DNA from: Candidatus Bathyarchaeota archaeon
Lineage (GTDB): Archaea > Thermoproteota > Bathyarchaeia > Bathyarchaeales > Bathycorpusculaceae
Length of the DNA: 64,000 nt
Direction of reading: 5' to 3'
NCBI GenBank assembly: GCA_963806535.1
Contig: CAWDYC010000003.1
Location: 128,001-192,000, forward strand
The notes under the pieces were generated by a model. That model was not told where the DNA came from and did not search any database. It saw only the letters and a list, made by a program, of their open reading frames with translations. The position numbers and the translations under genes are program-made. Shown here in pieces: positions 1-64,000 of this stretch; the stretch's first letter is position 1, and each line of letters begins with the position of its first letter.

Positions 1-1136
1 TGAATCAAGCATTTCTTCTGCTTTAGCTCGACCGTTTTCAGCTCCAACCATTTCAAAAAGCATGCCTGCAAGACTAACTGCTTTGTCTCGCAGATCAGAG
101 AGGGCCACCGCCCATAAGAGTTGTCAACGCTTCAGCGGCTTCAAGGGCAGGTCCGATACTGCAGACCTAACGGTTGATCACCAAAAGTCAGGGCGCACTG
201 AATGTTTAAGCCTAAACGTTTGCCCAAATCCACGAAGTCCGAAGCCAAAGTGTATGCTTCGGTTCGGGTCTTGATTTTAGCTCCCATGCCCGTTGGAATG
301 TCGATTGCAACGTGTGTGGCTCCTATGGCTTTTTTCTTGCTAAGAATCGACGGCAAAAGCATTGGGTCAATTCCCAAGGGGTACTCAACTTGAATGAAAA
401 GATCATCGGCTGGCGCAAGTTCCAAAGAGCCACCCCAAACAAGACATCCATTGGTTTTTGCAACAACATCCTTAATCTCGTCAATAGCTAAGTTCACTGG
501 GCAAAGCGTTTCCACTCTGTCAGCAGTTCCAGCTGGAGAAGTGATGGCTCGAGAAGAAGTTTTGGGTATGGTGAATCCAGCAGCCGCCACAATGGGTACC
601 ACAAGCATTGAAGTTTTGTCTCCAGGTATACCGCCAACGCTGTGCTTGTCTAAAATCGGTCCTTCACCGAAACTGAGTGTTTTTCCCGTTGCAACCATAG
701 CTCTCGACAAGGACTCATTCTCAGCCGTGCTTAAACCATGAATGCTGAGTGCAGTCAGGAAAGCAGCGATTTCAACTGTGCTCAGATGCCTCTCGACAAC
801 GTCATTAACAATAGTTACTATATCTTTGTCACGCAGCCGCTCGCCACGCAGCTTAGCCCTGACATTAAATAATGATTCTGGAAGCGGAGCCAACTGCACA
901 TCGACGGTCTCATCCTCTTTTACTCCAAGTGCCAACGCAGTTTCATCATAGAGGCCAATGCGGTTTTCGGGAAAATGCGCTGCTGTATTCGCAATGGCAA
1001 TCATCTGCTGATTCCCAGATGTTATTCGTATTCTATCTGAACTGTGTACTCCAAGGAGGCTGGCACTTTCTTCACTCAATATGGCTATTCTGCTTCCGCC
1101 AGTAGAAATCATAAGAATTTCAACATTAAGCCGCAT
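1..1136 (-). CDS. deoA: AMP phosphorylase (thymidine phosphorylase family), frameshifted near 165 and running off the window
   Basis: DKHSVGGIPGDKTS and KTSSRAITSPAGTAD motifs plus the N-terminal extension typical of archaeal AMP phosphorylase; next to RuBisCO and R15P isomerase. Confidence 0.93.
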
Positions 1137-1463
1137 CCAAGATCACTCAATAATTGATTAGTGCAGGAATAGTTAAAGATTTAAAACACATGTATTCCAA
1201 TTTTAATTCATATTTATTGCAACCTGAGTCATATTATGAGATAGAAGTTTTGAAAATAAACTCACGCTAAAATAATGCTGAAAAGCATTCTTGAAGAAGC
1301 AAAAAGCTGAATCAAATTGCAACCTCTTGGCGCTATCATAATTATGGGTCTTCTAATGTTTTTAGCGGGCAGTGGCAGCTGAAATTTTCGAAGATTAATA
1401 AAACACACTTAAATTTCATTTCTGCTTTTCTTAAAATAATTCACTGTTTTATTCTGATGCGTG

Positions 1464-1694
1464 TCATCTTTTACCAATAATAATTAGTCCTATTCCCAAC
1501 AATTGAATCGATATGCCCATTCCTATTATGCATAAGGCATTTAGGAAATCGTTAGCGCCAAACTCTACTCCTTGTGCCACTTCACTTTGACCGCCCACAA
1601 GCGAAACAAGAAGACCAATCAATACAGCAGCTACTCCTAAAGCTGTCAATACAATTGCTGTCGGGTTTTTTCCATCTGACATGACAACACACAC
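1464..1694 (-). CDS. Small two-helix membrane protein, hypothetical
   Basis: 76-aa ORF with two hydrophobic segments. Confidence 0.5.
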   Translation of the reverse strand: MCVVMSDGKNPTAIVLTALGVAAVLIGLLVSLVGGQSEVAQGVEFGANDFLNALCIIGMGISIQLLGIGLIIIGKR

Positions 1695-2162
1695 ACCAAT
1701 GGCTATTTATCGCTAATTAGTTAAAAAATTTTTGTATTTATAATGAGACTGACAAAATATTTTTTGTTTCATACCAGACAGGGGCTTTCTGAATTTGTTA
1801 ATTAACATTAAACCACCGCTTAATAGTGCAAATCCTATTGCAAAGTCAAGGTTCAGCTGAAGGTCACTAAAAGTATAACTAAACGCAAAGAGGTCACTTA
1901 GCACTGAAAAAAATGCGTCACCGAAAGAAAAAAAGATTAATCCAAAAAACCCTAACCTGTCTTAGCATTCTTTTTTATGTTCAAAAATATCGGCAGTTTC
2001 TAAGCATAAAATTTTGTTTACAAAATTATTGGCAATTGTTGAGAATCAGCCAAACTTTTCTGCGTACTCAATAAAGTTCTGAAAGTCGTTGAAGTCGGTT
2101 TCGAAAATGATAGTTAAGATTTTAAGCGAAAACCAGTACCACTATCACTGGGATGAACTGGT

Positions 2163-3389
2163 TTGAAGTATCTTGATTTTGTTGACTCAAATTACAAACC
2201 AAAAGAAACTGATTTAATCTGTACTTTTTACTTGGAGCCCGAGGGTATCAGCCTCAAGGAAGCTGCTGGAGCCATCGCCGCAGAAAGCTCAGTTGGCACT
2301 TGGACTGAACTCTCGACGGAAAAACCATACGTGACGCACTTGGCAGCCCATGTTTTTAGCATCGAAGGCAATGTAGCTAAGAATCGCTTACCCCATTGAA
2401 CTCTTTGAACCAGCCAACATGCCAAACATATTGAGCAGCGTTGCAGGAAACGTCTTCGGGCTAAAAGCGCTCAAAAACCTTCGACTCCTCGACATCCAAA
2501 TGCCCAAAACGTTAATTAGCAGTTTCAAAGGTCCTGCTTTTGGCATAGCTGGAGTACGCAAACTTCTAAAAGTTCCAGAGCGTCCCCTTGTCGGCACAAT
2601 AATCAAGCCAAAACTCGGATTAAACACCAAAGACCATGCAAAAGTAGCGTATGACGCATGGAGCGGCGGCTGCGACATCGTAAAAGACGACGAAAACCTA
2701 AGCAGCCAAAAATTCAATCCCTTCGAAGAACGCTTAGCACAAACATTGGAGAGTCGCGACAAAGCGCAAGAGGAAACGGGTGAACGCAAAGTCTACATGA
2801 TAAACATAACCGCTGAAACCAACTTGATGATAAAACGGGCGGAGAGTGTTCTTGCGCAAGGCGGAGAATATGTTATGGTGGATATTTTGACTTGCGGCTG
2901 GTCTGCCCTCCAAACGCTGAGAGAACAAAATTTCAAGTTAGTTATTCATGCTCACAGGGCAGGGCATGCAGCTTTCACCAAAAACCAAAACATGGCATAG
3001 CCATGCGTCCAATAGCAACGGTGGCAAGAATAATCGGTGTTGACCAACTTCACGTAGGCACGGTTGTTGGCAAAATGTCTGAAACCAAATCTGAAGTCCT
3101 CGAAAACATCGATAGCATGTAAAGCTAAAATGGGCGGATTGAAAGCCTGTTTTGCCTGTTGCTTCAGGCGGTCTTGCATCCCAGATTGGTGCCTGCTTTG
3201 CTGGAAACATTCGGCAACGATGTTGTCCTGCAAGCTGGCGGCGGAATCCACGGGCATCCTGATGGAACAGTGAAGGGCGCAAAAGCCATGCGGCAAGCAG
3301 TTGATGCAACGCTAGAAAGGAAAACACTCGACGAATACGCTAAAACACATAAGGAACTGAAAGCAGCATTGGCGCAATGGAAAACCTAA
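2163..3389 (+). CDS. rbcL: Form III ribulose-1,5-bisphosphate carboxylase (frameshifted)
   Basis: AAESSVGTWT, GTIIKPKLGL, DIVKDDE, HAHRAGHAA, DQLHVGTVVGK and QAGGGIHGHP motifs across ORFs 2163-2399, 2419-3000, 2892-3122 and 3159-3389. Confidence 0.95.
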
Positions 3390-4325
3390 GTTGGCTTGAA
3401 CACCCACGGGTAGCTTCTGTTTACTGTTTCAACTATTGATTGAGGTGCAATTACTCCTTCTTCACAGACTAATCCCGTTGATGTAGCGGTTTGGGGTGAC
3501 GTCAAAAGCTGGATTACGAACGGAAAGTTTTGCTGGTGCCTCGCTCCAAACCTCGCTGGGATTTCGATGTTCAATCCCTTCATATGCTCCGTAGAGTGTT
3601 TCTGGGTCGAATTTGAGCAATTCCGAAACTACATAGAACGGTTTTCGTGCTTCATTGGCTAAGACGGCTATGCTGCTGGTGCCAATCTTGTTGACTACGT
3701 TACCTTCCGAAGTTATTGCATCTGCTCCGACAACAACAAGGTCAACATCTCCCATGTAGGACCGCGCAGCTGAATCAACAATAAACATGGTTTGAATGTC
3801 AAGATCAACCATTTCCCGAGCAGTTATCCTTCCTTGGAAGGCAGGTCTTGTTTCAGTGCAAATAACGGTAAAGTTTTTGCCGTCAGCTTTCGCTTTGGCA
3901 AGCATGACGGGTTACTGTTGATGAATGGCAATGAGTAAAAACGAGCATGCCATCTCGGATTCGTTTGGCACCTATTTCTGCTGTGCGTTCCCTTGAAGCC
4001 TCAAGATTCTGCAAAAACAAGCTTACGTTTGAAGAAACCATTTGGGCTTAGCACTTCAACTTTTTCGGTGCTGCTGTCTTGGGCTTGAGTGATTATCCAT
4101 CGTACTAGCGTTTCTCATTAGCGGCTCAGTTTCTCTCGACGCAAAAAGCATGGCTTGGGCTTCTTTAAGTTCCTTTAAGAATGCTGTTTTGTTTTTGGCT
4201 TTTGTTTGCTCTGCCAAAGTTTGCAGGGCTTTTATGGCGGCTATTGCAACATTTCTTGCTCCTTGAACTTCCAGTTTTTTGATTCGTTCAACTGTGCCGC
4301 GAACGGTTTCAGCCATAACATTCAA
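3386..4325 (-). CDS. Ribose-1,5-bisphosphate isomerase (eIF-2B-like), frameshifted
   Basis: EVQGARNVA, RETEP, ETRPAFQG, VGADAI, NKIGT and NPAFDVTP motifs. Confidence 0.92.
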
Positions 4326-4412
4326 CCCTTAAATCCTAAATATTTCTGATTGATAATTTATTCCTTGGAGAAGCATATAAGCCAATTCATAACAACTTGT
4401 TAAGGGAGCGTT

Positions 4413-5553
4413 ATGCTGCCAGAAGAAGATAGCATCAACACTATTCTAAAACCATTCATCGGTCCATGGTACGAGTCTCTTGAGAATCCACAGAAAGCAC
4501 AAGAGCAATTGCTCACTGATTTAATCAGCAAGTACGCTCTCACTGATTATGGACTCAGCCATAACGCCTCACAAGTGAAAAGCATCTCGGATTACCAAAA
4601 GAATTTTCCCATCATTAACTATTCTGGACTTATCCCTTATCTCAATCAAATCAGGGAAGGCAACTTTAAGGCGATTTTGCCTGAACCCGCAGAATGCTGG
4701 GTTATGACTCGAGGCTCGACAGGAAAATCAAAAGTTCTTCCAGCAACTCAAACGCATCTAAAACAAATCTTTTCTTGTGGCGCTAGAGCAATAGTGAATT
4801 TTGCGATACAGAAAAAAAGCTATCAAGGTTTTCATGGGTTCAATCCTTAATCTAAACTTTCCTTCAAACGTTCACACCATGGACGTTAACGGTAAAGAAG
4901 TCACTTATGGTTACAGTTCTGGAACTTATGCTCGCCTTAACCCTATGTTCGACAGGGTTAGCTTGCTGCCCAGACAAGAAGAAATAGATGCATTAGGCGC
5001 TGAACTTAGGCGGCAAGACTGGAAGAAACGTTTTGAACTTGTTTACCAACGGCTTAAACAAAGATGTAACAGCCACGATGGGTGTGACTCCTGTAATTCT
5101 GGCTTTCGCCCAGATACGTCAAGCGAAAGCATGGAAAAAAGCCAGCTGACTTATGGAAACCTCAAGCTCTCTTCTGCACAAGCGTACGCAAAATACACTA
5201 TAAGTGGGGTCCAATATTGAAAGCAGTACTTTGGCGATGTGCCAGTTGTGGAAATGTACACTGCTACAGAAGGTGTTTTTGGTCAGCAACTTGATGATTT
5301 ACCTTACATAACGCCAAATTATGATTCATACTTTTTTGAGGTTGCAACTGGCAAAGGCGTAAAAATGCTGCATGAACTTAAACGTGGCGAATGGGGGCGA
5401 CTCTTAATTTCTTCCTGCATGTTTCCCAGATATGACATCGGCGATTTAGTGGAAGCAGCTGGCAAAAACTATTATCGCGTGTTTGGACGCAACAATGCAT
5501 TAACTCTTTTGGAGCACAGGCTTTACCGAATGTTCTTGGGACGGCTAATTTGA
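4413..5553 (+). CDS. GH3 auxin-responsive family acyl-adenylate ligase, frameshifted
   Basis: TRGSTGKSK P-loop-like motif, YTATEG and RYDIGDLV motifs across three ORFs. Confidence 0.8.
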
Positions 5554-5929
5554 CTTAGTTGCTGGAAACCGTTTCCGTATTGTGATTGCCACGTAGATTG
5601 CGGCAATTATGATGATGACTCCGATTATAAGAAGCATAGCTGCTAAGTCCTGAGACGAATTTGAAGGGTGTGTTAAATCAAGTAAAGCAAATACGGCTAT
5701 AGTGATAAGTATTGAACCGCCGACTAGGTAGCCGACAAAGCCATATTCACTTTTTTCATGCTTTTCGACTTTTTCAGGATTTTGATTTTTCTCTTGTTTC
5801 TCATTTTGGTTCGGTTGAGCAGACTGGCGCTTGGCTAGGTGTTGCGGCACCCTTCAACGATGTTCCACAGTGTGGACAAAAAACCATTGTTTCTTCCACT
5901 TTGTTGCCGCATTTCGGACAATAAGACAT
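5545..5929 (-). CDS. Zinc-ribbon domain membrane protein, frameshifted
   Basis: N-terminus MSYCPKCGNKVEETMVFCPHCG read from the sequence, followed by two TM helices in ORF 5545-5850. Confidence 0.75.
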
Positions 5930-5977
5930 TATGCTAGTCTCCTTTTCCTATGGATTAGATCTCTGAGTATTTAAAAT

Positions 5978-6552
5978 ATGGCGCTTTCTCGATCAGAGAG
6001 AAAGATATATGTGGATACAGTCCATACACGAACGAGGGAGAGAGACTTGATTAAGGATTCAAGTACCCACGGGTTAACCGATAAAAGAAAAGAAAGTTTG
6101 GTAACTTACGTTTATGTGGGCGCCATATTTATCATCCTTGCTTTAGTTTTTGTCCTTAATACTGGCATTTCGGGTAGAATCGTTAACTTTTTTTCTTCAT
6201 TAACTCTTGCTCAAGTTCCAGGAACCAATATCGCTTTGCCTGCGCCTTCAATTCCAGCCGCTCACATACAGCTTTACGATATTGCTTTTCAATTTACAAT
6301 AAGTGTAGGCATTTTAGAAATTGTAACTTTAATGGTTAGAATTCTGCTTCACTCGCCCATTGCACAGGAAAGCTGAAACTATTCAAAACCTCGTTTTCTG
6401 GCTTGGAACAAGCTTTCTGATAGTTGACTTACTTGGTCAATATTACATTACAAACTGAATGGTTTGTGTTTTGGTCTGGAATAATTCTGATCGGAGGATT
6501 AGCTTTGGTAACTAGAGCCTTAATTATTCTTTTAGCCAAACGATACAGTTAG
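5978..6552 (+). CDS. Hypothetical multi-TM membrane protein, frameshifted
   Basis: Hydrophobic ORF 5978-6376 continues in another frame to about 6552. Confidence 0.6.
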
Positions 6553-7296
6553 TCGCTATGTTTTACTTTTAGTTTCCACCAGAGCTTCATTATTTGCTTG
6601 AACATATTCCATGAATCTTTCAAAAGATTAACTTTTGTATCCTTGCCAGTTTTCCATTCCACTGGAATCTCTTTTATTTTATAGCCTCGACGGTTTGCTC
6701 TAACCATTATTTCTGTATCCCAAAACCAATGAGTCGCTTCTACCTCGTCAAGTAACGTCAAAACTGGCTCTCGTTTGAAAGCTTTGAACCCGCATTGGTG
6801 ATCCCTAAGTTTGGAGCCGAGCATGTGGCGGACAAGAAAATTGTAAGTTTTGGAGCTTATGCTTCTGCTTAATGAGCGTTCAACTTTGCTTTCAGGCAAC
6901 ATTCTTGAACCAGTTGAAAAATCGTAGCCTTCAACGGTGATTGCTTCAACAAGGGGCTTAAGATATTTGAGGTCTGTTGACAAATCTAAATCCATGTAAA
7001 CAAAAACTTCGCCGCGGCATTGTTTAAACGCGTTGTTAAGCGCCGTTCCTCTGCCTTGACGTTTTTCGCGGTGAATATGTTTAACATACGAGAGTTTTTG
7101 TGCTAGCTCTTCAGCGCGTTCAGCGGTGCCGTCTGTGCTGCCGTCTTCTGCAATAATAATTTCATAGGAGTATCCATACTTCTTTTAGGGCTTGACTTAT
7201 TTTCGTCACAGCGGTTTCCAATTTATCGGCTTCATTATATGCTGGAAGAACAACAGAAACCATTACTTTATCTTCGGAAGCCTTTTGCTTGTCCAC
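6549..7296 (-). CDS. Glycosyltransferase family 2 (dolichyl-phosphate glycosyltransferase-like), frameshifted
   Basis: VVLPAYNEA and EDGSTDGT read upstream; MDLDL, GSR, DHQCGFKAF and WFWDTE in ORF 6549-6995. Confidence 0.88.
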
Positions 7297-7297
7297 T

Positions 7298-9073
7298 TTA
7301 GAACACCCAGCTTCCGAACCACTTCAAGCTATCGATGGTTGTAGTTGAGGCGGGAACACCTGAAATAACAGGGTAGAAAAGAACGAATAAAGCAATTGTC
7401 AACGCAAAGTAAGCTATTGCTGCGATTTTCACCCATCTGCTACTCCAGTATTTGCTTACTACAAATGCCGTGCCCAAGCAGAGAATTGGCACGTTAGAAT
7501 AGAAATGATAGATGAATACTACTCTTGTAATGAGCACGTAGGGTAACCATTGGAAAAAGAAAACCAGTAGAATAAAGATCGGCTGGCCAAGTAATTTTTC
7601 AAGCTAAATCCTTTTCTGAAAATTTTTGGAACATAGAAAACTGTTAACCCTATAATAGCGGCAAACCCTATCCACCAAACGGCAGGGTTACCCAGTACAA
7701 CAATGGTTGATTTGAGACCATTAGATAATGATGCTGATTCAAGCCAAACTGGAACATGCACTGAATTCTTTAAAGGATCAAACATTAAAGGCCAACTATA
7801 CCATGGCGAAGAGAAAGGATGCGTAGCAGTTAGGTAAAAATGATAATTGAACATTTGTCCTTGCAACCCAATGACACCGAAAAATGATCTGCCTATAAGC
7901 ATATCTGGAATGTAAGTTAAAAAGTAAATTCCTATGGCAAATAATATGAAAGCGACAATTACGGAGTATGGATGATCAAGAAGAGCATAGAATTTTCCAG
8001 ATAAATTGCTTTTTAAGTTTTTAACTTCGTAAAGCCGCATTGCTAATAGAAGAGCCAGCTCTCCTGCGAAACCATAAAGAACCAGCCACTTGCTTGAGAA
8101 GCCTAAAGCGAAAAAGAAAAACGCCAAAAACAAGCGGTATAATGCTGGTTTTCCATCCTTTGTCAACGAACATTTTTCACGTAAATGAAAAAGAACAGTT
8201 GTGAAGCCAGTGAAAAGAACACTACGTAAGTATCAGCTGTGCCCATCCGGCCCATAGTAAAATGCATAAAGTCAAACGTTAACAGAAACGCTGCTGTGAA
8301 GCCGCCAATCCATGTGCCAAACATCTTTTTGCCAAATAGGTAAATGAGCGGAATCATCAACGTGGCAAAGATGACACCCATTATTCGCCATCCGAATGGG
8401 TTAAAACCGAAAATTAAGAGGCTTGAAGCTTGAATCAGTTTTCCAAGCGGTGGATGAGTCCACTCATACGGTAACTGCGAATGCAAATACTGCTCTGCGG
8501 TTCTGACAAAGTAGATTTCGTCAAAATACGTGTTCTGCATGTAGTCTGATGGGATACTGAATCATGTTTTGTTCATCAATAAGGTTATGCAGGTTGGGGT
8601 TTCCGCTGCCGAGATCATTTATTGATTGTATTGTTACCTGATGGTTATTTTGATCTATAACTCGCTATTTCCGCGATTATTGTGTTGTAGCCGCCTGCTT
8701 GGCTAAAATTAAATTCCAAATATTGTGTAGTTTGCCCAATGCTAACTTCATGCCACTTGTAATAATCCTCTGAATATTGCGAATCAGAATAAGGCCAAGC
8801 ATCGTGGATAGTTGATGCACCAATTGCCAGGTGAACCTGAAGAAATATGTAACGTTTATTGAACCCTGCTTTAGCAGCAAAATTACAGATTTAACAGTTG
8901 GTTTGGTTGCTCAGTTTAAGGTAGAAACTTTGTCCATCTGTAAGTTGAGCCGTCGTTGTTGGCGATTGCGTTAAACCAAGATTCGCAACCGCGATGGAGA
9001 AGAAAACTATTGAAAGCAAAACAATAGTTATGATGTCTTTCTTGGTTAATTTTATGTCAAGGTTTAGGTTCAT
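7298..9073 (-). CDS. Dolichyl-phosphate-mannose-protein mannosyltransferase (PMT, GT39), frameshifted
   Basis: YFDEIYF, HPPLGKL, FGWR, HPFSSPWYSWPL, GNPAVWW and FIYHF motifs. Confidence 0.88.
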
Positions 9074-10330
9074 GCCGGCTCCTCTCCATCTCCAGTTTGA
9101 CTTGGCGTTTACAGGTTCACTTTTGAGCCATGTGCGTTTGTCCCACATTATTATTGAAGCATATGCGAGCATTAATAAATTAATAGCGCTTACCGCCACA
9201 ACAATTGGGTCGCCAGTTAAATTGGGTGCAGCATTAGGGTAAGACTTGTTAAGCCAGTAAAGAACATACGCTTCATTGATAAACAAGGTCGCCGTCAAAA
9301 CCACGTACAATGGACGAGCTTTTTTGATTAATGGAAACATTAATGCTAAAACGCTTATGGCTGGAAACAGGTATCGTTCATGAATCCTTGTTGGCAAGCA
9401 TAAAGAACGCAAAGAGAAGCATGAACGCAGAGAAAACAGCAAAGAAATCGCCTGAAACCTTAAAACGCTTATTCAAAAAGTACAAAACGAAAACGGCAAA
9501 AGCGCCAAATAATGCCCATCCCACGATGTTGAGACCTCCATCAGGTACCCATAAACCATACAACCCCCAAAGGTTGAAAGCGTTTGCCGAAGTTACAGCG
9601 TATCCGCCATATGCTCCAAAGTAAATTTTAGTCAAGAAAGTCACTGGATTACTCCATTCAAACGGAAGAATAACCAAGAAAACCGTTGCGGCAAATGCAA
9701 GCCACAGAAAATAGCAGCTTTTTCAAGCCGCCTTTCTTGTAAATCAAGAAAGCAATCAGCGGCAACAGGGCTATTCCCTGAGGCTTTGTTAGAAGTCCTA
9801 AAGCGAAGGCTACTGCGGAAAGTTCAGGTTTAGATTTAAGCGCAAGCACAAGTGACAAAACAAGAAAGAAAGTGTAAACGGCATCAAATTGACCCCATAC
9901 AGCCGCGTTATAGATTACGGCTGGATTAAAAGCGTAAAGCATAGTATGCCATAAGCGCAAGTTTGAAAGCTTGATTGTTTTCTAACAAAAAAGTAAATCA
10001 ACGCTGCAGTGGCTAAATCAAAAAGGTTAGGAACCAACTTTATCATGGTCAAAATGTTTATTGATGTTGCCTTTGCTAAAGAGCCAAAAAACCAAAAAAT
10101 GTAAACGTTAAAGGGTGGATAATCAGCGAAATCCAGCCAAGTTATAAAACGGTCTTATCCCATGTGTGAGTCGGCAGTGTTAAACCAGAAGCAAAATCTC
10201 CTGTGTCAATCGGGTACCCTTTCAGAGGAAACAAAAGAACCCTGACTAAGAAAGGAAACGAAAAGCACAATCGCTAAAATAGCAATCTCGCGTTTTGCAA
10301 ACGAGAAGTTAAACCCGTTTCCCCTCCCAT
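9070..10330 (-). CDS. GT-C membrane glycosyltransferase (GT87/ALG-like), frameshifted
   Basis: DYPP read upstream; FNPAVIYNAAVWGQFD, KPQG, ANAFNLW and HERY motifs. Confidence 0.8.
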
Positions 10331-10751
10331 CAAGCAAACAGTTGCAGTAATTGCATAAGAAGCTTTTTCCAAAATACTTGTTGACTTTTTTTTGAATTTA
10401 ATATTTTGAAAAAGCTTAGCCAGGCATACTTGAATGTAGAATAAACGTCGGCAAAAGCGAATTCGGACCTTGTGAACCTTTCAATATGTCTTCTGCGATC
10501 GAATAAGAAAATAGGTCAAACACAAACAATTGATATTATTAGACTTATGTAAACTAAAAACAGAAAAGTTTTCCTCTTTTGGGCTTAAGTATATTTAAGC
10601 TACCCTTAAAGTAAATGATATTTTTGTAAAAGATTTTTTCTAATATATGTTTGGATATTTTGCTGTCTATTTAATTAATAGCAAATGGGTAACAAGTTAG
10701 TAAATAGGTATTAAGCAAATTAGGTGAACCCCGAAAAGGAAGCGAGAGAAA

Positions 10752-13700
10752 GTGAAGCAATTAAGCAGTGGATTAATCTATGTTTGCTTTTTTTTACTCC
10801 TTTTTGCAACCATAGCTTCGCCCATGCTTTGTACAACATTCGCTTACTCGAGGGACAATAGGGAATCATCAAATAATTCAAAGGTGCCAGCTCCAACAAT
10901 TCCTCGTCCTCCTCCAATTAATTCAAATACCCTTTCAATGGGACCAAATGGGCAGCAAGTCAACGTTTATTCTACTTATACTGGTGAGCCAGCACCAATG
11001 GGAATAGCAGACTATGGTGTCGGGCAAAATGGTGCTTATCAATATAATACCAGTAGCTTTACCGGAATTATATCTATCAATTCTCTTGCAACCAAAACTT
11101 CATCAAATGATTCTTCTATGGGAATTCAATTAAACGTTAATCTTGCGTTTACTAGCAATGGAAAACAATACGTTTACTGGGTTCAAAATGTTGTATGCAT
11201 AGATACATCAACAAATACTATTGACTATTTTGAAAATAACATTTGGAATACTTCTGCACGTTCAGCTGGAATGAGCAATTCTGGCATAGTTGGAAATGGT
11301 CAAGTTTGGAAATCTCAATATTACGCCGTTGAAGCAAGTTCGTCATTGCCAGGAAGTTCGGCTGTTCTTCAGTATCCAGCCACTATTATTCTAAATGTTA
11401 CTTGCGGGATTAATTTTGGAGGACAACCAACCGTGAGTTTCTCTTATAATGATGGTTATGGATTGGAAACCTATGATACGGTGGCATTCATAACAAATTA
11501 TCCAATTACGACGTTTAGCGGTTTTGTAGTTAACGGTTACAATTATAATCCTACTGGCTATTTGTTCTATGATTCTGAGTTGATAATAGGAGGACCGGGA
11601 GACGGTGCCAATACCCAATTACTTCAGTCAAACGTGCGATTACAGTTGGAATATTGGAATGGCCAGAATTATCAATTGTTAAGAAATGCCTATAATTTTG
11701 GTAGCGACACAGCTGAAGGAATCAGCAACACACTCTCTCAATTATACTATTATTCTAGCACCGGTAGCATCTTTGCGATGATTCAGAACGGGTCGGGTTC
11801 ACTAAACAAACTTTACGATCAATCAACTATGGGCATTATTGACATTAAATCGATTTTAATATCCGGCACTTTGTACGTGACCAATGCCACTTATTCAAAC
11901 GCCGTTCCATGGCAAATTCCATTCATTAATGGAGAAGTAGCAATCACTATTGTTCCAGGTAGGTATAACCTGCAATTATACCAAAACGGAGTACTTTACT
12001 GTCAGGCAAACGCCACAGTAACTGGCGGGCAAACCATCTCTCTCCAAACAACCTCTGTGACATTGGTGCCTGCAGGGGCATCAACTGCTGTTTCCGGCAC
12101 CAATTACTTTACCGTCTCGTACACGTTAAACGGGCAACAACAATTTACCAGTGCCCAAAATAATTCCCTTGTATTAATTATTGATAGTAGTACTTCGGTT
12201 GATGTATCTGGGATTTCTTCAGGATCGAATGCAACTGAAGAATGGACCTTGGATTCATTTGGACCTTTGGGTTATTGGGATGCACTTATTCCTGCCGGAT
12301 CGAATGCCACTCTTTACTATTATGACACCCTCAGCCAGCAGGTAGCCTACACAATATCAGGCAGCGGAAACCCAGCGCCCCCAATATTAACTTACAATAC
12401 AGCTCCTGCCACACCCTCTTCACAATTGAACACCTCAATTAATGCTACCACCTTATCGGGAAATTCTCAAACAATAATGGCGTTACGAGGAACAACTGTG
12501 TCTATTACCAATAGTATTTTAGGAACTTCTCAAGACCAATGGGGTACTCCAATATCTACTTGGAACGTTTCACAAGCAAACCAAATTCCCAGTCTCTTAA
12601 CCTATTACCATCAATATCAATTCACTACGAGCTACGCGACCCCCGATAATTCAACACCCTCGTCTCCACCTTTGCTATCAGGAACACAATTTGGTTCATC
12701 TTGCCAAATGTCTCTTACTAACACACTTCTGGTAATTTGGTTAGATGAAAATACGCAATGGTCAATCTCTGATATTGTTATAGCTCCATCAGGAACTGAG
12801 CAGTGGATTCAGACCGCGGATCCCTCAACTTCTGGCACCATAACACAATCAGTTATTACTCCAAATTTGCTTTATTTCCATCAGTACTATTTGTTAGTGA
12901 CTTCTGCACAATCGAATATAGCAACTTCAGGTTCAGGATGGTATAACGCTGAAAGTACAGCTTATGCTGGCTTAGCCTCTGGAACGGCAACAGGTGGAGC
13001 AGGAACTCAATATGTATTTGATTCGTGGAGCACAGGCGGAATTAACTACCAACAAAGCAACACCATAATTATGAATGGGACAGTTACTGCTGCGGCAAAC
13101 TGGAACAAACAGTACTATTTGACTGTAAATTCGCCTTATGGGTTGTCATCGGGTTCTGGATGGTACAACAGCGGAAGTAATGCTCAAGCTGCACTATTAA
13201 CTAATATAGTAAGTGGTAATTCAGGCACCCAATACGTCTTTTCGGGTTGGACAGGCGATGCTTCAGGCTCAGACATATCTTCAAACCTCATAAGCATGAA
13301 TTCACCTAAGATTGCGATAGCTACTTGGATGACACAATATCAATTAACGCTCGAAGTAAACCCTTCAGGTTGTGGGTCAACTACTCCGACAGGCGGCAAT
13401 TTATGGGTAACTGCGGGTCCACTTTTAATAAGCACCTCGCCAAATTCAGGTTACTCGTTTTTGCAATGGACAGCTAACAGTGGCTCAATTACCTTTGCCA
13501 ACGGTAATTCCTACTCCACAACGGCAAATGTAAATGGACCAGGCATAATTACGGCGTCAATGGCGCTTACTCCCACGCCAACACCTCAACCAACTCCAAC
13601 CCCTACTCCAAGTCCCACATTAACGCCTGTTCAACATTCATCATCTTCCTCAACTTCATCATCGACAGCAACACCGACGACATCAGCTAATGTTTCTCCA

Positions 13701-13817
13701 TCGCCTTCGTCTACCCCTACCGTGCCCGAATTCCCACCAACCTTGGTAATTACAATAATGTTGATAGCAGTGGCAACCTCATTATCCTACGAGATTAAAC
13801 GTTACGGAAAACATTAA
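10752..13817 (+). CDS. Thermopsin-family protease-like surface protein with repeat domains, PT linker and PEF-type sorting tail
   Basis: PAPMGIADYG, QLN, YWVQNV, DSELIIGGPG and NFGSDTAE thermopsin motifs; C-terminal VPEFP, TM helix and basic residues. Confidence 0.88.
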   Translation: MKQLSSGLIYVCFFLLLFATIASPMLCTTFAYSRDNRESSNNSKVPAPTIPRPPPINSNTLSMGPNGQQVNVYSTYTGEPAPMGIADYGVGQNGAYQYNTSSFTGIISINSLATKTSSNDSSMGIQLNVNLAFTSNGKQYVYWVQNVVCIDTSTNTIDYFENNIWNTSARSAGMSNSGIVGNGQVWKSQYYAVEASSSLPGSSAVLQYPATIILNVTCGINFGGQPTVSFSYNDGYGLETYDTVAFITNYPITTFSGFVVNGYNYNPTGYLFYDSELIIGGPGDGANTQLLQSNVRLQLEYWNGQNYQLLRNAYNFGSDTAEGISNTLSQLYYYSSTGSIFAMIQNGSGSLNKLYDQSTMGIIDIKSILISGTLYVTNATYSNAVPWQIPFINGEVAITIVPGRYNLQLYQNGVLYCQANATVTGGQTISLQTTSVTLVPAGASTAVSGTNYFTVSYTLNGQQQFTSAQNNSLVLIIDSSTSVDVSGISSGSNATEEWTLDSFGPLGYWDALIPAGSNATLYYYDTLSQQVAYTISGSGNPAPPILTYNTAPATPSSQLNTSINATTLSGNSQTIMALRGTTVSITNSILGTSQDQWGTPISTWNVSQANQIPSLLTYYHQYQFTTSYATPDNSTPSSPPLLSGTQFGSSCQMSLTNTLLVIWLDENTQWSISDIVIAPSGTEQWIQTADPSTSGTITQSVITPNLLYFHQYYLLVTSAQSNIATSGSGWYNAESTAYAGLASGTATGGAGTQYVFDSWSTGGINYQQSNTIIMNGTVTAAANWNKQYYLTVNSPYGLSSGSGWYNSGSNAQAALLTNIVSGNSGTQYVFSGWTGDASGSDISSNLISMNSPKIAIATWMTQYQLTLEVNPSGCGSTTPTGGNLWVTAGPLLISTSPNSGYSFLQWTANSGSITFANGNSYSTTANVNGPGIITASMALTPTPTPQPTPTPTPSPTLTPVQHSSSSSTSSSTATPTTSANVSPSPSSTPTVPEFPPTLVITIMLIAVATSLSYEIKRYGKH

Positions 13818-14063
13818 CGGTGTTGCGGATTTTAGTATCAGTAAAGTAAACTTACAACTCCTAAATCAAGTTGATTTTTCAAAAACGAAAGTGGAATCGG
13901 TGATTCTTTAACAAATCAAAAAGGTGATTTGGTAGCAGACTTTAGAATCTAGTGACCTTTTCAAAAGAGAATAGTCAATAAGAGTCTATCTCAAGTAGTA
14001 ATCTAAGAAGCTCATTAAAAAATTCGGAGAAAAAAATAAACAAGTAATGGTGAGGCACTTTCG

Positions 14064-14699
14064 TTGTCTAAGAAATTTAACTTAACGGATAATTCGACAA
14101 TTTTGTTTCAGGGCGACAGCATTACAGATTCAGGAAGAAAAAGCAAACACAACGAATCACTCGGGGACGGATACGTCATGATGACAGCGGCATGGCTGTC
14201 TGCATTACATCCTGAATATTATCTCAAATTCATCAATCGTGGAATTGGTGGAAATCGAGTTAGCGACTTAAGAGGTCGTTGGAAAAAAGACTGTTTAGAT
14301 CTTAAACCAAATTTGGTCTCAATACTGATAGGTGTAAACGATCTCGGTTTACCTTTTTGGAAAGGCCCAACTCCCTCAGAAAGCTTCCAAACGGATTACA
14401 AGACCATTCTAGAACAAACCCGGCAGCTAAAATGCCAAATCGTACTGCTAGAGCCATTTCTGGTTCATTCCCACCAGGACTTTCTAGAAGCGACTGAAGA
14501 GTTGAACAAAAAAATAGAAATAGTTAGAGAACTAGCCCAAGAATTTGAAACCAAGTTAATTCCATTAAATGACATTTTCATGAAAGCCTGTGTCAAGCGG
14601 GCACCCTCATTTTGGGCGCTTGATGGAGTCCATCCAACTCTCTTTGGACACGCTTTGATTGCACAATCTTGGACAAAAGGCGTTATTGAGGAACTGTAA
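14064..14699 (+). CDS. SGNH/GDSL hydrolase
   Basis: GDSITD, NRGIGG, GVND and DGVHP blocks. Confidence 0.93.
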   Translation: MSKKFNLTDNSTILFQGDSITDSGRKSKHNESLGDGYVMMTAAWLSALHPEYYLKFINRGIGGNRVSDLRGRWKKDCLDLKPNLVSILIGVNDLGLPFWKGPTPSESFQTDYKTILEQTRQLKCQIVLLEPFLVHSHQDFLEATEELNKKIEIVRELAQEFETKLIPLNDIFMKACVKRAPSFWALDGVHPTLFGHALIAQSWTKGVIEEL

Positions 14700-14769
14700 A
14701 GTTTTTATCGATAGAGTTTAGGTGAAATTTCACGGCGCGCTAATCAATTCTATAGCAAAAAGTCGAAAG

Positions 14770-14815
14770 TGGAGCCGTCGGCGGGATTTGAACCAACAAC
14801 CCTTTACCTTCCAAG
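14770..14815 (-). repeat. Degenerate copy of the tRNA-Thr 3' half (att-like scar)
   Basis: tggagccgtcggcgggatttgaacc...tacctt-ccaag aligns with tRNA-Thr from 17830. Confidence 0.8.
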
Positions 14816-14831
14816 ATGGCTACCACGCTGC

Positions 14832-16998
14832 CTAACTTTCTTTGAATTGAGATAATCTAAAAGAAGGTTGGTCGGGAAGTTGATTGGAACTGGAGTGTCG
14901 ACGCTTTATTAGGAGCACTACGATCACAAACACGATAACAACAACTATTACAACTGCAACGATAGGCAATAACAAAGAGTTGCTATTGGCGGACACCACA
15001 CTTTTGTTTGAAAGACTCAACGTCATGTTAACTGGCAGACCAGTAAAGTTGATTGCCTTGTTCATCTGCTCATACCCATCTTTCACTATACTGAAAGAAT
15101 ATTGTCCAACAGTAACATTTGTGAATGTAACGTAACCTGTCGAGTTCGTAATGTCTGAGAGTATTTCTGTTCCTGTCGGTTGGGTTGTTGAAGAAACAGT
15201 TGCATCGCTTAAGGGATTGCTGTTATAGTCTTCGATGCGTAATTGAATTGTTCCTGCGCTGTTGTCAGACCAGATGTTTCGTTCTGAACTTTGGTTGTTG
15301 GTTGGCGTTGGGTAGATGGTGACGGAGTTGCAGTTGGAGGGGGCTGGACGGTTACTTGTGTAGTGGCTTGGGAGGTCACGTACCCAGTTTTTGTGGCGCT
15401 GGCTGTAATTGTGCAGGTTGTTGCTTTTGTGAAGCTTGGTGCTGTAAAGTTCGTTTGTAGGATCCGTTTCCTATGATCTGTTGTCGATGTAAATGTTCCA
15501 CCGTTGTCTGATGTGAATTGCACCGTGGCTCCTGTTACAGCGGTGCCGTCTGCAGTTATGTAAACTATGACATCTGTTTTTTGTCCGTTGTTGATGGTTG
15601 ATTGGGATGCTGTTGCCGAGACTTGTATGGGTAAGAAATCAATTGTGTAAGTTGTTACTGTGCCTTGACCAGTTGTATAGCTTGAAGCTTGAGCCGTGAT
15701 TGTTGTTGCTCCTGCTGTATTAGTTACGGTGATGGTTCCGGTCGCTTGTGTTTGACCGAAGGGAATTGTTAGTGTTGAGCCAACGGTGCCCACTGTTGGC
15801 TGTGATGAAAATAGATTTATATTTACGTCTGCTTGCGGGTCTTTTGCCGGTCTCCCCTGTGAATCTTGAAGTTGTACTTGTACTGATTGGTAAGTACCTT
15901 TGTCCGATGGAAGAAGTGATGGCGAACAGTAAACTGCTAACTTGGACGGGAGTAAAACCAGTTGTTGTTATTGCTTGTTGGCCTCCTCGACAGGTTTGTA
16001 GCTACAGCTGTTATTGTTGTGGTGCCCGGCTTGTATGTTGTATTCAAAGTTGCTAGTGCGTAGGTTTGATTTGCAGGGATGGTTATTTGTGAGTCTATTT
16101 GACCAACAGTCGGGTCAGATGACGCCATGGAGACAATTGTGTCTGACGGAATTGTTGATGTCAAGCCTGTTCCCATTCTGCAGTTCGATAGCAATTTGTG
16201 GGCACGAGTTATCGTCTGCAGGAACTTGCAGAGGGTCCGACAAATATTTTGACCAGAGATGGATTTGAAGCCACTGGTGTTGTAGTGATTGTAAGCTGTT
16301 GCGATGTATATCCTTGGGCTACAGTTGTAATAATAGCTGATTGAAAGTTTGTATTATTTTGCCTTGTCGTGAAGTTAGCGGTAGCAAAAGTTTTTCCTTC
16401 GGGAATTATGACATTTTGAGTGACGTTTCCAACCTTGCCATCTGAACATGATAATGTTACCGGCACGCCTCCTTTGGGCGCTTTTGCTGGAGAACCGTTT
16501 GAATCTTGAAGTTGAACCATTATGGCGTTATACGTATTGCCGTCGGCTGGTAGAGTTGATGGAAATCCATAAATTGCTACCGCGTTGGGGATTGGTCCAA
16601 TGGTGGTGATTGAAGCTTGTACGGTTGCGTAGCCTGTTGCTGAAGCAGAAATCGCGGTTGTTCCTGGAGAAAATGTTGAGGAGAAACTTGCTGAGGCATA
16701 TGTTGCTCCTTTAGGTATGATTATTGACGGATTTACGGTTCCTATGTTTGTGAGGGAGGATGAGAGGCTTATAGTTGTGTCTTGCATTGCCCTTGCAGGT
16801 TTTCCAGTAGAGTCTTGTAATTGCACGAAAATGCAGTTGTATGTATTGTTGTCTGCCAAAAACACTAGTCGGACCTATAAAAATTTTGAGACTTGCTGGA
16901 TCAGTTGGTGCTGCAAGAGAAGTGTTTTCGTTAATTATAATAAACGCGGATGACACAAAAGCTAAAATTAATATAAACTGTGCAATTTTTTTCAGCAA
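14832..16998 (-). CDS. Large secreted Ig-like (Big/invasin-type) repeat protein with C-terminal TM anchor, frameshifted
   Basis: Signal peptide, repeated VQLQDS.G.PA.A units, T/S-rich beta domains and a C-terminal hydrophobic helix across five ORFs. Confidence 0.78.
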
Positions 16999-17245
16999 TA
17001 TTTCTCACCTTATGCTTTGATTCGCATACGTTTCAATTTGTCCCGTTTAATTTAGGCTAAGGATGAGCCTTAAGTATATTGTGTATTAATACATATTACA
17101 CGTAAGTGTTGAACAGATTTACAATTAACCACCAAAAAATTACCTCTAAAATAACAAATTCTAACAGTTATGAATAGATGGGGAAAATGTTGGTCAACGG
17201 ACAAAATACCCCTAAGAAAAATATACCCTTTGACAAAAGCGAAAG

Positions 17246-17291
17246 TGGAGCGTTCGGTGGGATTTCGACCCCCAACCATTACCTTACTAAG
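17246..17291 (-). repeat. Degenerate copy of the tRNA-Thr 3' half (att-like scar)
   Basis: tggagcgttcggtgggatttcgacccccaaccattaccttactaag aligns with tRNA-Thr 17830-17875. Confidence 0.82.
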
Positions 17292-17385
17292 ATATAAGAG
17301 ATTATTTTCAGGTTTGATTAAATATCCTTTCATCGTTAAAGTTTATATGATTTAGGATATCTCTTTTAATGCGAGAGGGGAATTT

Positions 17386-17609
17386 ATGGTTGAAATTAAG
17401 GGTAGAAAGTTTACAGTAATCCTTAGGGAAGAATCCGAAGGCGGATATTCTGCTCAATGTGTCGAACTTCCAGGAGTAATAAGTCAAGGCGAAAATCGTA
17501 AGGAAACTCTTTCCAACATAAAAGAAGCTATCGAAGGCTACTTGGAAGCTTTCCCGAAGAACTTGACCAGCTTAAGCGGAAAAGAGAACTGGTGGAGATA
17601 ACTGTCTGA
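17386..17609 (+). CDS. hicB: HicB-family antitoxin
   Basis: EEGGY..CVELPGVISQGE...NIKEAIEGYLE pattern; frameshift near the 3' end. Confidence 0.9.
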
Positions 17610-17826
17610 AAAGCTACCCTCCGTTTCTTGGCGGAAAGTTATTAAAGTTCTAACAACAGCTGGATTCAAAGCAGTGAGCCAGAAAGGCAGCCACATATTT
17701 TTAACTGATGGCAAACACAAGCTAACGGTTTCCCGTCATGACCCTATAAAGAAAGGCACACTTCTCGCCATTATTCAGCAAGCAGGTTTGACCAAAGAAG
17801 AATTTCTTGAATTAATGGAAAAGTAG
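17602..17826 (+). CDS. hicA: HicA-family toxin (not in the ORF track; CTG start)
   Basis: Manual translation SEKLPSVSWRKVIKVLTTAGFKAVSQKGSHIFL...H.PIKKGTLLAIIQQAGLTKEEF contains the GSH motif. Confidence 0.88.
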   Translation: MSEKLPSVSWRKVIKVLTTAGFKAVSQKGSHIFLTDGKHKLTVSRHDPIKKGTLLAIIQQAGLTKEEFLELMEK

Positions 17827-17829
17827 GAG

Positions 17830-17906
17830 TGGAGCCTTCGGCGGGATTTGGACCCGCGACCATTACCTTACCAAGGTAACGCCCCACCGGGCTAGGCTAC
17901 GAAGGC
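17830..17906 (-). tRNA. tRNA-Thr(GGT), CCA encoded
   Basis: Reverse complement GCCTTCG...TTACC TTGGTAA GGTAA...GGTCCAAATCC...CGAAGGCTCCA folds as a cloverleaf. Confidence 0.95.
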
Positions 17907-18030
17907 ACATGTTGCTGTTACCGTGAAAGAACTGCTTCTTTGCAATAAAACGGTTACGGTTGATGCTTCAAAAAAATGCTTCGGCGATTTTGCCTTTTTT
18001 GTTGTGGTAGTCATTTTTTTCTGGAGCTTT

Positions 18031-18192
18031 TTGGACTTTTTCAGACCTTTTGGGACGAAATGGGACTTTTTGAGACGGAACAAGACGGATCCAGACAAAA
18101 AGGGACGAATTGGGACAAATTTAGACGCAACCTGCAAACAAAAAAAGACCTGAATCAAAAAAGAAGCCCAAAACAACTTGAACAAAATTTCG
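18031..18192 (+). repeat. 10-bp-period GAC array plus conserved AACCTGCAAAC tail (copy A)
   Basis: GAC at 18034, 18044 ... 18124 (10 units), then GCAACCTGCAAAC and an A-rich tail. Confidence 0.85.
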
Positions 18193-18289
18193 GCAAACCT
18201 GCAGTTGTTTTGGCATTATGAGTGGAATCTGCGAAAAAACAAAATACGTCCTCTTCTTTTGCCATTATTTGACGTTTGAACTTTTGAGA

Positions 18290-18440
18290 TGACTTTTAGT
18301 GACTTTCTGTGACTTTAGGTGACTTTAGGTGACTTTTAGTGACTTGTGATGACTTCGTATGACTTTTGGTGACTTAACCTGCAAACAATTCAAGCTTCAA
18401 ATCAAAAAAGCAACTTAAAACACAAAGAAAAAATTTGCAC
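18290..18440 (+). repeat. 10-bp-period TGACTT array plus conserved AACCTGCAAAC tail (copy B)
   Basis: GAC at 18291 ... 18371 (9 units), then TTAACCTGCAAAC and tail. Confidence 0.88.
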
Positions 18441-18514
18441 AAACAAAACAAATCGCAGTTCTTAGTTAAAGACATAATAAGATAAAGAAGGTTAAGTCAA
18501 AAGATGACTTGTGT

Positions 18515-19939
18515 TTATTTCTTGTTTGTTAGGTATTCGTGCATTGCTTTTGCTGCGCGTTTGCCTGCTCCCATTGCGCTTATGACGGTTGCTGCTCCTG
18601 TTGCCACGTCTCCGCCTGCGTAAACTCCGTCAAGGCTGGTTTTGCCAACTTCGTTAACGCATATGGTTCCGTGTCTTGGGTCGCTTTGTAAGCCGTCTGT
18701 GGTTCGCTGTATGATGGGGTTTGGAGTTTGGCCGATAGCAATGATTACTGTGTCAACATCCATAGTGAATTCTGAACCTGGAACTTCTTTTACGCCTCTT
18801 CTGCCTTTTGCATCAGGCTCAGTGAGTTCCATTGCGATGCATTTCATGCTTTTAAGCCAGCCGCTTTCATCACCGTAAAACTCAATTGGTGCACCAAGAA
18901 ACTTGCAGACCAAGCCCTCTTCTTCTGCGTTTTCAACTTCTTCATGTCGTGCAGGTAATTCTGCACGTGATCGCCGGTAGAGTAAGCATACTTCTGAGCC
19001 AAGCCGCATGCTGCTTCTTGCGCAGTCCATGGCTACGTTTCCGCCGCCAATGACAACTACTTTTTTGCCAATACGTATTGGAGTGTCATATTCTGGGAAC
19101 TGGAATGCTTTCATGAGGTTAACGCGGATGAGGAATTCGTTTGCTGAGTAGACTCCGCCAAGGTTTTCTCCTGGGCAACCGGTGAACTGGGGTAAACCTG
19201 CACCGCTACCAATGAATACTGCATCATATCCATTTTTCATAAGCTCGGGAATAGTGTGAATACGTCCGACCAAGTTGCCAAGACGTAGGTCAACACCCAA
19301 TTTTTGGATATAAGATACTTCATTTTGCACGATGGCTTTTGGCAAACGAAATTCTGGAATACCATAAGAGAGTACTCCGCCGCCAACATGCAGGGCTTCA
19401 AACATTGTTATTTCGTGACCAAGCTTAACAAGGTCCGCTGCAACTGTTAATCCAGCTGGCCCAGCTCCGACTACTGCTACTTTTTTGCCTGTTGCCGGAG
19501 CCTTAGGAGGAAGAGCATAACCGTTGTCACGTTCCCAATCTGCAAGAAACCGTTCTAACCGTCCGATGCTGAGTGGCTCACCCATTTTGCCGATAACACA
19601 TTTACTTTGACACTGCACTTCCTGAGGACAAACACGTCCACAAACCGCCGGCAACGCATTTTTGGCTTTAATGGTGGCGATGCCTTCAGCATATTTCTTT
19701 TCTCGGATGCATTTGATAAACTGTGGAATAGGCACTTCAACTGGACATCCAGTTTTACATTGAGGATTTGGACACTGCAAACATCGACTGGCCTCTTCTT
19801 GCGCTTCTGCCTCATTATATCCTAAAGCAACTTCGCTAAAGTTTTTAACCCGATCTTTAGGCTCTTGTTTACCCATTTCAACGGCTTTCTTATTTAATTT
19901 AGGCTTAGGCTTTGCTTCTGCCACATTTACAACCTCCAC
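18515..19939 (-). CDS. nfnB: NfnB/SudA-like NADPH-dependent flavo-FeS subunit (GltD homologue)
   Basis: RCLQC...CPV, GRVCPQE.QC, GAGPAG, GGGNVAMD and YAGGD motifs; downstream of nfnA. Confidence 0.88.
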   Translation of the reverse strand: MEVVNVAEAKPKPKLNKKAVEMGKQEPKDRVKNFSEVALGYNEAEAQEEASRCLQCPNPQCKTGCPVEVPIPQFIKCIREKKYAEGIATIKAKNALPAVCGRVCPQEVQCQSKCVIGKMGEPLSIGRLERFLADWERDNGYALPPKAPATGKKVAVVGAGPAGLTVAADLVKLGHEITMFEALHVGGGVLSYGIPEFRLPKAIVQNEVSYIQKLGVDLRLGNLVGRIHTIPELMKNGYDAVFIGSGAGLPQFTGCPGENLGGVYSANEFLIRVNLMKAFQFPEYDTPIRIGKKVVVIGGGNVAMDCARSSMRLGSEVCLLYRRSRAELPARHEEVENAEEEGLVCKFLGAPIEFYGDESGWLKSMKCIAMELTEPDAKGRRGVKEVPGSEFTMDVDTVIIAIGQTPNPIIQRTTDGLQSDPRHGTICVNEVGKTSLDGVYAGGDVATGAATVISAMGAGKRAAKAMHEYLTNKK

Positions 19940-20760
19940 GCATTTCCCACAATACTGAACTTAACCTTTCCTCTGGCAACATTGTGCGTTGACGTAAAAT
20001 TAATCCGTCAAAATCAACTTTGTGACCGTCAAATTCTGGTCCATCCACACAGCCAAACATCATTTTTCCGTCAACTGTAACTCGGCAAACTCCGCACATG
20101 CCCATGCCGTCAATCATTATCGGTGTTGTTGTAACAATTGTTGGAATGCAGTAGGGCTTGGTGATTTCACTAATATCTTTCATCAAAATTACTGGTCCCA
20201 TTACTATGCAGCGGTCAAACTTTTCGTTTTTAAGTAAGTCTTTGAGGAAATCTAAGCCTTGGAAGCCTTGTGAACCGTCGTCTGTTGCAACGTAAACTTT
20301 GTCGCTTAGAGCTTTAGCTTCGTTTTCCATCATTATGAATTCTTTTGTTCGTGCTCCAAGAATTGTGGTGACTTTGTTTCCTGCTTCTTTCATGGCTTTA
20401 GCTTGAAGCAGTAGTGGTGCAATCATTACGCTTCCGCCGACGCAGAGAACTTTGCCGAAGTTCTTTACTTCAGAAGGATTGCCAAGTGGACCAGTAACAT
20501 TGTCGATGCATTCGCCTTCGTTTAGTAAGCCAAGTGATTTTGTGGTTTTGCCGACTTCATGGAAAGCAAACGACACTGTTCCTTTGGCGGTGTCGTATCC
20601 GCAGATTGTTAAGGGAATTCGTTCGCCTTCTTTGCCGTTTATGACTATTAGGAATTGTCCAGCTTGTGATTTAGCTGCAATGTCTGGAGCTTCAACTTCG
20701 AACAATTTTATTTTTGGAACAAGCTCTTTTTTGGATACTATTTTGTACGTTTTGCAGTCG
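19905..20760 (-). CDS. nfnA: NfnA/SudB-like ferredoxin-NADP reductase subunit (start approximate)
   Basis: GERIPLT, GPLG and DGMGMCGVCRV...CVDGPEFDG motifs. Confidence 0.88.
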
Positions 20761-21980
20761 CCTCCACAGCTACTTCTTTTTTTGGTAAAGCTGAAATTTT
20801 TTTGTAGAAAGCATCCAGTTTCTCGTTGAAGTCGCCGGCACATCTTGGTGACTCCTCGTACAGTTCGAATCGGTCAAGCAGACCCTTCTTTTTGAGAACA
20901 TTTAGCATGACGCCCAAGTTGCGTTCTGCAGTAGCTCTGCCTTCCTGAAGCTTGCAGTCCTGCGATGAGCAAACCACTGCCATGACACCGTCGAAACCGC
21001 AGTTTAACGCGTTGACAACGTGAACGGGGTCTAAGGATTTGAAGCATGGAACTTCGAGAGTCAATACGTTTTTGCCTGCAAGGACGCTGTTTGGATTATC
21101 TAAGGCTGAAAAGTTTGACCATTGACATACAAATGCCAGAACTGCTGGACCCTTGCCTTGGGCTTTCAATTTTGCGATTGAATCGGCATAGCGGTTTACA
21201 ACATTTTCGAATTCGAAGCCTTTCACTTGGATAGCGTGATGTGGACAAACCAGTTGACAAGCGCCGCAGCCAACACATTTCTCCTCGTCTATTTTTGGAG
21301 TAGCAAACGATTCAAACGTGATTGCTTTGTATGGACAGATGAAGATGCATTTGTCACATCCTACGCATGCCTGCAACGTCGTAGATTGCTTTGCGAGAAA
21401 ACTTTACAACTCTAACCGCATTCTCATCATAACCCAATTGTTCGAGTACATTTCTGGCTAAAACGAGTCTTCGCGTGTTTATTTTTGTGCCTTCTTTGTA
21501 TCGGCAGAATGGGTCTTCACATTGAACTGAAACAATGTTTTTTATTCCTGAATTGAGTGCTTCAAAAACAAAGTCAGTTGGGACTCTGCCTGCACATGGC
21601 AACCGCAAGGCAATATAGTTACCAACTTTTAATCCCTGTTCTTTAAGAATGTCTTGAACTTCGCCTGTGTTAGGTGAGTTTCCTCGGCACATTAAAACAA
21701 GCGTTTCCACATTCTTGGTTTTTGCAAGTGCCTCTTTAACATAGTTTGAGAGGTTATCGTAAGTGTAATATTGCATTTTTATGGCTGAACTTGGGCAAGC
21801 ACTGTAGCATATCCCGCAGACTTGGCAGTCTTGACTGTTCACTTCAACTTTTCCGGTTGAATCAGCTTTTATTGCTTCGTATGGACAAATTGATTTGCAT
21901 ACATAACATCGACTGCATAAGTCTTGGTCGATTTCTACTACAGCGAGACATTTTTCACTCATTCTGAAACCTCTTTTCAT
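20738..21980 (-). CDS. Tandem [4Fe-4S] dicluster plus MvhD/FlpD-like domains (probably one frameshifted gene)
   Basis: CxxCxxCxxxCP motifs; RLPCAGRV...C...C and EVPCFKSL...GFDGV...CSSQDC MvhD-like segments. Confidence 0.8.
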
Positions 21981-22073
21981 ACACCGCTGCTACTTTAAAC
22001 TGACAGCAAATATGCTAGCTTAAAGCCTATTGAAAACATGAAAAACGGTTTAGAATGATATAATCGTTTCTCT

Positions 22074-23015
22074 CTATTTTCTGTAATAAGGTCGTTTAAT
22101 GTAACTGTAGGCTTCAAGTGCCGCAGTGATGCCTTCTCCAACCGCCGTTCCAACCTGCTTAATCGGCTGATTAGTGACGTCGCCCGCAGCAAACACACCT
22201 AAAAGATTTGTCTGTTGGTTCACGTCAACTTTTATGTATCCATGTTCGTCGGTTTCTACTCCGGCAGCTTTGGCAAGTTGGCTGTTTGGTGCTTCGCCGA
22301 CTTGAACGAAAACCGCGTCAACCAATAGTTCGGTTGTTTTGTTTGTCATGTTATCAATTAAAGTGACTGTTTTGACTTGTTTGTCTCCTTTGATTTCTTG
22401 AATTTCTGTGTTCCACATGATTTTAACGTTGTTTTTTGCTGAAATATCTGAGATTAACGATTCTTCTGCTCTGAACGCTTGTTTTCGATGAATTACGATA
22501 ACTTCTGAAGCTAGACCAGAAAGGTAAATCGTAGTTGTGCAAGCTGTATTTCCTCCACCAACGACAATGACACGTTTGCCCTTGAAAAAAGGTCCATCAC
22601 ACACTCCACAGTAGCTGACCCCTCTGCCGCGAAATTCTTTTTCGCCTTTGGCTCCAACTTCCTTGTAATGTGAACCAGTTGAAAAAATCACTGCTTTTGT
22701 CTCGTAGGTTGCGTTTGAAGTTTTCACAATTTTCTTTTCGCCCATAAGCTCCAATTCCGTTACAGGCTCAATATCATGAATGACTGCACCAATCTTTTTG
22801 CAGTGATTAGTCATTTTTTCAGCAAGTTCCCCACCGCTGATCTCTGCAAATCCAGGATAATTAACCACTAATGAGGCATCAGCGATGGTGCCACCTGCTA
22901 GCTTTTCATCTAAAATTAAAGTTTTCAATCCGCTTCGAACAGCGTAAATTCCCGCTGATAAACCTGCGGAGCCAGCACCGATTATTATTACATCCCAAGT
23001 ATCCATGTTATTCAA
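22074..23015 (-). CDS. trxB: Thioredoxin reductase
   Basis: GAGSAG, NYPG, SYCGVCDG, GGGNTA and AAGD motifs. Confidence 0.93.
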   Translation of the reverse strand: MNNMDTWDVIIIGAGSAGLSAGIYAVRSGLKTLILDEKLAGGTIADASLVVNYPGFAEISGGELAEKMTNHCKKIGAVIHDIEPVTELELMGEKKIVKTSNATYETKAVIFSTGSHYKEVGAKGEKEFRGRGVSYCGVCDGPFFKGKRVIVVGGGNTACTTTIYLSGLASEVIVIHRKQAFRAEESLISDISAKNNVKIMWNTEIQEIKGDKQVKTVTLIDNMTNKTTELLVDAVFVQVGEAPNSQLAKAAGVETDEHGYIKVDVNQQTNLLGVFAAGDVTNQPIKQVGTAVGEGITAALEAYSYIKRPYYRK

Positions 23016-23166
23016 CTCTTGCTAAGTAAATATTGGAATTAGTGTAATTTATGAATTGTTGGAATTTTTTCGCAAGTCTCTTTCTGAAATTGACAAAAAG
23101 GTTAGCCAATAAACAGATAAAGCGGAAATCGTTTAATTAATATTAACAGTTTTTGAAGGTGTTATT

Positions 23167-24924
23167 TTGGCAAGATACAGATGCACAGTCTGCAATTACG
23201 TCTATGACGAAGCAAAAGAGGGCAAGAAGTTTAGTGATTTGCCTAAGGAATGGGTTTGCCCGGTTTGTGGAGCACCCAAATCAGTTTTCGTCTTGTTAAC
23301 TGAACAAGCTGAAGAGAAAAAAGCAGAACATACAGTTTCAGATATTTTAATAAACCAAATTGCCGAATGGGGAGTCCAATACGTTTTCGGCATTCCAGGC
23401 ACCTCAACTTTAGGCGTTGTAGATGCCATACGTAAAAGCAACGGCAAAGTCAAGTACCTGCAGGTCAGGCATGAAGAAACAGCAGCGTTTATGGCTTCAG
23501 CCTACGGAAAACTTACCGGACATGTTGCCGCTTGCCTTGGAATTTCTGGTCCAGGAACCACCAATTTGGCTACTGGCTTGTACGATGCCAAGTTGGATCA
23601 TTCGCCTGTTTTAGCGTTAACTGGAATGGTGCCTAGGCCGCTAATAGGTGCAGGCTCGTTGCAAGAGGTTGATCAATACGCTTTTTTTGAGCCTTTATCC
23701 GTTTTTAACAGTGTTTTGATGTCTGAAGATCAAACAACGTCGCTTGCTACTTTGGCTATTAAACATGCACTTTTAGATCGAGGAGTAGCTCACATTGGAA
23801 TTCCTAATGACGTGCAGAAGCTTTCTTATGAAGCAAATATTTTGCCTTTTGAAGGCAGAATGCCCAATCTTGCTTATGGGCAAGAAGAATGGTTGATTGA
23901 AAAGGCTGCAAAAGTCATTGACCAAGCCGTTAGACCGGTTATTCTTGCAGGTTTTGGGGCAAGAGGTCAAGGAACGAAACTGTTAAAGTTAGCAACAAAA
24001 CTTTCCGCGCCAATAATTACAACTTTTAGATCAAAAGGAGTAATTGACGAACATGAATCCTTGGATGTCGGTTGCCACGGCGGTGTCGGTTCAACAGCAG
24101 CAAGTGTATTAATGCATAAAGCAGATTTGCTGATAGCTATTGGAAGCTCATTTTCAGATTTATCACTTATTCCACAGAAAAAAACCGTGCAGATCGACAT
24201 TAACCCATTAATGATTGCACGCAGATACCCAGTTGAAGTCGGCTTGCTGGGCAACAGTGCAGTATTGATTCCAAAGCTAACAGAAAAGGTCCAACAAAAA
24301 CAGAACCCAGAATATCTATCTGAGATTGCCAAGTTGAAGCAGGATTGGCTAAACCAACTTGAAAAAGAAGCAGACGACAAAATGAAGCCGATCAGACCAC
24401 CATACATAATCAAGGTTTTGAACGAAAAATTTGCAGATGACGCCGTAATTTCTTTAGACGTAGGCGAAAACTGCTGGTGGTTTGGCCGCAACTTCATGAT
24501 GAAGAAGACCCAGAAAATAGTAATGAGCGGCTCATTAGCCACCATGGGTTTTGGTTTACCAGGCGCTATGGCTGCAGCATTAGCATATCCCAACAAACAA
24601 ATTATCTGTTTAACCGGAGACGGCGGATTAACGATGGTTCTAGGCGATTTCTTAACTGCCTTGAAATATCGATTGCCCGTTAAAGTTTTCGTGATGAACA
24701 ATAAACGGTTGGGGATGATTATGCAAGAGCAAAAAGTTGAGGGTTACGAAGGCTGGCAAACTGACCTCTACGATTACAATTTCGCTGATTTTGCCGAGCA
24801 TTCTGGCGGTTTGGGCATAAAAGTTACTGAGCCAAGCGAGTTCCGGGCGGCAGTCGACACAGCACTGTTTGCCAATAAACCCACAATTGTAGATATCGAT
24901 ACAGACCCAAGGAGATTTTTGTAG
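23167..24924 (+). CDS. TPP-dependent pyruvate oxidase-like enzyme with N-terminal rubredoxin domain
   Basis: CTVCNYVYD...WVCPVCGA; [23 protein letters not shown] and GDGG...NN motifs. Confidence 0.88.
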
Positions 24925-25350
24925 GTGAATTTTATGGCTGCAGATCAAAGATTAACGTTTGCGTTTATTGTGTCGCTGGTTGGAGGCTTAATCGTCTTGA
25001 TTGCAAGCTTAGTGAATGTTGTTTGGTTTCTTTCTGGTGCTGCCAACTTTGGAGGTTTTGGCAACTTTATGCGTGGAGCTATGGGTGAGTATCATGGCTT
25101 CATGGGCAGCTATGGCACTTCGAACAGTTTTCTTGCCGGCATCTCAATCGTCGGCTTAGTCTGCGGAGTAATTGTCTTAATCGGCGCCATAATGTTAAGA
25201 GTTGACACACATCAAAGCACACTCTGGGCAATAGTCGTCATAATATTTTCAGTTGTCAGCTTTGCTGGAATGGGCGGCTATTTCATCGGTGCAGTGCTGG
25301 GCATTGTTGGCGGAGCTTTTGTTTTGGCTACCAGACAAACAAATCCTTAG
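24925..25350 (+). CDS. Hypothetical multi-TM membrane protein
   Basis: Gly-rich hydrophobic ORF directly downstream of the TPP enzyme. Confidence 0.7.
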   Translation: MNFMAADQRLTFAFIVSLVGGLIVLIASLVNVVWFLSGAANFGGFGNFMRGAMGEYHGFMGSYGTSNSFLAGISIVGLVCGVIVLIGAIMLRVDTHQSTLWAIVVIIFSVVSFAGMGGYFIGAVLGIVGGAFVLATRQTNP

Positions 25351-25707
25351 TCCAAATCGCGAAATTTATTGATGAAAAATATGTTTCAATGACTAAAACG
25401 GCAAGTAACTTTCTTTTTTTAGATTTTTTTCACGCTACCTCTCGATAGGTGGAAATATATACGTTTTGTCAGTACATTTGTATATACATTGGGTAACTAA
25501 ATCTGCATTCTAAGTAGAACATCAACGGTTGGTGTTAGCACTGGGTGTTGTTCTTCTCTGAAAGAAGTAGGAACGGAAGAAAAAACACCGCATCCTACTT
25601 CTACCTCTTAACTTTAGAAGAAGAAACTAGAAAAAACACTTCTTACTTTCAAAAAACATGCGATGGCGAAGTGCCATGCCTAAAAAGACAGAGGATATAA
25701 TAATAAA

Positions 25708-28332
25708 TTAAGATCCCGAAAACGATTTCCAAAATGCAATGTAATCACTCACAAAAATAATGAAATCACTGCCATCAATTTTGCCGTCGTGATTTAGATC
25801 GCAAGCTATCTCAAGAGTTCCATTTTGGTAATAATGAATGTAAGCGTCAACAAAATGTATAAAGTCGCTGCCATCAACGCTGAAATCATGATTGAAATCT
25901 ATCCTCGGCTCAGATAAAACCAAGACCGAACCATCATAAGTTGACATAGGAATGTTGATATCAGTATAGGGAAATTTGGGATCATAACTATGAAGTTTAG
26001 AATCAGCTTCTAAATTAATGCTAGCGTTACCTGTTCTTACTGCTTGAAAAGTAAGTGTAGCCAACACGCCAGAACCATTCACAACATTAGAGTCTGCCAT
26101 TGCGCAGTTTATTCCGCCTAAAAGGGTGTCCAAAGTATTATTAATTATTCCACTTTCGAACAAAGTGGTACCTGCCTGCCTAAGAAACTGCCCCTCACTA
26201 GTACCTAGTAATTCCAAATTAGAAGACCAGCTAACACCCAAAACATAAGCCCATAAACAAGACACGTTATCAACCCTAATATCCACATCAAATTGACTAC
26301 CGTTGACTACAACCATATTTGTGCTCTTAGTGCCAAACCGAGCAATGCTGACTTTCGGCCCCTGGTTGAGATCAATTACGGTTATTGGGGCTGTAGCTTC
26401 TAAACCAGAAAAAGCCGCTGTTACTCTCCAGTTTCCCGTGTAGGCAGAAGTATATAGGTTACCAGACCAAAAACCGCCTGCACCCCTGCTGATACTCCAA
26501 TTTACCTCCGAAGAAACATCCCAAAAATTTCCCGAAGAATCATGCGCAATAGCAGTGTAAGCTTGGCTCATATTACCAAGTATGATAGAGTAAGGTGTAT
26601 CTATCGATAGTGACGTTGGATTTCCATGCTCAATTATTGTAAACGAAGATGAGCTGTTAGAGCCCAGATATGTTCCTGTTACTGTGAAATTGCCGGGACT
26701 CCCACCACCAGCGTAGAATTTGTTGTAATTCAAAAACCCGTAACTATTCGGATCTACGCTCCAAGTTGTTAGGCTAGTAACATCCCAAGCTTTACCATTT
26801 GAATCGATAACGGTAGCGTTAAACGAGACATTCGAGTAGGGATATACCGTTGTGTTTGAAGTGGCGAAAATCAGAAAGGTAAAACTGGCGTTGGGAGTTA
26901 ACGTTAAAGTGGTACTTGAATCGCTTGGCAAATTGTTTGAGTCTCCACTGTAAGTTGCTGTAATTGTTATTTCGCCGATTTTTTGGTCTGTGTAAGAGAC
27001 TGTTGAATTTCCAGAGGTTAATTCTGTTTGAGTTGAGTTGAAAATTCCTGTGCTGCTGCTTGTGTTCCACGTTATCGTGCCAGTAGCGTTAGAGGGATGT
27101 ATTGTGGCGGTACAGATAACAGAGGAATTGGCACGAGCAAGGTTGGGAGAACAGGTCAAGGATACCCCGAAACCCCCAAAAGCGTATACATTTCCATCAT
27201 AGGAGCCTATGTATACCTTGCCGTTGGCAATGCCAAGTGATGATCCTACTGGACCTCCTGTTTGGTAAGTCCATATTTGGCTTCCAATTGATGCGTTTAA
27301 GGCATATAAGTTATCCCTTGAACCTGTGAAGAGCACTCCACCAGCAATAGCAGGGGATGAACCGTCACTATAGATTTGGCTACTCCACACTTTACTGCCC
27401 GTTGAAGCGTTTAAAGCATACAGGTATCCATCAGTCGAACTTACATAAACTATACCTTCGGCAACAGCAGGCGATGACATTATTTGACCATTTGTTTGGA
27501 AACTCCATATTAAGCTACCAGTCAAGGCATCCAAAGCAAATATGTTTCCATTTACTGAGTTGATTTCTTGAACATATCCTGAGCCAACATAAACAATCCC
27601 ATTAGCAACAGCAGGAGATGTTGTTATAGGCAGTTCTGATCTGAAATTCCAGAGTACGTCGCCGTTAGTTGCGTTAAAAGCATAAGAATTACCATGACCG
27701 TCGCCACTGATTGAGCCTATGTAGATTATCCCATTAACCACAGCAGAAGACGCTGAATATTCTATTGTATAATCTACTGTACTATTCCATATTTGACTTC
27801 CTGAAGAAGCATTTAAAGCAAATAAAGTGTTTAGCGAACTTAAATAGAGTACACCATTGGCAATAGCAGGTGAGGAGTAGACACCGTTGGGGGTTCCTAT
27901 TTGGTAACTCCATAACTTGTTACTATTGGAAGCATTCAAAGCATATATGTAACCATCTGCTGAGCCCACGTAAACTACGTCACCCAAGATAGCAGGAGAT
28001 GAGACCACCGGTCCACCTGTTTTGTATGTCCAAAGGGTTTTGTTTGTTAACGGAGCTGTGGAAGAAGAGTAGCCTGAGTGGCTTAAGTCTCCACGGAACA
28101 TTGGCCATGATTTTGAGTCGCCGTTCCAATCGCTGCTCTGGTTATCTGCATTGGCGATTTTCAACGTCCCAATTATTGTTGAGGTCAACATGCTTGTTAA
28201 CATAATCAATAAAAGTAACATGCATGCGGTTTTCTTATACAACTTTTCTTCTCCAATAATAGGTGAATGTGGAGCATAGAAGTATATGGTTCCATTCACT
28301 ATAGAAAATGAGAAAAAAATAGTTTTTATCAC
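25708..28332 (-). CDS. Secreted PQQ-like beta-propeller protein with Ig-like, cohesin-like and dockerin-like domains
   Basis: WPMFRGD; repeated SSPA...VYVGS.DG..YALNA; F.VDIRVDNV...GSGVLATLTF; duplicated DFNHDFSVDGSDF / DLNHDGKIDGSDF. True start is probably downstream of 28332. Confidence 0.85.
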   Translation of the reverse strand: MIKTIFFSFSIVNGTIYFYAPHSPIIGEEKLYKKTACMLLLLIMLTSMLTSTIIGTLKIANADNQSSDWNGDSKSWPMFRGDLSHSGYSSSTAPLTNKTLWTYKTGGPVVSSPAILGDVVYVGSADGYIYALNASNSNKLWSYQIGTPNGVYSSPAIANGVLYLSSLNTLFALNASSGSQIWNSTVDYTIEYSASSAVVNGIIYIGSISGDGHGNSYAFNATNGDVLWNFRSELPITTSPAVANGIVYVGSGYVQEINSVNGNIFALDALTGSLIWSFQTNGQIMSSPAVAEGIVYVSSTDGYLYALNASTGSKVWSSQIYSDGSSPAIAGGVLFTGSRDNLYALNASIGSQIWTYQTGGPVGSSLGIANGKVYIGSYDGNVYAFGGFGVSLTCSPNLARANSSVICTATIHPSNATGTITWNTSSSTGIFNSTQTELTSGNSTVSYTDQKIGEITITATYSGDSNNLPSDSSTTLTLTPNASFTFLIFATSNTTVYPYSNVSFNATVIDSNGKAWDVTSLTTWSVDPNSYGFLNYNKFYAGGGSPGNFTVTGTYLGSNSSSSFTIIEHGNPTSLSIDTPYSIILGNMSQAYTAIAHDSSGNFWDVSSEVNWSISRGAGGFWSGNLYTSAYTGNWRVTAAFSGLEATAPITVIDLNQGPKVSIARFGTKSTNMVVVNGSQFDVDIRVDNVSCLWAYVLGVSWSSNLELLGTSEGQFLRQAGTTLFESGIINNTLDTLLGGINCAMADSNVVNGSGVLATLTFQAVRTGNASINLEADSKLHSYDPKFPYTDINIPMSTYDGSVLVLSEPRIDFNHDFSVDGSDFIHFVDAYIHYYQNGTLEIACDLNHDGKIDGSDFIIFVSDYIAFWKSFSGS

Positions 28333-28406
28333 TTCTATTTAGAGCTCCCCAACAAAAGAATCTGCTTACCGCTACCGCATAATTCCGAAAAGTTAAAGGA
28401 AAACTT

Positions 28407-28509
28407 TGGTAGCGGGGAGTAGATTTGAACTACTGATCTCTGGGTATCTCACAGCACAACTGTCGCCGTTATGAGCCCAGCGGGTTAATCCTGGCTACCC
28501 CACCCCGCT
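28407..28509 (-). tRNA. Initiator tRNA-Met(CAT) with 24-nt intron at 37/38 (28446-28469)
   Basis: A1-U72 pair, GGG/CCC anticodon stem, CAT anticodon, bulge-helix-bulge CTCA-TAA / TGAG-ATA, CCA encoded. Confidence 0.95.
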
Positions 28510-28639
28510 ATATTTATTTTATAAAGGATGATTTAGCATCCTATTAGGTTATTCGTCAAATATTAATAGTTTCTTTTTCGTTTTCAGCAAAAGGATTTTA
28601 GAGGCGACATACACATTCTTTGCCGAAGGATGTTTACTG

Positions 28640-29308
28640 ATGGATAAGCCGTATTTGCGTAAGCTTTCAGAGCCGACTCTTGAGAACCCAATTTTTGTTC
28701 AGGGACTTCCAGGTTTTGGAAATGTCGGCAGAATTGCGGCACATCTGCTTATAAAATTCTTTGACGCAAAACCTTTTGCAGAGCTGTATTCTCCTTCGTT
28801 TCCAGATTACGTGGGAATAAGCAGCAAGGGCATCTGTCATTTGCCTAAATACGAGTTTTATTATGCTCCCATGGAGAAAAACAATTTAGTTATAATGACA
28901 GGTGAAATTCAACCTTCATTTGACGATGTGGTTGCTCACTACGTTGTTTGTGAAGAAGTGATTGATTTTGCTGCTTCGTTAGGTTGCCACTTTATTGTAA
29001 CTATGGGCGGCATACCGATAACTGAGGATAAGGCTCAGGTTTACGTTGCAGCTACTTCACCGAGGTTAGCGACTGAATTTATGGAAAAAGGCGCGGTTAT
29101 TTACAGCAAAGGCAGAATCGTTGGGGGAACAGGGCTTACTTTGGCGATGGCGAAAGAAAGAAAACTGGAAGGAGTAGCCTTACTGGGAACCACCACGGGT
29201 TTTAAAGCTGACCGAGAAGCTGGATTTTTGGTTTTTAAGTTTTTGATGAAGTCTTTGGGAAAAGAGATAAAAGAAGGTTTAGGAGAAAGCATTGCATCAG
29301 AAGAGTAA
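28640..29308 (+). CDS. PAC2 proteasome assembly chaperone family protein
   Basis: GLPGFGNVGRIAA, YSPSFP, GEIQP and IVGGTG motifs. Confidence 0.88.
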   Translation: MDKPYLRKLSEPTLENPIFVQGLPGFGNVGRIAAHLLIKFFDAKPFAELYSPSFPDYVGISSKGICHLPKYEFYYAPMEKNNLVIMTGEIQPSFDDVVAHYVVCEEVIDFAASLGCHFIVTMGGIPITEDKAQVYVAATSPRLATEFMEKGAVIYSKGRIVGGTGLTLAMAKERKLEGVALLGTTTGFKADREAGFLVFKFLMKSLGKEIKEGLGESIASEE

Positions 29309-29326
29309 GTTAAGGCGGGGTTACAG

Positions 29327-29560
29327 TTGACTGAAACAGAAGAAAACATGAATGTTGAAGTTACATATTCAAAATTCACAAGGGTTGCATTTGTAGTTAT
29401 ATCAATGCTTTTAATTTTTGTAGGTCCAACCTATGTTCCATACGCAATGGAAAAAGTCAACGTAAACGGATATGTTATCAGCAGGAGTCGGCGCCTTACT
29501 GTTCATTGTAGGCTTAGTGTTCATGCTGTTTCTGGTTAAGAAGAAGGTTATACAAGCTTA
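29327..29560 (+). CDS. Small membrane protein, frameshifted
   Basis: Hydrophobic helix with LIFVGPTYVP; second helix in another frame. Confidence 0.55.
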
Positions 29561-29743
29561 ATTTTGCCTCAGATACCCCAGGGTGCATCATCAATCAGCA
29601 TTTTAGATTCTTCATCGGCAACGCTCTATAAACAATGCCTGTTTTATTAACTATTCTTAACAGCTTTTGACAGAAAACCCTGAGTTCAAATATACTTCCA
29701 AAATACATAAGGCATATTAAATATTAACTCAGCAATAGCGTAT

Positions 29744-30331
29744 ATGCAGAATAGAAGCCGAGTAGCTCCTGATTTGCCTACGCAGAAAAATGAAGAAGCA
29801 AAAAGAACAACAATAATTCTTGAAAAGAAAGAACGAGAATTCATTGAATCACTCATCAGAGAAGGCAAAGAACCAGGAATTAAACCGCTTATTTCCAAAA
29901 TGCTCGAAATGTACAAAAGCATGATGGTTTACGACTGGAATTTTCCAGGCGAATATTACTGCGGAATAAGCCGCATAGCACTTGTGAACGTAGAATTATT
30001 TAACATATTAACTCAGCAGATTCCAAAAGAAAAATGGCATGTGATTGGTGAAAATATGGGTAATGCCCTAAAAGTTTCTATCCAATCAACATCTGGAATT
30101 GAAGCAAACGAACAGGCAAATTGGGAAAAAGTTTTCGAACGCTTAAAAGTGCAGGGATTCGGAGATTTCTATTTGAAAGACAAGTTTTTACTTCTGAAAA
30201 ATCCGTTCATTAATGACTGCGAAATCTGGAAAGGTATATTGGAAGGATTACTAAGCGTTGAGTTGGAAACCAAAAATTCGGTGCCACCGTTGGTTTTTGA
30301 AGTTAAAGAGCCTAAACAGCCTTCAGTTTAG
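29744..30331 (+). CDS. Conserved hypothetical protein, possible regulator (RHH-like N-terminus, V4R-like C-terminus)
   Basis: KRTTIILEKKEREFIESL strand-helix start; QGFGDF and KGILEGLL segments. Confidence 0.55.
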   Translation: MQNRSRVAPDLPTQKNEEAKRTTIILEKKEREFIESLIREGKEPGIKPLISKMLEMYKSMMVYDWNFPGEYYCGISRIALVNVELFNILTQQIPKEKWHVIGENMGNALKVSIQSTSGIEANEQANWEKVFERLKVQGFGDFYLKDKFLLLKNPFINDCEIWKGILEGLLSVELETKNSVPPLVFEVKEPKQPSV

Positions 30332-30580
30332 CGTCTTTTTGGCATTCGACAGTTAAATATTAGAGAACAGATTTATTAGGAAGACAGGTATTTAGGTGCT
30401 TCCAGTGGTATATGATGAGGGATTGCGTTCATACAAGGCGATTGCGTTCATTAGAAGCAATCCAAAATGCCTAAGTCAAAAATCAATTAGTTATTTGAAA
30501 TTAGGCGCAAACCTCCGAAGTACCGTTTTATCAAAACAAAAAACCCTTAGTGGTTTCTCTGAAAATTTAGGTGAAAAATT

Positions 30581-31580
30581 ATGGATAAAATAAAATTTGC
30601 AATCCCAAAAGGCTCCCTAGCAAAAGCCACAGCTGAATTCTTCTCTAAATCAGGCTTCAAAATTGGCGGAACAGAACGAACATACCGCCCAAGCATAAAC
30701 GACCCCCAAATCGAAATGAAGGTTCTAAGACCCCAAGAAATCCCAGTGTTTGTCAGTGAAGGCTTACAGGACATTGGCATTACAGGAGAAGATTGGGTTA
30801 AAGAAAACCGTGCAGACGTAGAAATCCTACAGAACCTAGAATATGGAAAAATCAAACTTGTCATAGCAGTACCAAAATCCTGTGAAAACATGACAATGGG
30901 CGAGTTTATGGAGTCAATTTGGAGCTCAGGGCAAAAACTTCCGCATCAGCACCGAATACCTCAACATAGCCTCCGAATACCTCAAAAACACACCCCAATA
31001 CAAGAAACGTTTCGGCGACGCCGACCCAATGCTTGTAACACCATGGTGGAGAAAAGGCGACAACCCAAGAGCAAAAATTTTCCTTTCCTTCGGAGCAACC
31101 GAGGCAAAGCCACCAGAAGACTCGGACGCATAATGGACGTAACAGAAACAGGCACAACAATTGAAGCTAACAACCTAAGAATCATAGAAACCGTCATGAA
31201 ATCTTCCGCTGTTCTGATCGCAAACAAGAAAGCTTTAGAAGATCCAGAGAAACGAGAAAAAATCTACGACATAGTAGCCCTACTCAAAGGTGTCGTTGAT
31301 GGTTCTAAGAGAATCCACATATTTGTCAACGTCAAAAAAGCAAATCTTCAGAAACTACTAACTGAATTGCCCGCCTTGAAAAACCCAACCATATCGCCAC
31401 TAGCGGATGACACATGGGTAAGCGTAAACACTGTTATCGAAAAAGACTGCCTAATTGAGCTTCTACCAAAAATCCGAAAAATCGCCCAAGGCTTAGTCGT
31501 TTATGAGCCAAGGCAGGTGCTAGCTTTAGATGAGATTGCTAAAAGAGTGGAGAACCCGTGCAAGAAGCAAAGCCAAGTGA
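30581..31580 (+). CDS. hisG: ATP phosphoribosyltransferase, long form (internal compensating frameshifts)
   Basis: AIPKGSL, RPQEIP, DIGITGED, DVTETGTT and LPALKNPTIS motifs. Confidence 0.93.
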
Positions 31581-32860
31581 AAGTCTGGAAATCAGAAGCG
31601 CTGCCGCCAGACTGGTTTAAACGGCAGAAAGCAGACGAAAAGGCAGTTCAAGAAGTTGAAAACAGCGTTAAAGCCATCATAAAACAAGTTAGAGAAAACG
31701 GCGATGGTGCACTTGTTGAGTTTGCCCTAAAATTTGACAAAGCAGAACTAACTCTGCGAACCCTCAAAGTCAGGAAAGAAGAAATCAAGGAAGCCTACAC
31801 CAAAACCAGCCTAGAACAAGTCTCAGCCCTAAAATTCATGAAAGAACGAGTCAACACCTTCCAAAAGCAACAGCTAACCCAAACCGAAATCGATACTTCA
31901 GGCGATGGCATATACGTTCAGACTGTTCTGCGTCCAATCGAAAGCGTTGGCTGCTACGTTCCCGGAGGACAAGCCGCTTACCCAAGCACATTAATCATGA
32001 CTGCAATTCCAGCCAAAGTCGCAGGCGTCCCAAGAATTGTAGTTTGTTCACCATCAGACCAAAAAGGCAAAGTTAACCCACTTGTTCTAGTCGCCGCTGA
32101 CATATGCGGAGTCGATGAAATTTACAAGGTTGGTGGAGCACAAGCCATAGCCGCTTTAGCTTACGGAACCAAAAGTATAAAACCTGTACGAAAAATTGTT
32201 GGTCCAGGCAGCAAATATGTAACGATGGCGAAGGTTTTGGTTTCGACTGATGTTGCGATTGATATGCCGGCTGGCCCAAGTGAAGTGTTGGTTTTGGCTG
32301 ATGAGTTGGCTGATGCACGACTTATCGCTTTTGACATGGTTTCGCAGGCTGAACACGGGGGAGACAGCGTGGCTGGACTCATAACAACTTCAGACAAGCT
32401 TGCTTTGAAAGTTCAACTGAGCCTTACAACAGTTGTCGCTTTAGCAGAGAGAGGCGAAAAAGTCTGTGAGGCACTATCAAAATACGGCTTCATAATAGTC
32501 TGCAAAACCATGGAGGAAGCTGTCAGTTTGGTGAATCAGTTTGCTCCCGAACACTTAGAAGTCATGACTGCAAAGCCCAAAGAGATTGCTGAGAAATTAA
32601 CGGCTGGATTAATACTGTTAGGTCCATACAGCCCCGTTGCATTAAGCGATTATGGAAGCGGAACAAATCATGTATTGCCCACAGGCGGCTTTGCACAATC
32701 ATTCTCAGGACTTTCCGCAATGGATTTTACGCGGCGAGTAAGCATCGTTGAAAGCTCAAGAACAGGTCTTGAGCGAGCAAAAGACAGCATCAAAGTTATG
32801 GCGGAAGCCGAAAATCTTCCAAATCACTACAAAGCTATACAGGCAAGGTTTGAAAAATGA
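31577..32860 (+). CDS. hisD: Histidinol dehydrogenase
   Basis: YVPGG, GGAQAIAALAYG, DMPAGPSE, SQAEH, APEHL and GTNHVLPT motifs. Confidence 0.95.
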   Translation: MKVWKSEALPPDWFKRQKADEKAVQEVENSVKAIIKQVRENGDGALVEFALKFDKAELTLRTLKVRKEEIKEAYTKTSLEQVSALKFMKERVNTFQKQQLTQTEIDTSGDGIYVQTVLRPIESVGCYVPGGQAAYPSTLIMTAIPAKVAGVPRIVVCSPSDQKGKVNPLVLVAADICGVDEIYKVGGAQAIAALAYGTKSIKPVRKIVGPGSKYVTMAKVLVSTDVAIDMPAGPSEVLVLADELADARLIAFDMVSQAEHGGDSVAGLITTSDKLALKVQLSLTTVVALAERGEKVCEALSKYGFIIVCKTMEEAVSLVNQFAPEHLEVMTAKPKEIAEKLTAGLILLGPYSPVALSDYGSGTNHVLPTGGFAQSFSGLSAMDFTRRVSIVESSRTGLERAKDSIKVMAEAENLPNHYKAIQARFEK

Positions 32861-33976
32861 GTGCAACCTACAAAAAATGGTTAAACGATAAACTTGTGAA
32901 GCTTCAAGCAATAGCTTGCTATACGGCGGGAGCTTCACCTGAAACGGTAGCGAAGCAACTAGGCATCACTACGAAGCAAGTAGTCAAACTAAATTTCAAC
33001 GAGAACCTTTTCTTGCCAAGAGTTAAGCAGGCTAAACTAATTAAGGAGTTGGCTGAAGAGATTGATTTGCGACTGTACCCTGAAGATGAAGACGCCAAGC
33101 TACGAGAGAAGCTTAGCACTTACATTGGAGCGCCAAAGGACAACATTGTTATTGGAAACGGCAGCGACGAGCTAATTGACCGAATCGTAAGGCTATTCTG
33201 TAGAAAAAGGCGAAGCTGCCCTTTCATTTTCTCCAACTTTTGCTATACCTCCACTCTGCGTTAAAAGGCAAGAGGGCGAATACGTTACTGTACCTCTTCT
33301 AAACAACCTACAACTTGACGTAAAAGGGCTGCTCTCAAAGTTTTCAGATAAGACAAGGCTACTATACATTTGCTCCCCAAACAACCCCACTTCAACACAA
33401 TATAAAATGGAAGATGTTGAAACTTTAGCCAAAGCCTTCCCAGGAATAGTCATATTAGACGAAGCCTACGGCGAATTTGCAGAATACTCATTTGTGCCAC
33501 GAATCAGTAAGTTCCAAAACATGATTATTCTGAGAACGTTCTCGAAAGCATTCGGTTTAGCAGCTCTTAGACTAGGTTATGCGGTTGCGAACCCTGAGTT
33601 AGCAAGAATTCTGACGGAAAAGGCGCCTTTGCCCTATCCAGTAAGCGCTTTCACCTTAAGAATGGGTTCCAAAATGCTGGACAACGTTAGCTTGATGATG
33701 GAGTCTGTTAAGCAAGTGAAAGGTGAACGGGGAAAATTGATAAAGGCACTAAACGAAATAGATGGCGTACAAGCGTTTGATTCACAAGCCAACTTCCTGC
33801 TGATTAACACTGAAAAACCCGCTGACGAAGTTAACGAGAAACTGCTCAAACGGGGTATCATGCTCAAGAAATGGGGCAAAATCCTGCAGTACAATAATTG
33901 TTTCCGAGTAACAGTAGGCTTGCCAGAAATGAACAAAAAACTAATTGAAGCATTAAAACAAATTCAAGAGGAATAA
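32857..33976 (+). CDS. hisC: Histidinol-phosphate aminotransferase, frameshifted
   Basis: KLNFNEN, GNGSDE, DEAY and RTFSKAFGLAALRLG motifs. Confidence 0.93.
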
Positions 33977-33977
33977 A

Positions 33978-34554
33978 ATGAGGACAGAAGAAGTTTATCG
34001 CAAAACCAAAGAAACCGAAGTTAAAGTAAAAGTGAACTTAGACGGGGAAGGAAAAGCCAACATAAACTCAGGCGTGCCCTTCCTTGACCACATGCTCACG
34101 TCCTTAGCCACACACAGCCTAATCGACATAACTGCCTCAGTCAAAGGCGACTTGGTACACCACTCAGTCGAAGATTTAGCAATCGGGCTTAGGTGAAGCA
34201 TTAAGCAAAGCCTTAGGCACAAGAGAAGGCATCACGCGATTTGGCAACGCAGCCGCACCTATGGATTGCTCCTTAGCATTTGCAGCCGTCGACTTGGTAA
34301 AACGACCTTACTTCAAAATTGACCTCAAACTCAAAGGCAAGAAAGTAGAGAACATGCCAACCGAAGACATCAACCACTTCTTCGAATCCCTCGCCACCTC
34401 ACTGCAGGCAAACGTCCATATTTTCGTTGAATATGGAAACAACGATCACCACAAAGCAGAAGCCGCCACCAAAGCCCTCGCCCTCTCATTAAGACAAGCA
34501 ATAGCCCTTGACCCCAGACGAAAAGGTGTACCCAGCTCCAAAGGAGTCATCTAA
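33978..34554 (+). CDS. hisB: Imidazoleglycerol-phosphate dehydratase, frameshifted
   Basis: RKTKET, FLDHML, HHSVED, NDHHKAEA and PSSKG motifs. Confidence 0.94.
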
Positions 34555-34556
34555 AC

Positions 34557-35163
34557 GTGGCCAAAGCAGTCATTTTCGATTACGGAGTAGGCAATTTGCT
34601 AAGTCTGAAAACTGCTTTAGAAAAAGCAGGCTTAGACGACATCAATTGGAACTTCATCAAAAGAATTAGCCGAAGCTGATGCAATAGCTTTGCCAGGTGT
34701 CGGAGCTTTCACTCCAGCAGCGGCTAAACTGAACTCAGTCAAAGAAACGATTGTTGAGAAAATTCAGAGCGGGACTCCAATGATTGGAATTTGTTTGGGT
34801 TTGCAACTTTTCTTTGAAAAAAGTGAAGAAGGACCAGGAAATGGCTTATCTCTCTTCAAGGGCAAAAACGTTAGCTTACCAAATACCGTTAAGGTCCCTC
34901 ATATGGGCTGGAACACGTTAAACATTGTAAAACAAAACGAACTTTTCGACGGCATAGCTGAAGGCTCGTTTGTTTACTTCGTCCACTCACTCTACCCCGT
35001 ACCTGTTGACAAAAAAATTGTTTGCACACAAACAGAATACGGCACAACATTTACTTCAGCAATAGCCAGCAAAAACATCTACGGCACCCAATTTCACCCA
35101 GAAAAATCAGGCGATTTAGGCTTGAAAATCCTCAAAAACTTCGCTAAAGTAGTGGTAAGGTGA
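34557..35163 (+). CDS. hisH: Imidazole glycerol phosphate synthase glutaminase subunit, frameshifted
   Basis: DYGVGN upstream; PGVGAF, GICLGLQ, PHMGWN and QFHPEKS motifs. Confidence 0.94.
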
Positions 35164-35170
35164 TTTTGTT

Positions 35171-35896
35171 ATGCAGTTAATTCCAGCAATTGATCTGATG
35201 AATGGTAAAATTGTGCGTTTATCCAAAGGGGATCCTAAAACTGCCAAAGTTTACGAAGAAAAATTTGGAACCCCATTAGAAGCTGCAAAACGGTGGCGAG
35301 ATGAAGGCGCAGGAAAATTGCACATAATCGATTTAGATGCAGCTTTTGTATTGGGCAATAATCATTCGGTTATCGCTGAGATTGCAAAAAATGTCAAATT
35401 ACCAATTCAAGTCGGCGGCGGAATACGCAACTATGAAACAGCAGAAAAAATCTTCCAAACAGGCATAACCCAAGTAATCCTAGGCGCCTTAGCCTTTAGT
35501 GATCCATCAGCAATCGGAAAATTCAGAATAAATTTGGCAGAGATTCAGTAATTGTTGCTTTGGACAATAAGGAAGGGTATCATTATGGTTGAGGGCTGGA
35601 AAACCGCAACTTCGATGAATGTTGACGAAGCGCTTGAAAAATACACTCAACTCGGTGTAAGTCATTTTCTGATTACGTCTATAGCTCAAGATGGCATGCT
35701 TAGCGGTCCTGATCTACAAACACTCAGTGCAGCCGCCCTGTATCCTAACGCCAAAATCGTCGCGGCAGGCGGAATAGGCAGCTTAGGAGACTTAGTGGCA
35801 CTCAAGGAAATCGGGGTAGAAGGCGCAGTCATCGGAAAAGCCCTCTATGAAGGCAAATTTACTCTAAAAGAAGCAATTAAAATTATAGGAGCCTAA
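35171..35896 (+). CDS. hisA: ProFAR isomerase, frameshifted
   Basis: [27 protein letters not shown] and GKALYEG motifs. Confidence 0.94.
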
Positions 35897-35898
35897 AA

Positions 35899-36702
35899 AT
35901 GCCGTTAGCCAAACGTATTATTCCGTGCCTTGATGTTGATCACGGAAAAGTTGTCAAATGTATAAACTTTCTAAATCCAAAATGTGCAGGCGACCCAGTT
36001 GAAATGGCAAAACAATACTCAGACGAAGGCGCTGACGAACTGGTTTTTCTCGACATTACCGCGTCCTCTGAAAAAAGAGACATTCTCCGAGGCGTTGTCG
36101 AAGGCGTAGCTAAAGCCATTAGTATCCCTTTCACTGTTGGCGGCGGAGTCAGAAATGTTTCTGATGCAAGGTTGGTTTTGTGCAGCGGAGCCGACAAAGT
36201 GTCCGTTAACACAGCAGCCGTGGAAAACCCAAGAGTCATCACTGAATTGGCAGATGTTTTCGGAAGACAATGCGTGGTCTGTGCCATTGATGCAAGAAGA
36301 AATCGTGCACCAATCGAAGGCAAAATTATGATCGATACAGCTGAAGGAAAATTGTGGTTTGAAGTCGTCACTTACGGAGGCCGAAAACCCACAGGAATAG
36401 ACGCAATAGCATGGGCCCAGCATGCAGAAAAGCTTGGAGCAGGAGAGTTCCTTGTAACTTCAATGGATAAGGATGGCACAAAAGACGGCTACGACATCGA
36501 GTTAACCCGAGCAATCTCAGAACGCGTTAACGTTCCAATCATCGCAAGCGGCGGAGCTGGAATCCCCAAACACCTCCTTGATGTATTCACCGAGGGAAAA
36601 GCAGATGCAGCTTTGGCAGCTTCAATTTTCCACTACAACCAGTATCCAGTTCCAATTGTGAAAGAGTACCTGCGTAAAGCCGGGGTGATTATTAGAAAAT
36701 GA
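35899..36702 (+). CDS. hisF: Imidazole glycerol phosphate synthase cyclase subunit
   Basis: [34 protein letters not shown] and AASIFH motifs. Confidence 0.96.
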
Positions 36703-37031
36703 CAACAAAAGATGTACTGGAAAAGCTTGATTTCACAAAAGGCAACGGGCTCATTCCTGTGGTTGTTCAAGATGCCAAAACCAAAGAAATACTTATGCAA
36801 GCATACGCGAACCGAGAAGCTGTCGAAAACACACTCAAAACTCTCAAAGCAACATATTGGAGCCGAAGCAGAAACGAACTTTGGGTCAAAGGCGAAACCT
36901 CGGGGCACACCCAAAAAATCATCTCCGTTTCAACAGACTGCGACTACGACTCACTACTCTATGTGGTTGAGCAGACAGGACCCGCATGCCACACTGGCGA
37001 ATACACTTGCTTCTTCAACAAGTTATTATAA
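36699..37031 (+). CDS. hisI: Phosphoribosyl-AMP cyclohydrolase
   Basis: YWSRSR..LW.KGETSGH, DCDYD and ACHTG..TCF motifs. Confidence 0.95.
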
Positions 37032-37135
37032 AATCGAAGCTCTCAATAATCAAGATTTTTGGTTTCCTATCAACTGTCTCTTCATTATTTTTTCTTGAAA
37101 AGGCTTAAGTCTGCGTAGTTCTTAATTAAAGAACC

Positions 37136-37465
37136 ATGGAAATCGAACTTGAAAAACTGCCAAAGATTCTTAGAAAAAAGGACTTAGAGAAAAATCTAGC
37201 TGAAATTTGCAGAAAAAATAATATTGTTTTTTTGGCAGTCTTTGGGTCTTTTGTCAGAGGCGAACAAAACAGCAAAAGCGATATCGATATTGCCATCGAG
37301 TTTAATAAAAGCAAAAGAAAAACTCTGGTAGACCTCATCCGCTTAGAAGATGAGTTGAGCGGAATTTTCAAAAGAAAAGTCGATTTAGGAATTTTTAGCA
37401 GCTTAAACCCTTACATCGTTGAAGATGTGAAGAAAGAGATGCTCGTTATTTATGAAGAAAAATAG
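37136..37465 (+). CDS. Minimal nucleotidyltransferase (MNT) antitoxin
   Basis: FGSFVRGE...SDIDI and RKVDL motifs. Confidence 0.9.
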   Translation: MEIELEKLPKILRKKDLEKNLAEICRKNNIVFLAVFGSFVRGEQNSKSDIDIAIEFNKSKRKTLVDLIRLEDELSGIFKRKVDLGIFSSLNPYIVEDVKKEMLVIYEEK

Positions 37466-37797
37466 AGTTTACCTAAATCACATTTTAGAAGCAATTTCTG
37501 GGCATAGAAAACTTTTTGCAAGGTGTGTCAGAATAAGAATTTTTCCATAATAGAGAGAAACAATATGCTGTCTTGCGAGCGTTAGAGATAATTGGTGAGG
37601 CAACCAAGAATCTTAATAGTGAGTTAAAGGCAAAAAGACCTGATGGTGATTGGAAAAACATTGCTGGAATGAGGGATAAATTGATTCATGCTTATTTTGG
37701 TGTTAATCTGCCTTTGGTTTGGGAAACTGTAAAAAAAGACCTGCCTCCGCTTAAGAAACAGGCGTCTAAAATACTTGAAGATATTAAGGATTCTTGA
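37452..37797 (+). CDS. HEPN (DUF86) toxin, frameshifted
   Basis: LEIIGEA and RDKLIHAY (Rx4H) motifs; overlaps the MNT gene. Confidence 0.88.
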
Positions 37798-37857
37798 TAG
37801 CAAGCTCTTGTAGTTAATCCTTTTAAACAAAAATGACGTCTAGTCTTCTGGAGAGTT

Positions 37858-38922
37858 ATGAGAAAAATGTCGCTTCATGAAGCCATGCTTTATGAAAAGC
37901 AAGCTGAAAACAAAGTAAAATGCTGTTTATGCGCCCGACGCTGCCTCATAAACGATGATGGGCAAGGATTCTGTTTAGTAAGAAAAAACCAAGGCGGCAC
38001 ACTCTACTCACTTAATTATGCCAAAGCAGTTTCCGCCGGCGTCGACCCGATTAGCAAAAAACCACTTTCACATTTCAACCCAGGCGCATTAGTTATGTCT
38101 GTTGCGGCGGCAGGCTGCAATTTCCGCTGCCAATTCTGTGACAACTGGATGATAAGCCAAGACAAAGAAATCTCCGGCAAGCTTTTTCCTCCAGAAGAAG
38201 TAGTCAAGTCTGCTCTGGATAACCAATGCCAAGGAATAAGCTACACATACACTGAACCAACCATTTTCATGGAGTACGCATATGACACAGCTAAGCTTGC
38301 GCATGAAAAGGGTTTGTTTAACACATTTGTCACGAACGGGTACATGACGCCTGAAGCCGTAAAAACTATCGCGCCTTATCTGGATGCAGTAACAGTTGAT
38401 TTTAAAGGCGGAGCAGATCCCGACTTCTACAAGTCCGTAATGGCCGTGCCCAGTGTTGAACCAATTTATGAAAGCCTAAAAGAACTAAAGCTAAACGGCG
38501 TCCACATAGAGATTACCAATTTGATTGTTCCGAAAACAGGCGACTCCATGGACAGAATACGGGCAATGGCAATTTGGATCAGAGATTACTTGGGCAAAGA
38601 CACGCCTTTTCATCTGCTTCGTTTTCATCCAGAATATAAATTGACGACAATTCCCGCGACCAGCGTTGAGGAAATGGAAAGAGCACTATTGACCGCAAAG
38701 AACCAAGGACTAAATTATGTTTACATTGGAAACGTACCTGGACACCCTGGTGAGAACACTTATTGCCCAAACTGTGATACAGCAGTTATAAAACGCAACA
38801 GCTTCGACATCATCCAGTGGAACCTAACTCCAGACATGCGATGCCCAGTCTGTGGAAACCAAATCCCAATCAAAGGCAAAGTCTACCAAAACAACCTACG
38901 CTACCCCTACTCACTTTTTTAG
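37858..38922 (+). CDS. AmmeMemoRadiSam-system radical SAM enzyme
   Basis: DPISKKPL.HF.PG, CNFRCQFCDN, YTYTEP, RFHP and YIGNV...TYCP motifs. Confidence 0.92.
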   Translation: MRKMSLHEAMLYEKQAENKVKCCLCARRCLINDDGQGFCLVRKNQGGTLYSLNYAKAVSAGVDPISKKPLSHFNPGALVMSVAAAGCNFRCQFCDNWMISQDKEISGKLFPPEEVVKSALDNQCQGISYTYTEPTIFMEYAYDTAKLAHEKGLFNTFVTNGYMTPEAVKTIAPYLDAVTVDFKGGADPDFYKSVMAVPSVEPIYESLKELKLNGVHIEITNLIVPKTGDSMDRIRAMAIWIRDYLGKDTPFHLLRFHPEYKLTTIPATSVEEMERALLTAKNQGLNYVYIGNVPGHPGENTYCPNCDTAVIKRNSFDIIQWNLTPDMRCPVCGNQIPIKGKVYQNNLRYPYSLF

Positions 38923-39365
38923 CACATTTTTTCTTTGTGTTTTAGATTGGTTTCTTAATTTGAAGCTTGTTTCGTTTGCAGGTTGCGTCTTTAAATGTAA
39001 GAAAATGGAAAAATCTGGAAGAATCTGGAAAAAAAAGGAAGAAATAAATGGCGTAAACTTTCAAGAAATGAAGCTTAAGCGTCTCTACTGCATTTTCTTA
39101 CGCAAATTTGTTTTTGTGTTTCAGGCTGTATTCTTGGTTTGGAGCTTGATTCGTTTGCAGGTTGCGTCCCTAAACGCAAGAAAATGCAAGAAAAAGGAAA
39201 AAAATGGAAGAATCAATTATTGACGGTTTTTTGTGCAGTTTCTGCTCTCTTTGTTTTGAGTTGTTTTCTTGTTTTAAAACTTGTTTTGTCTTTAGGATGC
39301 GTCACTATCCGTCTCTAAACGTCACAGAAAGTCACTAAACGTCACCAAAAGTCACTGAAAGTCAA
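38923..39365 (-). repeat. Three tandem copies (C, D, E) of the 10-bp-period element, inverted relative to copies A and B
   Basis: GTTTGCAGGTTGCGTC at 38974 and 39153, variant at 39288; each followed on + by 10-bp-spaced GGA/GCA/GTC units. Confidence 0.85.
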
Positions 39366-39398
39366 AAATGTGCAATTTTTTTGCCGAAGAAAAGTAAC

Positions 39399-39644
39399 TT
39401 AACACAAAGTGCAAATTATGAAATAATCCCTAAAGTTATCGATTTCTAAATTGTGACTTCTAACGTAATCTTGCAACTCATTAAAATCTGATTCCTTAGC
39501 TATAGCCGTATCAGTCAGGACAACGTAACCGTCGGTTTTAAAGTCCCAGATTCCCCATTCGATGAATCCTTTGAACACCTTTGGATGATAAGTGCGAAAT
39601 TTCTTGGAGACCTCAATAGCGTCTTCAAAATCCATGCAAACCAA
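39399..39644 (-). CDS. Hypothetical protein
   Basis: 81-aa ORF with normal composition. Confidence 0.55.
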   Translation of the reverse strand: MVCMDFEDAIEVSKKFRTYHPKVFKGFIEWGIWDFKTDGYVVLTDTAIAKESDFNELQDYVRSHNLEIDNFRDYFIICTLC

Positions 39645-39781
39645 CCTTATGAATAATAATACTGTTTTGTGTATATTTTAAAGTGTTGTGACTACAATAT
39701 GTGACAACTTTATTAACTTTTCAAATTGCAGCGTCTTTAGCCGAAAAAAATTGGCTACGAGTCCAACTTTTCACGAAATAG

Positions 39782-39827
39782 AGAAGGAGGGAGAAAGATT
39801 AAATTTTAATCTTTTTCCCCTGCTTCT
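39782..39827. repeat. Long imperfect inverted repeat centred on GATTAAATTTTAATC
   Basis: agaaggagggagaaagattaaa / tttaatctttttcccctgcttct; the same 15-bp core recurs at 41043. Confidence 0.65.
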
Positions 39828-40221
39828 AACTAACTACTACTGACTACTTCTCTCATCTAACTACTCTCCCCTACTCTCTCTCCTTTAGCACACATAAGAC
39901 AGACAAACAAAGACAAACAGACATGCTGAAATAGTGAAGCAAAAACACCTCGCTTAGTGAGGAACATCACCCTAAAGGGCACCCCCCTCACAAGCAAGGG
40001 CTCTGTTTTTTCACAACAAAGCCGGTTTACGAAGAAAGAAAGCGTGGTTTAAAGTCTAAAATATTAAGCAATTCGCTACTTCTTTTTATTTAGTCTAACT
40101 TACCGCGCAATAGGGCTACTTCAGGCTTTTCTAGCAAACTTTTTTATATTTATTGAAACAAACTAAGCGAGTTATGGCACGTATCAATAGCGTGCTACCG
40201 AAGAAACATTAAGGGATAAAC

Positions 40222-40725
40222 ATGAAAGTCAAAGTTTGGAAGCTTCTAGGTTTAATGCTCATTGCGATTTTTGCTTTGTCAGCAGCCAACGCAAGTGCAA
40301 CACCTACTATGTCAAGTATGGCTGGTACGTATGTCGAACAAACTTCAAGCGGAACAGGATACAATATAATTCTTTATGAAAATGGCACAGCACTATTTAG
40401 TACACATTCCGGCACATGGGCTATAACCAACTCAACCACTTTCGAAGGCATATATAGCGTACTAGGCATAACTCAAGACGATTATTTCACAATCACAAAC
40501 AACGGTTTCACCGCAGTTCAAACAGGAAACGTGTACGTTAAAACTACGTCTGCGTCATCAAGCCCAACTGCATCTGCTTCCGCTAGCCCGACAACTTCTG
40601 CAACTTCTACTCCGACAGTACCTGAGTTCAGCAACGCAGCACTCATTTCAGTTGCGGCAGCAATAATGGCTGTAACCTTATGCACAGTTGCATTGAAAGC
40701 GAACAAAAAAACCTCCCCAAGATAA
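40222..40725 (+). CDS. Small secreted surface protein with PEF-type sorting tail
   Basis: Signal peptide, S/T/P linker, VPEFS, TM helix and basic tail. Confidence 0.82.
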   Translation: MKVKVWKLLGLMLIAIFALSAANASATPTMSSMAGTYVEQTSSGTGYNIILYENGTALFSTHSGTWAITNSTTFEGIYSVLGITQDDYFTITNNGFTAVQTGNVYVKTTSASSSPTASASASPTTSATSTPTVPEFSNAALISVAAAIMAVTLCTVALKANKKTSPR

Positions 40726-41089
40726 AATAGATGAAACTGCATAATAAAAAACTGAAAGTTCTCCTTTCTTTTTTTACATTAACGAATTTCGGGACAAGCC
40801 AGCGCGCTTGACCGAAGCTTTTCATATCTTTGCTCTATTGACGTTTTCCCTGAAGTCTTTCTCATCCAGAAACTGCGCGTTAGGGCTGATAAAGCTCATT
40901 ACGCGCGTCGAAAAAAGGGGTAGGTACCTACCTTAGTACTAGGTATTAGGTACTATCAAGTATCTTGCCCTGCTTTTATTCAAGTAAAACAGCGTAGTAT
41001 TCTGCTCTGTTCAGCGTATTCAGTATCAGTTTTGGTGGTGGTGATTAAATTTTAATCCCACAAAGCAAAAAACCTGAGATTTAAGTCCT

Positions 41090-41166
41090 AGAAATTAGTC
41101 TTATTAAGGCTGAGCAGAACTGAATCTATGAAAGTGCCCAGCTGATGACCAAGTACTCTGCATTGG
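41090..41166 (+). repeat. 77-bp direct repeat, copy 1
   Basis: Identical to 44410-44486 except for one C/T difference. Confidence 0.95.
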
Positions 41167-44034
41167 GCAAATAGAATTTCGCGTTTTTTGTGTTTCATTT
41201 TTGTTTAACTTTCGGTTTTTGAAACCAAGAATAAAAATACTTGAAATTGCTAACGTGATGAATAATAACAACGCTACTGACGGAAACTCTGGGACAGTGG
41301 CTGGAGAAGTAGTAGGCTGTAATTGGGTCGGCTGGGAAGTTGCTGAAGGCGCGATTGTAGATTTAGGTGAAGTGGTTGGAGTGACTGTTGGAGCAACTGT
41401 TGGTGAAGTTGAAGGAGTTGCTGTCGGAGTGCTCCTAAAGCAATAACTACGGTATGGCTACTATGATGGTACGTAAAAGTTATTATCCAATTATTTCCCT
41501 CTAAAAAGGAATTATAATTAATTGTAGCAGTGTCTAACATGACATTGAGCTTCGAAATATCTGGGATAAGTGATTGTGGAATGCAAACTTGGGTACAGCC
41601 TGTTGTTCCCGCAGTTCCCGAAACGCCGAAGCTTAATTCGTTTGTTGTTGAGTCAAATGTTAAGCTTGTTAGCGTTGAATTTGAAGTTACAGAGAAAACA
41701 TTTTGATTCTTGATTATTAAAAGGTGCAATTGCAAAGTTGTTTGTCGCACTTACATCAGAGTAAACGCCGTTTCCTGGACAAGTCGCTTTTATGATATAG
41801 TTGCCTGAAGCAGAAGGCATCCAAACTACAGAGAAACTTCCATTATCGCCTGTGTCCACATAAGCTAAATCTTGCCAAGTTGATCCAGCTGTTACACTAT
41901 AGGATAACTGTATTCCAGTGTAAGATATGGCTGTTCCATTATACGTTAAATTACCTTGAATTTCAACGTTAAATCTGGAATTTGTGGTTGAGCTAATGCA
42001 ATCAAAGGATAAACTAGGAGACGGCAAAATTGGTGTAGGCGTGGGCGTTGGAGTTGGGATTGGAAGAGTAATAAGTGTTGTTTGGTTTCTCGATGGCAAA
42101 TAATGTAAGGTGTTGTTCACAAAGTTTTGTCCAGGAAAGTTAAGGCTTAGCGTCCATGTACCGCTCTCTGTTGGAGTAAAACTGAGGTTTAGAGAGCCAT
42201 CGGAGTTGGAGTTCAAAAGGTTGTTTATGACAGTTCCATCTGGGCTTGTTATTGAGAATGTAATATTGTTAAAGACTGAGGATGTTGGCGGTGCAGGTAT
42301 AACTGACATATTGACATGGACATTTTGATAGATTTGAACTGGGTTAGGAGCTGCGTTTAGTTTGCATTGGGTCGTTATGGGTTGTTCAATGGGAGTGGGA
42401 CTAGGTGTAGGCGATGGAGTTGGAGAAGCGGTTGGCGAAACAGTTGGAGTAGGTGATGGAGTAGAAGAAGGAGTTGGAGTTACAGTTGGACTAGGAGTGG
42501 GAGAAGGCGATAAAGAACCAAAAGCGTATACATTGCCATCGCTTGAGCCCACGTAGACAATACCATCGGCAATAGCTGGAGACGACCAACCCACAGAGCC
42601 GCCCGTTTGGTAACTCCACAAGCTGTTTCCGATGGAAGTACCAAAGGCAAAGAAAGTTCCATTATTTCCACCTATGTAGACCGAACCATCGGTTACAGCA
42701 GGCGAAGAAAATTCCACACCACTTGTTGGGAAATTCCACAACACATCTCCGCTTGAAACGCTCAACGCATAAATTTGACCCCCACCCCCGTTGCTGGAAG
42801 AACCCACGTAAATAACACCGTTAGCAATGGCGGGAGATGAAAAAACTGAGCCATCTGTTTTGTAGCTCCATATTTTGCTTCCAGTAGAAGCGTTCAAAGC
42901 GTAAATGCTTCCATAGCCTGATGTGTCGCCGCCGATGTAAACTACGCCATTGACAACCGCAGGAGACGAACAAACTATGTCACCTGCTACGTAACTCCAC
43001 AGCTTAAGCCCCGTATTAGCATTCAATGCATAAACAGTCCCATCGCTCGCACCTACGTAAACTATTCCGCCGACCACAGCTGGAGATGAGCGCACAGCCC
43101 CGCTGCCCGTTGCGTAGTTCCACAACCTAGCTCCAGTCGATGCATTTAAAGCGTAAACACTCGCATCGTAAGATCCTATAAAGACTACTCCGTTCACAAC
43201 AGCGGGAGATGACTCAAGGTTACTACCTGTTTGATAGCTCCACAACTTGGCCCCAGTATAAGCATTTAAGGCATAAACTATTCCGTCCCACGAACCCACG
43301 TAAACCACACCGTTGACTACAGCAGGACTAGAGTCCACCGAACCATCAGTTTGGTAACCCCACAGCTTAGCCCCCGTAAAAGCATCCAAAGCGTAAACCC
43401 ATTTGTCCCCTGTGCCTATGTAGACTAAGCCTCCAGCTACTGCAGGAGAAGAAGTAATGAAGCTACCCGTTCCGTAAGTCCATAAAGTTTGGCTTGTAGT
43501 AGGACCAGAAGATGTAGAATAACCAGAATGGGCTACCCCATTGTGGAACATAGTCCAGGATTCAGGGTCCACTCTTACCAACAAATCACTGCCTCCAACA
43601 CTCGGACTGTTATTTGAGTCTCCGCTATAAGAGGCCATGACGCTCACAATTCCAGAATTCGTTTCAGTGAATACCGTCGTAGAATTCCCAGAAATTAGTG
43701 GTGTTAAGATAGAGCTGAACATACCTGTGTTGCTTGTTGTGGTCCAGTTTATTGTTCCCGTGGGATTGGACCCAGACACTGTAGCAGTGCAGATAACACC
43801 AGAACCAACGAAAGCAGGATTAGGAGAACAGGAAACAGACAAGAAAGAAAGCGTTTGCCCCAGCGAATCAAAACCAGATACTTTGGCATTAGATGAACCC
43901 GCATAGACTATGCCGTTTGCAATAGCGGGTGAATTGTCTCCCAACGCCATTTTGAAAGACCCACTAAAACCAAAAAACAACGAACATAACAAAAGAGTAG
44001 TCAAAAACAAGGTGAACCAGTAATTTTTTCTCAT
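41104..44034 (-). CDS. Secreted PQQ-like beta-propeller surface protein with PT linkers and PEF-type tail, frameshifted (3' end approximate)
   Basis: WTMFHNG, eight SSPA..GVVYVGS repeats and PT linkers; VPEFPS and TM helix read near 41230-41300. Confidence 0.85.
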
Positions 44035-44409
44035 TTTCCTTTTCCCCGAGGCATACGTTCACATCAATTTGAACAAGTGAACAAGCGCTACTTAGTCACT
44101 TCAGTTTAAGAACTATTAAAGGCTTATTTCAAATATCATAATATCGAGTTCTCGTTTAACAGTTATCTCTAAAACATTTCAAGTGATAATAAGTTGCAGA
44201 TTCTACTCGTAACCTTTGATAATCAAGATTACGGTTATTTGTGTTCAGGCTGGAATATTTACACTTTAGATAACCCTAACAGCAACAGACTTTGGAATTA
44301 CCCAACAAGCAACCTTAATAACGATATACTAATAGAAGCCGATACTCTCAGCAAAACAAAATGCGACGAACATCAAATCGTTTTTCGAGAGAGAAAGAGA
44401 AAAAAAATC

Positions 44410-44486
44410 AGAAATTAGTCTTATTAAGGCTGAGCAGAACTGAATCTATGAAAGTGCCCAGCTGATGACTAAGTACTCTGCATTGG
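44410..44486 (+). repeat. 77-bp direct repeat, copy 2 (contains the start of the cofE-like gene)
   Basis: Matches 41090-41166. Confidence 0.95.
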
Positions 44487-45315
44487 CGTTAACAACCAGT
44501 TACTGGAAACCCGGCGACAACTACATCGACAAAATAACAAGCGCTTTAAATGGCAAAATTGAAAATGGCGATTTTGTTGTTGTTTCAGAGAAGGCAATTT
44601 CAACAGCGTTAGGCAACATGGTTGATGAAAGCAATGTAAAACCAAACCTAAACGCAAAGTTTATGGCTCATTATTGGATGAGACTTGTCTGGGGCTATCC
44701 TCTTGGAATATTAAGCCACTTTGGTCCACGTCTACTTGCACAGATTAAGGAAGTATCCGCTTGAGTCTGGCAGCCGCCACAAACAAGTAGCTCTTCAATA
44801 TGCGGGTTTTTGGCAAGTCGCTCATGTTTGGTTCTGAAGGAGGAATCGACGGCTCCAACCTACCCTACTCATATCGTGAGCTTGCCACTGAAAAATCGCA
44901 GATGAAATAGCGAAAAAAATTCAAAAAGAAATTCGGTTGAAATTGCAGAAAGAGTGTTTGCGTTATAATTGCTGACACAGATAAAACTTACAGGTTCAGG
45001 AATTTCTTTTTTACTCCAAGACCAAAACCGCTCAAAGGCATACATTCATTCGGCGGAGCCGCCACGTACATTATTGGTCGGATCTTAAATTTCAAAAAAA
45101 GTTCAACCCCACTGGCGGTTGCAGGCTGCAATCTTCAGGCAAGCGAAGCGTTAACCATCACCAACATAGCTGACAAAGCCAGAGGACCAGGTTCAGGCGC
45201 TACAGTTTGGGATATGGCAGCAAGGTTTCAAGTGGACATTAACGGTGTAAGCTGGGAAATGCTGTCCAAAATCAGGCATAAACCATTAGTTATTGTTAGA
45301 AAAAAATTAGCTTAA
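44465..45315 (+). CDS. Coenzyme F420-0:L-glutamate ligase-like protein, heavily frameshifted
   Basis: W.PGD, GDFVVVSEKAIS, EGGIDGSNLP and IIADTD motifs. Confidence 0.75.
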
Positions 45316-45421
45316 CAAATGCAAAAAGAAACAAATAATAGTTTAGTTGAAAGAACCTTTTGGTATAGTAAAACATAAAAACGTGGCTTGAACGCTCATA
45401 GCGGAACGGTGGAAAATAGTT

Positions 45422-46929
45422 ATGGAAGAAGCAATACAGAAACTTGACGCATTCTTCAACCCACATTCAGTAGCCGTTATCGGCGCCACAAAAAAAGTTG
45501 ACAAAGCAGGTCACGTCATTTTCAAAAATTTTGCAACTAACAAGGAACGCGGAGTTTTCAAAGGAGAACTCTACCCTGTTAATCCAGGCGAAGATTCAAT
45601 TTTAGGTTTCAAATGTTACCACTCACTATGTAATATTCCAAGCGAAGTCGAATTAATTGTTGTTATCATTCCTGCTAAAGCTGTACCCGCCATCATGGAA
45701 GAAGCTGTTTCCAAAAAAGTCAAAGCTGCAATCATAATCAGCTCAGGCTTCAAAGAAGTTGGCAACACAGAACTTGAAGAACAAGTTGTAGCTAGCGGCG
45801 AAAAAAGGCGGAATACGCGTTTTAGGACCCAACTGCTTAGGCAGTCTACTACTCAAAAACAGGAATTGACACGCTGTTCCTACCAGAAACAAAAGTTTTA
45901 ACCACAGGCGAAGAAGTGGTGGCTACTCCAAGACCATTGCCAGGCAACATTGCCATGATCACCCAAAGCGGCGCCTTCGGAGTCGCAGCCCTAGACTACT
46001 TGACTGGGCGCCAGATGGGCGTCAGCAAATTCGTGAGCTTCGGAAACAAATGCGACGTCACTGAATCCGACATTCTTCATTACCTACTCCACGACAAAGA
46101 AACCAAAGTCATCCTTGTTTATTTGGAAGATGTCAAATCTGGACGGGAATTCCTAAGGATAGCCAAGAAAGTTACGGCTAAAAAACCCGTCGTCGTCATC
46201 AAGTCAGGTAGAAGCGCGGCAGGCTCAAGAGCCGCTGCTTCACACACAGGCGCCATTGCAGGCTCAGACAAAATCTACGATGCCGCGTTTGAGCAGGGTG
46301 GAGTTATTAGAGCTCGTGACATGGAGGAGTTTTTTGACATCGGAAAAGCCTTAGCCATGCAGCCGCCAGCCATAGGCAAAAACATTGGTATACTTACCGA
46401 TGCAGGTGGACCAGGCGTCATGACCGTTGACGAATGCGAAGCTTTAGGCTTAACAGTGGACCGTTTCTCTGATGAAGCAATTCAGAAATTCCAGGAACTA
46501 AAAGACCAAAATATCATCTTAAAGATTGCAGCTACCTCAAATCCCGTTGACCTTACCGGTTCAGTGACTGATGACATGTTTGTTATGGCTGCTGACTTGA
46601 TGTTCCAAGACCCACAGATCTACGGCATAATCCTTCTTGGGCTTCATCATATGCCAGGACTCCGAGAAGTATACATTGACGGCATAGTGAAAGTAGCCTC
46701 AAATTACACTAAGCCCATCGTCATGTGCGACATTGGCGAAACAGAAATGGCCCTCTACACACGCTCACGCTTTGACAAACTCGGCGTTCCCTCGTTCTCA
46801 TCGCCTGAGGATGCAGCACGCGCCATGAAAGCGCTTGTAACCTACGGCGCATACCTAAAAAGAAACAATTGCGCAGACGAATACATTGCATCCTTAAAGA
46901 AAACGGGCAGCACTACAGGTCAACGATAA
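45422..46929 (+). CDS. acdA: Acetate/acyl-CoA ligase (ADP-forming) alpha subunit, frameshifted
   Basis: FNPHSVAVIGA, YPVNP, TQSGAFG, SFGNKCD, AASHTGAIAG and NPVDLTG motifs. Confidence 0.9.
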
Positions 46930-47316
46930 CAGTTACTTCATTGCCATCCACTATCTTCAGGCGTTCACGCAAATACCAAGGAGCAATAACCTCTAAAACA
47001 TCGCTTGGATAATGGGGAACTTGTGGAATAATAATTGCACAATCTAAACCATCTATAGACGCTTTGATTAACGTTCCCTTGCAGTAGCCCTTCTCTGGGT
47101 AAATCTCAAGATGATTGGCGTTTTTAAGCAGTTTTTTTTGCTTTTCGCACTTCTTTTGATCAGACGGATGTTTAATGTTCCACTGTACGGTGTAAAACCA
47201 AGTTTTTCCTCTATCTGCCTTTTAACCCATGGCAATTCAATAAATTTGCGTCCTTCGCCCTTGCCAGAAAAAACAGTGCCTTTGAACACTATTTTTTGCA
47301 AAGCGATAGCCTTCAA
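46913..47316 (-). CDS. ribK: CTP-dependent riboflavin kinase (DUF120), frameshifted
   Basis: GTVFSGKGEGRKF and LGFTPYSGTLN; LEVIAP read downstream. Confidence 0.88.
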
Positions 47317-47321
47317 GAGGC

Positions 47322-47694
47322 TTAATGTTTTTGTTCTTTTAGCCATTCAGCTACTCTGGTTAGAACAGGATCAGTTGATATGTCAACGACTGGCACAATC
47401 ATTTTTTCTTTAGTTTCAATCGTCTGCGCATATTTTGGCATAAGCGAGTAACCTACAAAGGTCCAGTAAACCTTGCCGTTTTCTAAGAGTTCTTTAGCCA
47501 CTACAGCTGTTGAAGCGGGAAGCGGAAAATACAGGAAGACAACGCCGTCAACCCAGTATAGCCCAGCTAGTTTGCCGCCTGCTATCACCGATGTGAATCT
47601 TGCGATGTCTTCAGGCGTGTTGAAAAAAGTTTTTTCCATAATTACAATTTTCTTAAAAGGCTCATATGTAGATTGATACTTCAGGTTTACTCAT
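47322..47694 (-). CDS. Conserved archaeal hypothetical protein (5' frameshift)
   Basis: YEPFKKIVIME...LYWVDGVVF...IVPVVD. Confidence 0.7.
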
Positions 47695-47826
47695 AACCTT
47701 ACACCAATTAGTTAGCTATTGTGTCGGCGGCTCCCTTTTAATTTTGTCATAAATTTAGAAAAAGTTATAGCGTAGGCGAACATTAAGCCTTCACTAACAC
47801 ATACATCTTGGATGGTTAATCGTTTC

Positions 47827-48914
47827 ATGCCTGAAATTCGCGTAGCACTTATCGGCGTTGGCAACAGCGCATCAGCCCTGATTCAGGGAACCCAATACTA
47901 TAAAGACGCAAAAGAAAACACGACCGTGCCAGGACTAATGCACGTAAACTATGGTGGATACCACATCAGAGATATCCATTTTGTTGCCGCCTTTGAAGTT
48001 AACAAAGACAAAATTGGCAAAGACCTCTCAGAAGCCATCTGGGTTAAACCTAACGTGCTGCGAAAAATTCGCTGATGTCCCAATTTAGGCGTAAAAGTTT
48101 CTCCAGCCCCAATCCTTGACGGCGTCGCACCTCACATGCGAGAAACCTTCAACGTTTACGACGACAGCAAAACCACCAAAGAAAGCGTCGTCAAAGTTCT
48201 CAAAGAAACCAAAACACAAGTTCTCGTTAATTATCTTCCAGTCGGAAGCCATGACGCAGTCCGATTTTATGCTCAATGCGCAATTGATGCGGGATGCGCC
48301 TTTGTGAACTGCATGCCTGAATTCATCGGCTCAGACAAAACGGGGAGTGGCCAAAGAAATTCGAGAAAGCAGGTTTACCAGTTCTTGGTGACGACATAAA
48401 AAGCCAAGTTGGCGCCACAATTCTTGCACCGCACTCTTGTTCGGTTATGTTTAGACCGAGGTGTCATTGTGGATGAAACTTACCAGCTTAAATCTTGGCG
48501 GAGACACAGACTTCCAAAACATGACTGTGGAAAACCGTCTTACCTCAAAACGCATCAGCAAAACCGAAGCCGTCACAAGCCTTGTTCCCTACGCTTTGCC
48601 AACAAGAATTGGACCATCAGATTTCGTGCCTTTCCTGAAAAACAAGAAAATCTGCTACATCTCACTTAAAACCCGACGCATTCGGCGACCGCCCAATTAA
48701 CATCAGCGTCAAACTGGAAGTGGAAGATTCCCCAAACAGCGCAGGCGTAGTCATCGATTTGATTCGTGCAGCAAAAATTGCATTAGACCGCAAAATTGCT
48801 GGTGCCCTGCTAAGCATGCCGTCTTACGCGTTTAAGCATCCGCCTGTTCAGGTGCCTGATTCACAAGCTCGGCAATGGACGGAAGATTGGATAGCAGGCA
48901 AACGAGAACGCTAA
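47827..48914 (+). CDS. ino1: Myo-inositol-1-phosphate synthase, frameshifted
   Basis: [31 protein letters not shown] and EDSPNSAG motifs. Confidence 0.93.
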
Positions 48915-48999
48915 GCCGTTCCCACTTTTCTTCTTTGTGAAACCTTTTAATGTTTGAATTGAACAGGATAAATACATCAATATTTAGAAGGTTCAAATC

Positions 49000-49417
49000 A
49001 TGGTAAAAGTTGAAGCATACGAAGTGCCAGAAGGCCTTTACTACTCTAAAGATTTTGAATGGATAAAAATCGAAGGCGACAAAGTTCGCATGGGCATCAC
49101 CGACTACGCGCAGAAATCGCTTAGAGAAATTGTTTACGCTGAATTGCCAAGCGTTGGAACAGAAGTGAAACAAGGCGAGCCTTATGGAACACTGGAATCT
49201 GTTAAAGCCGTTTCAGACCTTGTTGCAGCCATAAGCGGAACAATCCAAGAAGTTAACGAAGAAGTCCAATCAAAACCCGAAACTCTCAACGAAGACCCAT
49301 ATGAAAAAGGCTGGTTAATTGTTGTTAAACCTTCAAACTTGCAGGCAGAGCTTGCAAACCTGATGGATTTCAACGGCGCTGTTGAGTGGCATAAAGCTCA
49401 AGCCCAAAATCAAATAA
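49000..49417 (+). CDS. gcvH: Glycine cleavage system H protein
   Basis: GITDYAQ, ESVKAVSD lipoyl-lysine site and DPYEKGW. Confidence 0.93.
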
Positions 49418-49434
49418 GCAGAAGGCAAAGTTGG

Positions 49435-50782
49435 ATGGCAAGACGCATAATTGTTATTGGAGCTAACGCATCAGGCGTAGAGGCAGCTTCAGCCGCACGC
49501 AAAAAAGACCGCACAGCCGAAATCACATTGGTCACTCAAGAAAAAAATGCAGGTTACTCACGCTGCGGCTTACCCTTTGTCATTGGCGGGCAAATCGCGA
49601 AATTTACCGACTTAATTGTTTACCCACCAGCATACTTTCAAATGTTAAAGCTCAATTTACGCTGCGAAACAAAAGCCACAGCAATCAACACCAAAGAAAA
49701 AACCGTAACCATCGCATCCAAAGAGGGAGCCACCGAAGTTTTGCCCTACGACAGCCTAGTAATTGCTACTGGCGCTGACTCTTTCATGCCGCCGATTAAA
49801 GGCAAAGAAAAAGCTGGAATCCTAAGCCTCCGAGGCATCGAAGACGGCGAAAAAATCGATGCCGCAGTCAAAGCAGGCGCAAAATCAGCAGTTATTATGG
49901 GTGCTGGCTTAATCGGTTTGGAAGTCGGCGTGGCTTTGATGGAGAAAGGCTTGAAAGTTACTGTCGTGGAAATGCTGCCGCAAATTTTGCCTCAGTTGCT
50001 TGATGCTGACATGGCAAAGCATGGTTCAAGAACATTTAGAACAGAAAGGCATGCGCATATTAACCAGCAAAGGCGTCGAAGAATTCCTTGGTGAAGACAA
50101 AGTTACAGCAGTTAAAGCAGGCGGCGAAACGATTGAGGCTGACCTGTTCATCAGCGCTTTCGGCGTGAGAGCAAACACAAAGCTCGCAGTTGATGCTGGA
50201 ATTCCGTTGGGTGAAACCCGCGCAATTAAAACTAATGGACGCATGGAAACAGACGTAAAAGATGTTTACGCTGTCGGCGACTGCGCTGAAGCCCCAAACA
50301 TAATCACTCATCGCCCCATGTGCGCTCAACTTGGCACCATTGCGGTTCGTCAAGGCAAAGTAGCTGGAGCAAACGCTGGAGGAGACTATTCACAGTTTTC
50401 AGGGATTTTAGCTTCCGCAGTCACAATGCTTTTTGAGATTGAAGCAGGAAACACAGGCTTAACCGAAACAGCAGCTGCACGCAACCGAATCGAAGTCGTC
50501 ACTGGAGCCATCAGCAGCAAGACCAAAGCAGATTATTTCCCAGGCGCCAAACCAATCAAAGTAAAACTTGTTGTTGAAAAAGAATCCCAACGCATCATCG
50601 GCGGACAAGTCATCGGCGGAGAAGAAGTGACCCAACGCATAAACTGCCTCAGCTTCGCCATCCAAAAAGGCATGACCGTACGAGAACTCGCCAAAGCAGA
50701 CACAGCCTATGCGCCACCGCTCTGCGAAACATGGGAACCCATGGTTCTAGCCGCAGAAATGGTACTAATGAAACTGCGGTAA
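49435..50782 (+). CDS. NADH oxidase / CoA-disulfide reductase family flavoprotein, frameshifted
   Basis: YSRCGLP, ATG, GAGLIGLE, YAVGDC and AYAPP motifs. Confidence 0.9.
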
Positions 50783-50876
50783 ATACAATTTTCTTATTTC
50801 TTTTTTAGAGTTTGAGGCTGTTCTTTTTAACCTAAAACTTATATTTTATGACGCGAAATCAAGAAGTGGTGTCTTT

Positions 50877-51095
50877 TTGACTTGTTGGAAATGGTTCAAT
50901 AGTGTTTTAAAAGAAGCGGATGTGCAGTTAACAAGCGACAATCAGGAAAAGGTTGACAAAATCATTCACAAATACATTGGCGATCAATCTAGTTACGGAC
51001 ATTGTTCTCCAGATTGGAAGAAGGCGAGTAAAGAAATTAAGTCAAATTCAGAAATGAGAAACGAACTCGTCTCAAAACTAAAAGCAATGAAGTAA
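50877..51095 (+). CDS. Hypothetical protein
   Basis: 72-aa ORF preceded by a GGTG SD-like site. Confidence 0.6.
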   Translation: MTCWKWFNSVLKEADVQLTSDNQEKVDKIIHKYIGDQSSYGHCSPDWKKASKEIKSNSEMRNELVSKLKAMK

Positions 51096-51155
51096 CTTCG
51101 CAGCACAGTTTCTTTTAAACCTGACGAACTAAGGAATTTGGTTATCCTCTATCAA

Positions 51156-51886
51156 TCATTTTGGATGACCAGCCACTGTGAGGTAAATTACGCTCTCTTC
51201 TTCTCCATCTAAATCTAAGATTGAGTTAATTTCGTCGTCAAAGAAAGCTCCGACTTGGCAGGACCCACAAGTGATACTTGTGGCTGCTAAAGCCAGATTT
51301 TGTGCAATGTGTCCAGCGTCCAAGTAAACGTATCTGTAGGCTCTTTGAGCATATTTCCATTTTGACCTGTTAAACATAGCTGTCCAGATGAAGACCACTG
51401 GAGCGATTGCACATATCGTCTGATCTAAGGCTGCATGAGCTATAGCATCGCCAAAATTTCCAGTCTTAATTTCTTCTAAACTGTGATCTTTTATGTTGTA
51501 ATGGTAAATGCCTTTATCCACATCTTCGACGTTATTTACTCCAACGTATGTCTCGATTGGATATAATGCGCCAGCTGACGGAGCATTACGAAAATCGTAG
51601 CCATGTTCTATTCTTTGGATACCGGTAGACGCCCAAAGCAGAAAACCCAAATCTAATTTACTCAATGGTTGGGAAGAAAAGGCGCGTAGTACTTCGTCGT
51701 CTTTGTAGAGCATCAATGAAGGTAGCAGATACCTCTGATACCTGACTTGGCAATCTTACTATTTTGCTGTGTATGATAGCTTTTGTAAGTCTCTGGCTTG
51801 TTCGACCAATCCAAGTTGCCGCCAAAACCTTGGTTGCGAACATATTTGGTTTCTTTCTGAAAATTGTCTCCAACAGGTGTTCCCAT
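51156..51886 (-). CDS. SagB/ThcOx-type nitroreductase, frameshifted
   Basis: RRS, PSAGALYP, KY..RAYRY..LDAGH and GAFFD motifs. Confidence 0.9.
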
Positions 51887-52274
51887 AATTTAACCTCTTC
51901 TTGAATTAGTTTTCTCCAGAGTTAGAACAAGTCTATTCAAAATAAACGATGTCAAATAAGTCGCCAATCATTCTCTTTATCTGAAGTTGTATTTAATCAA
52001 ATTGTTTTCTAAGCTTTATGAAGTGCCGGTTTTGTTTTTTCAAAAGAGACCATCTAAAAATAGACATTAGCCCATTTTAAGGAAAACTATTGTTGCGTTA
52101 GAGTTACAAAGCTTCATGTTAAGGCATTCATAATAGGATTTGGCGTAGGAAACAAGCTGTTGTTTTTAAGATGTTAATTCTGAAGTTTTAAGTTGAAATA
52201 TGAAAAAGAACTAGACCATTGCTAAACGCTTTTATCTTACAAATCTCGCTTGAAAGTCCATAAAGGTTTGACCT

Positions 52275-52454
52275 ATGGTCGAAATTAAAGTCAGTGAAAA
52301 ATGCACTGGATGCGAAACATGCGTAAACGTTTGCCCAGTCTGTGTTTACGAGATGAAAGACGGCAAATCTGTTCCTGTTAGAGTAAGCGATTGCGTAGTA
52401 TGCCGAACATGCGAATCTTCCTGCCCAGAAGGCGCTATAACGGTAACAGAATAA
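52275..52454 (+). CDS. 2[4Fe-4S] ferredoxin (59 aa, below the ORF-track cutoff)
   Basis: Manual translation MVEIKVSEKCTGCETCVNVCPVCVYEMKDGKSVPVRVSDCVVCRTCESSCPEGAITVTE. Confidence 0.92.
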   Translation: MVEIKVSEKCTGCETCVNVCPVCVYEMKDGKSVPVRVSDCVVCRTCESSCPEGAITVTE

Positions 52455-52642
52455 ACTTTTGTGCACCAAATAGAAAAGCCACTAGATTAGAGCAAAAAGA
52501 AACCCTTTTTACCTTACTTTTTTCTTCTAATGAAATATGGTTATTTTTAGTTTTTTCCGGCTGTATCTGGTTTGCCAAACATTTTCCGAGTCTTTATTTT
52601 GTTGTGTTTTTTAGATGGATAAGTTGCCTGATGGCACTGGTT

Positions 52643-54457
52643 TTAGATGAGGTAGGCTTCTGTGATGTATCTGCGCACAACCCATTGAGTCTGGAAATAA
52701 TAGGCTATTTTTGCAATTGAGTTTTTCATGAGTGTTATCCAAGCATCTTTCTGCGTGTAGAATGTGGGGATGATCAGGTATTCGAGTTTGCTGTAGAGGT
52801 CTTGGAGTTCTAATTCTCTTCTTTCACTTTCGACCAGCAGTTCTGAGGGATGAGGACCTATCGCCCAGCCAGTTACACCTTCGATGCAGCCTTCCATCCA
52901 CCAACCGTCTAGAACACTGAAGTTTACAACGCCGTTGTGGGCTGCTTTCATGCCGCTGGTTCCAGATGCTTCAAAAGGTGGCAAAGGAGTGTTAAGCCAG
53001 ACATCAACGCCTGAGGTAAGTTTGGCTGCAATATCCATGTTGTAGTTTTCTAAGTAAACTATGCTGATTTGGTCTTTCAGTTTATTTGCATAGTCATGTA
53101 TTTGTTTTATGAGTTTTTTGCCGTCGGTGTCGTTTGGATGTGCTTTTCCAGCGAATATCATTTGGATTTTTTCTTTCCGATTAATATCGGTTAACCTGTG
53201 CAGGTCAGAGAAAATTAACGTTGCACGTTTGTAACCTGTAAATCTTCTAGCAAAACCTAATGTCAAGGCTTGTGGATCCAATTGGACCCCGTTGGCTTTT
53301 TCAACGTAAGCTAGTAGGTTTGCTTTTGCTTTAGTGTGTGCATCCCATACATCTCGGTTGGGAATTTCGCTTGCTTTTGCAAGCAGAATAGGTTCGTTGG
53401 TCCAGCCTGGAATGTATTTGTCGAAGAGCTGTCTGAAATATACGTTCGTCCATGTGAAAGAGTGAACTCCGTTAGTGACTGCTCTGATGTATCTACCTGG
53501 AAAAAGTTTTCTCGAGAAATCCACATGTGCCAAAGAAACCCCGTTAATGTATTTGCTCAAGTTTAACGCCAGAAAAGCCATGTTTAGATTTTCTGTTCCA
53601 GCATATTGCTCCATGTCAGCCCGCAAGTATTCGTTCCCTAAAACCTGTTGGACAAGATCATATGAGAATTGGTCAAATGCAGCTTCAACAGGGCTATGTG
53701 TGGTGAAAACACAGAGGTTTCGAACTTTCTCTGAATCCATGCCGTTCTCTTTCAGCAGTTCAAGCGTTAAAAGGCTGGAGTGGCCTTCGTTCATATGGTA
53801 CTTTCTGATTTTGAACGGCAGTTTTTTCAGAAGCCTTGTACCTGCAATTCCCAAAACGATCTCTTGTTTTAATCTGTAGGTTTTGTCGCCGCCATACAGT
53901 GAATCTGTGATTCTTCTGTCTTCAGGAGCATTTCCCTCCATGTCGGTATCCAAAAAGAGGATCGGAACCATACCGCCCGTGATGCTCTGGTATTCATAGA
54001 GCCAAGCTTGCACTTTAACTGGGCGCCCTTCAATATTCACTGTAACTGTGTTAGGCATTCGGCTAAGGGTTTTTGCAGGGTCCCATTCGTCTGGGAACTC
54101 AAGTTGCTCTCCTTGCTCAGTTATTTTTTGCCTAAAGTAGCCTTTTCTGCTTGCAAGCGTGATGGCAACCATCTGTAGGCGCAGGTCTGCACTGGATTTC
54201 ACTATGTCCCCTGCTAAGACGCCTAAGCCTCCGCTGTAGGTTGGCATGTTATTGGATACGCCTATTTCCATGGAGAAATAAGCAATTCGAGGGTCTTCTT
54301 GGAAGTGGCGTCGGCAGTTTTCACTGCAGAAGCAGATTTTTTTGCCGCCAAAACTATCGCATGCTGCTTGGACTCCTGCAACAGGGTTCTCCGTATCAAT
54401 CTGGATTCCACAAACGGGGCATCTTAGAGAAGCAGGATTATCCAAAGCAGGCACCAT
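52643..54457 (-). CDS. glgP: Alpha-glucan phosphorylase with N-terminal YHS/TRASH-like domain
   Basis: YFSMEIG, YSGGLG, NEGH, FARR..YKR and EASGTSGMK motifs; CPVCG...FCSENC at the N-terminus. Confidence 0.92.
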   Translation of the reverse strand: MVPALDNPASLRCPVCGIQIDTENPVAGVQAACDSFGGKKICFCSENCRRHFQEDPRIAYFSMEIGVSNNMPTYSGGLGVLAGDIVKSSADLRLQMVAITLASRKGYFRQKITEQGEQLEFPDEWDPAKTLSRMPNTVTVNIEGRPVKVQAWLYEYQSITGGMVPILFLDTDMEGNAPEDRRITDSLYGGDKTYRLKQEIVLGIAGTRLLKKLPFKIRKYHMNEGHSSLLTLELLKENGMDSEKVRNLCVFTTHSPVEAAFDQFSYDLVQQVLGNEYLRADMEQYAGTENLNMAFLALNLSKYINGVSLAHVDFSRKLFPGRYIRAVTNGVHSFTWTNVYFRQLFDKYIPGWTNEPILLAKASEIPNRDVWDAHTKAKANLLAYVEKANGVQLDPQALTLGFARRFTGYKRATLIFSDLHRLTDINRKEKIQMIFAGKAHPNDTDGKKLIKQIHDYANKLKDQISIVYLENYNMDIAAKLTSGVDVWLNTPLPPFEASGTSGMKAAHNGVVNFSVLDGWWMEGCIEGVTGWAIGPHPSELLVESERRELELQDLYSKLEYLIIPTFYTQKDAWITLMKNSIAKIAYYFQTQWVVRRYITEAYLI

Positions 54458-54573
54458 CGAAGAAAAACCATTCGTTCAACATTGATATATGTGTATTGCT
54501 AGGATGTAAGCGCTCGCAGCCTTTAGTGTATTAGATTTTCTTGTTGAAACCGCGTTGAGCGGTCAACTTTTGT

Positions 54574-55032
54574 TTATTCTATTTTGGATATTCCCGGCTG
54601 AGTGAACGGCTCAGTAAAACCGACGAGGAGTTTTCCGAAAGTGTTGATATGATTTTCTTCTTCAGCAAGAATTTCTTCAAGTAGCCGTCTTGTTGTGTAA
54701 TCGCCTTCTTGTGCTGCGACTTGAATTGCCTGTTTGTAGAGGTTTATGGCTTTTTCTTCATCTTGCTCGTCTTGTTTTAGCATTTCGATGAGGCTGCCTG
54801 TGACGAAAATCGGGTCTGGTTTGGTTGTGGGTACGCCGTCTAGGTAGTCTAGGCGTTCTGCAAGGCGTTCGGCATGTTTCATTTCGGCGATGGCGGTTTT
54901 GCGGAAAATGTCTTCTACAAGTGCGCCGTCCATGCCTGTGACTTGAACGTGCTGCCACATGTATTGTATGCTGACTTGGAGTTCACGGGCTATGCCTTTG
55001 TTTAAAAATTCTAAGAGTTTTTGAGAAACCAA
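54574..55032 (-). CDS. Bacterioferritin-like protein
   Basis: E...QY, EMKHAE and EEENH di-iron motifs. Confidence 0.9.
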   Translation of the reverse strand: MVSQKLLEFLNKGIARELQVSIQYMWQHVQVTGMDGALVEDIFRKTAIAEMKHAERLAERLDYLDGVPTTKPDPIFVTGSLIEMLKQDEQDEEKAINLYKQAIQVAAQEGDYTTRRLLEEILAEEENHINTFGKLLVGFTEPFTQPGISKIE

Positions 55033-55377
55033 AAAATATCACCACAAAAAATTAGGTTGGTTTGATATATAAATTAAACTCAACCAATGCCGACTGACTG
55101 ATTACTACTCTTCTCACTCTCAGTTCAGAATATACCTATGCCTCTATGCAAACAAACACAATTGCACATTTGAATTTGCTTACCTCATGGACAACAAACC
55201 CCACTGAAGAATCACTTAAACCCAAGAGATTAATGGATTCAGAATTCATAAACTACATATTTCCGATTTAACAGGTAAATTCTCACATTAGGGTCATATG
55301 CAACACAAGGAGCCAAAAAATAGCAAATTCCAAAACGTAGCAATCTATACGAAGAGCTTTAACTAAGACTGAAACTG

Positions 55378-56517
55378 TTGCGAACTGACTCAGGATTATC
55401 AGAAAAAAATATGCTAACTCAACTGGTCGTATCTGTATCAATTGCGCTTCAATTTGCGGCGGCAATCTACGCGTTACTACTCATTAAGGTGACAGGTAAA
55501 CAATATGCTTGGATATTGATTTCAGTAGCCCTTTTCCTCATGGGAATAAGACGATTGATTCCATTATATTATTCGATTGTTACACCTGCTAGCTACCCTC
55601 TCGACCTAACCAATGAATTAATTGGACTTTCCCTATCTTTACTAATGCTGCTCGGGGTGATTGGAATTGGCCCAATATTTAACGAGCGTAAACAAATTCA
55701 GAAAAGACTCCATCAATACTCCCAAGAACTAGAAAAAACAGTTGAAGCCAGAACAATAGACTTAAAAGAAGCAAACTCCCGTTTATTAAGCGCTAAACGA
55801 CTTGCAACCATAGGTGAACTTGCTGGAATGGTTGGACATGACCTTCGCAATCCGTTAGCAGCTATAAAAAACGCTACCTATCTTTTGAAAAAGAAAAGTG
55901 CTAATATTTCTGAAACCGACGCTAAAGCGATGATTGAAATCATCGAGAAAGGAATTGACCATTCAGACAAGATTATTTGTAATCTTCAGGATTATTCTGG
56001 TGAAATTCATCTGAAACAAAAAGAAACCGGGCTTAGGAATTTGCTGATTCAGGCTTTGGCTAAGGTGAAAATCCCTGAAAAAATAACAATTATGAATAAT
56101 ATTCCAAGCGAAATCAGCATAAAAATAGATCCGGATAAGATAGAGTGCGTTTTCGTCAACATCAGCAAGAATGCGATAGACGCAATGCCCAACGGAGGAA
56201 CATTTATTGTAAAGTACAAACAGGTATTGGAAAACGTTGAAATCTCCTTTGCCGATACTGGCGTTGGCATTCCTGAAGAGATCCTGCCGAAGATTTTCAA
56301 TCCATTGTTCACTACGAAGGCACAGGGCATGGGCTTCGGATTAGCCATAAGTAAACGGATAGTTGAAGCTCACGGAGGAAAAATTATATTTGTAACCTCA
56401 AAAGGAGAAGGAACAACGTTCACGGTAACGTTGCCTTTGGAGTCTAAACTGAGAACTGAGGATGCAAAGGTCTGGGTAGACCAACCAGAACCCATGTCAG
56501 CAATTAATGACCAATGA
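55378..56517 (+). CDS. Membrane-bound sensor histidine kinase
   Basis: Three TM helices; HDLRNPL H-box; NAIDA, DTGVG, FTTK..GMGFGL boxes. Confidence 0.93.
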
Positions 56518-56690
56518 AAAACTGACCAACCCCAACTTCTTAAAGATACTCAGCTTAATTGCATTTTCCACTTCACTCGAAATTACTCCGTCCTGTGTGC
56601 CATATCTTTCAAATTGATGTTTGGATTTTTTGAATACAAACTCTTCTAAAAGTTGAGAAACAAAATTCTAATATTAACCAATGCAATTTC

Positions 56691-57062
56691 TTAATCCAAA
56701 CAGCTTAAATTGGGCATAACATAAGCAAACTGTGCGGGCCAATCGTCTAGCCTGGTTAGGACGTTGGCTTTACACGCCAAAGGTCGCCGGTTCAACTCCG
56801 GCTCGGCCCACTCCTGATTCCCAAAAGCAGCTTGATTTAAGGTTTTTTGATTTTGTTGACCGTTACTAAATTCCGTAACGCCGTTACAGTTTTCCGTAAC
56901 GTTTAACCCAGAGTTATCAAGCAAAGCAAGTGCATCGCGCATTTGTGCTTTTTTGGCTTTTATGCGATGACGCAATACACGACTATAATCTGCATCAAAG
57001 CTTTCAGGGGACTCTAAGAACTTGTAGTTCGTATTTTGCTTAGCATTTTTTCCATTCCTCAA
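56691..57062 (-). pseudogene. Putative N-terminal fragment of an SSV-type split integrase reading into tRNA-Val
   Basis: ORF runs open antisense through the tRNA (WAEPELNRRPLACKANVL); no catalytic motifs visible, so the call rests on geometry. Confidence 0.55.
56736..56810 (+). tRNA. tRNA-Val(TAC)
   Basis: GGGCCAA...TTGGC TTTACAC GCCAA...GGTTCAACTCC...TCGGCCCA cloverleaf with one A-C mismatch in the acceptor stem. Confidence 0.92.
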
Positions 57063-57565
57063 TTAATGCAAGAAGCTAATCGTCTATTTAACACCTTGAT
57101 TGTACGCATTTTTACGCTATTAACTTTTTACGGTGTTTAATCACCGTGCGGAAGCACACCGCCTTTTAACTCAGAGGTGAAAAGGCATCAGTTGGCTTCC
57201 CTGTTTAGGGGCCCATTTTGCTTTGTTGTTTCTACGACGTTCAAAAGCCGTGTAGAAAGCAACAGTGCCACTCAGGCTTGAATAGCAAAAAGACAAAACA
57301 ACTTGCCAAAACCTTATTTGTGCTAATAATCCTCAAAACGTAATGCTTATAAAGTAAAGTGTAGTGTACATATATTAAAACAAACGCTACCTATAGAGTT
57401 AAGTGTCCGCCGCTCTAAAAGTGCGCCTTGTTAATGAAACATGGAAGGCTTAAAAAATGTGCGGACACGAGAAATATACAACAAAAAAAAGTAAAATTTT
57501 TACAACTAAGCTGGTTTTTTCATCCAGATTAAATGACACCGAACTTTCATTTGGAATGACGCCGA

Positions 57566-58375
57566 ATGCAGAGCTCACCGCTGCGAAAAAGGAGGAACAA
57601 GAGCATGCATAATATTTGGATGCGTAAAATGGAAAACTTTGACAAGGGCTTGGTTAGCTTCCAAAAATTTGATTTAGGATTTATTGGCAATCAAGTTTCC
57701 GTTGCTATTAAGACCTACGATAAGGAAGGGCTTAATCATCAGGGACCACTTGAGAATATTATGGGTCTTGTAGCAGAATTGGCTTTTGAAGAATGGCTAA
57801 AAAGTTTTGGTGGAGTTCGTGGAAAGGATTACGAATGGAACGAACGCAGAGAGGATTATTGGAACAATGACCCAAGATCTTGGGATTTCAGGTTGCTCAA
57901 GAATGGTTTAACTTTTGAAATCGGAGCGGCAAAACCTAATCATCATTTGGCCGTAATGAAAGACGCAGCGCATAAAAAAGAATCTAATTATTTTGTTCAG
58001 GTAAGGATCATTTGGTTTAACTGTAAAATCAAGGTTTTAGATAAATGGTACGTTATTAACGCCAACTCATATACTCCCTTGGAAATAAAGGGCTCAGAAG
58101 AAATAAAATCCCTTGAAGCAGCCCAAGGAATAATCCAGAATGACACAATAGGCGAGGCGCAGATCTGTGGCTTCGATAAAGTCGGCACGATTGTTAAACA
58201 AGAGAATGGTTGGGTGTTTAGCAAAGCAGGCCAAAGGGAAACACCTTTCTCAAACGGCTTCATGAAGGAATTAAGCAATTTGTGCACAAGAAGCGATTTA
58301 GCAGCCATCATAAGGCGTGCCCTCGGTCTCCGCGAAGATAACAAAGAAAGTGAAGCACGACCTTACGGCATTTAA
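57566..58375 (+). CDS. Hypothetical protein, possible PD-(D/E)XK nuclease
   Basis: GLVAELAFEEW helix then WDFRL...TFEIGAAK, resembling a restriction-nuclease core with a displaced Lys. Confidence 0.5.
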   Translation: MQSSPLRKRRNKSMHNIWMRKMENFDKGLVSFQKFDLGFIGNQVSVAIKTYDKEGLNHQGPLENIMGLVAELAFEEWLKSFGGVRGKDYEWNERREDYWNNDPRSWDFRLLKNGLTFEIGAAKPNHHLAVMKDAAHKKESNYFVQVRIIWFNCKIKVLDKWYVINANSYTPLEIKGSEEIKSLEAAQGIIQNDTIGEAQICGFDKVGTIVKQENGWVFSKAGQRETPFSNGFMKELSNLCTRSDLAAIIRRALGLREDNKESEARPYGI

Positions 58376-58426
58376 AAGCCGTGTAAAACTGAGCGCGCCA
58401 TTTTGAAAAAATACAATCTACTGTTG

Positions 58427-58975
58427 CTAAAGTAATGTTGACAAATATGAGAAATTAGCCACGACCAAGGATATCACAAGTAAGGAAAGGAATAAGACTA
58501 AGAACGTTAAAGGGATCCAACGCTCAACCAAAGTAAGCTGTGGATATCTCGTTTTTTGGCTTCCCTGGTTTAAGTAATCCCATTCTTTGGCAAATGCAGC
58601 CACAGGCAATCTTTTTTCCATTTCGTGAATTACTTTGAATTTTGCTTCACTCAGTACTCTATAACATTTAATACTGTTATTCCAAATCAGACAAAAAACA
58701 ATTCCAGAAATAGACACGAGGGCAACCCACCAAAAGTACATGTTGCCAATTGGTTTGCTAACCTGAGATAATACACCAATTATCGTTATCAAAGCCGAAA
58801 CAAGGGTTAAATAAAACGTATTTGATTTGGAACGACGCTCAGAATTATTATCAGCCATTTCAACATATAATTTATACTGCTCAAGCAAATGGTCGTTAAA
58901 TTTCTCGCCATAAGTCTTTTCCTCAATTGGAAAAAGCTTAGTTTCTTTGATACCCGTCATCTCGTTGTTAGTCAT
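58427..58975 (-). CDS. Three-TM membrane protein (RipA-family-like), putative defence effector
   Basis: LLEQYKLYVEMAD..SERR...NTFY, two TMs, W...I..YR.L..AKF.VI.EME..LP...F..EW, third TM; 4 bp downstream of the TIR gene. Confidence 0.75.
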   Translation of the reverse strand: MTNNEMTGIKETKLFPIEEKTYGEKFNDHLLEQYKLYVEMADNNSERRSKSNTFYLTLVSALITIIGVLSQVSKPIGNMYFWWVALVSISGIVFCLIWNNSIKCYRVLSEAKFKVIHEMEKRLPVAAFAKEWDYLNQGSQKTRYPQLTLVERWIPLTFLVLFLSLLVISLVVANFSYLSTLL

Positions 58976-58979
58976 CTTT

Positions 58980-59462
58980 TCACGGAGAATTAATTTCTCG
59001 GTCTATATCTTTTAAATTCCAATTCAATATAGGTGCTTTGTTGTCTTTCATAGCTTCTGGAATAGCATGATTTTTATCACGATTAATTCTAACACCAATG
59101 ACCTTCTTTCCTTGTCTGTAGGCTTCATCTATTTCCCAGTTTACCGCATTCCTCTCTGCGGTCTTTTCACCTATCATAACCACAACTACGCTCGTCTGAG
59201 CAATTCTTTGTTTGCAGTTTGTCCTCCATTTTTCATCAAATGGTTCTTTAACTGAGTAGTCCCTGAACTCAAGGTCATAATTATCGTTCTTTGCCTGCGA
59301 GCGCAAAAGGTCTACTTGAGCTTCATCATCAACATGAAAACTTATGAAAACGTTACGAAGCCGAGCTCGTTCTGCCTCATCAACAGTCCTATCAAAAGCT
59401 GCCTCTGATTCTCCAACACCTTTTGATGAACCAAGGCTATACCCGAAACTACCCCCACCCAT
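58980..59462 (-). CDS. ThsB/MTH538-like TIR-domain protein with Gly-rich N-terminal tail
   Basis: RNVFISF, DYSVKEPF, VVVMIG..T and VNWEI (catalytic Glu); GGTGG SD supports a start at 59462 (MGGGSFGYSLG). Confidence 0.9.
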   Translation of the reverse strand: MGGGSFGYSLGSSKGVGESEAAFDRTVDEAERARLRNVFISFHVDDEAQVDLLRSQAKNDNYDLEFRDYSVKEPFDEKWRTNCKQRIAQTSVVVVMIGEKTAERNAVNWEIDEAYRQGKKVIGVRINRDKNHAIPEAMKDNKAPILNWNLKDIDREINSP

Positions 59463-59519
59463 GATTACCACCATTTTGTTAAAGTCATGTTATCGCTTTT
59501 AAGGTTTTTAAGACTTACC

Positions 59520-60158
59520 TTAGCGGTGATTTGAAGATTTTGAAAGACCATTTTCTGCAGCTATGCGTTCTTTGCAAGAAATACATTCTCCGCACGATTT
59601 CTCGGTCCCAGCATGGCAAGAGTAGGTCAAATTAAGCGGCAATCCATGTTTCCGAGCAAGCATTAAAGAATCAATCTTATCCAAATTTATCAAAGGAGCA
59701 AGAATTGTAATGTTTATGCCTAAGGCAAGGCTCAGCGTTTTTTGTGTTTGTGCCAAGAAATCCTTTGTTTGATCGGGAAATATTGGATTTGCTAAGATAC
59801 CCGTTGCAACAACGTAAGCTCCCTTATCATATCCATAGGCTGCGCCGAAGGTTAGGAAAAGTAGATTCCGCGTAGGAGTGAAGGCTTCCTTTTCAATATC
59901 CAAATCTTTGTTTGTTAGACCGCTTGGTACAATTCTGCCAAAGTCGTGTGCGTTTATTCTTTCGGGAGTTAACTTAAGATAATTACAGATTTTCTGACAG
60001 GATGACCATTCCTCTTCACAGGCAAGTTGTCCATAATCTACAAATAATGGAAAAACTCTGTGCCCTTTCATTTGTAATTGTTGCATAATAACAGAGGAGT
60101 CAACTCCACCCGAGCAAAGAACTACGACTCTCAATTCCTCTTCCTCATATAATTCCAA
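59520..60158 (-). CDS. queC: QueC-family protein (Cap9-like)
   Basis: SGGVDS PP-loop, DYGQ, P.RN, FPD and TYSC...CGECISC zinc site. Confidence 0.93.
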   Translation of the reverse strand: MELYEEEELRVVVLCSGGVDSSVIMQQLQMKGHRVFPLFVDYGQLACEEEWSSCQKICNYLKLTPERINAHDFGRIVPSGLTNKDLDIEKEAFTPTRNLLFLTFGAAYGYDKGAYVVATGILANPIFPDQTKDFLAQTQKTLSLALGINITILAPLINLDKIDSLMLARKHGLPLNLTYSCHAGTEKSCGECISCKERIAAENGLSKSSNHR

Positions 60159-60832
60159 ACAGCCATGTCAAATGTTGCCATTAGTAAGCCTCTCTCCTCG
60201 CACAGTTCTTTGAGAATATCCTCAAGCTCAAGGTATATTCTGGGAGTAACAGATTTTATCTGCAGTCCATTAAGCGCGTTAATCTTTGTCAGAAATGAAA
60301 TAATGTGTGTGTCAATTATTGCGAGTTTTTTAGAATAACCTATATTTCTCAAAAAATGAGATGCTTCCTTAAGACCAATTCCAGAAATATTCTTAATTAG
60401 TGATGATCTTGCATCTTCCTCTGAACTAGAATGAGCCAAAACGCAATGCAACCATGTTTCCTCAGAAGATATGATTGTTGCTGACTTTGTAATATTTTTG
60501 GAGCGAACATTAGGGAAACGATATTTTCTTAGTTCACCATCGGTTTTCTTGGGAAAATAAATTGGCTTTGAAAGCTCTTTAGCAATTATCTTGTCGGCTA
60601 AAGGATTATCAGCTATCCATTCAACGGACAGATAGCCTCGTCTTATCAAATGCCTTACTGCTGAAAAAGCAAGCTCATATGGAACATTACTTGACAAGAT
60701 ACAAAGACATAGTTCATGCCACAAATCAGTTTCTGTCATAAGGTCCCATTTTCGATTTTCAAAGTGGAGAGCTGGTATTGTTGAGTATTCTAACAAAACG
60801 CCGTTAAATGTTTCATTATCTGCAATGAGCAT
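60131..60832 (-). CDS. N-glycosylase/DNA lyase, OGG-like HhH protein (Cap11-like)
   Basis: ELCLCILSS, YRFPN, GIGLKEASHFLRNIG and AIIDTHI, with catalytic Lys and Asp present. Confidence 0.9.
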   Translation of the reverse strand: MLIADNETFNGVLLEYSTIPALHFENRKWDLMTETDLWHELCLCILSSNVPYELAFSAVRHLIRRGYLSVEWIADNPLADKIIAKELSKPIYFPKKTDGELRKYRFPNVRSKNITKSATIISSEETWLHCVLAHSSSEEDARSSLIKNISGIGLKEASHFLRNIGYSKKLAIIDTHIISFLTKINALNGLQIKSVTPRIYLELEDILKELCEERGLLMATFDMAVWNYMRKRN

Positions 60833-60946
60833 TGGTTGAATCTCGGTTTTTATCTTTACATTTAGAATGCGCTAAAAATATATATCCTTAACTATTTTTC
60901 ATTTAATTAATTTTGATCACTTTTTATTGCATTATAGATAAATATT

Positions 60947-61957
60947 CTAAAATTTATCTATTCTATTAAGAATATCGTCACCAATTTGAACCTTCAGAGA
61001 AGCACGTAAATTGTCATAACGTATCATATTCTGCATTTTGACAACAAAGTCTTGATAATATAGCAGATTATGCAATAAAGCCCTGTCTAAATAGGCTGAT
61101 GATGCCAATTTAGGATTGCTGCAGATTCTACATTTGCAATTAATCAAATCAAGATGTGAAAAATCTTTTATTGTGTCGTCTCCGGGGTCCAAAATATGTT
61201 CGATCCAATCTAAGCTGTCGAAACTGTCAGAACCGCAATACGCATAAATTAACATTGAAATAGGGTTTCCACAACCTAAGACATGTAAAAGAAACCTTTC
61301 ATCACTTTTGTCAAGAATGTGTCTGATTTCAGTAAGAGTTTCCGCTCTTTCCAAAATGCCTTTACCGCAATCCCTTTCAGAAACAGCAATACCACAACAC
61401 AAACTGGAATACTCATCAATAAAATCACTAACTAATGCCAATTGATGGTCAACTGATTTTCCATGAAGGATCGGCAGAAAAATATTTCCACCACAGAAGG
61501 CTGATGATTCAACCGCTGCTTGCACTACATTTTCTTGGTATTGTTTAACGTTCTTGGTATTTTCCGCGGTTGGAAGAATATCGAAGCCGGTAAAGATATC
61601 CATCGTGACCTGAGAAATAACGCTTTTGTATGCTTTCATATCCCAAGTTGGATCATTCTTATTATCGCTCTCAAATACGCCGCTATCCAAAAGTAAAAAG
61701 CCTTGTTTTCTAAATTCAGCGATGCTTTGCTTAAGTTTTTCTTTTTCTTCGAGTTTGTTAATATCATAAGCTGAAAGCAATAATCGCGGATACTTATTAT
61801 GTTTTAGCATGTAAAAAAGTTCAGTCAAAGAAAATCGGTTTTTAGTACTGGACAACGATGGAAAATAGGTTGGAGTATTGAAGACCTTATTTTCAAATTT
61901 TATCTCACAAATCCTTGCAAGTTTCCCATTTTTATGTTGTATTGTTGCTTTATTCAA
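60947..61957 (-). CDS. tRNA-guanine transglycosylase-like protein (Cap10-like)
   Basis: TPTYFP, LLDSG, FDI, ILHG, HVLG, DSFDS and CKCRIC...HN zinc site. Confidence 0.87.
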   Translation of the reverse strand: MNKATIQHKNGKLARICEIKFENKVFNTPTYFPSLSSTKNRFSLTELFYMLKHNKYPRLLLSAYDINKLEEKEKLKQSIAEFRKQGFLLLDSGVFESDNKNDPTWDMKAYKSVISQVTMDIFTGFDILPTAENTKNVKQYQENVVQAAVESSAFCGGNIFLPILHGKSVDHQLALVSDFIDEYSSLCCGIAVSERDCGKGILERAETLTEIRHILDKSDERFLLHVLGCGNPISMLIYAYCGSDSFDSLDWIEHILDPGDDTIKDFSHLDLINCKCRICSNPKLASSAYLDRALLHNLLYYQDFVVKMQNMIRYDNLRASLKVQIGDDILNRIDKF

Positions 61958-62106
61958 CTAAGGCACTCCAGATCCTTATTTCAATAGTTCCTATTTGTAG
62001 GGTTATATTATAAAGAATTAACTACTAAATAGAATTATACAAAGAAACTTACCTTGAAAAGTTAGAAATAAATGATTTACTAAAGGATAGTCTGTGTGGA
62101 AGACAT

Positions 62107-62580
62107 TTGAAGAGGCTAACTTTAAGCGTAGCTCAAACAGCAATTTTCGCTTCTATTTATGCTGTTTCATCGATTTTGCTTGGGCCACTGGGATATTCAT
62201 GGATTCAGTTACGGATTGGAGAAGCCTTGACTCCCCTGCCGCTACTTTTTGGAATTCCTGCAATGGCTGGATTAACCATCGGGTGTTTTGTTACCAATTT
62301 AACGAGCCCAGTGGGTTTGCCTGACATGGTTTTCGGGCCCTTACTGACTCTAATTGCCGCATTTCTTTCTTGGAAATTAACATTTGGCAAACGCATTTTA
62401 GCTTGTTTATATCCGGTTATCATAAATGCAATAGGCGTAAGTGCCTATCTTTCATCTTTCTATGGCGTCCCATACTTGGTCACCGTTTTGACCGTTGGCG
62501 CTGGAGAGTTTGTTGCTGCAGTTATTATTGGATATCCAACATTATTGGCGTTAAGAAAATTTATGGGTAATAAAAAGTAG
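62107..62580 (+). CDS. queT: QueT-family queuosine-precursor transporter
   Basis: A.FA.IY, IQLRIGEAL..LP, GLTIGC..TN, DMVFG, PVIINA and GE motifs. Confidence 0.87.
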   Translation: MKRLTLSVAQTAIFASIYAVSSILLGPLGYSWIQLRIGEALTPLPLLFGIPAMAGLTIGCFVTNLTSPVGLPDMVFGPLLTLIAAFLSWKLTFGKRILACLYPVIINAIGVSAYLSSFYGVPYLVTVLTVGAGEFVAAVIIGYPTLLALRKFMGNKK

Positions 62581-62712
62581 AGATTCTTTTGTTTCGTCGT
62601 GACTTTACTCAGGCCTCAAATCCCTCGCTCACTCAATGAGGGTACGTCATAGTGAGTTGTGCACGTGATTGAACACCGTGCAAAAGCGTAGAGCCGTGAG
62701 CTTTGGAGCCAT

Positions 62713-63236
62713 CTATGAAATCTGACTAATACATTCCTGCAACAGTTGCCGATAAGTTGCTTGCCAACCGTTTGAAGGGAATGGTATAGATATTTTGTTC
62801 AGTAATCTCTCGCCAAAACCGGCTTCTTCAAGTGCAAGCTTGACTGGGGCAAATAAATTATTTTTCAAAATAATGATTCTTTCTGGCTGAAGGCTTCTAA
62901 TATCATTTACAAGCCTTGGAATTTGATCTTTTAGAACTCTGTTTTTTCCGCAATAGGCAACTTGTTGACTGGTCTATAGCTGGCATCTATCAAGAAGAAT
63001 CCTCTTGATTGGAACTCTTTTAGCTGGGTGTTTTTGTCAGTGCCGACAGGTAATTTGCCACAAGGAATTTTCAATGCTTTCATTGTTTCCCTGAATAAAC
63101 AGCCACGACCGGTTGCTGACTCAAAATAAAAGTATCCGCCGCCTTCGGGTGGTGACTCGCCAATAAGAAGGAATTCAATGTCTTTGCCTATTCGTCGTGG
63201 GTCATATTTGTCCCTTGCTTCAATATAGTCTTGCAT
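62713..63236 (-). CDS. Uracil-DNA-glycosylase-like superfamily protein, frameshifted at about 62935
   Basis: LLIGESPP..GYFY and GFFLID; second frame gives L.PERIII...IPFPSNGW. Confidence 0.65.
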
Positions 63237-63625
63237 GTCAACAGCTACGGCTTCTGATTTATTAGATTTAGCGGATAAATACGATGATTCTTTGTCGCCA
63301 ACTTGTTTAATCTTAATAGCCTATGTACTTGTACGGTGATTGAACACCGTGAAGAAGCATAGGCCGTAGTAAAAAGCGGAGATTAGCATTAACCGATCAA
63401 GTCAAACATATTTGAAGCCTAATATGTTTCAGGGAGCTTGCATTAGCACCTTAAAGCACTGTTGTGTTTCTGTACGGTGTTCAAACACCGTGGCTAAACA
63501 TAGGCTAAGGACAAAGGCGACGGAAGACCAAGCATGGTCGAATCCTACTTAAGCTATGATCCAGTTGAACTGCTAAAATATTCGACCGGCTTTCTCGACC
63601 GAAAAAATCAAAATGAGTCATTTTT

Positions 63626-63829
63626 TTACTTATGCCAGAGCCTACTTAATAGATAGATTACAGCGGTAGCTGCAAGCAGCACTGGAACTATGAACACATT
63701 AGCTTCCATCCACTGCCAAATTGGTCCCGGTAACCCAAACATACCTATGCCATAACCAGCTAAGACTACAATCCAAACAAAACTATACAGGGCGATTACT
63801 GCAATCCATACCTTCATGAGCTTACGCAT
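63626..63829 (-). CDS. Small two-TM membrane protein
   Basis: MRKLMKVWIAVIAL... hydrophobic pair; start is probably internal to the tracked ORF. Confidence 0.55.
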   Translation of the reverse strand: MRKLMKVWIAVIALYSFVWIVVLAGYGIGMFGLPGPIWQWMEANVFIVPVLLAATAVIYLLSRLWHK

Positions 63830-63917
63830 TTTCTCACTTTTGAAACCACTTATAATCCATAGGTTATCCATCAACCACATAAAAGCTTTTGACTTATCCG
63901 TGCAAGAGGACACAAGG

Positions 63918-64000
63918 TTGCCGAAGCGATATGTTAACATAAAATTGCCTGTTGAGCTTGCAGACGAAGTTGACAAAATCGTGGATAAGAAGCTTCTGGG
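63918..64000 (+). CDS. Ribbon-helix-helix (CopG-like) protein, truncated by the window edge
   Basis: Manual translation MPKRYVNIKLPVELADEVDKIVDKKLLG. Confidence 0.7.
   Translation, partial: MPKRYVNIKLPVELADEVDKIVDKKLL

Follow-up and report, generated by a model that had tools for sequence, protein, structure and literature searches.

The split-integrase element and its genes

The window, a 64,000-nt stretch of Candidatus Bathyarchaeota archaeon DNA, runs at its right end into a 9.05-kb element, initially described as an island, that lies within tRNA-Val(TAC) between 45-nt direct repeats and the two halves of an integrase gene (Table 1). The repeats (L001:8767-8811 and 17818-17862) align with 98% identity, and both integrase reading frames run through them, encoding AEPELNRRPLACKA; the N-terminal frame (L001:8691-9062, minus strand) has its end, ...WAEPELNRRPLACKA, inside the repeat. 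The C-terminal piece (L001:16978-17496, minus strand) matches the archaeal phage integrase family PF16795 in Pfam at 4.9e-08, and matches to this family in the related elements G019 and G020 are at 1.2e-31 and 1.4e-05, respectively. With an att site inside the integrase ORF and a catalytic part of this family, the element is an SSV-type (suicidal) integrase element; an att site so placed, and an element flanked by Int(N) and Int(C), are also found in G019, G020, G014 and the metagenome contig L126. In G000, the 2.95-Mb genome under study, Int(C) carries one frameshift relative to its intact L126 homologue. The sole match in a scan for known RNA families (Rfam) was to tRNA. The tyrosine recombinase expected beyond 64 kb in the initial annotation does exist, but because the element is bounded by the split SSV-type integrase halves and the repeats, the predicted recombinase is tRNA-targeted, with its own att in tRNA-Val.

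Table 1 Features of the tRNA-Val element, in window coordinates
Feature	Position	Strand	Evidence and remarks
tRNA-Val(TAC) gene, 3' 45 nt = attL	56736..56811	+	ARAGORN; Rfam tRNA 60 bits
Int(N), N-terminal piece of split SSV-type ('suicidal') integrase	56812..57062	-	ORF; frame continues into tRNA-derived repeat
Site 1, class I, TACGGTGTTTAATCACCGTG	57129..57148		exact pattern; matrix; 67 bp upstream of Int(N) start codon
Site 2, class II, one arm mismatch, TACGACGTTCAAAAGCCGTG	57233..57252		matrix scan
Gene for 269-aa protein, backbone position	57566..58375	+	homologue in L157
Site 3, class II, TACGGCATTTAAAAGCCGTG	58364..58383		exact pattern; convergent spacer
Cargo operon: 8xMP membrane protein, ThsB-like TIR, QueC, Ogg-type glycosylase, TGT/DpdA-like transglycosylase	58427..61957	-	Pfam, PADLOC
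QueT transporter gene, cargo	62107..62580	+	PF06177, 1.4e-35
Block A, conserved non-coding backbone block, CTCAGGCCTCAAATCCCTCGC	62608..62629	+	sequence comparison
Site 4, degenerate class I	62661..62680		left arm lacks one base; 13.0 bits
Frameshifted gene (earlier 'UDG-like'), between sites 4 and 5	62713..63236	-	two frames, one shift
Site 5, class I, TACGGTGATTGAACACCGTG, flank AAGAAGCATAGGCCGT	63332..63351		exact pattern
Site 6, class I, TACGGTGTTCAAACACCGTG	63473..63492		exact pattern; 30.0 bits, top score
Block B, conserved non-coding backbone block, ..AAGCATGGTCGAATCC..N37..ATTCGACC..	63521..63615	+	sequence comparison
67-aa two-helix membrane ORF, uncertain gene	63626..63829	-	ORF list; weak Pfam noise only
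~49-aa ribbon-helix-helix (CopG-type) gene	63918..64067 (window ends at 64000)	+	PF01402
Site 7, TACGGCGTTTAAAAGCCATG on minus strand	64095-64114 (beyond window)	-	matrix scan
Site 8, TACGGTGTTCGATCACCGTA	64203-64222 (beyond window)		matrix scan
186-aa membrane protein	64332-64892 (beyond window)		ORF list
Int(C)	64978-65861 (beyond window)	-	ORF L001:17439-17861(-), start MAEPELNRRPLACKA
attR, right repeat copy	~65818-65862 (beyond window)

The labels TGT, Ogg, QueC, ThsB-TIR, 8xMP and QueT, assigned at first from the sequence, are backed by Pfam (for the operon, PF24838, PF08937, PF06508, PF22175 and PF01702), and PADLOC recovers ThsB, QueC and TGT; a single-protein query with the TGT-like protein returned no close relative in the genome contigs. 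The labels 'nuclease-like' and 'UDG-like' receive no backing: neither Pfam nor sequence searches of the PDB bear them out, nor does a fold from the single sequence. The 269-aa protein has no match in Pfam, PADLOC or the PDB sequence search, its single-sequence fold, made without an alignment, is poor and unusable (pLDDT 33.7), and an Atlas search gave unnamed clusters only, mostly viral. Its homologue in L157 (44% identity over 243 aa) has an AbrB gene and Int(N) as neighbours; AbrB is absent from the whole G000 genome. The frameshifted gene belongs to no Pfam family, and intact homologues (~50% identity) were detected in 16 of 43 genomes of a different family within the class but in none of the 48 genomes of its own family. 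The ribbon-helix-helix (RHH) gene matches PF01402 at 1.8e-4 (21.7 bits, with a cut-off of 20.5).

A palindrome private to the element

Eight copies of a 20-base palindrome, consensus Y-ACGG-YN-TTYRAA-NR-CCGT-R, lie in the element, all inside 7.1 kb; five are perfect and three degenerate. The exact form YACGGY-N8-RCCGTG is observed four times, at 57129, 58364, 63332 and 63473, against 0.02 expected, no shuffle out of 100 gave four matches, and the genome-wide matches to this strict pattern (4/4) are all in this locus. A weight matrix was built from six sites, which score high by construction; in a scan of the 2.95-Mb genome it placed all eight sites in the 9.05-kb element, with a top score of 19.5 bits elsewhere against at least 22 bits at the locus, and site 7, which had been left out of the training, scores 23.2 bits. 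A form with 16 specified bases matched 84 stretches among 185,579 species genomes, with more than one copy only on the G019 contig.

These counts and the confinement of all matrix sites to the element led us to reject chance or a genome-wide repeat as the origin of the motif. A host regulon or dif-like site was likewise rejected, since the three top-scoring matches outside the locus fall within long reading frames, and a host regulator controlling genes of its own would be expected to have sites in the host chromosome, where there are none. Descent from a tRNA T-arm or an old att scar was discarded as well, with no matching T-arm among the 39 tRNAs of the genome.

The view that the motif is confined to the island is thus borne out by both genome-wide scans, and two sites just past the window (sites 7 and 8) join the six listed initially. 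Among those six, four are exact; the copy at 57233 has one mismatch (TACGAC), and that at 62661/62662 fits the pattern only as a degenerate copy because its left arm lacks one base (GCACGTG...). The asymmetry said to be common to all copies holds for the listed ones; it does not extend to all eight, because site 7 sits in the opposite orientation, nor to the related elements. Site 3 overlaps the 269-aa gene by its final four codons plus the stop, which confirms that a stop codon lies within this site. The copies at 62662 and 63332 do have downstream sequence in common: the centre, right arm and flank of site 4 are those of site 5, with ~17 nt of flank. Site 1 and the unit of site 8 form a 57-nt inverted repeat (74%), the unit of site 2 and its Int-proximal counterpart in L126 have 89% identity across 36 nt, and site 5 is identical in 23 of 23 positions to G019 L015:7998-8020.

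Recurrence, constraint and placement in related elements

The same motif, again in eight copies each, is present in two independent Bathyarchaeial elements, G019 and L126, the cargo of which is unrelated to that of G000; the integrase N-terminus is the only protein common to G000 and G019. Across 23 sites of the three elements, ACGG/CCGT at positions 2-5/16-19 is kept in 21-23, positions 6/15 are T-A in 10, C-G in 12 and T-G in one, and the centre (TTYRAA) is also symmetric. The sites belong to units of ~38 nt, made up of a third ACGG half-site, TATGCTTC, followed by the palindrome. Units are 82-100% identical between elements, as against 72-81% for backbone coding DNA, and between G000 and L126 they stand out as homology islands in otherwise unrelated DNA.

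All 24 sites of the three elements lie outside supported genes, bar 12 nt of site 3, and the non-coding share of the G000 element, summed from ORF coordinates, is ~20%. A gene start is found in the spacers that hold 22 of the 24 sites (9 of 11 site-bearing spacers); the convergent spacers without one hold the G000 sites at 58364 and 62661. In all three elements the sites set the conserved backbone off from the variable cargo. Several are 8-17 nt from TATA-like boxes, the promoters being judged by eye; calibration on 888 long ORFs of the genome gave weak TATA-like enrichment, and a sigma-70 and terminator scan, a method ill-suited to archaea, stayed near the shuffle expectation.

Related elements have a different palindrome, of 16-22 bp, at the equivalent place ahead of the integrase, and at least eight different ones occupy this position in the family. 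Homology between G019 and G020 is broken exactly over the palindrome-bearing segment, in which it resembles exchanged immunity regions. Near-identical integrases go with different palindromes, and two barely related catalytic halves go with the same one.

Two conserved non-coding blocks accompany the sites. Block A is identical in 18 of 18 positions to G020 L013:6412-6429 and is also present in G019 (L015:7918) and L126; it bears only a loose likeness to the T-arm of tRNA-Arg(CCT). Copies of block B are found in G019, G020, G014 (several) and L126 (two). It forms a conserved long-range inverted repeat, and a structured RNA was ruled out for it, with compensatory change in none of the seven predicted pairs and no Rfam family.

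Proposed operator-like sites, and the structural alternative

We tentatively favour, at slightly less than an even chance, the reading that the palindromes are double-stranded DNA sites for a dimeric protein, operator- or iteron-like and part of the conserved element backbone. The G000 element is one of a family of Bathyarchaeial elements, 5.6-9 kb in size, that integrate into tRNA genes by means of an SSV-type integrase which splits itself; their anti-virus cargo is variable. The sites occupy three kinds of spacer: one separates the start of the integrase from the neighbouring backbone gene, one joins backbone to cargo, and one precedes the module distal to the integrase. A single protein would most likely occupy all clusters and, once bound, could set transcription of the integrase and of the gene pair for AbrB and the ~250-270-aa protein, as well as read-through into the cargo. 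Binding, and repression by the binder, are what we infer; the privacy, non-randomness, dyad symmetry, invariant core, recurrence and placement of the sites are observed.

The operator alternative raised in the initial annotation fits position and symmetry better than an integron does, but the RHH protein named there as regulator is not common to the three motif-bearing elements. The RHH of G000 has no similarity to the RHH-like protein of G019, and no RHH was seen among the ORFs of at least 50 aa in L126, read by eye. Among the element proteins considered (RHH, AbrB, the ~250-270-aa proteins, the integrase halves), none follows the motif from element to element. AbrB was rejected as binder, being 77-85% identical across four different palindromes and L027, where no palindrome was found; the ~250-270-aa proteins, being at least three unrelated families with a distribution that does not follow the motif; and Int(N), its N-domains, 60-80% identical, accompanying different palindromes. 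A model of the integrase N-domain is a single long helix with no DNA-binding fold (mean pLDDT 66.9). Since no cognate protein co-varies with them, we call the sites operator-like and do not class them as an operator array.

The same null result would suit palindromes that act by pairing alone, as hairpins or cruciforms, be they origin elements by block B, bidirectional terminators or RNA-stabilising stem-loops. Arm sequence differs freely among family members with pairing kept, over at least eight palindromes, and the switch from T-A to C-G at positions 6/15 is coupled; moreover, in Rep-Arvir archaeal replicons, going by the available text of PMC13107129, a bipartite origin places a variable palindrome beside a conserved hairpin, a likeness that extends to the integrating archaeal replicon and the conserved inverted repeat. 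There, however, one palindrome lies beside rep, whereas here eight are spread out and no Rep-like gene is present: backbone proteins of G000, G019 and G020 have no Rep-type Pfam match (for L126, the proteins were compared with PADLOC alone). The ACGG core is kept across 23 sites despite divergence of the centres, which are symmetric as well, a property unneeded in a loop. At 6-7 bp, the stems are short for a cruciform to extrude. In G019, two clusters out of three fall between genes that start in opposite directions, a setting in which transcripts do not terminate, and block B itself has neither compensatory changes nor an Rfam family. We consider a purely structural role very doubtful.

Possible recombination junctions and relics

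Parting of conserved backbone from variable cargo, and units that are homology islands between G000 and L126, could also mark the ~38-nt units as junctions at which modules are exchanged, by site-specific (integron-like) or homologous recombination. The geometry of the sites, with 6-7-bp arms on either side of a 6-8-bp spacer, agrees with that of tyrosine-recombinase core sites, and the archaeal dif site has inverted repeats around a 6-nt spacer (available text of PMC8371274). Furthermore, the frameshifted gene is foreign and sits between direct-repeat sites 4 and 5, which have the same centre (ATTGAA) and flank; their equivalents in G019 are adjacent, 58 bp apart, and are likewise framed by block A and block B. 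We nevertheless regard such junctions as unlikely. The sole recombinase is tRNA-att-specific, and the elements with the motif have it in two catalytic types that are scarcely related; central spacers differ in all site pairs but 4/5. Clusters of two to five sites hold no ORF between sites, genes lie on both strands, and multi-gene modules have internal spacers without sites. Backbone homology between G019 and L126 is continuous through one whole site cluster, the ~250-270-aa gene has been swapped between elements with a left breakpoint that has no site, and homologues of the inserted gene elsewhere are site-less (0 of 9 loci above 13 bits). Site spacing is equal in three metagenome copies of the G019 element, with no rearrangement seen.

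An integron consists of an IntI-type tyrosine recombinase beside attI and a cassette promoter, and its cassettes, which are co-oriented and promoterless, each have one attC, an imperfect palindrome of 57-141 bp, at the 3' end. The present element is alike in its repeated imperfect palindromes, which border variable genes beside a tyrosine recombinase, and in the one gene between directly repeated sites. It differs in that its sites are of 20 bp, symmetric as double strand, invariant in their core and several per spacer, in that it has no IntI-type integrase, attI or common promoter and has genes running both ways, and in the site-less homologues of the inserted gene. The integron-like cassette array first proposed, for which the traits that define an integron are missing, therefore survives only for the frameshifted gene between 62661 and 63332. 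That the ~38-nt units are true exchange sites, with defence genes entering and leaving a suicidal-integrase backbone by recombination at the palindromes, a path that the foreign gene between sites 4 and 5 would have taken, appears quite improbable; if true, exchange-site mini-elements would be an archaeal functional analogue of integrons made from different parts, and a new route for shuffling archaeal defence genes.

Signs of partial decay in the G000 element suggest that its sites may be out of use in this genome. Both Int(C) and the gene between sites 4 and 5 are frameshifted, the AbrB gene that is the companion of 269-aa homologues elsewhere is missing, and three of the eight sites are degenerate. 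Inert leftovers in an element past moving or self-regulation, a reading compatible with operator-like sites for the family as a whole, are a lesser possibility that we do not dismiss; however, the five perfect sites are preserved as well as those in G019 and L126, and in a metagenome-assembled genome the frameshifts could be assembly errors.

Comparison with known systems

Operator-like sites remain our preferred account. Either as regulatory or as exchange points, the palindromes provide a simple sequence handle for locating such points in the family, and a binder, if found, would explain gene control in an element that loses its integrase on integrating. Operator arrays are known for global regulators of plasmids and viruses, e.g., omega of pSM19035 and F55 of SSV1. 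The present element differs from these in that the motif is not accompanied by a gene for a cognate regulator, and that the same motif is found in elements without a common small DNA-binding protein. It is alike in its element-private short repeats, clustered in several putatively promoter-bearing spacers, and in the one small dimeric binder that we presume here.

Hyperthermophiles and deep-sea archaea are known hosts of small elements that insert into tRNA genes and split their own integrase. A full-text literature search, together with the available text of PMC8371274 and PMC7253208, in which a term look-up did not find the word Bathyarchaeia, yielded no account of Bathyarchaeial members, whether of the elements themselves, of the palindrome units and blocks A and B that make up the conserved non-coding backbone, or of a role as carriers of defence genes (such as ThsB-TIR, QueC/TGT-type and HNH genes). 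As far as the available text of PMC8371274 goes, the G000 element agrees with SSV1, pTN3 and pT26-2 in having its att inside the integrase gene, which tRNA integration splits into Int(N) and Int(C), and in the PF16795 match of its catalytic part. It differs from the SSV-type elements of that account in having no recognisable replication or virion genes, in its Bathyarchaeia host, its size class of 5.6-9 kb and its defence cargo, and in the multi-copy private palindromes that it carries along with the non-coding blocks A and B.

A palindrome confined to one element of its genome

A pattern search of the window finds YACGGY-N8-RCCGTG exactly at four places, where the expected number is 0.02 and 100 dinucleotide-preserving shuffles never gave as many; apart from the one-mismatch copy at site 2, the matches gained by allowing mismatches carry two and are at chance level (16 found, 10.2 expected). 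The window spans C3:128001-192000 of the source genome (2,948,905 bp, 12 contigs). Throughout this genome the strict pattern occurs at the same four places and nowhere else, a relaxed-core search adds site 8, and with a weight matrix made from six sites the sites of the element all rank first, the top score outside it being 19.5 bits and the three top outside matches lying within long reading frames. The motif thus has eight copies, all inside 7.1 kb and none elsewhere in the genome; five of them are perfect and the other three degenerate. The initial annotation had listed six sites in an island and none outside it. Their confinement is borne out genome-wide by strict pattern and weight matrix alike; of the six, four are exact and one has a single mismatch, but the copy at 62661/62662 misses one base, and two copies were overlooked. 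The observation itself is genuine, and stronger than had been stated. The common T...G outer asymmetry is true of the six listed copies but not general, as site 7 has the opposite orientation and the asymmetry is not kept in the related elements G019 and L126.

Coordinates of the features in the window and at related loci (L001, source-genome stretch around the element; L015 and L013, loci of genomes G019 and G020; L126, metagenome contig)
Feature	Position	Strand	Remarks
Site 1	57129		exact
Site 2	57233		one mismatch
Site 3	58364		exact
Site 4	62661		left arm short by one base
Site 5	63332		exact
Site 6	63473		exact
Site 7	64095		23.2 bits; absent from matrix training set
Site 8	64203		just past window end
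Site 1 and site 8 units	57127-57183; L001:16168-16224 (about window 64168-64224)		57-nt inverted repeat, 74%
tRNA-Val(TAC)	56736-56811
ORF adjoining tRNA-Val	56812-57062	minus	runs on into the tRNA; ends ...WAEPELNRRPLACKA
Far-repeat ORF			begins MAEPELNRRPLACKA; continues into piece matching PF16795, archaeal phage integrase
CGTTAC-N8-GTAACG pair	56860-56900		within Int(N) coding
Cargo, including QueT	58427-62580
Block A (CTCAGGCCTCAAATCCCTCGC)	62608-62629; L013:6412-6429; L015:7918; L126		upstream of middle site cluster
Block B	63521-63615; L015:8113-8222; L013:6502-6611; L014 (several); L126:7774-7883, 5351-5460
Third tRNA-Val 3' end	L001:19645-19664 (about window 67645)		shorter; beyond window
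Int(N)-like stretch	13795-13878 (source contig C3:141795-141878)		84 nt
tRNA-Thr(GGT)	17830-17906
G019-type integrase fragment	L013:7324-7473		49 aa

A split integrase aimed at the tRNA gene

The last 45 nt of tRNA-Val(TAC) recur 9,051 bp downstream at 98% identity, and the pieces of one integrase gene, Int(N) and Int(C), stand at the two repeats. The tyrosine recombinase sought beyond 64 kb therefore exists, although it is aimed at the tRNA repeat; its Int(C) has one frameshift relative to the intact homologue in L126.

Labelled from Pfam and PADLOC, the genes of the element run in this order: first that of a 269-aa protein with no assigned family; next an operon on the minus strand for an 8xMP membrane protein, a ThsB-like TIR, QueC, an Ogg-type glycosylase and a TGT/DpdA-like protein; then the QueT gene; a frameshifted gene, likewise with no assigned family; a short ORF for a membrane protein; an RHH gene of CopG type; and that of a 186-aa membrane protein. 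The cargo pairs 7-deazaguanine genes with a TIR effector, which is unusual, and a query of genome_contigs with the TGT-like protein alone returned no close relative.

Two tandem 20-bp palindromes of another sequence, CGTTAC-N8-GTAACG, lie 21 bp apart and code for a conserved peptide, VTENCNxVTEF, at a distance of 50-90 bp from the att repeat; they are also present in L024, L029, L030, L137 and L154. The symmetry of the DNA itself suggests that the coding sequence here contains integrase or accessory binding sites. Another 1.8-kb segment, bounded by the third copy of the tRNA-Val 3' end, has a gene for a 531-aa NosD-like, Pro/Thr-rich surface protein and may be left over from a second, tandem integration. 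The Int(N)-like stretch, which shares 77% identity with a portion of the Int(N) region and lies ~4 kb from tRNA-Thr(GGT), could be what is left of another such element; at the protein level it gave no match.

Related elements with different cargo

Across 41 genomes from the same genus and order, the element DNA matches tRNA and integrase halves alone; in G019, the one exception, the surroundings of site 5 are matched twice. The same motif is present eight times, in three clusters, in the G019 element (5.6 kb, in tRNA-Arg(GCG)), whose genes are quite unlike those of the source element: AbrB-like, proteins of 269 and 151 aa, HNH, and a protein of 152 aa with an N-terminus that is RHH-like by eye and no match in Pfam. 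Six-frame comparison of the two elements leaves the integrase N-terminus as the sole common protein, their Int(C) being barely alike. The 16-specified-base form of the motif occurs in 84 stretches among 185,579 species genomes, with more than one match in the G019 contig alone, and IMG/VR gave five single matches. An alignment-based Int(N) search of metagenome contigs yielded 40 loci, four with the motif; in three of these the G019 element recurs with identical site spacing. The fourth is a new element, L126 (6.2 kb, in tRNA-Val); it holds eight sites of class II, one of the two classes distinguished below, and its cargo is again different.

G020 has an integrase close to that of the source element, yet six copies of another palindrome, GTACGAATATTCGTAC. 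Still other 16-22-bp palindromes lie ~100-250 bp upstream of the integrase in other family members, some with a distant second copy; none was found in the G014 element. The G019-type (tRNA-Arg) integrase fragment in G020, which matches the C-terminus, adjoins an intact tRNA-Val-type Int(C), so that elements with different integrases have recombined.

Anatomy and placement of the sites

Across 23 sites of the source, G019 and L126 elements (the deletion-bearing copy was omitted), positions 2-5 and 16-19 read ACGG/CCGT in 21-23 sites, and the centre is symmetric too (TTYRAA). Position 6/15 is T-A in 10, C-G in 12 and T-G in one, which defines two classes, ACGGTG-N6-CACCGT and ACGGC-N8-GCCGT. In about half of the sites a polar flank, (ACGG)NN-TATGCTTC-NN, precedes the palindrome to form a ~38-nt unit; units are 82-100% identical between elements, compared with 72-81% for backbone coding DNA. 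An invariant core with diverged but symmetric centres points to recognition of the double-stranded sequence by a putative dimer, rather than to a mere hairpin. Between the units of sites 1 and 8 lies the 7-kb interior of the element.

Of the 24 sites, none falls within a supported gene except site 3, which overlaps the 269-aa gene by its final four codons and its stop; the non-coding share of the source element is ~20% by summed ORF coordinates. Gene starts are present in nine of the eleven site-bearing spacers of the three elements, and these hold 22 sites. The two convergent ones are both in the source element, each with a single variant copy, and cargo-internal spacers, such as that from the TGT-like gene to QueT, hold none. 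Several sites are 8-17 nt from TATA-like boxes identified by eye, for which promoter-signal calibration in the source genome gives weak enrichment.

The three elements share the layout Int(N), sites, (AbrB) ~250-270-aa gene, site(s), cargo, sites, ... Int(C), with the conserved non-coding blocks A and B framing the middle cluster. Block A is loosely similar to the T-arm plus acceptor stem of a tRNA, the nearest being tRNA-Arg(CCT). Block B (~90 nt; GCGATGGTCGAATCC...N35-37...ATTCGACC..ATTTTCG) is shared by all five elements examined; G014 and L126 have more than one copy, and these flank genes. Block B contains a conserved long-range inverted repeat without compensatory changes; this lack of covariation speaks against a structural role of the palindromes as hairpin, origin or terminator, as do the invariant core and symmetric centre, the divergent-promoter positions and the lack of a Rep-type match among the Pfam-scanned element proteins. 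Such a role is suggested by arms that change freely between family members and by a likeness to the bipartite origins of Rep-Arvir replicons (PMC13107129). The sites are best read as predicted operator-like sites for sequence-specific protein binding, which would belong to the conserved backbone of the element family.

Candidate binding proteins

Operators of an element-encoded regulator had been the alternative in the initial annotation. The RHH protein of the source element has no similarity to the RHH-like protein of G019, and no RHH was seen by eye among L126 ORFs of at least 50 aa. AbrB, absent from the whole source genome, is 77-85% identical across five other elements, four of which (L126, G020, L127, L143) have four different palindromes; none was found in the fifth, L027. 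The ~250-270-aa proteins belong to three or more families that are unrelated to one another and all occur beside AbrB elsewhere too, with no correspondence to the motif. Integrase N-domains sharing 60-80% identity accompany different palindromes; the domain is predicted as one long helix. The weight matrix places no site in the host chromosome. By position and symmetry the sites would work like an operator array, but no regulator co-occurs with the motif among the element proteins compared, and they are not formally classed as one. The source element may be decaying, given two frameshifts, the missing AbrB and three degenerate sites, so its own sites may be relics even if functional across the family.

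Cassette exchange

The sites had been read as an integron-like array of exchangeable defence cassettes. They do divide backbone from variable cargo, and between the source element and L126 the units are islands of homology. Sites 4 and 5, which repeat directly and share both centre and flank, enclose the frameshifted gene, whereas their G019 equivalents, in the same frame of blocks A and B, are 58 bp apart. Relatives of this gene (~50% identity) turned up only in a different family of the class, in 16 of 43 genomes, with homologues in none of 48 genomes of its own family and in 18 of 301 overall, the source included; however, a site accompanies homologues at none of nine loci. Centres differ in every other pair, sites are clustered with no gene in between, and genes lie in both orientations. 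Furthermore, G019-L126 homology (1,019 bp, 72%) passes through an entire site cluster and stops ~77 bp before the ~250-270-aa gene, at a point without a site, the segment exchanged between G019 and G020 is the palindrome-bearing one itself, and the three G019 element copies show no rearrangement. Integron membership is not supported, and cassette exchange is weak as a mechanism.

Comparison with known systems

Full-text literature searches returned no description of these Bathyarchaeial elements or palindromes; 'Bathyarchae' is absent from PMC8371274 and PMC7253208, and 'palindrom' and 'inverted repeat' from PMC7253208. By these searches, the family of defence-carrying suicidal-integrase mini-elements is previously undescribed. 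SSV-type 'suicidal' integrases, as described in PMC8371274, have the att site inside their own gene, and the source element shows this arrangement, in that the pieces of its integrase gene read through the att repeats.

Follow-up and report, generated by a model that had tools for sequence, protein, structure and literature searches.

Type IV CBASS operons combine the CD-NTase CdnD with Cap9, Cap10 and, optionally, Cap11. In this system the site on the cyclase for the conjugation of N-terminal 7-amido-7-deazaguanine (NDG) is the sequence M(G/S)G(G/S)GG, with GGSGGSFGSGF as the peptide; H226 and D248 are the catalytic residues of the solved Cap10, which is without the zinc site that stabilises nucleic-acid binding in TGT enzymes, and Cap11 is not needed for defence (Wassarman et al., bioRxiv 10.1101/2025.04.06.647259). 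Another QueC-family protein, QatC, deazaguanylates QatB in the QatABCD defence system, as stated in the relevant part of PMC13082051. Thoeris operons with cap9, cap10 and cap11 are described in section 9 and in the legends of Fig. 6G and Fig. S10B of the preprint of Yirmiya et al. (bioRxiv 10.64898/2025.12.03.692087), where an AlphaFold3 model of TIR, Cap10 and Cap9 is presented and where the system is a predicted one.

The locus described here occupies positions 58427-61957 of a 64,000-nucleotide stretch of a Candidatus Bathyarchaeota archaeon (this whole stretch is referred to as the window). It consists of five intact, co-oriented minus-strand ORFs, with zero internal stops, in the order Cap10 (TGT-like), Cap11 (OGG-like), Cap9 (QueC-like), ThsB-type TIR and 8xMP protein with three transmembrane segments. 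The features of the operon and its surroundings are as follows.

56736..56811, plus strand: tRNA-Val(TAC), found by ARAGORN and Rfam; its 3' 45 nt (56767-56811) are attL
56812..57062, minus strand: possible int(N), the N-terminal fragment of a split SSV-type integrase, suggested by frame continuity through att
58427..58975, minus strand: 8xMP-family membrane protein, presumed effector; 182 aa, three hydrophobic helices (Pfam PF24838)
58980..59462, minus strand: ThsB-type TIR protein; 160 aa when translated from the second ATG (the ORF 58980-59474 has 164 aa)
59520..60134, minus strand: Cap9-like QueC-family ATP-dependent ligase; 204 aa when started at TTG 60134 (212 aa for the whole open frame, up to 60158)
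60131..60832, minus strand: Cap11-like OGG/HhH-GPD glycosylase homologue; 233 aa (Pfam Ogg-HhH, PDB 3fhg/3fhf)
60947..61957, minus strand: Cap10-like TGT-family protein, first gene of the operon; 336 aa (Pfam TGT, PADLOC TGT, PDB 9ntn)
61958..62106, no strand: AT-rich divergent intergenic region of 149 nt between Cap10 and QueT, presumed promoter region
62107..62580, plus strand: QueT-family transporter, candidate sixth component, divergent from Cap10 (Pfam QueT 1.4e-35)

The TIR stop codon and the ATG of the 8xMP gene are separated by 4 nt. Over their full open lengths the OGG and QueC ORFs share 28 nt; the overlap is reduced to 4 nt (TTGA) when QueC starts at TTG 60134, which is the likely start because the orthologues begin with MRVVVL. 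This is the layout of the original prediction, in which five co-oriented genes without frameshifts, overlapping OGG and QueC genes and a spacing of 4 bp between the TIR and TM genes had been noted. Its statement that the catalytic motifs are kept also holds, as the active-site residues of Cap10, Cap11 and Cap9 and E110 of the TIR are invariant across the orthologue sets. Besides the tRNA, an Rfam search of the region 56000-64000 (E<=1) gives only two matches, both below threshold; the first falls within Cap10 and the second is antisense to the tRNA.

The Cap10 protein matches the TGT families of Pfam (1.8e-9) and PADLOC (4.3e-23), and its sole sequence match in the PDB is the Cap10 structure 9ntn (4.8e-5), whose catalytic residues H226 and D248 align with H225 and D247. 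The residues D91/S92/G93, D126, H225 and D247 are invariant in 12/12 orthologues, as is the zinc motif C274/C276/C279/H296 (CxCxxC...H), so that the TGT zinc site is kept in this clade; this motif is missing from the Bacillus CBASS Cap10 and from a Rhizobium TIR-Cap10 fusion. The Cap9 protein matches QueC in Pfam (1.4e-38) and in PADLOC (5.3e-35), and its best PDB match is the Cap9 structure 9nto (3.5e-20), ranking above QueC 3bl5 (2.7e-14); its PP-loop (SGGxDS), RN and four zinc cysteines are invariant in all 12 orthologues. Its score is 94 bits with the host QueC and 77 bits with the one CD-NTase-linked Cap9 compared (Bacillus), and because it is no closer to the Bacillus CBASS Cap9 than to the host QueC, its identification as Cap9 depends on the context, on the PADLOC model and on the PDB ranking. 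For Cap11 (Pfam Ogg-HhH, 7.8e-36), the best PDB matches are the archaeal Ogg2-type N-glycosylase/DNA lyases 3fhg and 3fhf, and K155 and D174 are invariant in 11/11 orthologues.

The TIR protein, of which the database copy is also called at 160 aa, belongs to the ThsB family (Pfam ThsB_TIR, PF08937, 7.8e-20; PADLOC ThsB, 9.1e-19), and its PDB matches include the ThsB structures 6lhy and 9b7d. E110, which we take to be the catalytic glutamate, is invariant (68/68), and W109 is nearly so (at least 90%). With a ThsB-family TIR having this glutamate and a conserved adjacent gene for a presumed effector (8xMP), the locus has two hallmarks of Thoeris. The N-terminus is Gly-rich (MGGGSFGYSLG) and is followed by a predicted helix (residues 18-32) and the TIR domain. 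In the AF2 model, the β/α TIR fold follows the same helix, and residues 1-33 have pLDDT values below 50, this low confidence for the tail and helix being a point against the preferred explanation.

The start MGGGSFG matches the Gly-rich tail that is deazaguanylated by Cap9 on type IV CBASS cyclases, and, judged from its sequence, it is expected to be a candidate substrate of Cap9. A canonical Bacillus type IV CBASS cyclase begins with MGGSGG, and the ThsB proteins adjoining Cap9 on Rhizobiaceae plasmids begin with MGGGSSG and MGGGGGG. Among the genome loci, a Gly-rich start is found in 10/12 Cap-linked TIRs versus 1/29 Cap-less ones; among the best 120 database homologues of the TIR, 118 are extended by 25 aa or more and 107 have a Gly-rich start. 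Two to three TIRs have a Gly-rich extension and no Cap genes in their flanks (L009, L016 and L144), which counts against the preferred explanation; for L009 and L016 the host genomes, both incomplete, were searched and gave no Cap10.

The membrane protein matches 8xMP (PF24838) over profile positions 1-135 of 136 (5.2e-38; 130.4 bits against a gathering threshold of 30). Three hydrophobic helices are readable in its sequence, and the AF2 model is all-helical with a mean pLDDT of 87.4. Pfam gives nothing besides 8xMP, and a fold search of the PDB gives nothing at E<=0.001; as the fold has no solved relative, any mechanism proposed for this effector is a guess. Its assignment as a SLATT effector was considered and rejected: Pfam SLATT gives no match at E<=0.1, the PADLOC RTasSLATT matches are only at E values of 0.013 and 0.047, and an hhalign comparison of the 8xMP alignment with a SLATT_3+SLATT_1 protein gives a probability of 0.3%.

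The gene set recurs. All five genes occur together in 10 of 44 species-genome loci, one of these being bacterial (Ca. Brocadia), and 8xMP adjoins the TIR in 11/12 Cap-linked and 19/31 Cap-less genome loci (30/43; it is also present in the contig-edge locus L008, outside this count). In metagenomes (72 non-duplicate loci, with only the evaluable ones counted for each gene), Cap10 is present in 32/33, Cap9 in 52/54, Cap11 in 34/40 and 8xMP in 54/60. The loci without Cap9 (2/54), without Cap10 (1/33) and without Cap11 (6/40) are counted against the preferred explanation, as is the dispensability of Cap11 for defence in type IV CBASS. The hosts of the Cap-TIR-8xMP loci are mostly archaea, and the Cap9-TIR gene order is tight and conserved across loci. 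The original prediction had considered that the TIR-TM pair might prove unlinked to the three enzymes elsewhere; the linkage is in fact found across many genomes and metagenomes.

The SMODS family (PF18144), one CD-NTase model, is not matched at E<=0.01 anywhere in the 2.95-Mb genome (12 contigs, 91.75% complete), and a nucleotidyltransferase is absent among the 20 flanking ORFs searched with Pfam, including those in the 12 kb past the window end. Within this scope, the absence of a CD-NTase noted originally is confirmed, and the concern that a cognate CD-NTase lies just beyond the window is not borne out.

When compared with type IV CBASS, whose proteins 9ntn and 9nto are the best solved relatives of the Cap10 and Cap9 described here, PP-loop, DSG pocket and catalytic Asp and His residues are conserved, the N-terminus of the putative signal synthase is likewise a Gly-rich tail that leads into a helix, and the optional Cap11 is present. 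The differences are that the defining CD-NTase is absent (PF18144) and a ThsB TIR bears the tail, that the signal would be NAD-derived instead of a cyclic oligonucleotide, and that this Cap10 keeps the zinc motif which the solved Cap10 does not have. The Cap-less two-gene systems, for example of Mycolicibacterium, Dehalococcoidia, Nitrosopumilus and Patescibacteria, share the homologous side-by-side TIR-8xMP pair (19/31 loci), but they have no Cap genes and their TIR starts at the first β-strand (MRNVFISF), with the Gly-rich pattern in 1/29. Rhizobiaceae plasmid loci (for example NZ_CP120216.1 and NZ_CP104156.1) encode a TIR-Cap10 fusion, Ogg, QueC and ThsB; in Agrobacterium the neighbour of ThsB is a SLATT protein, and in Rhizobium a gene annotated as DUF4231 lies where the stretch ends. 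Within the plasmid collection these loci have the closest Cap9 (39-42% identity) and Cap10 (28%), and their ThsB has the MGGG tail, whereas their Cap10 carries a TIR domain fused to its N-terminus and lacks CxCxxC, their effector is of the SLATT_3+SLATT_1 type instead of 8xMP, and their TIRs are on a separate tree branch. In QatABCD, too, defence involves an enzyme of the QueC family, which there modifies a protein partner. The ATPase, the TatD nuclease and QatB are absent here, PADLOC recognises QueC, and Cap9 ranks first among the solved structures; the QatA ATPase and TatD/QatD nuclease families are not found among the 20 flanking ORFs (Pfam), QatB having no recognisable motif.

The operon and QueT ride on an element of about 9 kb that is integrated in the tRNA-Val gene of the archaeon. 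A 45-nt direct repeat connects attL with the window-equivalent positions 65818-65862 (44/45 positions identical), and an archaeal phage integrase domain is found at window-equivalent 64978-65496. The frame of 56812..57062 joins the ORF 65439-65861 through att, which gives an uninterrupted frame of 224 codons over the virtual junction; this int(N) candidate has no Pfam or PADLOC match, and its assignment is therefore presumptive. The QueT family transports deazaguanine precursors. QueT is kept with the operon in locus L003 (72% nucleotide identity) and is present in 11/27 evaluable non-duplicate metagenome loci, where it is usually divergent and 86-134 nt upstream of Cap10, and downstream twice. 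The island of the original prediction thus corresponds to this integrated element, in which no other defence gene is recognised (0 PADLOC families for the 7 element ORFs, of 10 proteins scanned).

Taken together, the sequence comparisons point to a Thoeris-type abortive-infection system (ThsB TIR and 8xMP), the TIR of which is probably controlled by a type IV CBASS accessory module. By homology, after removal of the initiator Met, Cap9 would use ATP to ligate 7-carboxy-7-deazaguanine onto the α-amine of Gly2 of the TIR, generating an N-terminal NDG conjugate; QueT may provide a 7-deazaguanine precursor. The nucleobase pocket of Cap10 (D91/S92, D126) would accommodate the NDG-bearing tail, and Cap10 would also bind the following helix, which would keep the TIR inactive and poised for a transfer to some target, catalysed by D247 and H225, upon infection. 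The released or relocated TIR would then convert NAD+ into a cyclic-ADPR-type signal, which may activate 8xMP, leading to oligomerisation and membrane damage; Cap11 probably undoes the transfer and would be a negative regulator. The hybrid system of the original prediction is upheld by the comparative evidence as regards a Cap9/10/11 module coupled with a TIR of the Thoeris type and with a membrane effector, whereas the pore-forming nature of the latter is presumed.

Other explanations have been weighed against this one. It could be that housekeeping genes, for archaeosine (QueC, ArcTGT) and for the repair of 8-oxoG (Ogg), are adjacent by chance to an unrelated TIR-8xMP pair, as the best solved relatives of Cap11 are genuine archaeal Ogg enzymes and Cap9 has the full QueC catalytic signature as well as a score of 94 bits against the host QueC. 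This explanation is already disfavoured and is extremely improbable, because the host has a better QueC elsewhere in the genome (214.9 bits versus 132.6 for Cap9) and an ArcTGT (284 bits, in a 544-aa frame) to which Cap10 scores only 32 bits, QueD also being separate from the operon. The NCBIfam equivalog scores are likewise all below the cut-offs (Cap10 against ArcTGT, 37.9 bits, cut-off 350; Cap9 against QueC, 124.3 bits, cut-off 150.3; Cap11 against Ogg, 133.6 bits, cut-off 183), the cluster is carried by a mobile element, and the synteny is kept across phyla; the possibility, raised with the original prediction, that the three enzymes are housekeeping orthologues thus fails. The conserved zinc motif of Cap10, unlike the situation in the solved Cap10, the Bacillus CBASS Cap10 and the Rhizobium fusion, would also agree with a Dpd-like module (TGT-like, QueC-like, OGG-like and QueT) that inserts 7-deazaguanine into, or removes it from, DNA or tRNA, the TIR-8xMP pair being a separate toxin or abortive-infection pair travelling along. 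Such a module would also fit with the linked genes for a transporter of precursors and for a homologue of DNA glycosylases, and with the pairs standing alone in the 19 Cap-less loci. The covariation of the tail with the Cap genes is not predicted by an independent module, and the tight Cap9-TIR order, the protein-modifying Cap9 and Cap10 as best solved relatives, and the absence of any other Dpd-type family among the 20 flanking ORFs (Pfam), together with the PADLOC result for the element, make it a very unlikely one.

A further possibility concerns the roles of the two last genes. Many bacterial TIRs are NADase effectors, as stated in section 5 of Yirmiya et al., and 8xMP has no ligand-binding domain recognisable with Pfam or as a PDB fold (E<=0.001), such that the TIR itself could be an NAD+-depleting effector freed by the Cap module, with 8xMP as membrane anchor, sensor or immunity partner. 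This is considered very unlikely, since the TIR is short and of the ThsB family, since TIR and 8xMP are paired in both bacteria and archaea, in a two-gene arrangement that is usual for signal and effector genes of Thoeris, and since in CBASS the Cap9/Cap10 module governs the signal synthase and not the effector (Wassarman et al., bioRxiv 10.1101/2025.04.06.647259).

The control of a Thoeris-type TIR by the accessory module, which remains the preferred reading, is also the logic proposed by Yirmiya et al. for their operons, in which, as far as the cited section and legends describe them, the TIR replaces the CD-NTase as the client of Cap9 and Cap10, and which have the same TIR, effector, cap9, cap10 and cap11 and no CD-NTase. 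Compared by text description, the example that they modelled comes from a bacterium of the Pseudomonadales, whereas here the hosts are mostly archaeal, the effector is 8xMP, Cap10 has a zinc site and QueT is often linked. The original view that this architecture is undescribed is therefore not correct: as the gene arrangement was noted in that late-2025 preprint, the locus is a well-supported new example and not a new kind of system. The evidence added here consists of the MGGGSFG tail and its covariation with the Cap genes, the recurrence of the gene set, the mostly archaeal hosts, QueT, the zinc site of Cap10 and the element in tRNA-Val.

The host genome (2.95 Mb in 12 contigs, 91.75% complete) is that of an archaeon, as its full-length SSU rRNA best fits the archaeal Rfam model (1487.9 bits). 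The five frames at 58427-61957 are free of internal stops, in agreement with the original prediction of five co-oriented genes without frameshift, and the gene spacings given there are correct on re-reading of the sequence. The G+C content falls to 0.351 at 60001-62000, compared with about 0.41 across the window. The genes are listed here in the order of transcription, followed by the divergent neighbor.

60947-61957, minus strand: Cap10-like protein of the TGT family (Pfam 1.8e-9; PADLOC 'TGT' 4.3e-23)
60131-60832, minus strand: Cap11-like protein, Ogg-HhH (7.8e-36)
59520-60158 (ORF), minus strand: Cap9-like protein, QueC (Pfam 1.4e-38; PADLOC 'QueC' 5.3e-35)
58980-59474 (ORF), minus strand: TIR protein, ThsB_TIR (Pfam 7.8e-20; PADLOC ThsB 9.1e-19)
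58427-58975, minus strand: 8xMP, 'octameric membrane protein family' (Pfam 5.2e-38)
62107-62580, divergent from the Cap10-like gene across a 149-nt spacer: QueT-family transporter (Pfam 1.4e-35)

The start of the Cap9-like gene should be moved to TTG 60134, because its orthologues begin MRVVVL; this codon forms a TTGA overlap with the OGG stop and has GAGGAAGAGGAA just before it. For the TIR, the second ATG (59462) is very probably the true start, and the product then begins MGGGSFGYSLG. The database copy of this TIR has exactly the second-ATG length of 160 residues, as have 51 of its 120 best homologues, and 81 of the 120 begin directly with the Gly-rich motif.

No CD-NTase is found with this operon. 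The Pfam SMODS model, the single model used for the assembly (which lacks about 8% of the genome), gives no match at E<=0.01, and no nucleotidyltransferase is present among the 20 flanking ORFs, in a scan that extends 12 kb past the window end. Because the defining CD-NTase is absent, the locus falls outside type IV CBASS; the same Cap9/Cap10/Cap11 module is here wired to a TIR and not to a cyclase, and the locus is a mostly archaeal example of 'Thoeris with Cap9/10/11'. The original prediction held this architecture to be undescribed, which does not stand: the gene set is already in print in Yirmiya et al. 2025 (bioRxiv 10.64898/2025.12.03.692087). There, AF3 predicts binding of the TIR to Cap10 (ipTM 0.79) and to Cap9 (0.62), in the manner of the CD-NTase, and the Cap9/10/11-Thoeris operons are not among the systems tested. 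The assignment of the TIR-8xMP pair within Thoeris types V-XI may well be given in Figs 1, 2, and 6G or Table S1 of that work, which may also include the tail or QueT. Literature searches for QueC, TGT, and OGG with a TIR domain, and for QueC with TIR and SMODS, returned no papers. What is new here are modest additions, namely the co-variation of the TIR tail with the Cap genes, the retention of the Cap10 zinc site, the link to QueT, and the integrative element.

It could be argued that the three enzymes are housekeeping proteins of archaeosine synthesis and base repair. Their NCBIfam scores are below the equivalog cut-offs (QueC 124.3 versus 150.3; ArcTGT 37.9 versus 350; Ogg 133.6 versus 183), and the host has, elsewhere in its genome, its own QueC (214.9 bits), an ArcTGT (284 bits in a 544-aa open frame), and QueD; a search for QueE with TIGR03365 returned nothing beyond sub-threshold radical-SAM matches. 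The only solved protein found by phmmer for the TGT-like protein is Cap10 (9ntn, 4.8e-5), and for the QueC-like protein Cap9 (9nto, 3.5e-20) ranks first among solved proteins, ahead of Bacillus subtilis QueC (2.7e-14). In pairwise BLAST comparisons, the Cap10-like protein scores 32 bits with the host ArcTGT, 75.5 with the CD-NTase-linked Bacillus Cap10, and 126 with a Rhizobium TIR-Cap10 fusion. The Cap9-like protein, however, is nearer to the host QueC (94 bits) than to the Bacillus CBASS Cap9 (only 77), and sequence alone therefore gives no clear separation of Cap9 from QueC, which agrees with the retention of the ancestral catalytic core by Cap9 described in PMC13082051. Judged by the cut-offs, the separate host genes, and the solved relatives, the three enzymes are not the housekeeping ones. 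Sequence comparison shows that their catalytic residues are conserved. The zinc site of Cap10 (C274, C276, C279, and H296, the TGT CxCxxC...H motif) is invariant in all 12 Cap10 proteins of this clade, and the motif is absent from the Bacillus CBASS Cap10 and from the Rhizobium TIR-Cap10 fusion; the solved Cap10 likewise has no zinc site (Wassarman et al., bioRxiv 10.1101/2025.04.06.647259).

Protein deazaguanylation has been known only since 2025, from type IV CBASS, where Cap9 joins 7-carboxy-7-deazaguanine to Gly2 of the CD-NTase, generating the NDG conjugate (Wassarman et al.). In that study, every type IV CD-NTase has an N-terminal extension starting M(G/S)G(G/S)GG, and Cap10 holds the modified tail via D73, S74, D122, and K154, with D248 and H226 as the catalytic pair; defence does not need Cap11, and the target of the Cap10 transfer is not known. 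A comparable tail is present here. The TIR has an N-terminal extension of about 35 residues, consisting of a Gly-rich tail and a predicted helix at 18-32, with low AF2 confidence for residues 1-33 (pLDDT below 50), and its start MGGGSFG resembles the CdnD peptide GGSGGSFGSGF of Wassarman et al. In the canonical type IV CBASS of a Bacillus mycoides plasmid (Cap9, Cap10, and cyclase), the cyclase starts MGGSGG. The family to which the locus belongs is large and mostly archaeal (661 TIR homologues with E<=1e-5, out of 713 candidates), and among the 120 best homologues, examined for the tail, 118 are extended by 25 residues or more and 107 have the Gly-rich start pattern.

The tail is found or missing together with the Cap genes. 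In 44 loci of species-representative genomes, scanned with the proteins of the window and with HMMs built from their orthologues, all five genes are found in ten (L003, L005-L007, and L010-L015), and the TIR-8xMP pair is thus linked to the Cap genes in other genomes. L004 breaks off inside Cap9, and L008, which begins inside the TIR, could not be judged. The Cenarchaeum locus (L022) has Cap9 and Cap10 and no Cap11. In 31 loci, there is no Cap gene within 8 kb, and 8xMP still adjoins the TIR in 19 of these. When one fixed pattern is used, the Gly-rich start is present in 10 of 12 Cap-linked TIRs, both misses being tail variants. Of the TIRs without Cap genes it occurs in 1 of 29, a count from which L034 and L036 were dropped because they have no beta-A motif, with L008 set aside; most Cap-less TIRs open directly at MRNVFISF. 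The exceptions are L016, L009, and the metagenome locus L144, which have the extension without the Cap genes. The genomes of L009 and L016 are incomplete. When these two MAGs and those of L008 and L004 were searched for Cap10, three gave nothing beyond ArcTGT-like frames of 526-628 aa, and L009 gave no match. The metagenome set comprises 80 loci (72 non-duplicate), counted only where the flank suffices: Cap9 is present in 52/54, Cap11 in 34/40, Cap10 in 32/33, 8xMP in 54/60, and the Gly-rich start in 58/66. A client of the Cap module can be recognized by its Gly-rich N-terminal tail, present or absent along with the Cap genes.

The arrangement varies between loci. One of the ten five-gene loci, that of a Ca. 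Brocadia MAG (L012), is the only bacterial one in the species-genome set; its 8xMP is split into two overlapping frames (8423-8939), by a frameshift or a sequencing error. Among the 68 metagenome loci having 8xMP, this gene is convergent with the TIR and not co-directional in 14. Additional TIR-8xMP pairs are seen upstream of Cap10 in the metagenome loci L134 and L136, and 8xMP itself is upstream of Cap10 in the metagenome locus L148; in the Cenarchaeum locus, an MGAGG-tailed TIR comes after a TIR-8xMP pair, and Cap9 and Cap10 lie on the other strand. In the metagenome loci L118 and L119, an N-terminal domain of about 270 aa takes the place of the Gly-rich tail on a homologous TIR; this TIR adjoins 8xMP, and no Cap genes are present on the contig. 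In the plasmid collection, the best tblastn matches of Cap9 and Cap10 are on Rhizobiaceae plasmids (NZ_CP120216.1 and NZ_CP104156.1), where a TIR-Cap10 fusion (467 aa, with the TIR N-terminal) precedes Ogg, QueC, and ThsB; the Agrobacterium plasmid has, after ThsB, a SLATT_3+SLATT_1 protein and then another TIR. These Rhizobiaceae ThsB proteins start MGGGSSG and MGGGGGG. Two further records show another context of a QueC-like gene. In NZ_CP069372.1, its neighbors are a 443-aa protein that ends in a nucleoside 2-deoxyribosyltransferase domain and, on the other side, a 220-aa protein that belongs to no known family. The order is the same in CP084739.1, but there the upstream gene is annotated as a nucleoside 2-deoxyribosyltransferase of only 86 aa; this context may be a further QueC-based system. 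The viral contig collection, scanned with the TIR alignment, gave no relative. A tree of the TIR domain (49 rows, IQ-TREE) has a main Cap-linked group of 12 rows together with L008 and L009 (support 91/92), and the Rhizobiaceae pair and the Cenarchaeum TIR branch outside it, so that at least three gains or losses of the Cap linkage are needed and a single origin of the linkage among TIRs is not claimed.

The operon and QueT together form a 4.1-kb block with 72% nucleotide identity to the Ca. Bathyarchaeota MAG locus L003. QueT also accompanies the operon in 11 of 27 evaluable metagenome loci, duplicates excluded. It is mostly divergent, its stop-to-stop frame being separated from that of Cap10 by 86-134 nt (by 5, 17, and -21 nt in three loci); it is downstream in two, once 4 nt past 8xMP. 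The loci with the divergent layout may share one ancestor. The housekeeping QueC of the host (G000:C5:27483-28632; loci L047 and L054) is directly adjoined by its own QueT gene, and adjacency of QueT and QueC in this lineage is therefore independent of the defence operon. Rfam detects no preQ1-type riboswitch near QueT in 56000-64000, where only tRNA-Val and two sub-threshold matches are found. No publication linking QueT with CBASS was found, and QueT is not mentioned in the portion of PMC13082051 consulted. QueT may feed Cap9.

The block is carried by an integrated element of about 9.05 kb, of which the operon and QueT are the recognizable cargo. It is bounded by a 45-nt direct repeat, 44/45 identical, at the 3' end of tRNA-Val (56767-56811; 2767-2811 in L002) and at window-equivalent 65818-65862 (11818-11862 in L002), and the right end of the element, just before the repeat, encodes an 'archaeal phage integrase' domain. 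The minus frame from 57062 (56812-57062) remains open through att into the ORF at 65439-65861, giving 224 codons across the virtual junction, the pattern expected when integration splits the gene of an SSV-type integrase; the ORF with the integrase catalytic domain (64978-65496, minus strand) is in a different frame, and an additional frameshift or assembly error must therefore be assumed. The other ORFs of the element match nothing in Pfam or PADLOC, and PADLOC gives no match in ten proteins (seven element ORFs, two large window ORFs, and one just past attR). One of the element ORFs (57566-58375, plus strand, 269 aa), oriented convergently to 8xMP, matches nothing in Pfam, NCBIfam, or PADLOC. 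It is not shared by the related L003 element, which has an att-like site and an integrase and also SRA-HNH, a McrB-N-like gene, and type I R-M genes. A third, 3'-partial copy of the repeat, 1.8 kb further on (window-equivalent 67623-67667), points to the remains of a second, tandem integration; this stretch holds a 531-aa NosD-like beta-helix ORF. Elsewhere in the window, two overlapping ORFs at 49000-50782 (plus strand; GCV_H and Pyr_redox_2, then the Pyr_redox_2 end and Pyr_redox_dim) look like a single GcvH-fused dihydrolipoyl-dehydrogenase-type flavoprotein with an apparent frameshift.

The original prediction proposed a deazaguanine-based module controlling a TIR signal generator and a pore-forming effector. 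The analysis supports this functional reading. Gene content, conserved catalytic residues, the TIR tail, and the linkage are observed in the sequences, and the steps of the mechanism are inferred by homology. On this basis, Cap9 would place NDG on Gly2 of the TIR, Cap10 would capture the TIR and release or transfer it upon infection, the TIR would then yield an NAD-derived signal, 8xMP would be activated and damage the membrane, and Cap11 would be a resetting enzyme. The effector is the weakest part of this reading. The AF2 model of 8xMP is confident (pLDDT 87.4) and all-helical, with no Foldseek match in the PDB at E<=0.001 and no phmmer match to PDB sequences at E<=1, and searches for '8xMP' or 'octameric membrane protein' found no relevant literature (for 8xMP, as judged by title). 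A SLATT identity was considered for 8xMP and rejected (hhalign probability of 0.3% against a SLATT protein).

A more far-reaching proposal, which we consider improbable, is that QueT is a working sixth component, such that immunity needs an imported 7-deazaguanine precursor, and that the zinc-site Cap10 of this mainly archaeal clade engages nucleic acid and on infection transfers the NDG-tagged TIR by transglycosylation to a guanine position in a nucleic acid (viral or tRNA), with Cap11 excising the conjugate to reset the system. If true, this would identify the target class of the Cap10 transfer and would link nucleobase salvage to immunity. As the same Cap9/Cap10/Cap11 set is wired to a TIR in place of a cyclase, the locus shows, at the level of gene organization, that the module can be viewed as a portable regulator, able to serve signal synthases unrelated to one another. 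The recurrent QueT, the Cap10 zinc site, and the small integrative element provide handles on the supply of the substrate and the target of the modification, and on archaeal Thoeris-type immunity.

Follow-up and report, generated by a model that had tools for sequence, protein, structure and literature searches.

A Thoeris-type operon with type IV CBASS helper genes in a Bathyarchaeota archaeon and the probable deazaguanylation of its TIR protein

We propose that the window, the whole 64,000-nucleotide stretch of Candidatus Bathyarchaeota archaeon DNA analyzed here, contains a Thoeris-type (TIR-signaling) antiviral operon equipped with the Cap9, Cap10 and Cap11 helpers of type IV CBASS, in which Gly2 of the TIR protein is tagged by Cap9 and the tagged tail is bound by Cap10; judging from the sequence, we consider this reading likely. 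Pfam and PADLOC searches placed a ThsB-type TIR gene, cap9 (QueC-like), cap10 (TGT-like), cap11 (OGG-like) and an effector gene all within one operon, which runs on the minus strand in the order Cap10, Cap11, Cap9, ThsB-type TIR and 8xMP membrane protein. Its features are as follows.

58427..58975, minus strand: 8xMP-family membrane protein, 182 aa, predicted effector (Pfam PF24838, E 5.2e-38)
58980..59348, minus strand: ThsB-type TIR domain and C-terminus (Pfam ThsB_TIR 7.8e-20; PADLOC ThsB 9.1e-19)
59349..59411, minus strand: conserved linker, ESEAAFDRTVDEAERARLRNV region, from the tail to the TIR fold, a putative docking helix
59412..59462, minus strand: Gly/Ser-rich N-terminal tail MGGGSFGYSLGSSKGVG, with Gly2 as candidate deazaguanylation acceptor
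59468..59472, minus strand: GGTGG Shine-Dalgarno-like site
59472..59474, minus strand: alternative in-frame ATG, giving the MVVI reading, not taken as the start codon
59520..60158, minus strand: Cap9, QueC-like ATP-dependent ligase, longest ORF 212 aa (Pfam QueC 1.4e-38; PADLOC QueC 5.3e-35)
60131..60832, minus strand: Cap11, Ogg-type HhH glycosylase, 233 aa (Pfam Ogg-HhH, E 7.8e-36)
60947..61957, minus strand: Cap10, TGT-like transglycosylase, catalytic domain only, 336 aa (Pfam TGT, E 1.8e-09; PADLOC TGT 4.3e-23)
62107..62580, plus strand: QueT transporter paralogue, divergent from Cap10 (Pfam QueT 1.4e-35)

The gene order leading to the TIR is conserved, as 53 of 54 related loci have Cap10 followed by Cap9 and the TIR on a single strand; Cap11 was present in 47 of these 54 Cap9- and Cap10-containing loci. 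The helper genes are second, diverged copies, as the host genome also carries a housekeeping QueC, ArcTGT, QueD and another QueT. Pfam detected no CD-NTase family member among the operon proteins, the TIR occupying that place, and no QatA ATPase, QatD TatD-like nuclease, QatB or QatC in the operon or its neighbors. An Rfam scan of window positions 56000-64000 gave tRNA only, with no preQ1 riboswitch before QueT, and no attachment-site repeat of the tRNA-Val was seen.

Start codon and glycine tail of the TIR protein

The earlier note on this DNA had assigned the TIR start to the ATG at 59462, preceded by the GGTGG site and giving an MGGG N-terminus, and had named the Met of the upstream MVVI reading as the competing start. 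The minus strand at this point reads ATGGTGGTAATC ATG GGT GGG GGT, with a 5-nt spacer (TAATC) between the GGTGG and the ATG. Translation from ATG 59474 would instead yield MVVIMGGG..., in which the Gly is not N-terminal and the Gly run is merely a flexible linker. This reading is the longest ORF, and an ATG four codons upstream also occurs in P0002 (MVIAM) and L003 (MGDCM); however, it is conserved solely in these nearest relatives, it overlaps the GGTG of the Shine-Dalgarno-like site, and no Shine-Dalgarno-like sequence was found upstream of ATG 59474. Among more distant homologues, six have a stop codon 0-3 codons ahead of the M-G-G start, so that an upstream start is impossible there. The start codons inferred for 87 non-identical tail loci (57 ATG, 23 TTG and 7 GTG) all lie at the homologous position, and 48 of the 87 have a Shine-Dalgarno-like 4-mer at −16 to −3, relative to a background of 14% for random 14-mers drawn from the same loci. 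The stored gene call for the window protein is the 160-aa form, and exactly 160 aa is also the length of 51 of the 120 best homologues. We concluded from the homologues that ATG 59462, not 59474, is the TIR start, as the earlier note had it; initiation at the upstream ATG is hardly credible.

The tail that follows this start, MGGGSFGYSLGSSKGVG, contains 7 Gly and 4 Ser in 17 residues. It belongs to a 38-residue extension ahead of the Pfam ThsB_TIR domain, which covers residues 43-134 of the 164-aa reading and thus begins at residue 39 of the 160-aa protein. The TIR profile matched the solved TIR/ThsB chains 8fz9, 8wcf, 6lhy and 9b7d; the alignment with solved TIRs does not begin before profile position 35-36, and homologues that lack a tail have the core at their very N-terminus. 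Comparison of the first 40 residues with the PDB did not find CdnD; the only match, at E 0.12, was a repeat protein designed de novo. In the linker, E20, F23 and E29 are nearly invariant among 50 TIR homologues, and E110 and E113 are invariant in the same set. A search for longer, fused relatives found one N6-methylase-TIR fusion (P0121, also L097/L098), which has lost the tail, and no fusion of TGT or QueC to a TIR. Without modification, the N-terminal peptide of the TIR would be GGGSFGYSLGSSK.

By the known methionine aminopeptidase rule, Met1 would be removed to expose Gly2; no other operon protein among the window ORFs has Gly as its second residue. Since the genome from which the window comes has 28,429 candidate start positions in ORFs of 100 aa or longer and M[GS]G[GS] follows 43 of them (~0.15%), one instance of MGGG is unremarkable by itself, and it is the conservation of the tail that matters. 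Among the 120 best homologues, 81 start in the form [MLV][GSA][GSA], 26 have been called as longer genes but contain such a site among residues 1-50, and the last 13 show neither pattern. Residue counts over 73 tails linked to Cap9 were G 59, S 10 and A 4 at position 2; G 63, A 6 and S 4 at position 3; and G 56 and S 12 at position 4, with Y or F common at positions 7-8. The MGGGSF of the window TIR fits positions 1-4 of M(G/S)G(G/S)GG, the motif in the tail GGSGGSFGSGFDPR of the type IV CBASS protein CdnD as given in the available text of Wassarman et al. (2025, 10.1101/2025.04.06.647259); at positions 5-6 the window TIR has S and F in place of GG.

Helper enzymes, effector and transporter

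The likely true start of Cap9 is the TTG at 60134, which overlaps the Cap11 stop as TTGA. Its best solved relative was Cap9 (9nto_B, 3.5e-20), ahead of QueC (3bl5, 2.7e-14). Residues S16-G-G-x-D20-S21, Y42, E50, PxRN (R97-N98), D129, K161 and C181/C189/C192/C195 are invariant in 54 Cap9 relatives. The QueC-family signature, as set out in the accessible part of PMC13082051, consists of an SGGxDS PP-loop, Y/FxQ(x)5E, RN, Y/FxD and a zinc-binding Cys cluster; the window Cap9 has this signature, Cys cluster included. It is 29% identical to the housekeeping QueC of the genome, with bit scores of 214.9 for the housekeeping enzyme and 132.6 for Cap9. By these sequence comparisons, the window Cap9 is a distinct paralogue that stands beside a housekeeping QueC and is nearer to solved Cap9 than to QueC.

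For Cap10 the sole solved relative found by single-sequence search was Cap10 itself (9ntn_A, E 4.8e-05), with H225/D247 of the window protein aligned to H226/D248, the pair reported in the available text to be needed for defense by the Rhizobiales enzyme (Wassarman et al. 2025, 10.1101/2025.04.06.647259). H225, D247 and C274/C276/C279/H296 are invariant in 12 relatives; no confident equivalent of the base-recognition Asp of Rhizobiales Cap10 (D73) could be mapped in the window protein. Cap10 shares 23% identity with the ArcTGT (541 aa) of the host genome. Cap11 was most similar, among solved structures, to the archaeal N-glycosylase/DNA lyase 3fhg (E 1.4e-20).

The 8xMP gene starts 4 nt past the TIR stop, and its product has three hydrophobic segments, with hydropathy peaks at residues 54-72, 79-97 and 154-172. 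Of the 58 Cap9-linked loci whose sequence extends far enough past the TIR, 48 have an 8xMP gene next, six have SLATT proteins in that slot and four have no identified effector family. A literature search on 8xMP, octameric membrane protein and PF24838 found nothing relevant. Of 44 non-redundant loci having at least 800 bp upstream of Cap10, 14 (about one-third) include a QueT gene; it lies directly upstream and divergent in 13 of the 14 and downstream of the TIR in L114. The genome's second QueT adjoins the housekeeping QueC on contig C5. The literature search found no paper that treats QueT together with Cap9. The linked paralogue may point to a source of the deazaguanine substrate.

Tail and helper genes across related loci

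To be scored as a tail, a sequence had to consist of a start codon and two small residues lying 25-80 residues ahead of the TIR core; 95 non-redundant related loci were evaluable, 64 with Cap9 and 31 QueC-free. These come mainly from archaea (Bathyarchaeia, Thermoplasmata, Nitrososphaeria, methanogens and others). The tail was present in 62 of the 64 Cap9-linked loci, and the two exceptions have variant tails, MTAGGGGG in L020 and a poly-Gly run in L124. All 19 tail-less TIRs lack both Cap9 and a TGT-like neighbor. By the earlier note, a Gly tail equally common in QueC-free TIR homologues would speak against its proposal. The near-universal presence of the tail beside Cap9 agrees with the proposal, but an MGGG tail also occurred in 9 of the 31 QueC-free loci, which counts in part against it and shows that the Gly tail can exist without QueC. 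As each of these nine lies beside a remote TGT-like protein, the tail is no exclusive companion of QueC but goes with a TGT-fold partner, which it tracks at least as tightly as it does QueC. The locus counts cannot be read as statistics because the loci are clustered phylogenetically, with only two independent contrasts, both concordant (sign test p 0.5). Tail-less, helper-less TIRs of Nitrosopumilus and Dehalococcoidia nest with Cap9-linked TIRs (SH-aLRT 97), indicating that tail and helpers were gained or lost together.

The nine QueC-free archaeal operons, one of them from Methanosarcina hadiensis, resemble that of the window in having a homologous TIR that starts with MGGG and is immediately preceded by a TGT-fold gene, with the effector also the same (8xMP, or else a caspase); they differ in having neither QueC nor OGG, in the remoteness of the TGT-like protein (hhalign probability 94%, E 1.4e-07) and in a tail motif of MGGGxRGxRxxY. 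This TGT-like protein lacks equivalents of Cap10 H225/D247 as well as the zinc-binding C-terminus and, from its sequence, appears to be inactive. These operons bear on the possibility that the tail acts, unmodified, as a docking or autoinhibitory peptide for the TGT-fold Cap10, with Cap9 making a free 7-deazaguanine ligand for Cap10 or modifying something else. Consistent with that possibility, all nine evaluable tailed QueC-free loci pair the MGGG tail with a TGT-like protein without catalytic His/Asp, two of the three QueC-free genomes checked (MAGs) lack a full-length QueC match, and in type IV CBASS, according to the available text, Cap10 keeps CdnD in an inactive conformation (Wassarman et al., 10.1101/2025.04.06.647259). 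However, the catalytic core of Cap9 is wholly invariant wherever Cap9 is present, a housekeeping QueC is already available to the host for making free base, and the same kind of tail is described in the accessible literature as the acceptor in CBASS or as essential in Qat. Moreover, the QueC-free tails carry an extra motif of their own (R6, G7, R9 and Y12), which suggests that their binding mode differs from the ancestral one. We therefore regard an unmodified docking peptide as unlikely. A related idea is that the TGT-fold pocket, and not QueC, is the conserved partner of the tail, which would have been at first a plug held by a TGT-like sensor; deazaguanylation by Cap9 would be a later addition that strengthens or gates the hold, with the 7-deazaguanine precursor pool serving as the infection signal. 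This idea is conceivable, if rather doubtful. If it is true, the armed state of the TIR would depend on the precursor pool, with a dedicated QueT in about one-third of loci, and the pool would be upset by viruses that produce or use up these bases.

It is also necessary to consider whether QueC, TGT and OGG form a module for 7-deazaguanine modification or repair of nucleic acid (Dpd-like, or a second archaeosine pathway) and are no more than neighbors of an independent Thoeris pair of TIR and 8xMP. Such a module would account for the linked QueT transporter and for a Cap10 that retains the full TGT catalytic and zinc residues and whose profile matches ArcTGT (4.5e-16) slightly ahead of Cap10 (1.6e-13), and a stand-alone pair of TIR and 8xMP does occur in 13 of the 19 tail-less loci. 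These stand-alone pairs (Nitrosopumilus, Dehalococcoidia and others) share with the window a homologous TIR core and an adjacent effector of the same family; their TIRs start M-x-RNVFISF without an N-terminal extension, and Cap9, Cap10 and Cap11 are absent. Against two independent units stand the co-variation of the tail with the helper genes, the fixed order and strand of the genes, the overlap of the Cap11 stop with the likely Cap9 start, the absence from Cap10 of the ArcTGT C-terminal domains (336 versus 541 aa) and the occurrence of the same helper trio with SLATT-type effectors, where the TIR is always tailed. We consider a separate nucleic-acid module highly unlikely.

Proposed mechanism and comparison with known systems

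By analogy with the QueC-modified proteins of other defense systems, the window TIR is probably tagged with 7-deazaguanine. The proposal of the earlier note that the TIR is the substrate of the adjacent QueC is favored by the MGGG start, the CdnD-like positions 1-4, the retained Cap9 core and Cap10 His/Asp pair, and the distribution of the tail (62 of 64 Cap9-linked loci versus none of the 19 loci lacking both Cap9 and a TGT-like neighbor); it is weakened by the tails found in QueC-free loci.

By homology, the following series of steps can be proposed. The TIR protein would be made from ATG 59462 and methionine aminopeptidase would cut off Met1. Cap9 would then adenylate 7-carboxy-7-deazaguanine, supplied by the host's own pathway or by uptake through the linked QueT, and couple the base to the free amine of Gly2. 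Cap10, with its His/Asp pair and zinc site intact, would take the tagged tail into its base pocket and then either restrain the TIR or transfer it onto a target; Cap11, being Ogg-like, would probably act on the same linkage or target. Upon infection the TIR would make an NAD-derived signal, which would open the 8xMP membrane effector and stop the cell. If the tag is real, immune signaling enzymes of two unrelated classes, CD-NTases and TIRs, would be under the control of protein deazaguanylation, a modification that would also be common in archaea. The TIR family itself provides natural controls: the tail occurs with all of Cap9, Cap10 and Cap11 or with an apparently dead TGT-like protein as sole partner, and TIRs without a tail occur with the same effector.

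Among known systems, QatABCD shares with the window a QueC-family enzyme (QatC) and a partner, QatB, whose unstructured N-terminus and Gly2 (MGTS) are essential according to the accessible text of PMC13279940 and PMC13082051; the window tail resembles both this MGTS motif and the acceptor of CdnD (GGSGGSFG...). In contrast, the QatA ATPase and QatD TatD nuclease of that system are absent from the window operon, and the window Cap9 retains the core of a canonical QueC; for QatC, the available text describes a remodeled active site and long extensions.

Type IV CBASS consists of CdnD, an effector and Cap9/Cap10, with or without Cap11, and CdnD is described in the available text as the substrate for NDG (N-terminal 7-amido-7-deazaguanine). 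Judged from that text, it has in common with the window the helper trio, the nearest solved relatives of Cap9 and Cap10, the Cap10 H/D pair, a membrane effector, and a signaling enzyme with an M-G-G-G/S start on an N-terminal extension. It differs in that its signaling enzyme is a CD-NTase and that of the window a TIR, and the window tail continues S-F-G-Y where the CBASS motif has G-G; the window Cap10 is about equally close to ArcTGT and to Rhizobiales Cap10.

The closest counterpart is the set of Thoeris operons with cap9, cap10 and cap11 described by Yirmiya et al. (bioRxiv Dec 2025, 10.64898/2025.12.03.692087), in which, as far as the accessible part of the preprint goes, the three helper genes accompany an effector and a ThsB-type TIR, and contacts of this TIR with Cap9 and Cap10 like those of CdnD are predicted. 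For a Pseudomonadales example their AF3 models gave an ipTM of 0.62 for ThsB with Cap9 and 0.79 with Cap10. The extension of the modification to TIR enzymes, which the earlier note had put forward, is already in that preprint. In its accessible part we found no mention of an N-terminal glycine motif on ThsB, an 8xMP effector, a QueT link or a mainly archaeal spread, and the value of the window locus lies in documentation and comparative detail. On the basis of that part, the window operon is an instance of the cap9/10/11 Thoeris of Yirmiya et al., and tagging of the TIR is predicted in both works.

Operon anatomy and the start of the TIR protein

The TIR gene is the fourth of five operon genes, all of which lie on the minus strand of the window:

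61957-60947 (-): Cap10, TGT-like (Pfam TGT 1.8e-09, PADLOC TGT 4.3e-23)
60832-60131 (-): Cap11, Ogg-type glycosylase (7.8e-36)
60158-59520 (-): Cap9, QueC-like (1.4e-38)
start 59462 (-): TIR protein, between the QueC-like and 8xMP genes
58975-58427 (-): 8xMP-family membrane protein (5.2e-38)

The 8xMP gene begins 4 nt past the TIR stop and encodes a protein with three hydrophobic segments. For the QueC-like gene the probable start is TTG 60134 rather than TTG 60158, because its homologues start M-[RK]-x-V-V-L-S-S-G-G; TTG 60134 overlaps the Cap11 stop as TTGA and is preceded by GAGGAAGAGG, and the longer reading is interrupted by a stop codon in two related loci, L003 and L025.

Read directly from the window, the minus strand runs ATGGTGGTAATC and then ATG GGT GGG GGT, just as the earlier note had described when it reported an N-terminal MGGG and an upstream GGTGG. 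The GGTGG lies at 59472-59468, separated by a 5-nt spacer from ATG 59462. Translation from this ATG gives 160 aa with the N-terminus MGGGSFGYSLGSSKGVG, in which 7 Gly and 4 Ser occur among 17 residues; the ThsB-type TIR domain (Pfam) begins at about residue 39. An in-frame ATG at 59474 would instead put MVVI ahead of this start, a possibility that the earlier note had raised against its own proposal. Four lines of evidence went against it, and we took ATG 59462 as the start with small residual doubt. The stored database gene call is the 160-aa form. The pattern [MLV][GSA][GSA] opens 81 of the 120 best homologues, and 51 of the 120 are exactly 160 aa long; another 26 are longer gene calls with an internal [MLV][GSA][GSA] site, often L-GGG or V-GGG, which we read as TTG or GTG starts that were read through, and in 13 the motif is neither initial nor internal, 7 of these nonetheless starting M/L-G. 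In more distant relatives (L002, L008, L017, L019, L023, L024) a stop codon stands 0-3 codons ahead of the M-G-G start, so that other starts are impossible there. Finally, across 87 non-identical tail-bearing loci, in which the inferred start codon was ATG (57), TTG (23) or GTG (7), a Shine-Dalgarno (SD)-like 4-mer occurred at -16 to -3 in 48 (55%), whereas random 14-mers drawn from these loci contained one in 14%. Only the nearest relatives share an ATG four codons ahead of the start (MVIAM in TIR homologue P0002, MGDCM in L003), and in these two that codon and the GGTG of the SD overlap. No SD-like site was found ahead of ATG 59474 in the window, and with the homologues favouring 59462 it was set aside.

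Helper genes and their surroundings

The QueC-like and TGT-like helpers are extra copies and not the housekeeping genes. A stronger QueC is found elsewhere in the genome (214.9 vs 132.6 bits for the window copy), which also encodes a 541-aa ArcTGT, QueD and a second QueT; the window proteins are 29% identical to the housekeeping QueC and 23% identical to ArcTGT, respectively. The solved structure closest in sequence to the QueC-like protein was Cap9 (9nto_B, 3.5e-20), with QueC 3bl5 behind at 2.7e-14, and the QueC core SGGxDS, Y42, E50, R97-N98, D129 and K161 together with four Cys was invariant among 54 relatives; a Cap9 sequence signature is given in PMC13082051. For the TGT-like protein the sole single-sequence PDB match was Cap10 (9ntn_A, 4.8e-05). 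Its H225 and D247 align with Cap10 H226 and D248, a pair reported as catalytic, and mutation of D248 is reported to abolish defence (Wassarman et al., 10.1101/2025.04.06.647259). H225, D247 and the zinc site C-x-C-x2-C...H were invariant among 12 Cap10-like relatives, the profile of which matched ArcTGT and Cap10 about equally well (4.5e-16 and 1.6e-13, respectively).

A QueT transporter gene (1.4e-35) at 62107-62580 (+) is divergent from Cap10. The genome has a paralogous QueT on another contig, adjoining the housekeeping QueC. Among non-redundant loci with 800 bp or more ahead of Cap10, 14 of 44 contained a QueT gene, directly upstream of Cap10 and divergent in 13, and our literature search found no mention of QueT and Cap9 together. 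Further features flank the module:

56736-56811 (+): tRNA-Val, 1.6 kb from the operon end
57566-58375 (+): 269-aa ORF between tRNA-Val and the operon
57129-57159, 57233-57257, 58364-58388, 62665-62691, 63332-63362, 63473-63503: palindromic intergenic repeats

The repeats, about 25-30 nt with the pattern TACGGTG..n..CACCGTG, form a family and may be terminators or REP-like elements; the 8xMP and QueT stops are each closely followed by one copy, and these two bracket the module. The 269-aa ORF had no Pfam match and no relative among 129 loci. GC content was 0.35 in the Cap10/Cap11 kilobases, slightly under the surroundings (0.39-0.47), and no direct repeat derived from the tRNA was seen. On the same contig, outside the window, there is a second weak, partial ThsB_TIR match (28.7 bits; C3:492802-492963, minus strand).

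Association of the tail with Cap9 and with a TGT-like protein

Related loci were collected with an alignment of 50 TIR homologues, 49 on genome contigs and 80 on metagenome contigs, and each was searched with the five window proteins and extra queries. Of these, 127 contained the TIR core motif; dropping rows with identical N-terminal 70 residues left 119, with near-duplicates kept, and the 95 whose inferred start had 800 bp or more of upstream sequence were evaluable. A tail was scored when a start codon followed by two G/S/A residues lay 25-80 residues ahead of the core.

Tail and partner genes in the 95 evaluable loci (X, remote TGT-like protein)
Tail present: Cap9, 62; X without Cap9, 9; neither, 0
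No tail: Cap9, 0; X without Cap9, 0; neither, 19
Other: Cap9, 2 (variant tails: MTAGGGGG start in L020, poly-Gly run in L124); X without Cap9, 2 (L009, L031); neither, 1 (L043)

The tail was not absent without QueC, being present in 9 of 31 evaluable QueC-free loci, but neither was it equally common there, which by the earlier note would have refuted the idea, since 62 of 64 Cap9 loci carried it. These locus counts are not independent: in a maximum-likelihood tree built quickly from 115 TIR cores (125 columns), with many unresolved forks, helper presence gave just 2 phylogenetically independent contrasts, both concordant (sign test p 0.5). One of the two is informative: tail-less, helper-less Nitrosopumilus and Dehalococcoidia TIRs nest with Cap9-linked tailed TIRs (SH-aLRT 97), so that at least there the tail was gained or lost along with the helpers. 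Thermoplasmata-type tails (L010, L016, L019, L116, L122, L124) are extreme Gly runs such as MGGSGGGGGYGGGG and MGGGGGGGGSGGG; that of L124 is a run of about 20 Gly and lacks a clear start codon. Elsewhere the tail is replaced by an in-frame fusion of the TIR to part of an N6-adenine methylase (L097:868-1305, L098:1853-2290; protein P0121), which looks like a deletion remnant because no Cap9 is nearby.

The 9 QueC-free tailed loci form a clade (10 tree rows, SH-aLRT 86) with the tail motif MGGGxRGxRxxY, and in each a 270-350-aa protein, X, is encoded directly upstream on the same strand. The three-gene archaeal operons (X, tailed TIR, 8xMP) are:

L011:6180-7959
L013:3062-4922
L015:6184-7970
L018:6166-7954
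L021-L024
L027:6014-7984

In L024 and L031 the effector slot is occupied not by 8xMP but by a second TIR together with a caspase-family protease. Profile comparison identifies X as a remote TGT/Cap10 relative (hhalign of 11 vs 12 sequences: probability 94%, E 1.4e-07, 212 columns); Pfam TGT matched 1 of 11 sequences (E 0.0023). In that alignment X lacks equivalents of Cap10 H225 and D247 and stops short of the zinc site, and it is apparently catalytically inactive. Because all 9 tails occur beside X, the tail is tied to a TGT-fold partner no less closely than to QueC; in a rival, less likely reading it would be first of all a docking peptide. No QueC was found within 7 kb of these loci. When three genomes of the clade were searched, two MAGs gave partial PP-loop matches alone; the third, Methanosarcina hadiensis (L027), encodes a housekeeping QueC and a QueC-like frame of 191 aa, similar in length to Cap9 (C1:1933896-1934417), 520 kb from the TIR operon.

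Proposed mechanism and relation to known systems

The tail is real and conserved, and its reading as a Cap9 substrate is reasonable by homology. We consider the following mechanism, as a whole, the most likely one and fairly probable; its chemistry is drawn from homologous systems, our own observations being of anatomy alone. Met1 of the TIR protein would be removed, and Cap9 would ligate 7-carboxy-7-deazaguanine onto Gly2. Cap10 would then bind the tagged tail and perhaps transfer it, Cap11 would act on the same linkage or target, and the activated TIR would signal to the 8xMP effector through a molecule derived from NAD. The suggestion that QueC modification extends to TIR proteins was reasonable, but it was not new: TIR deazaguanylation is already in print as a prediction, and the present operon is a further candidate case.

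The available text of Yirmiya et al. (10.64898/2025.12.03.692087) describes some Thoeris operons that carry cap9, cap10 and cap11, and AF3 models placing ThsB on Cap10 (ipTM 0.79) and Cap9 (0.62), as for CdnD; no glycine motif on ThsB is mentioned in that text. Beyond this preprint, we found nothing else relevant on Cap9, Cap10 and TIR together. Titles and abstract openings on Thoeris and deazaguanine contained no report of a test, and review PMC13434031 treats CBASS only.

Gene order was strongly conserved, with Cap10, Cap9 and TIR on a single strand in 53 of 54 Cap9-linked loci and Cap11 in 47 of 54. 8xMP followed the TIR in 48 of the 58 with enough downstream DNA; 6 of the remaining 10 (L119, L121, L123, L128, L130, L132) instead encode a SLATT 2TM protein, on the opposite strand, in most cases accompanied by a second TIR without a tail; such a TIR also follows in L115, and in 4 of the 10 no effector family was identified. 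Tailed TIR and helpers therefore combine with various membrane effectors, the same interchange as in Thoeris modules. For type IV CBASS, Wassarman et al. (10.1101/2025.04.06.647259) show that Cap9 joins 7-carboxy-7-deazaguanine to CdnD Gly2 and that the tagged tail is bound by Cap10; defence is lost on tail deletion or with G2D. The QatB start MGTS is shown to be essential in PMC13279940. The 73 Cap9-linked tails (position 2 G59/S10/A4, position 3 G63/A6/S4, position 4 G56/S12, with an aromatic residue common at positions 7-8) fit the first four positions of the CdnD motif M(G/S)G(G/S)GG and the CdnD peptide GGSGGSFGSGF.
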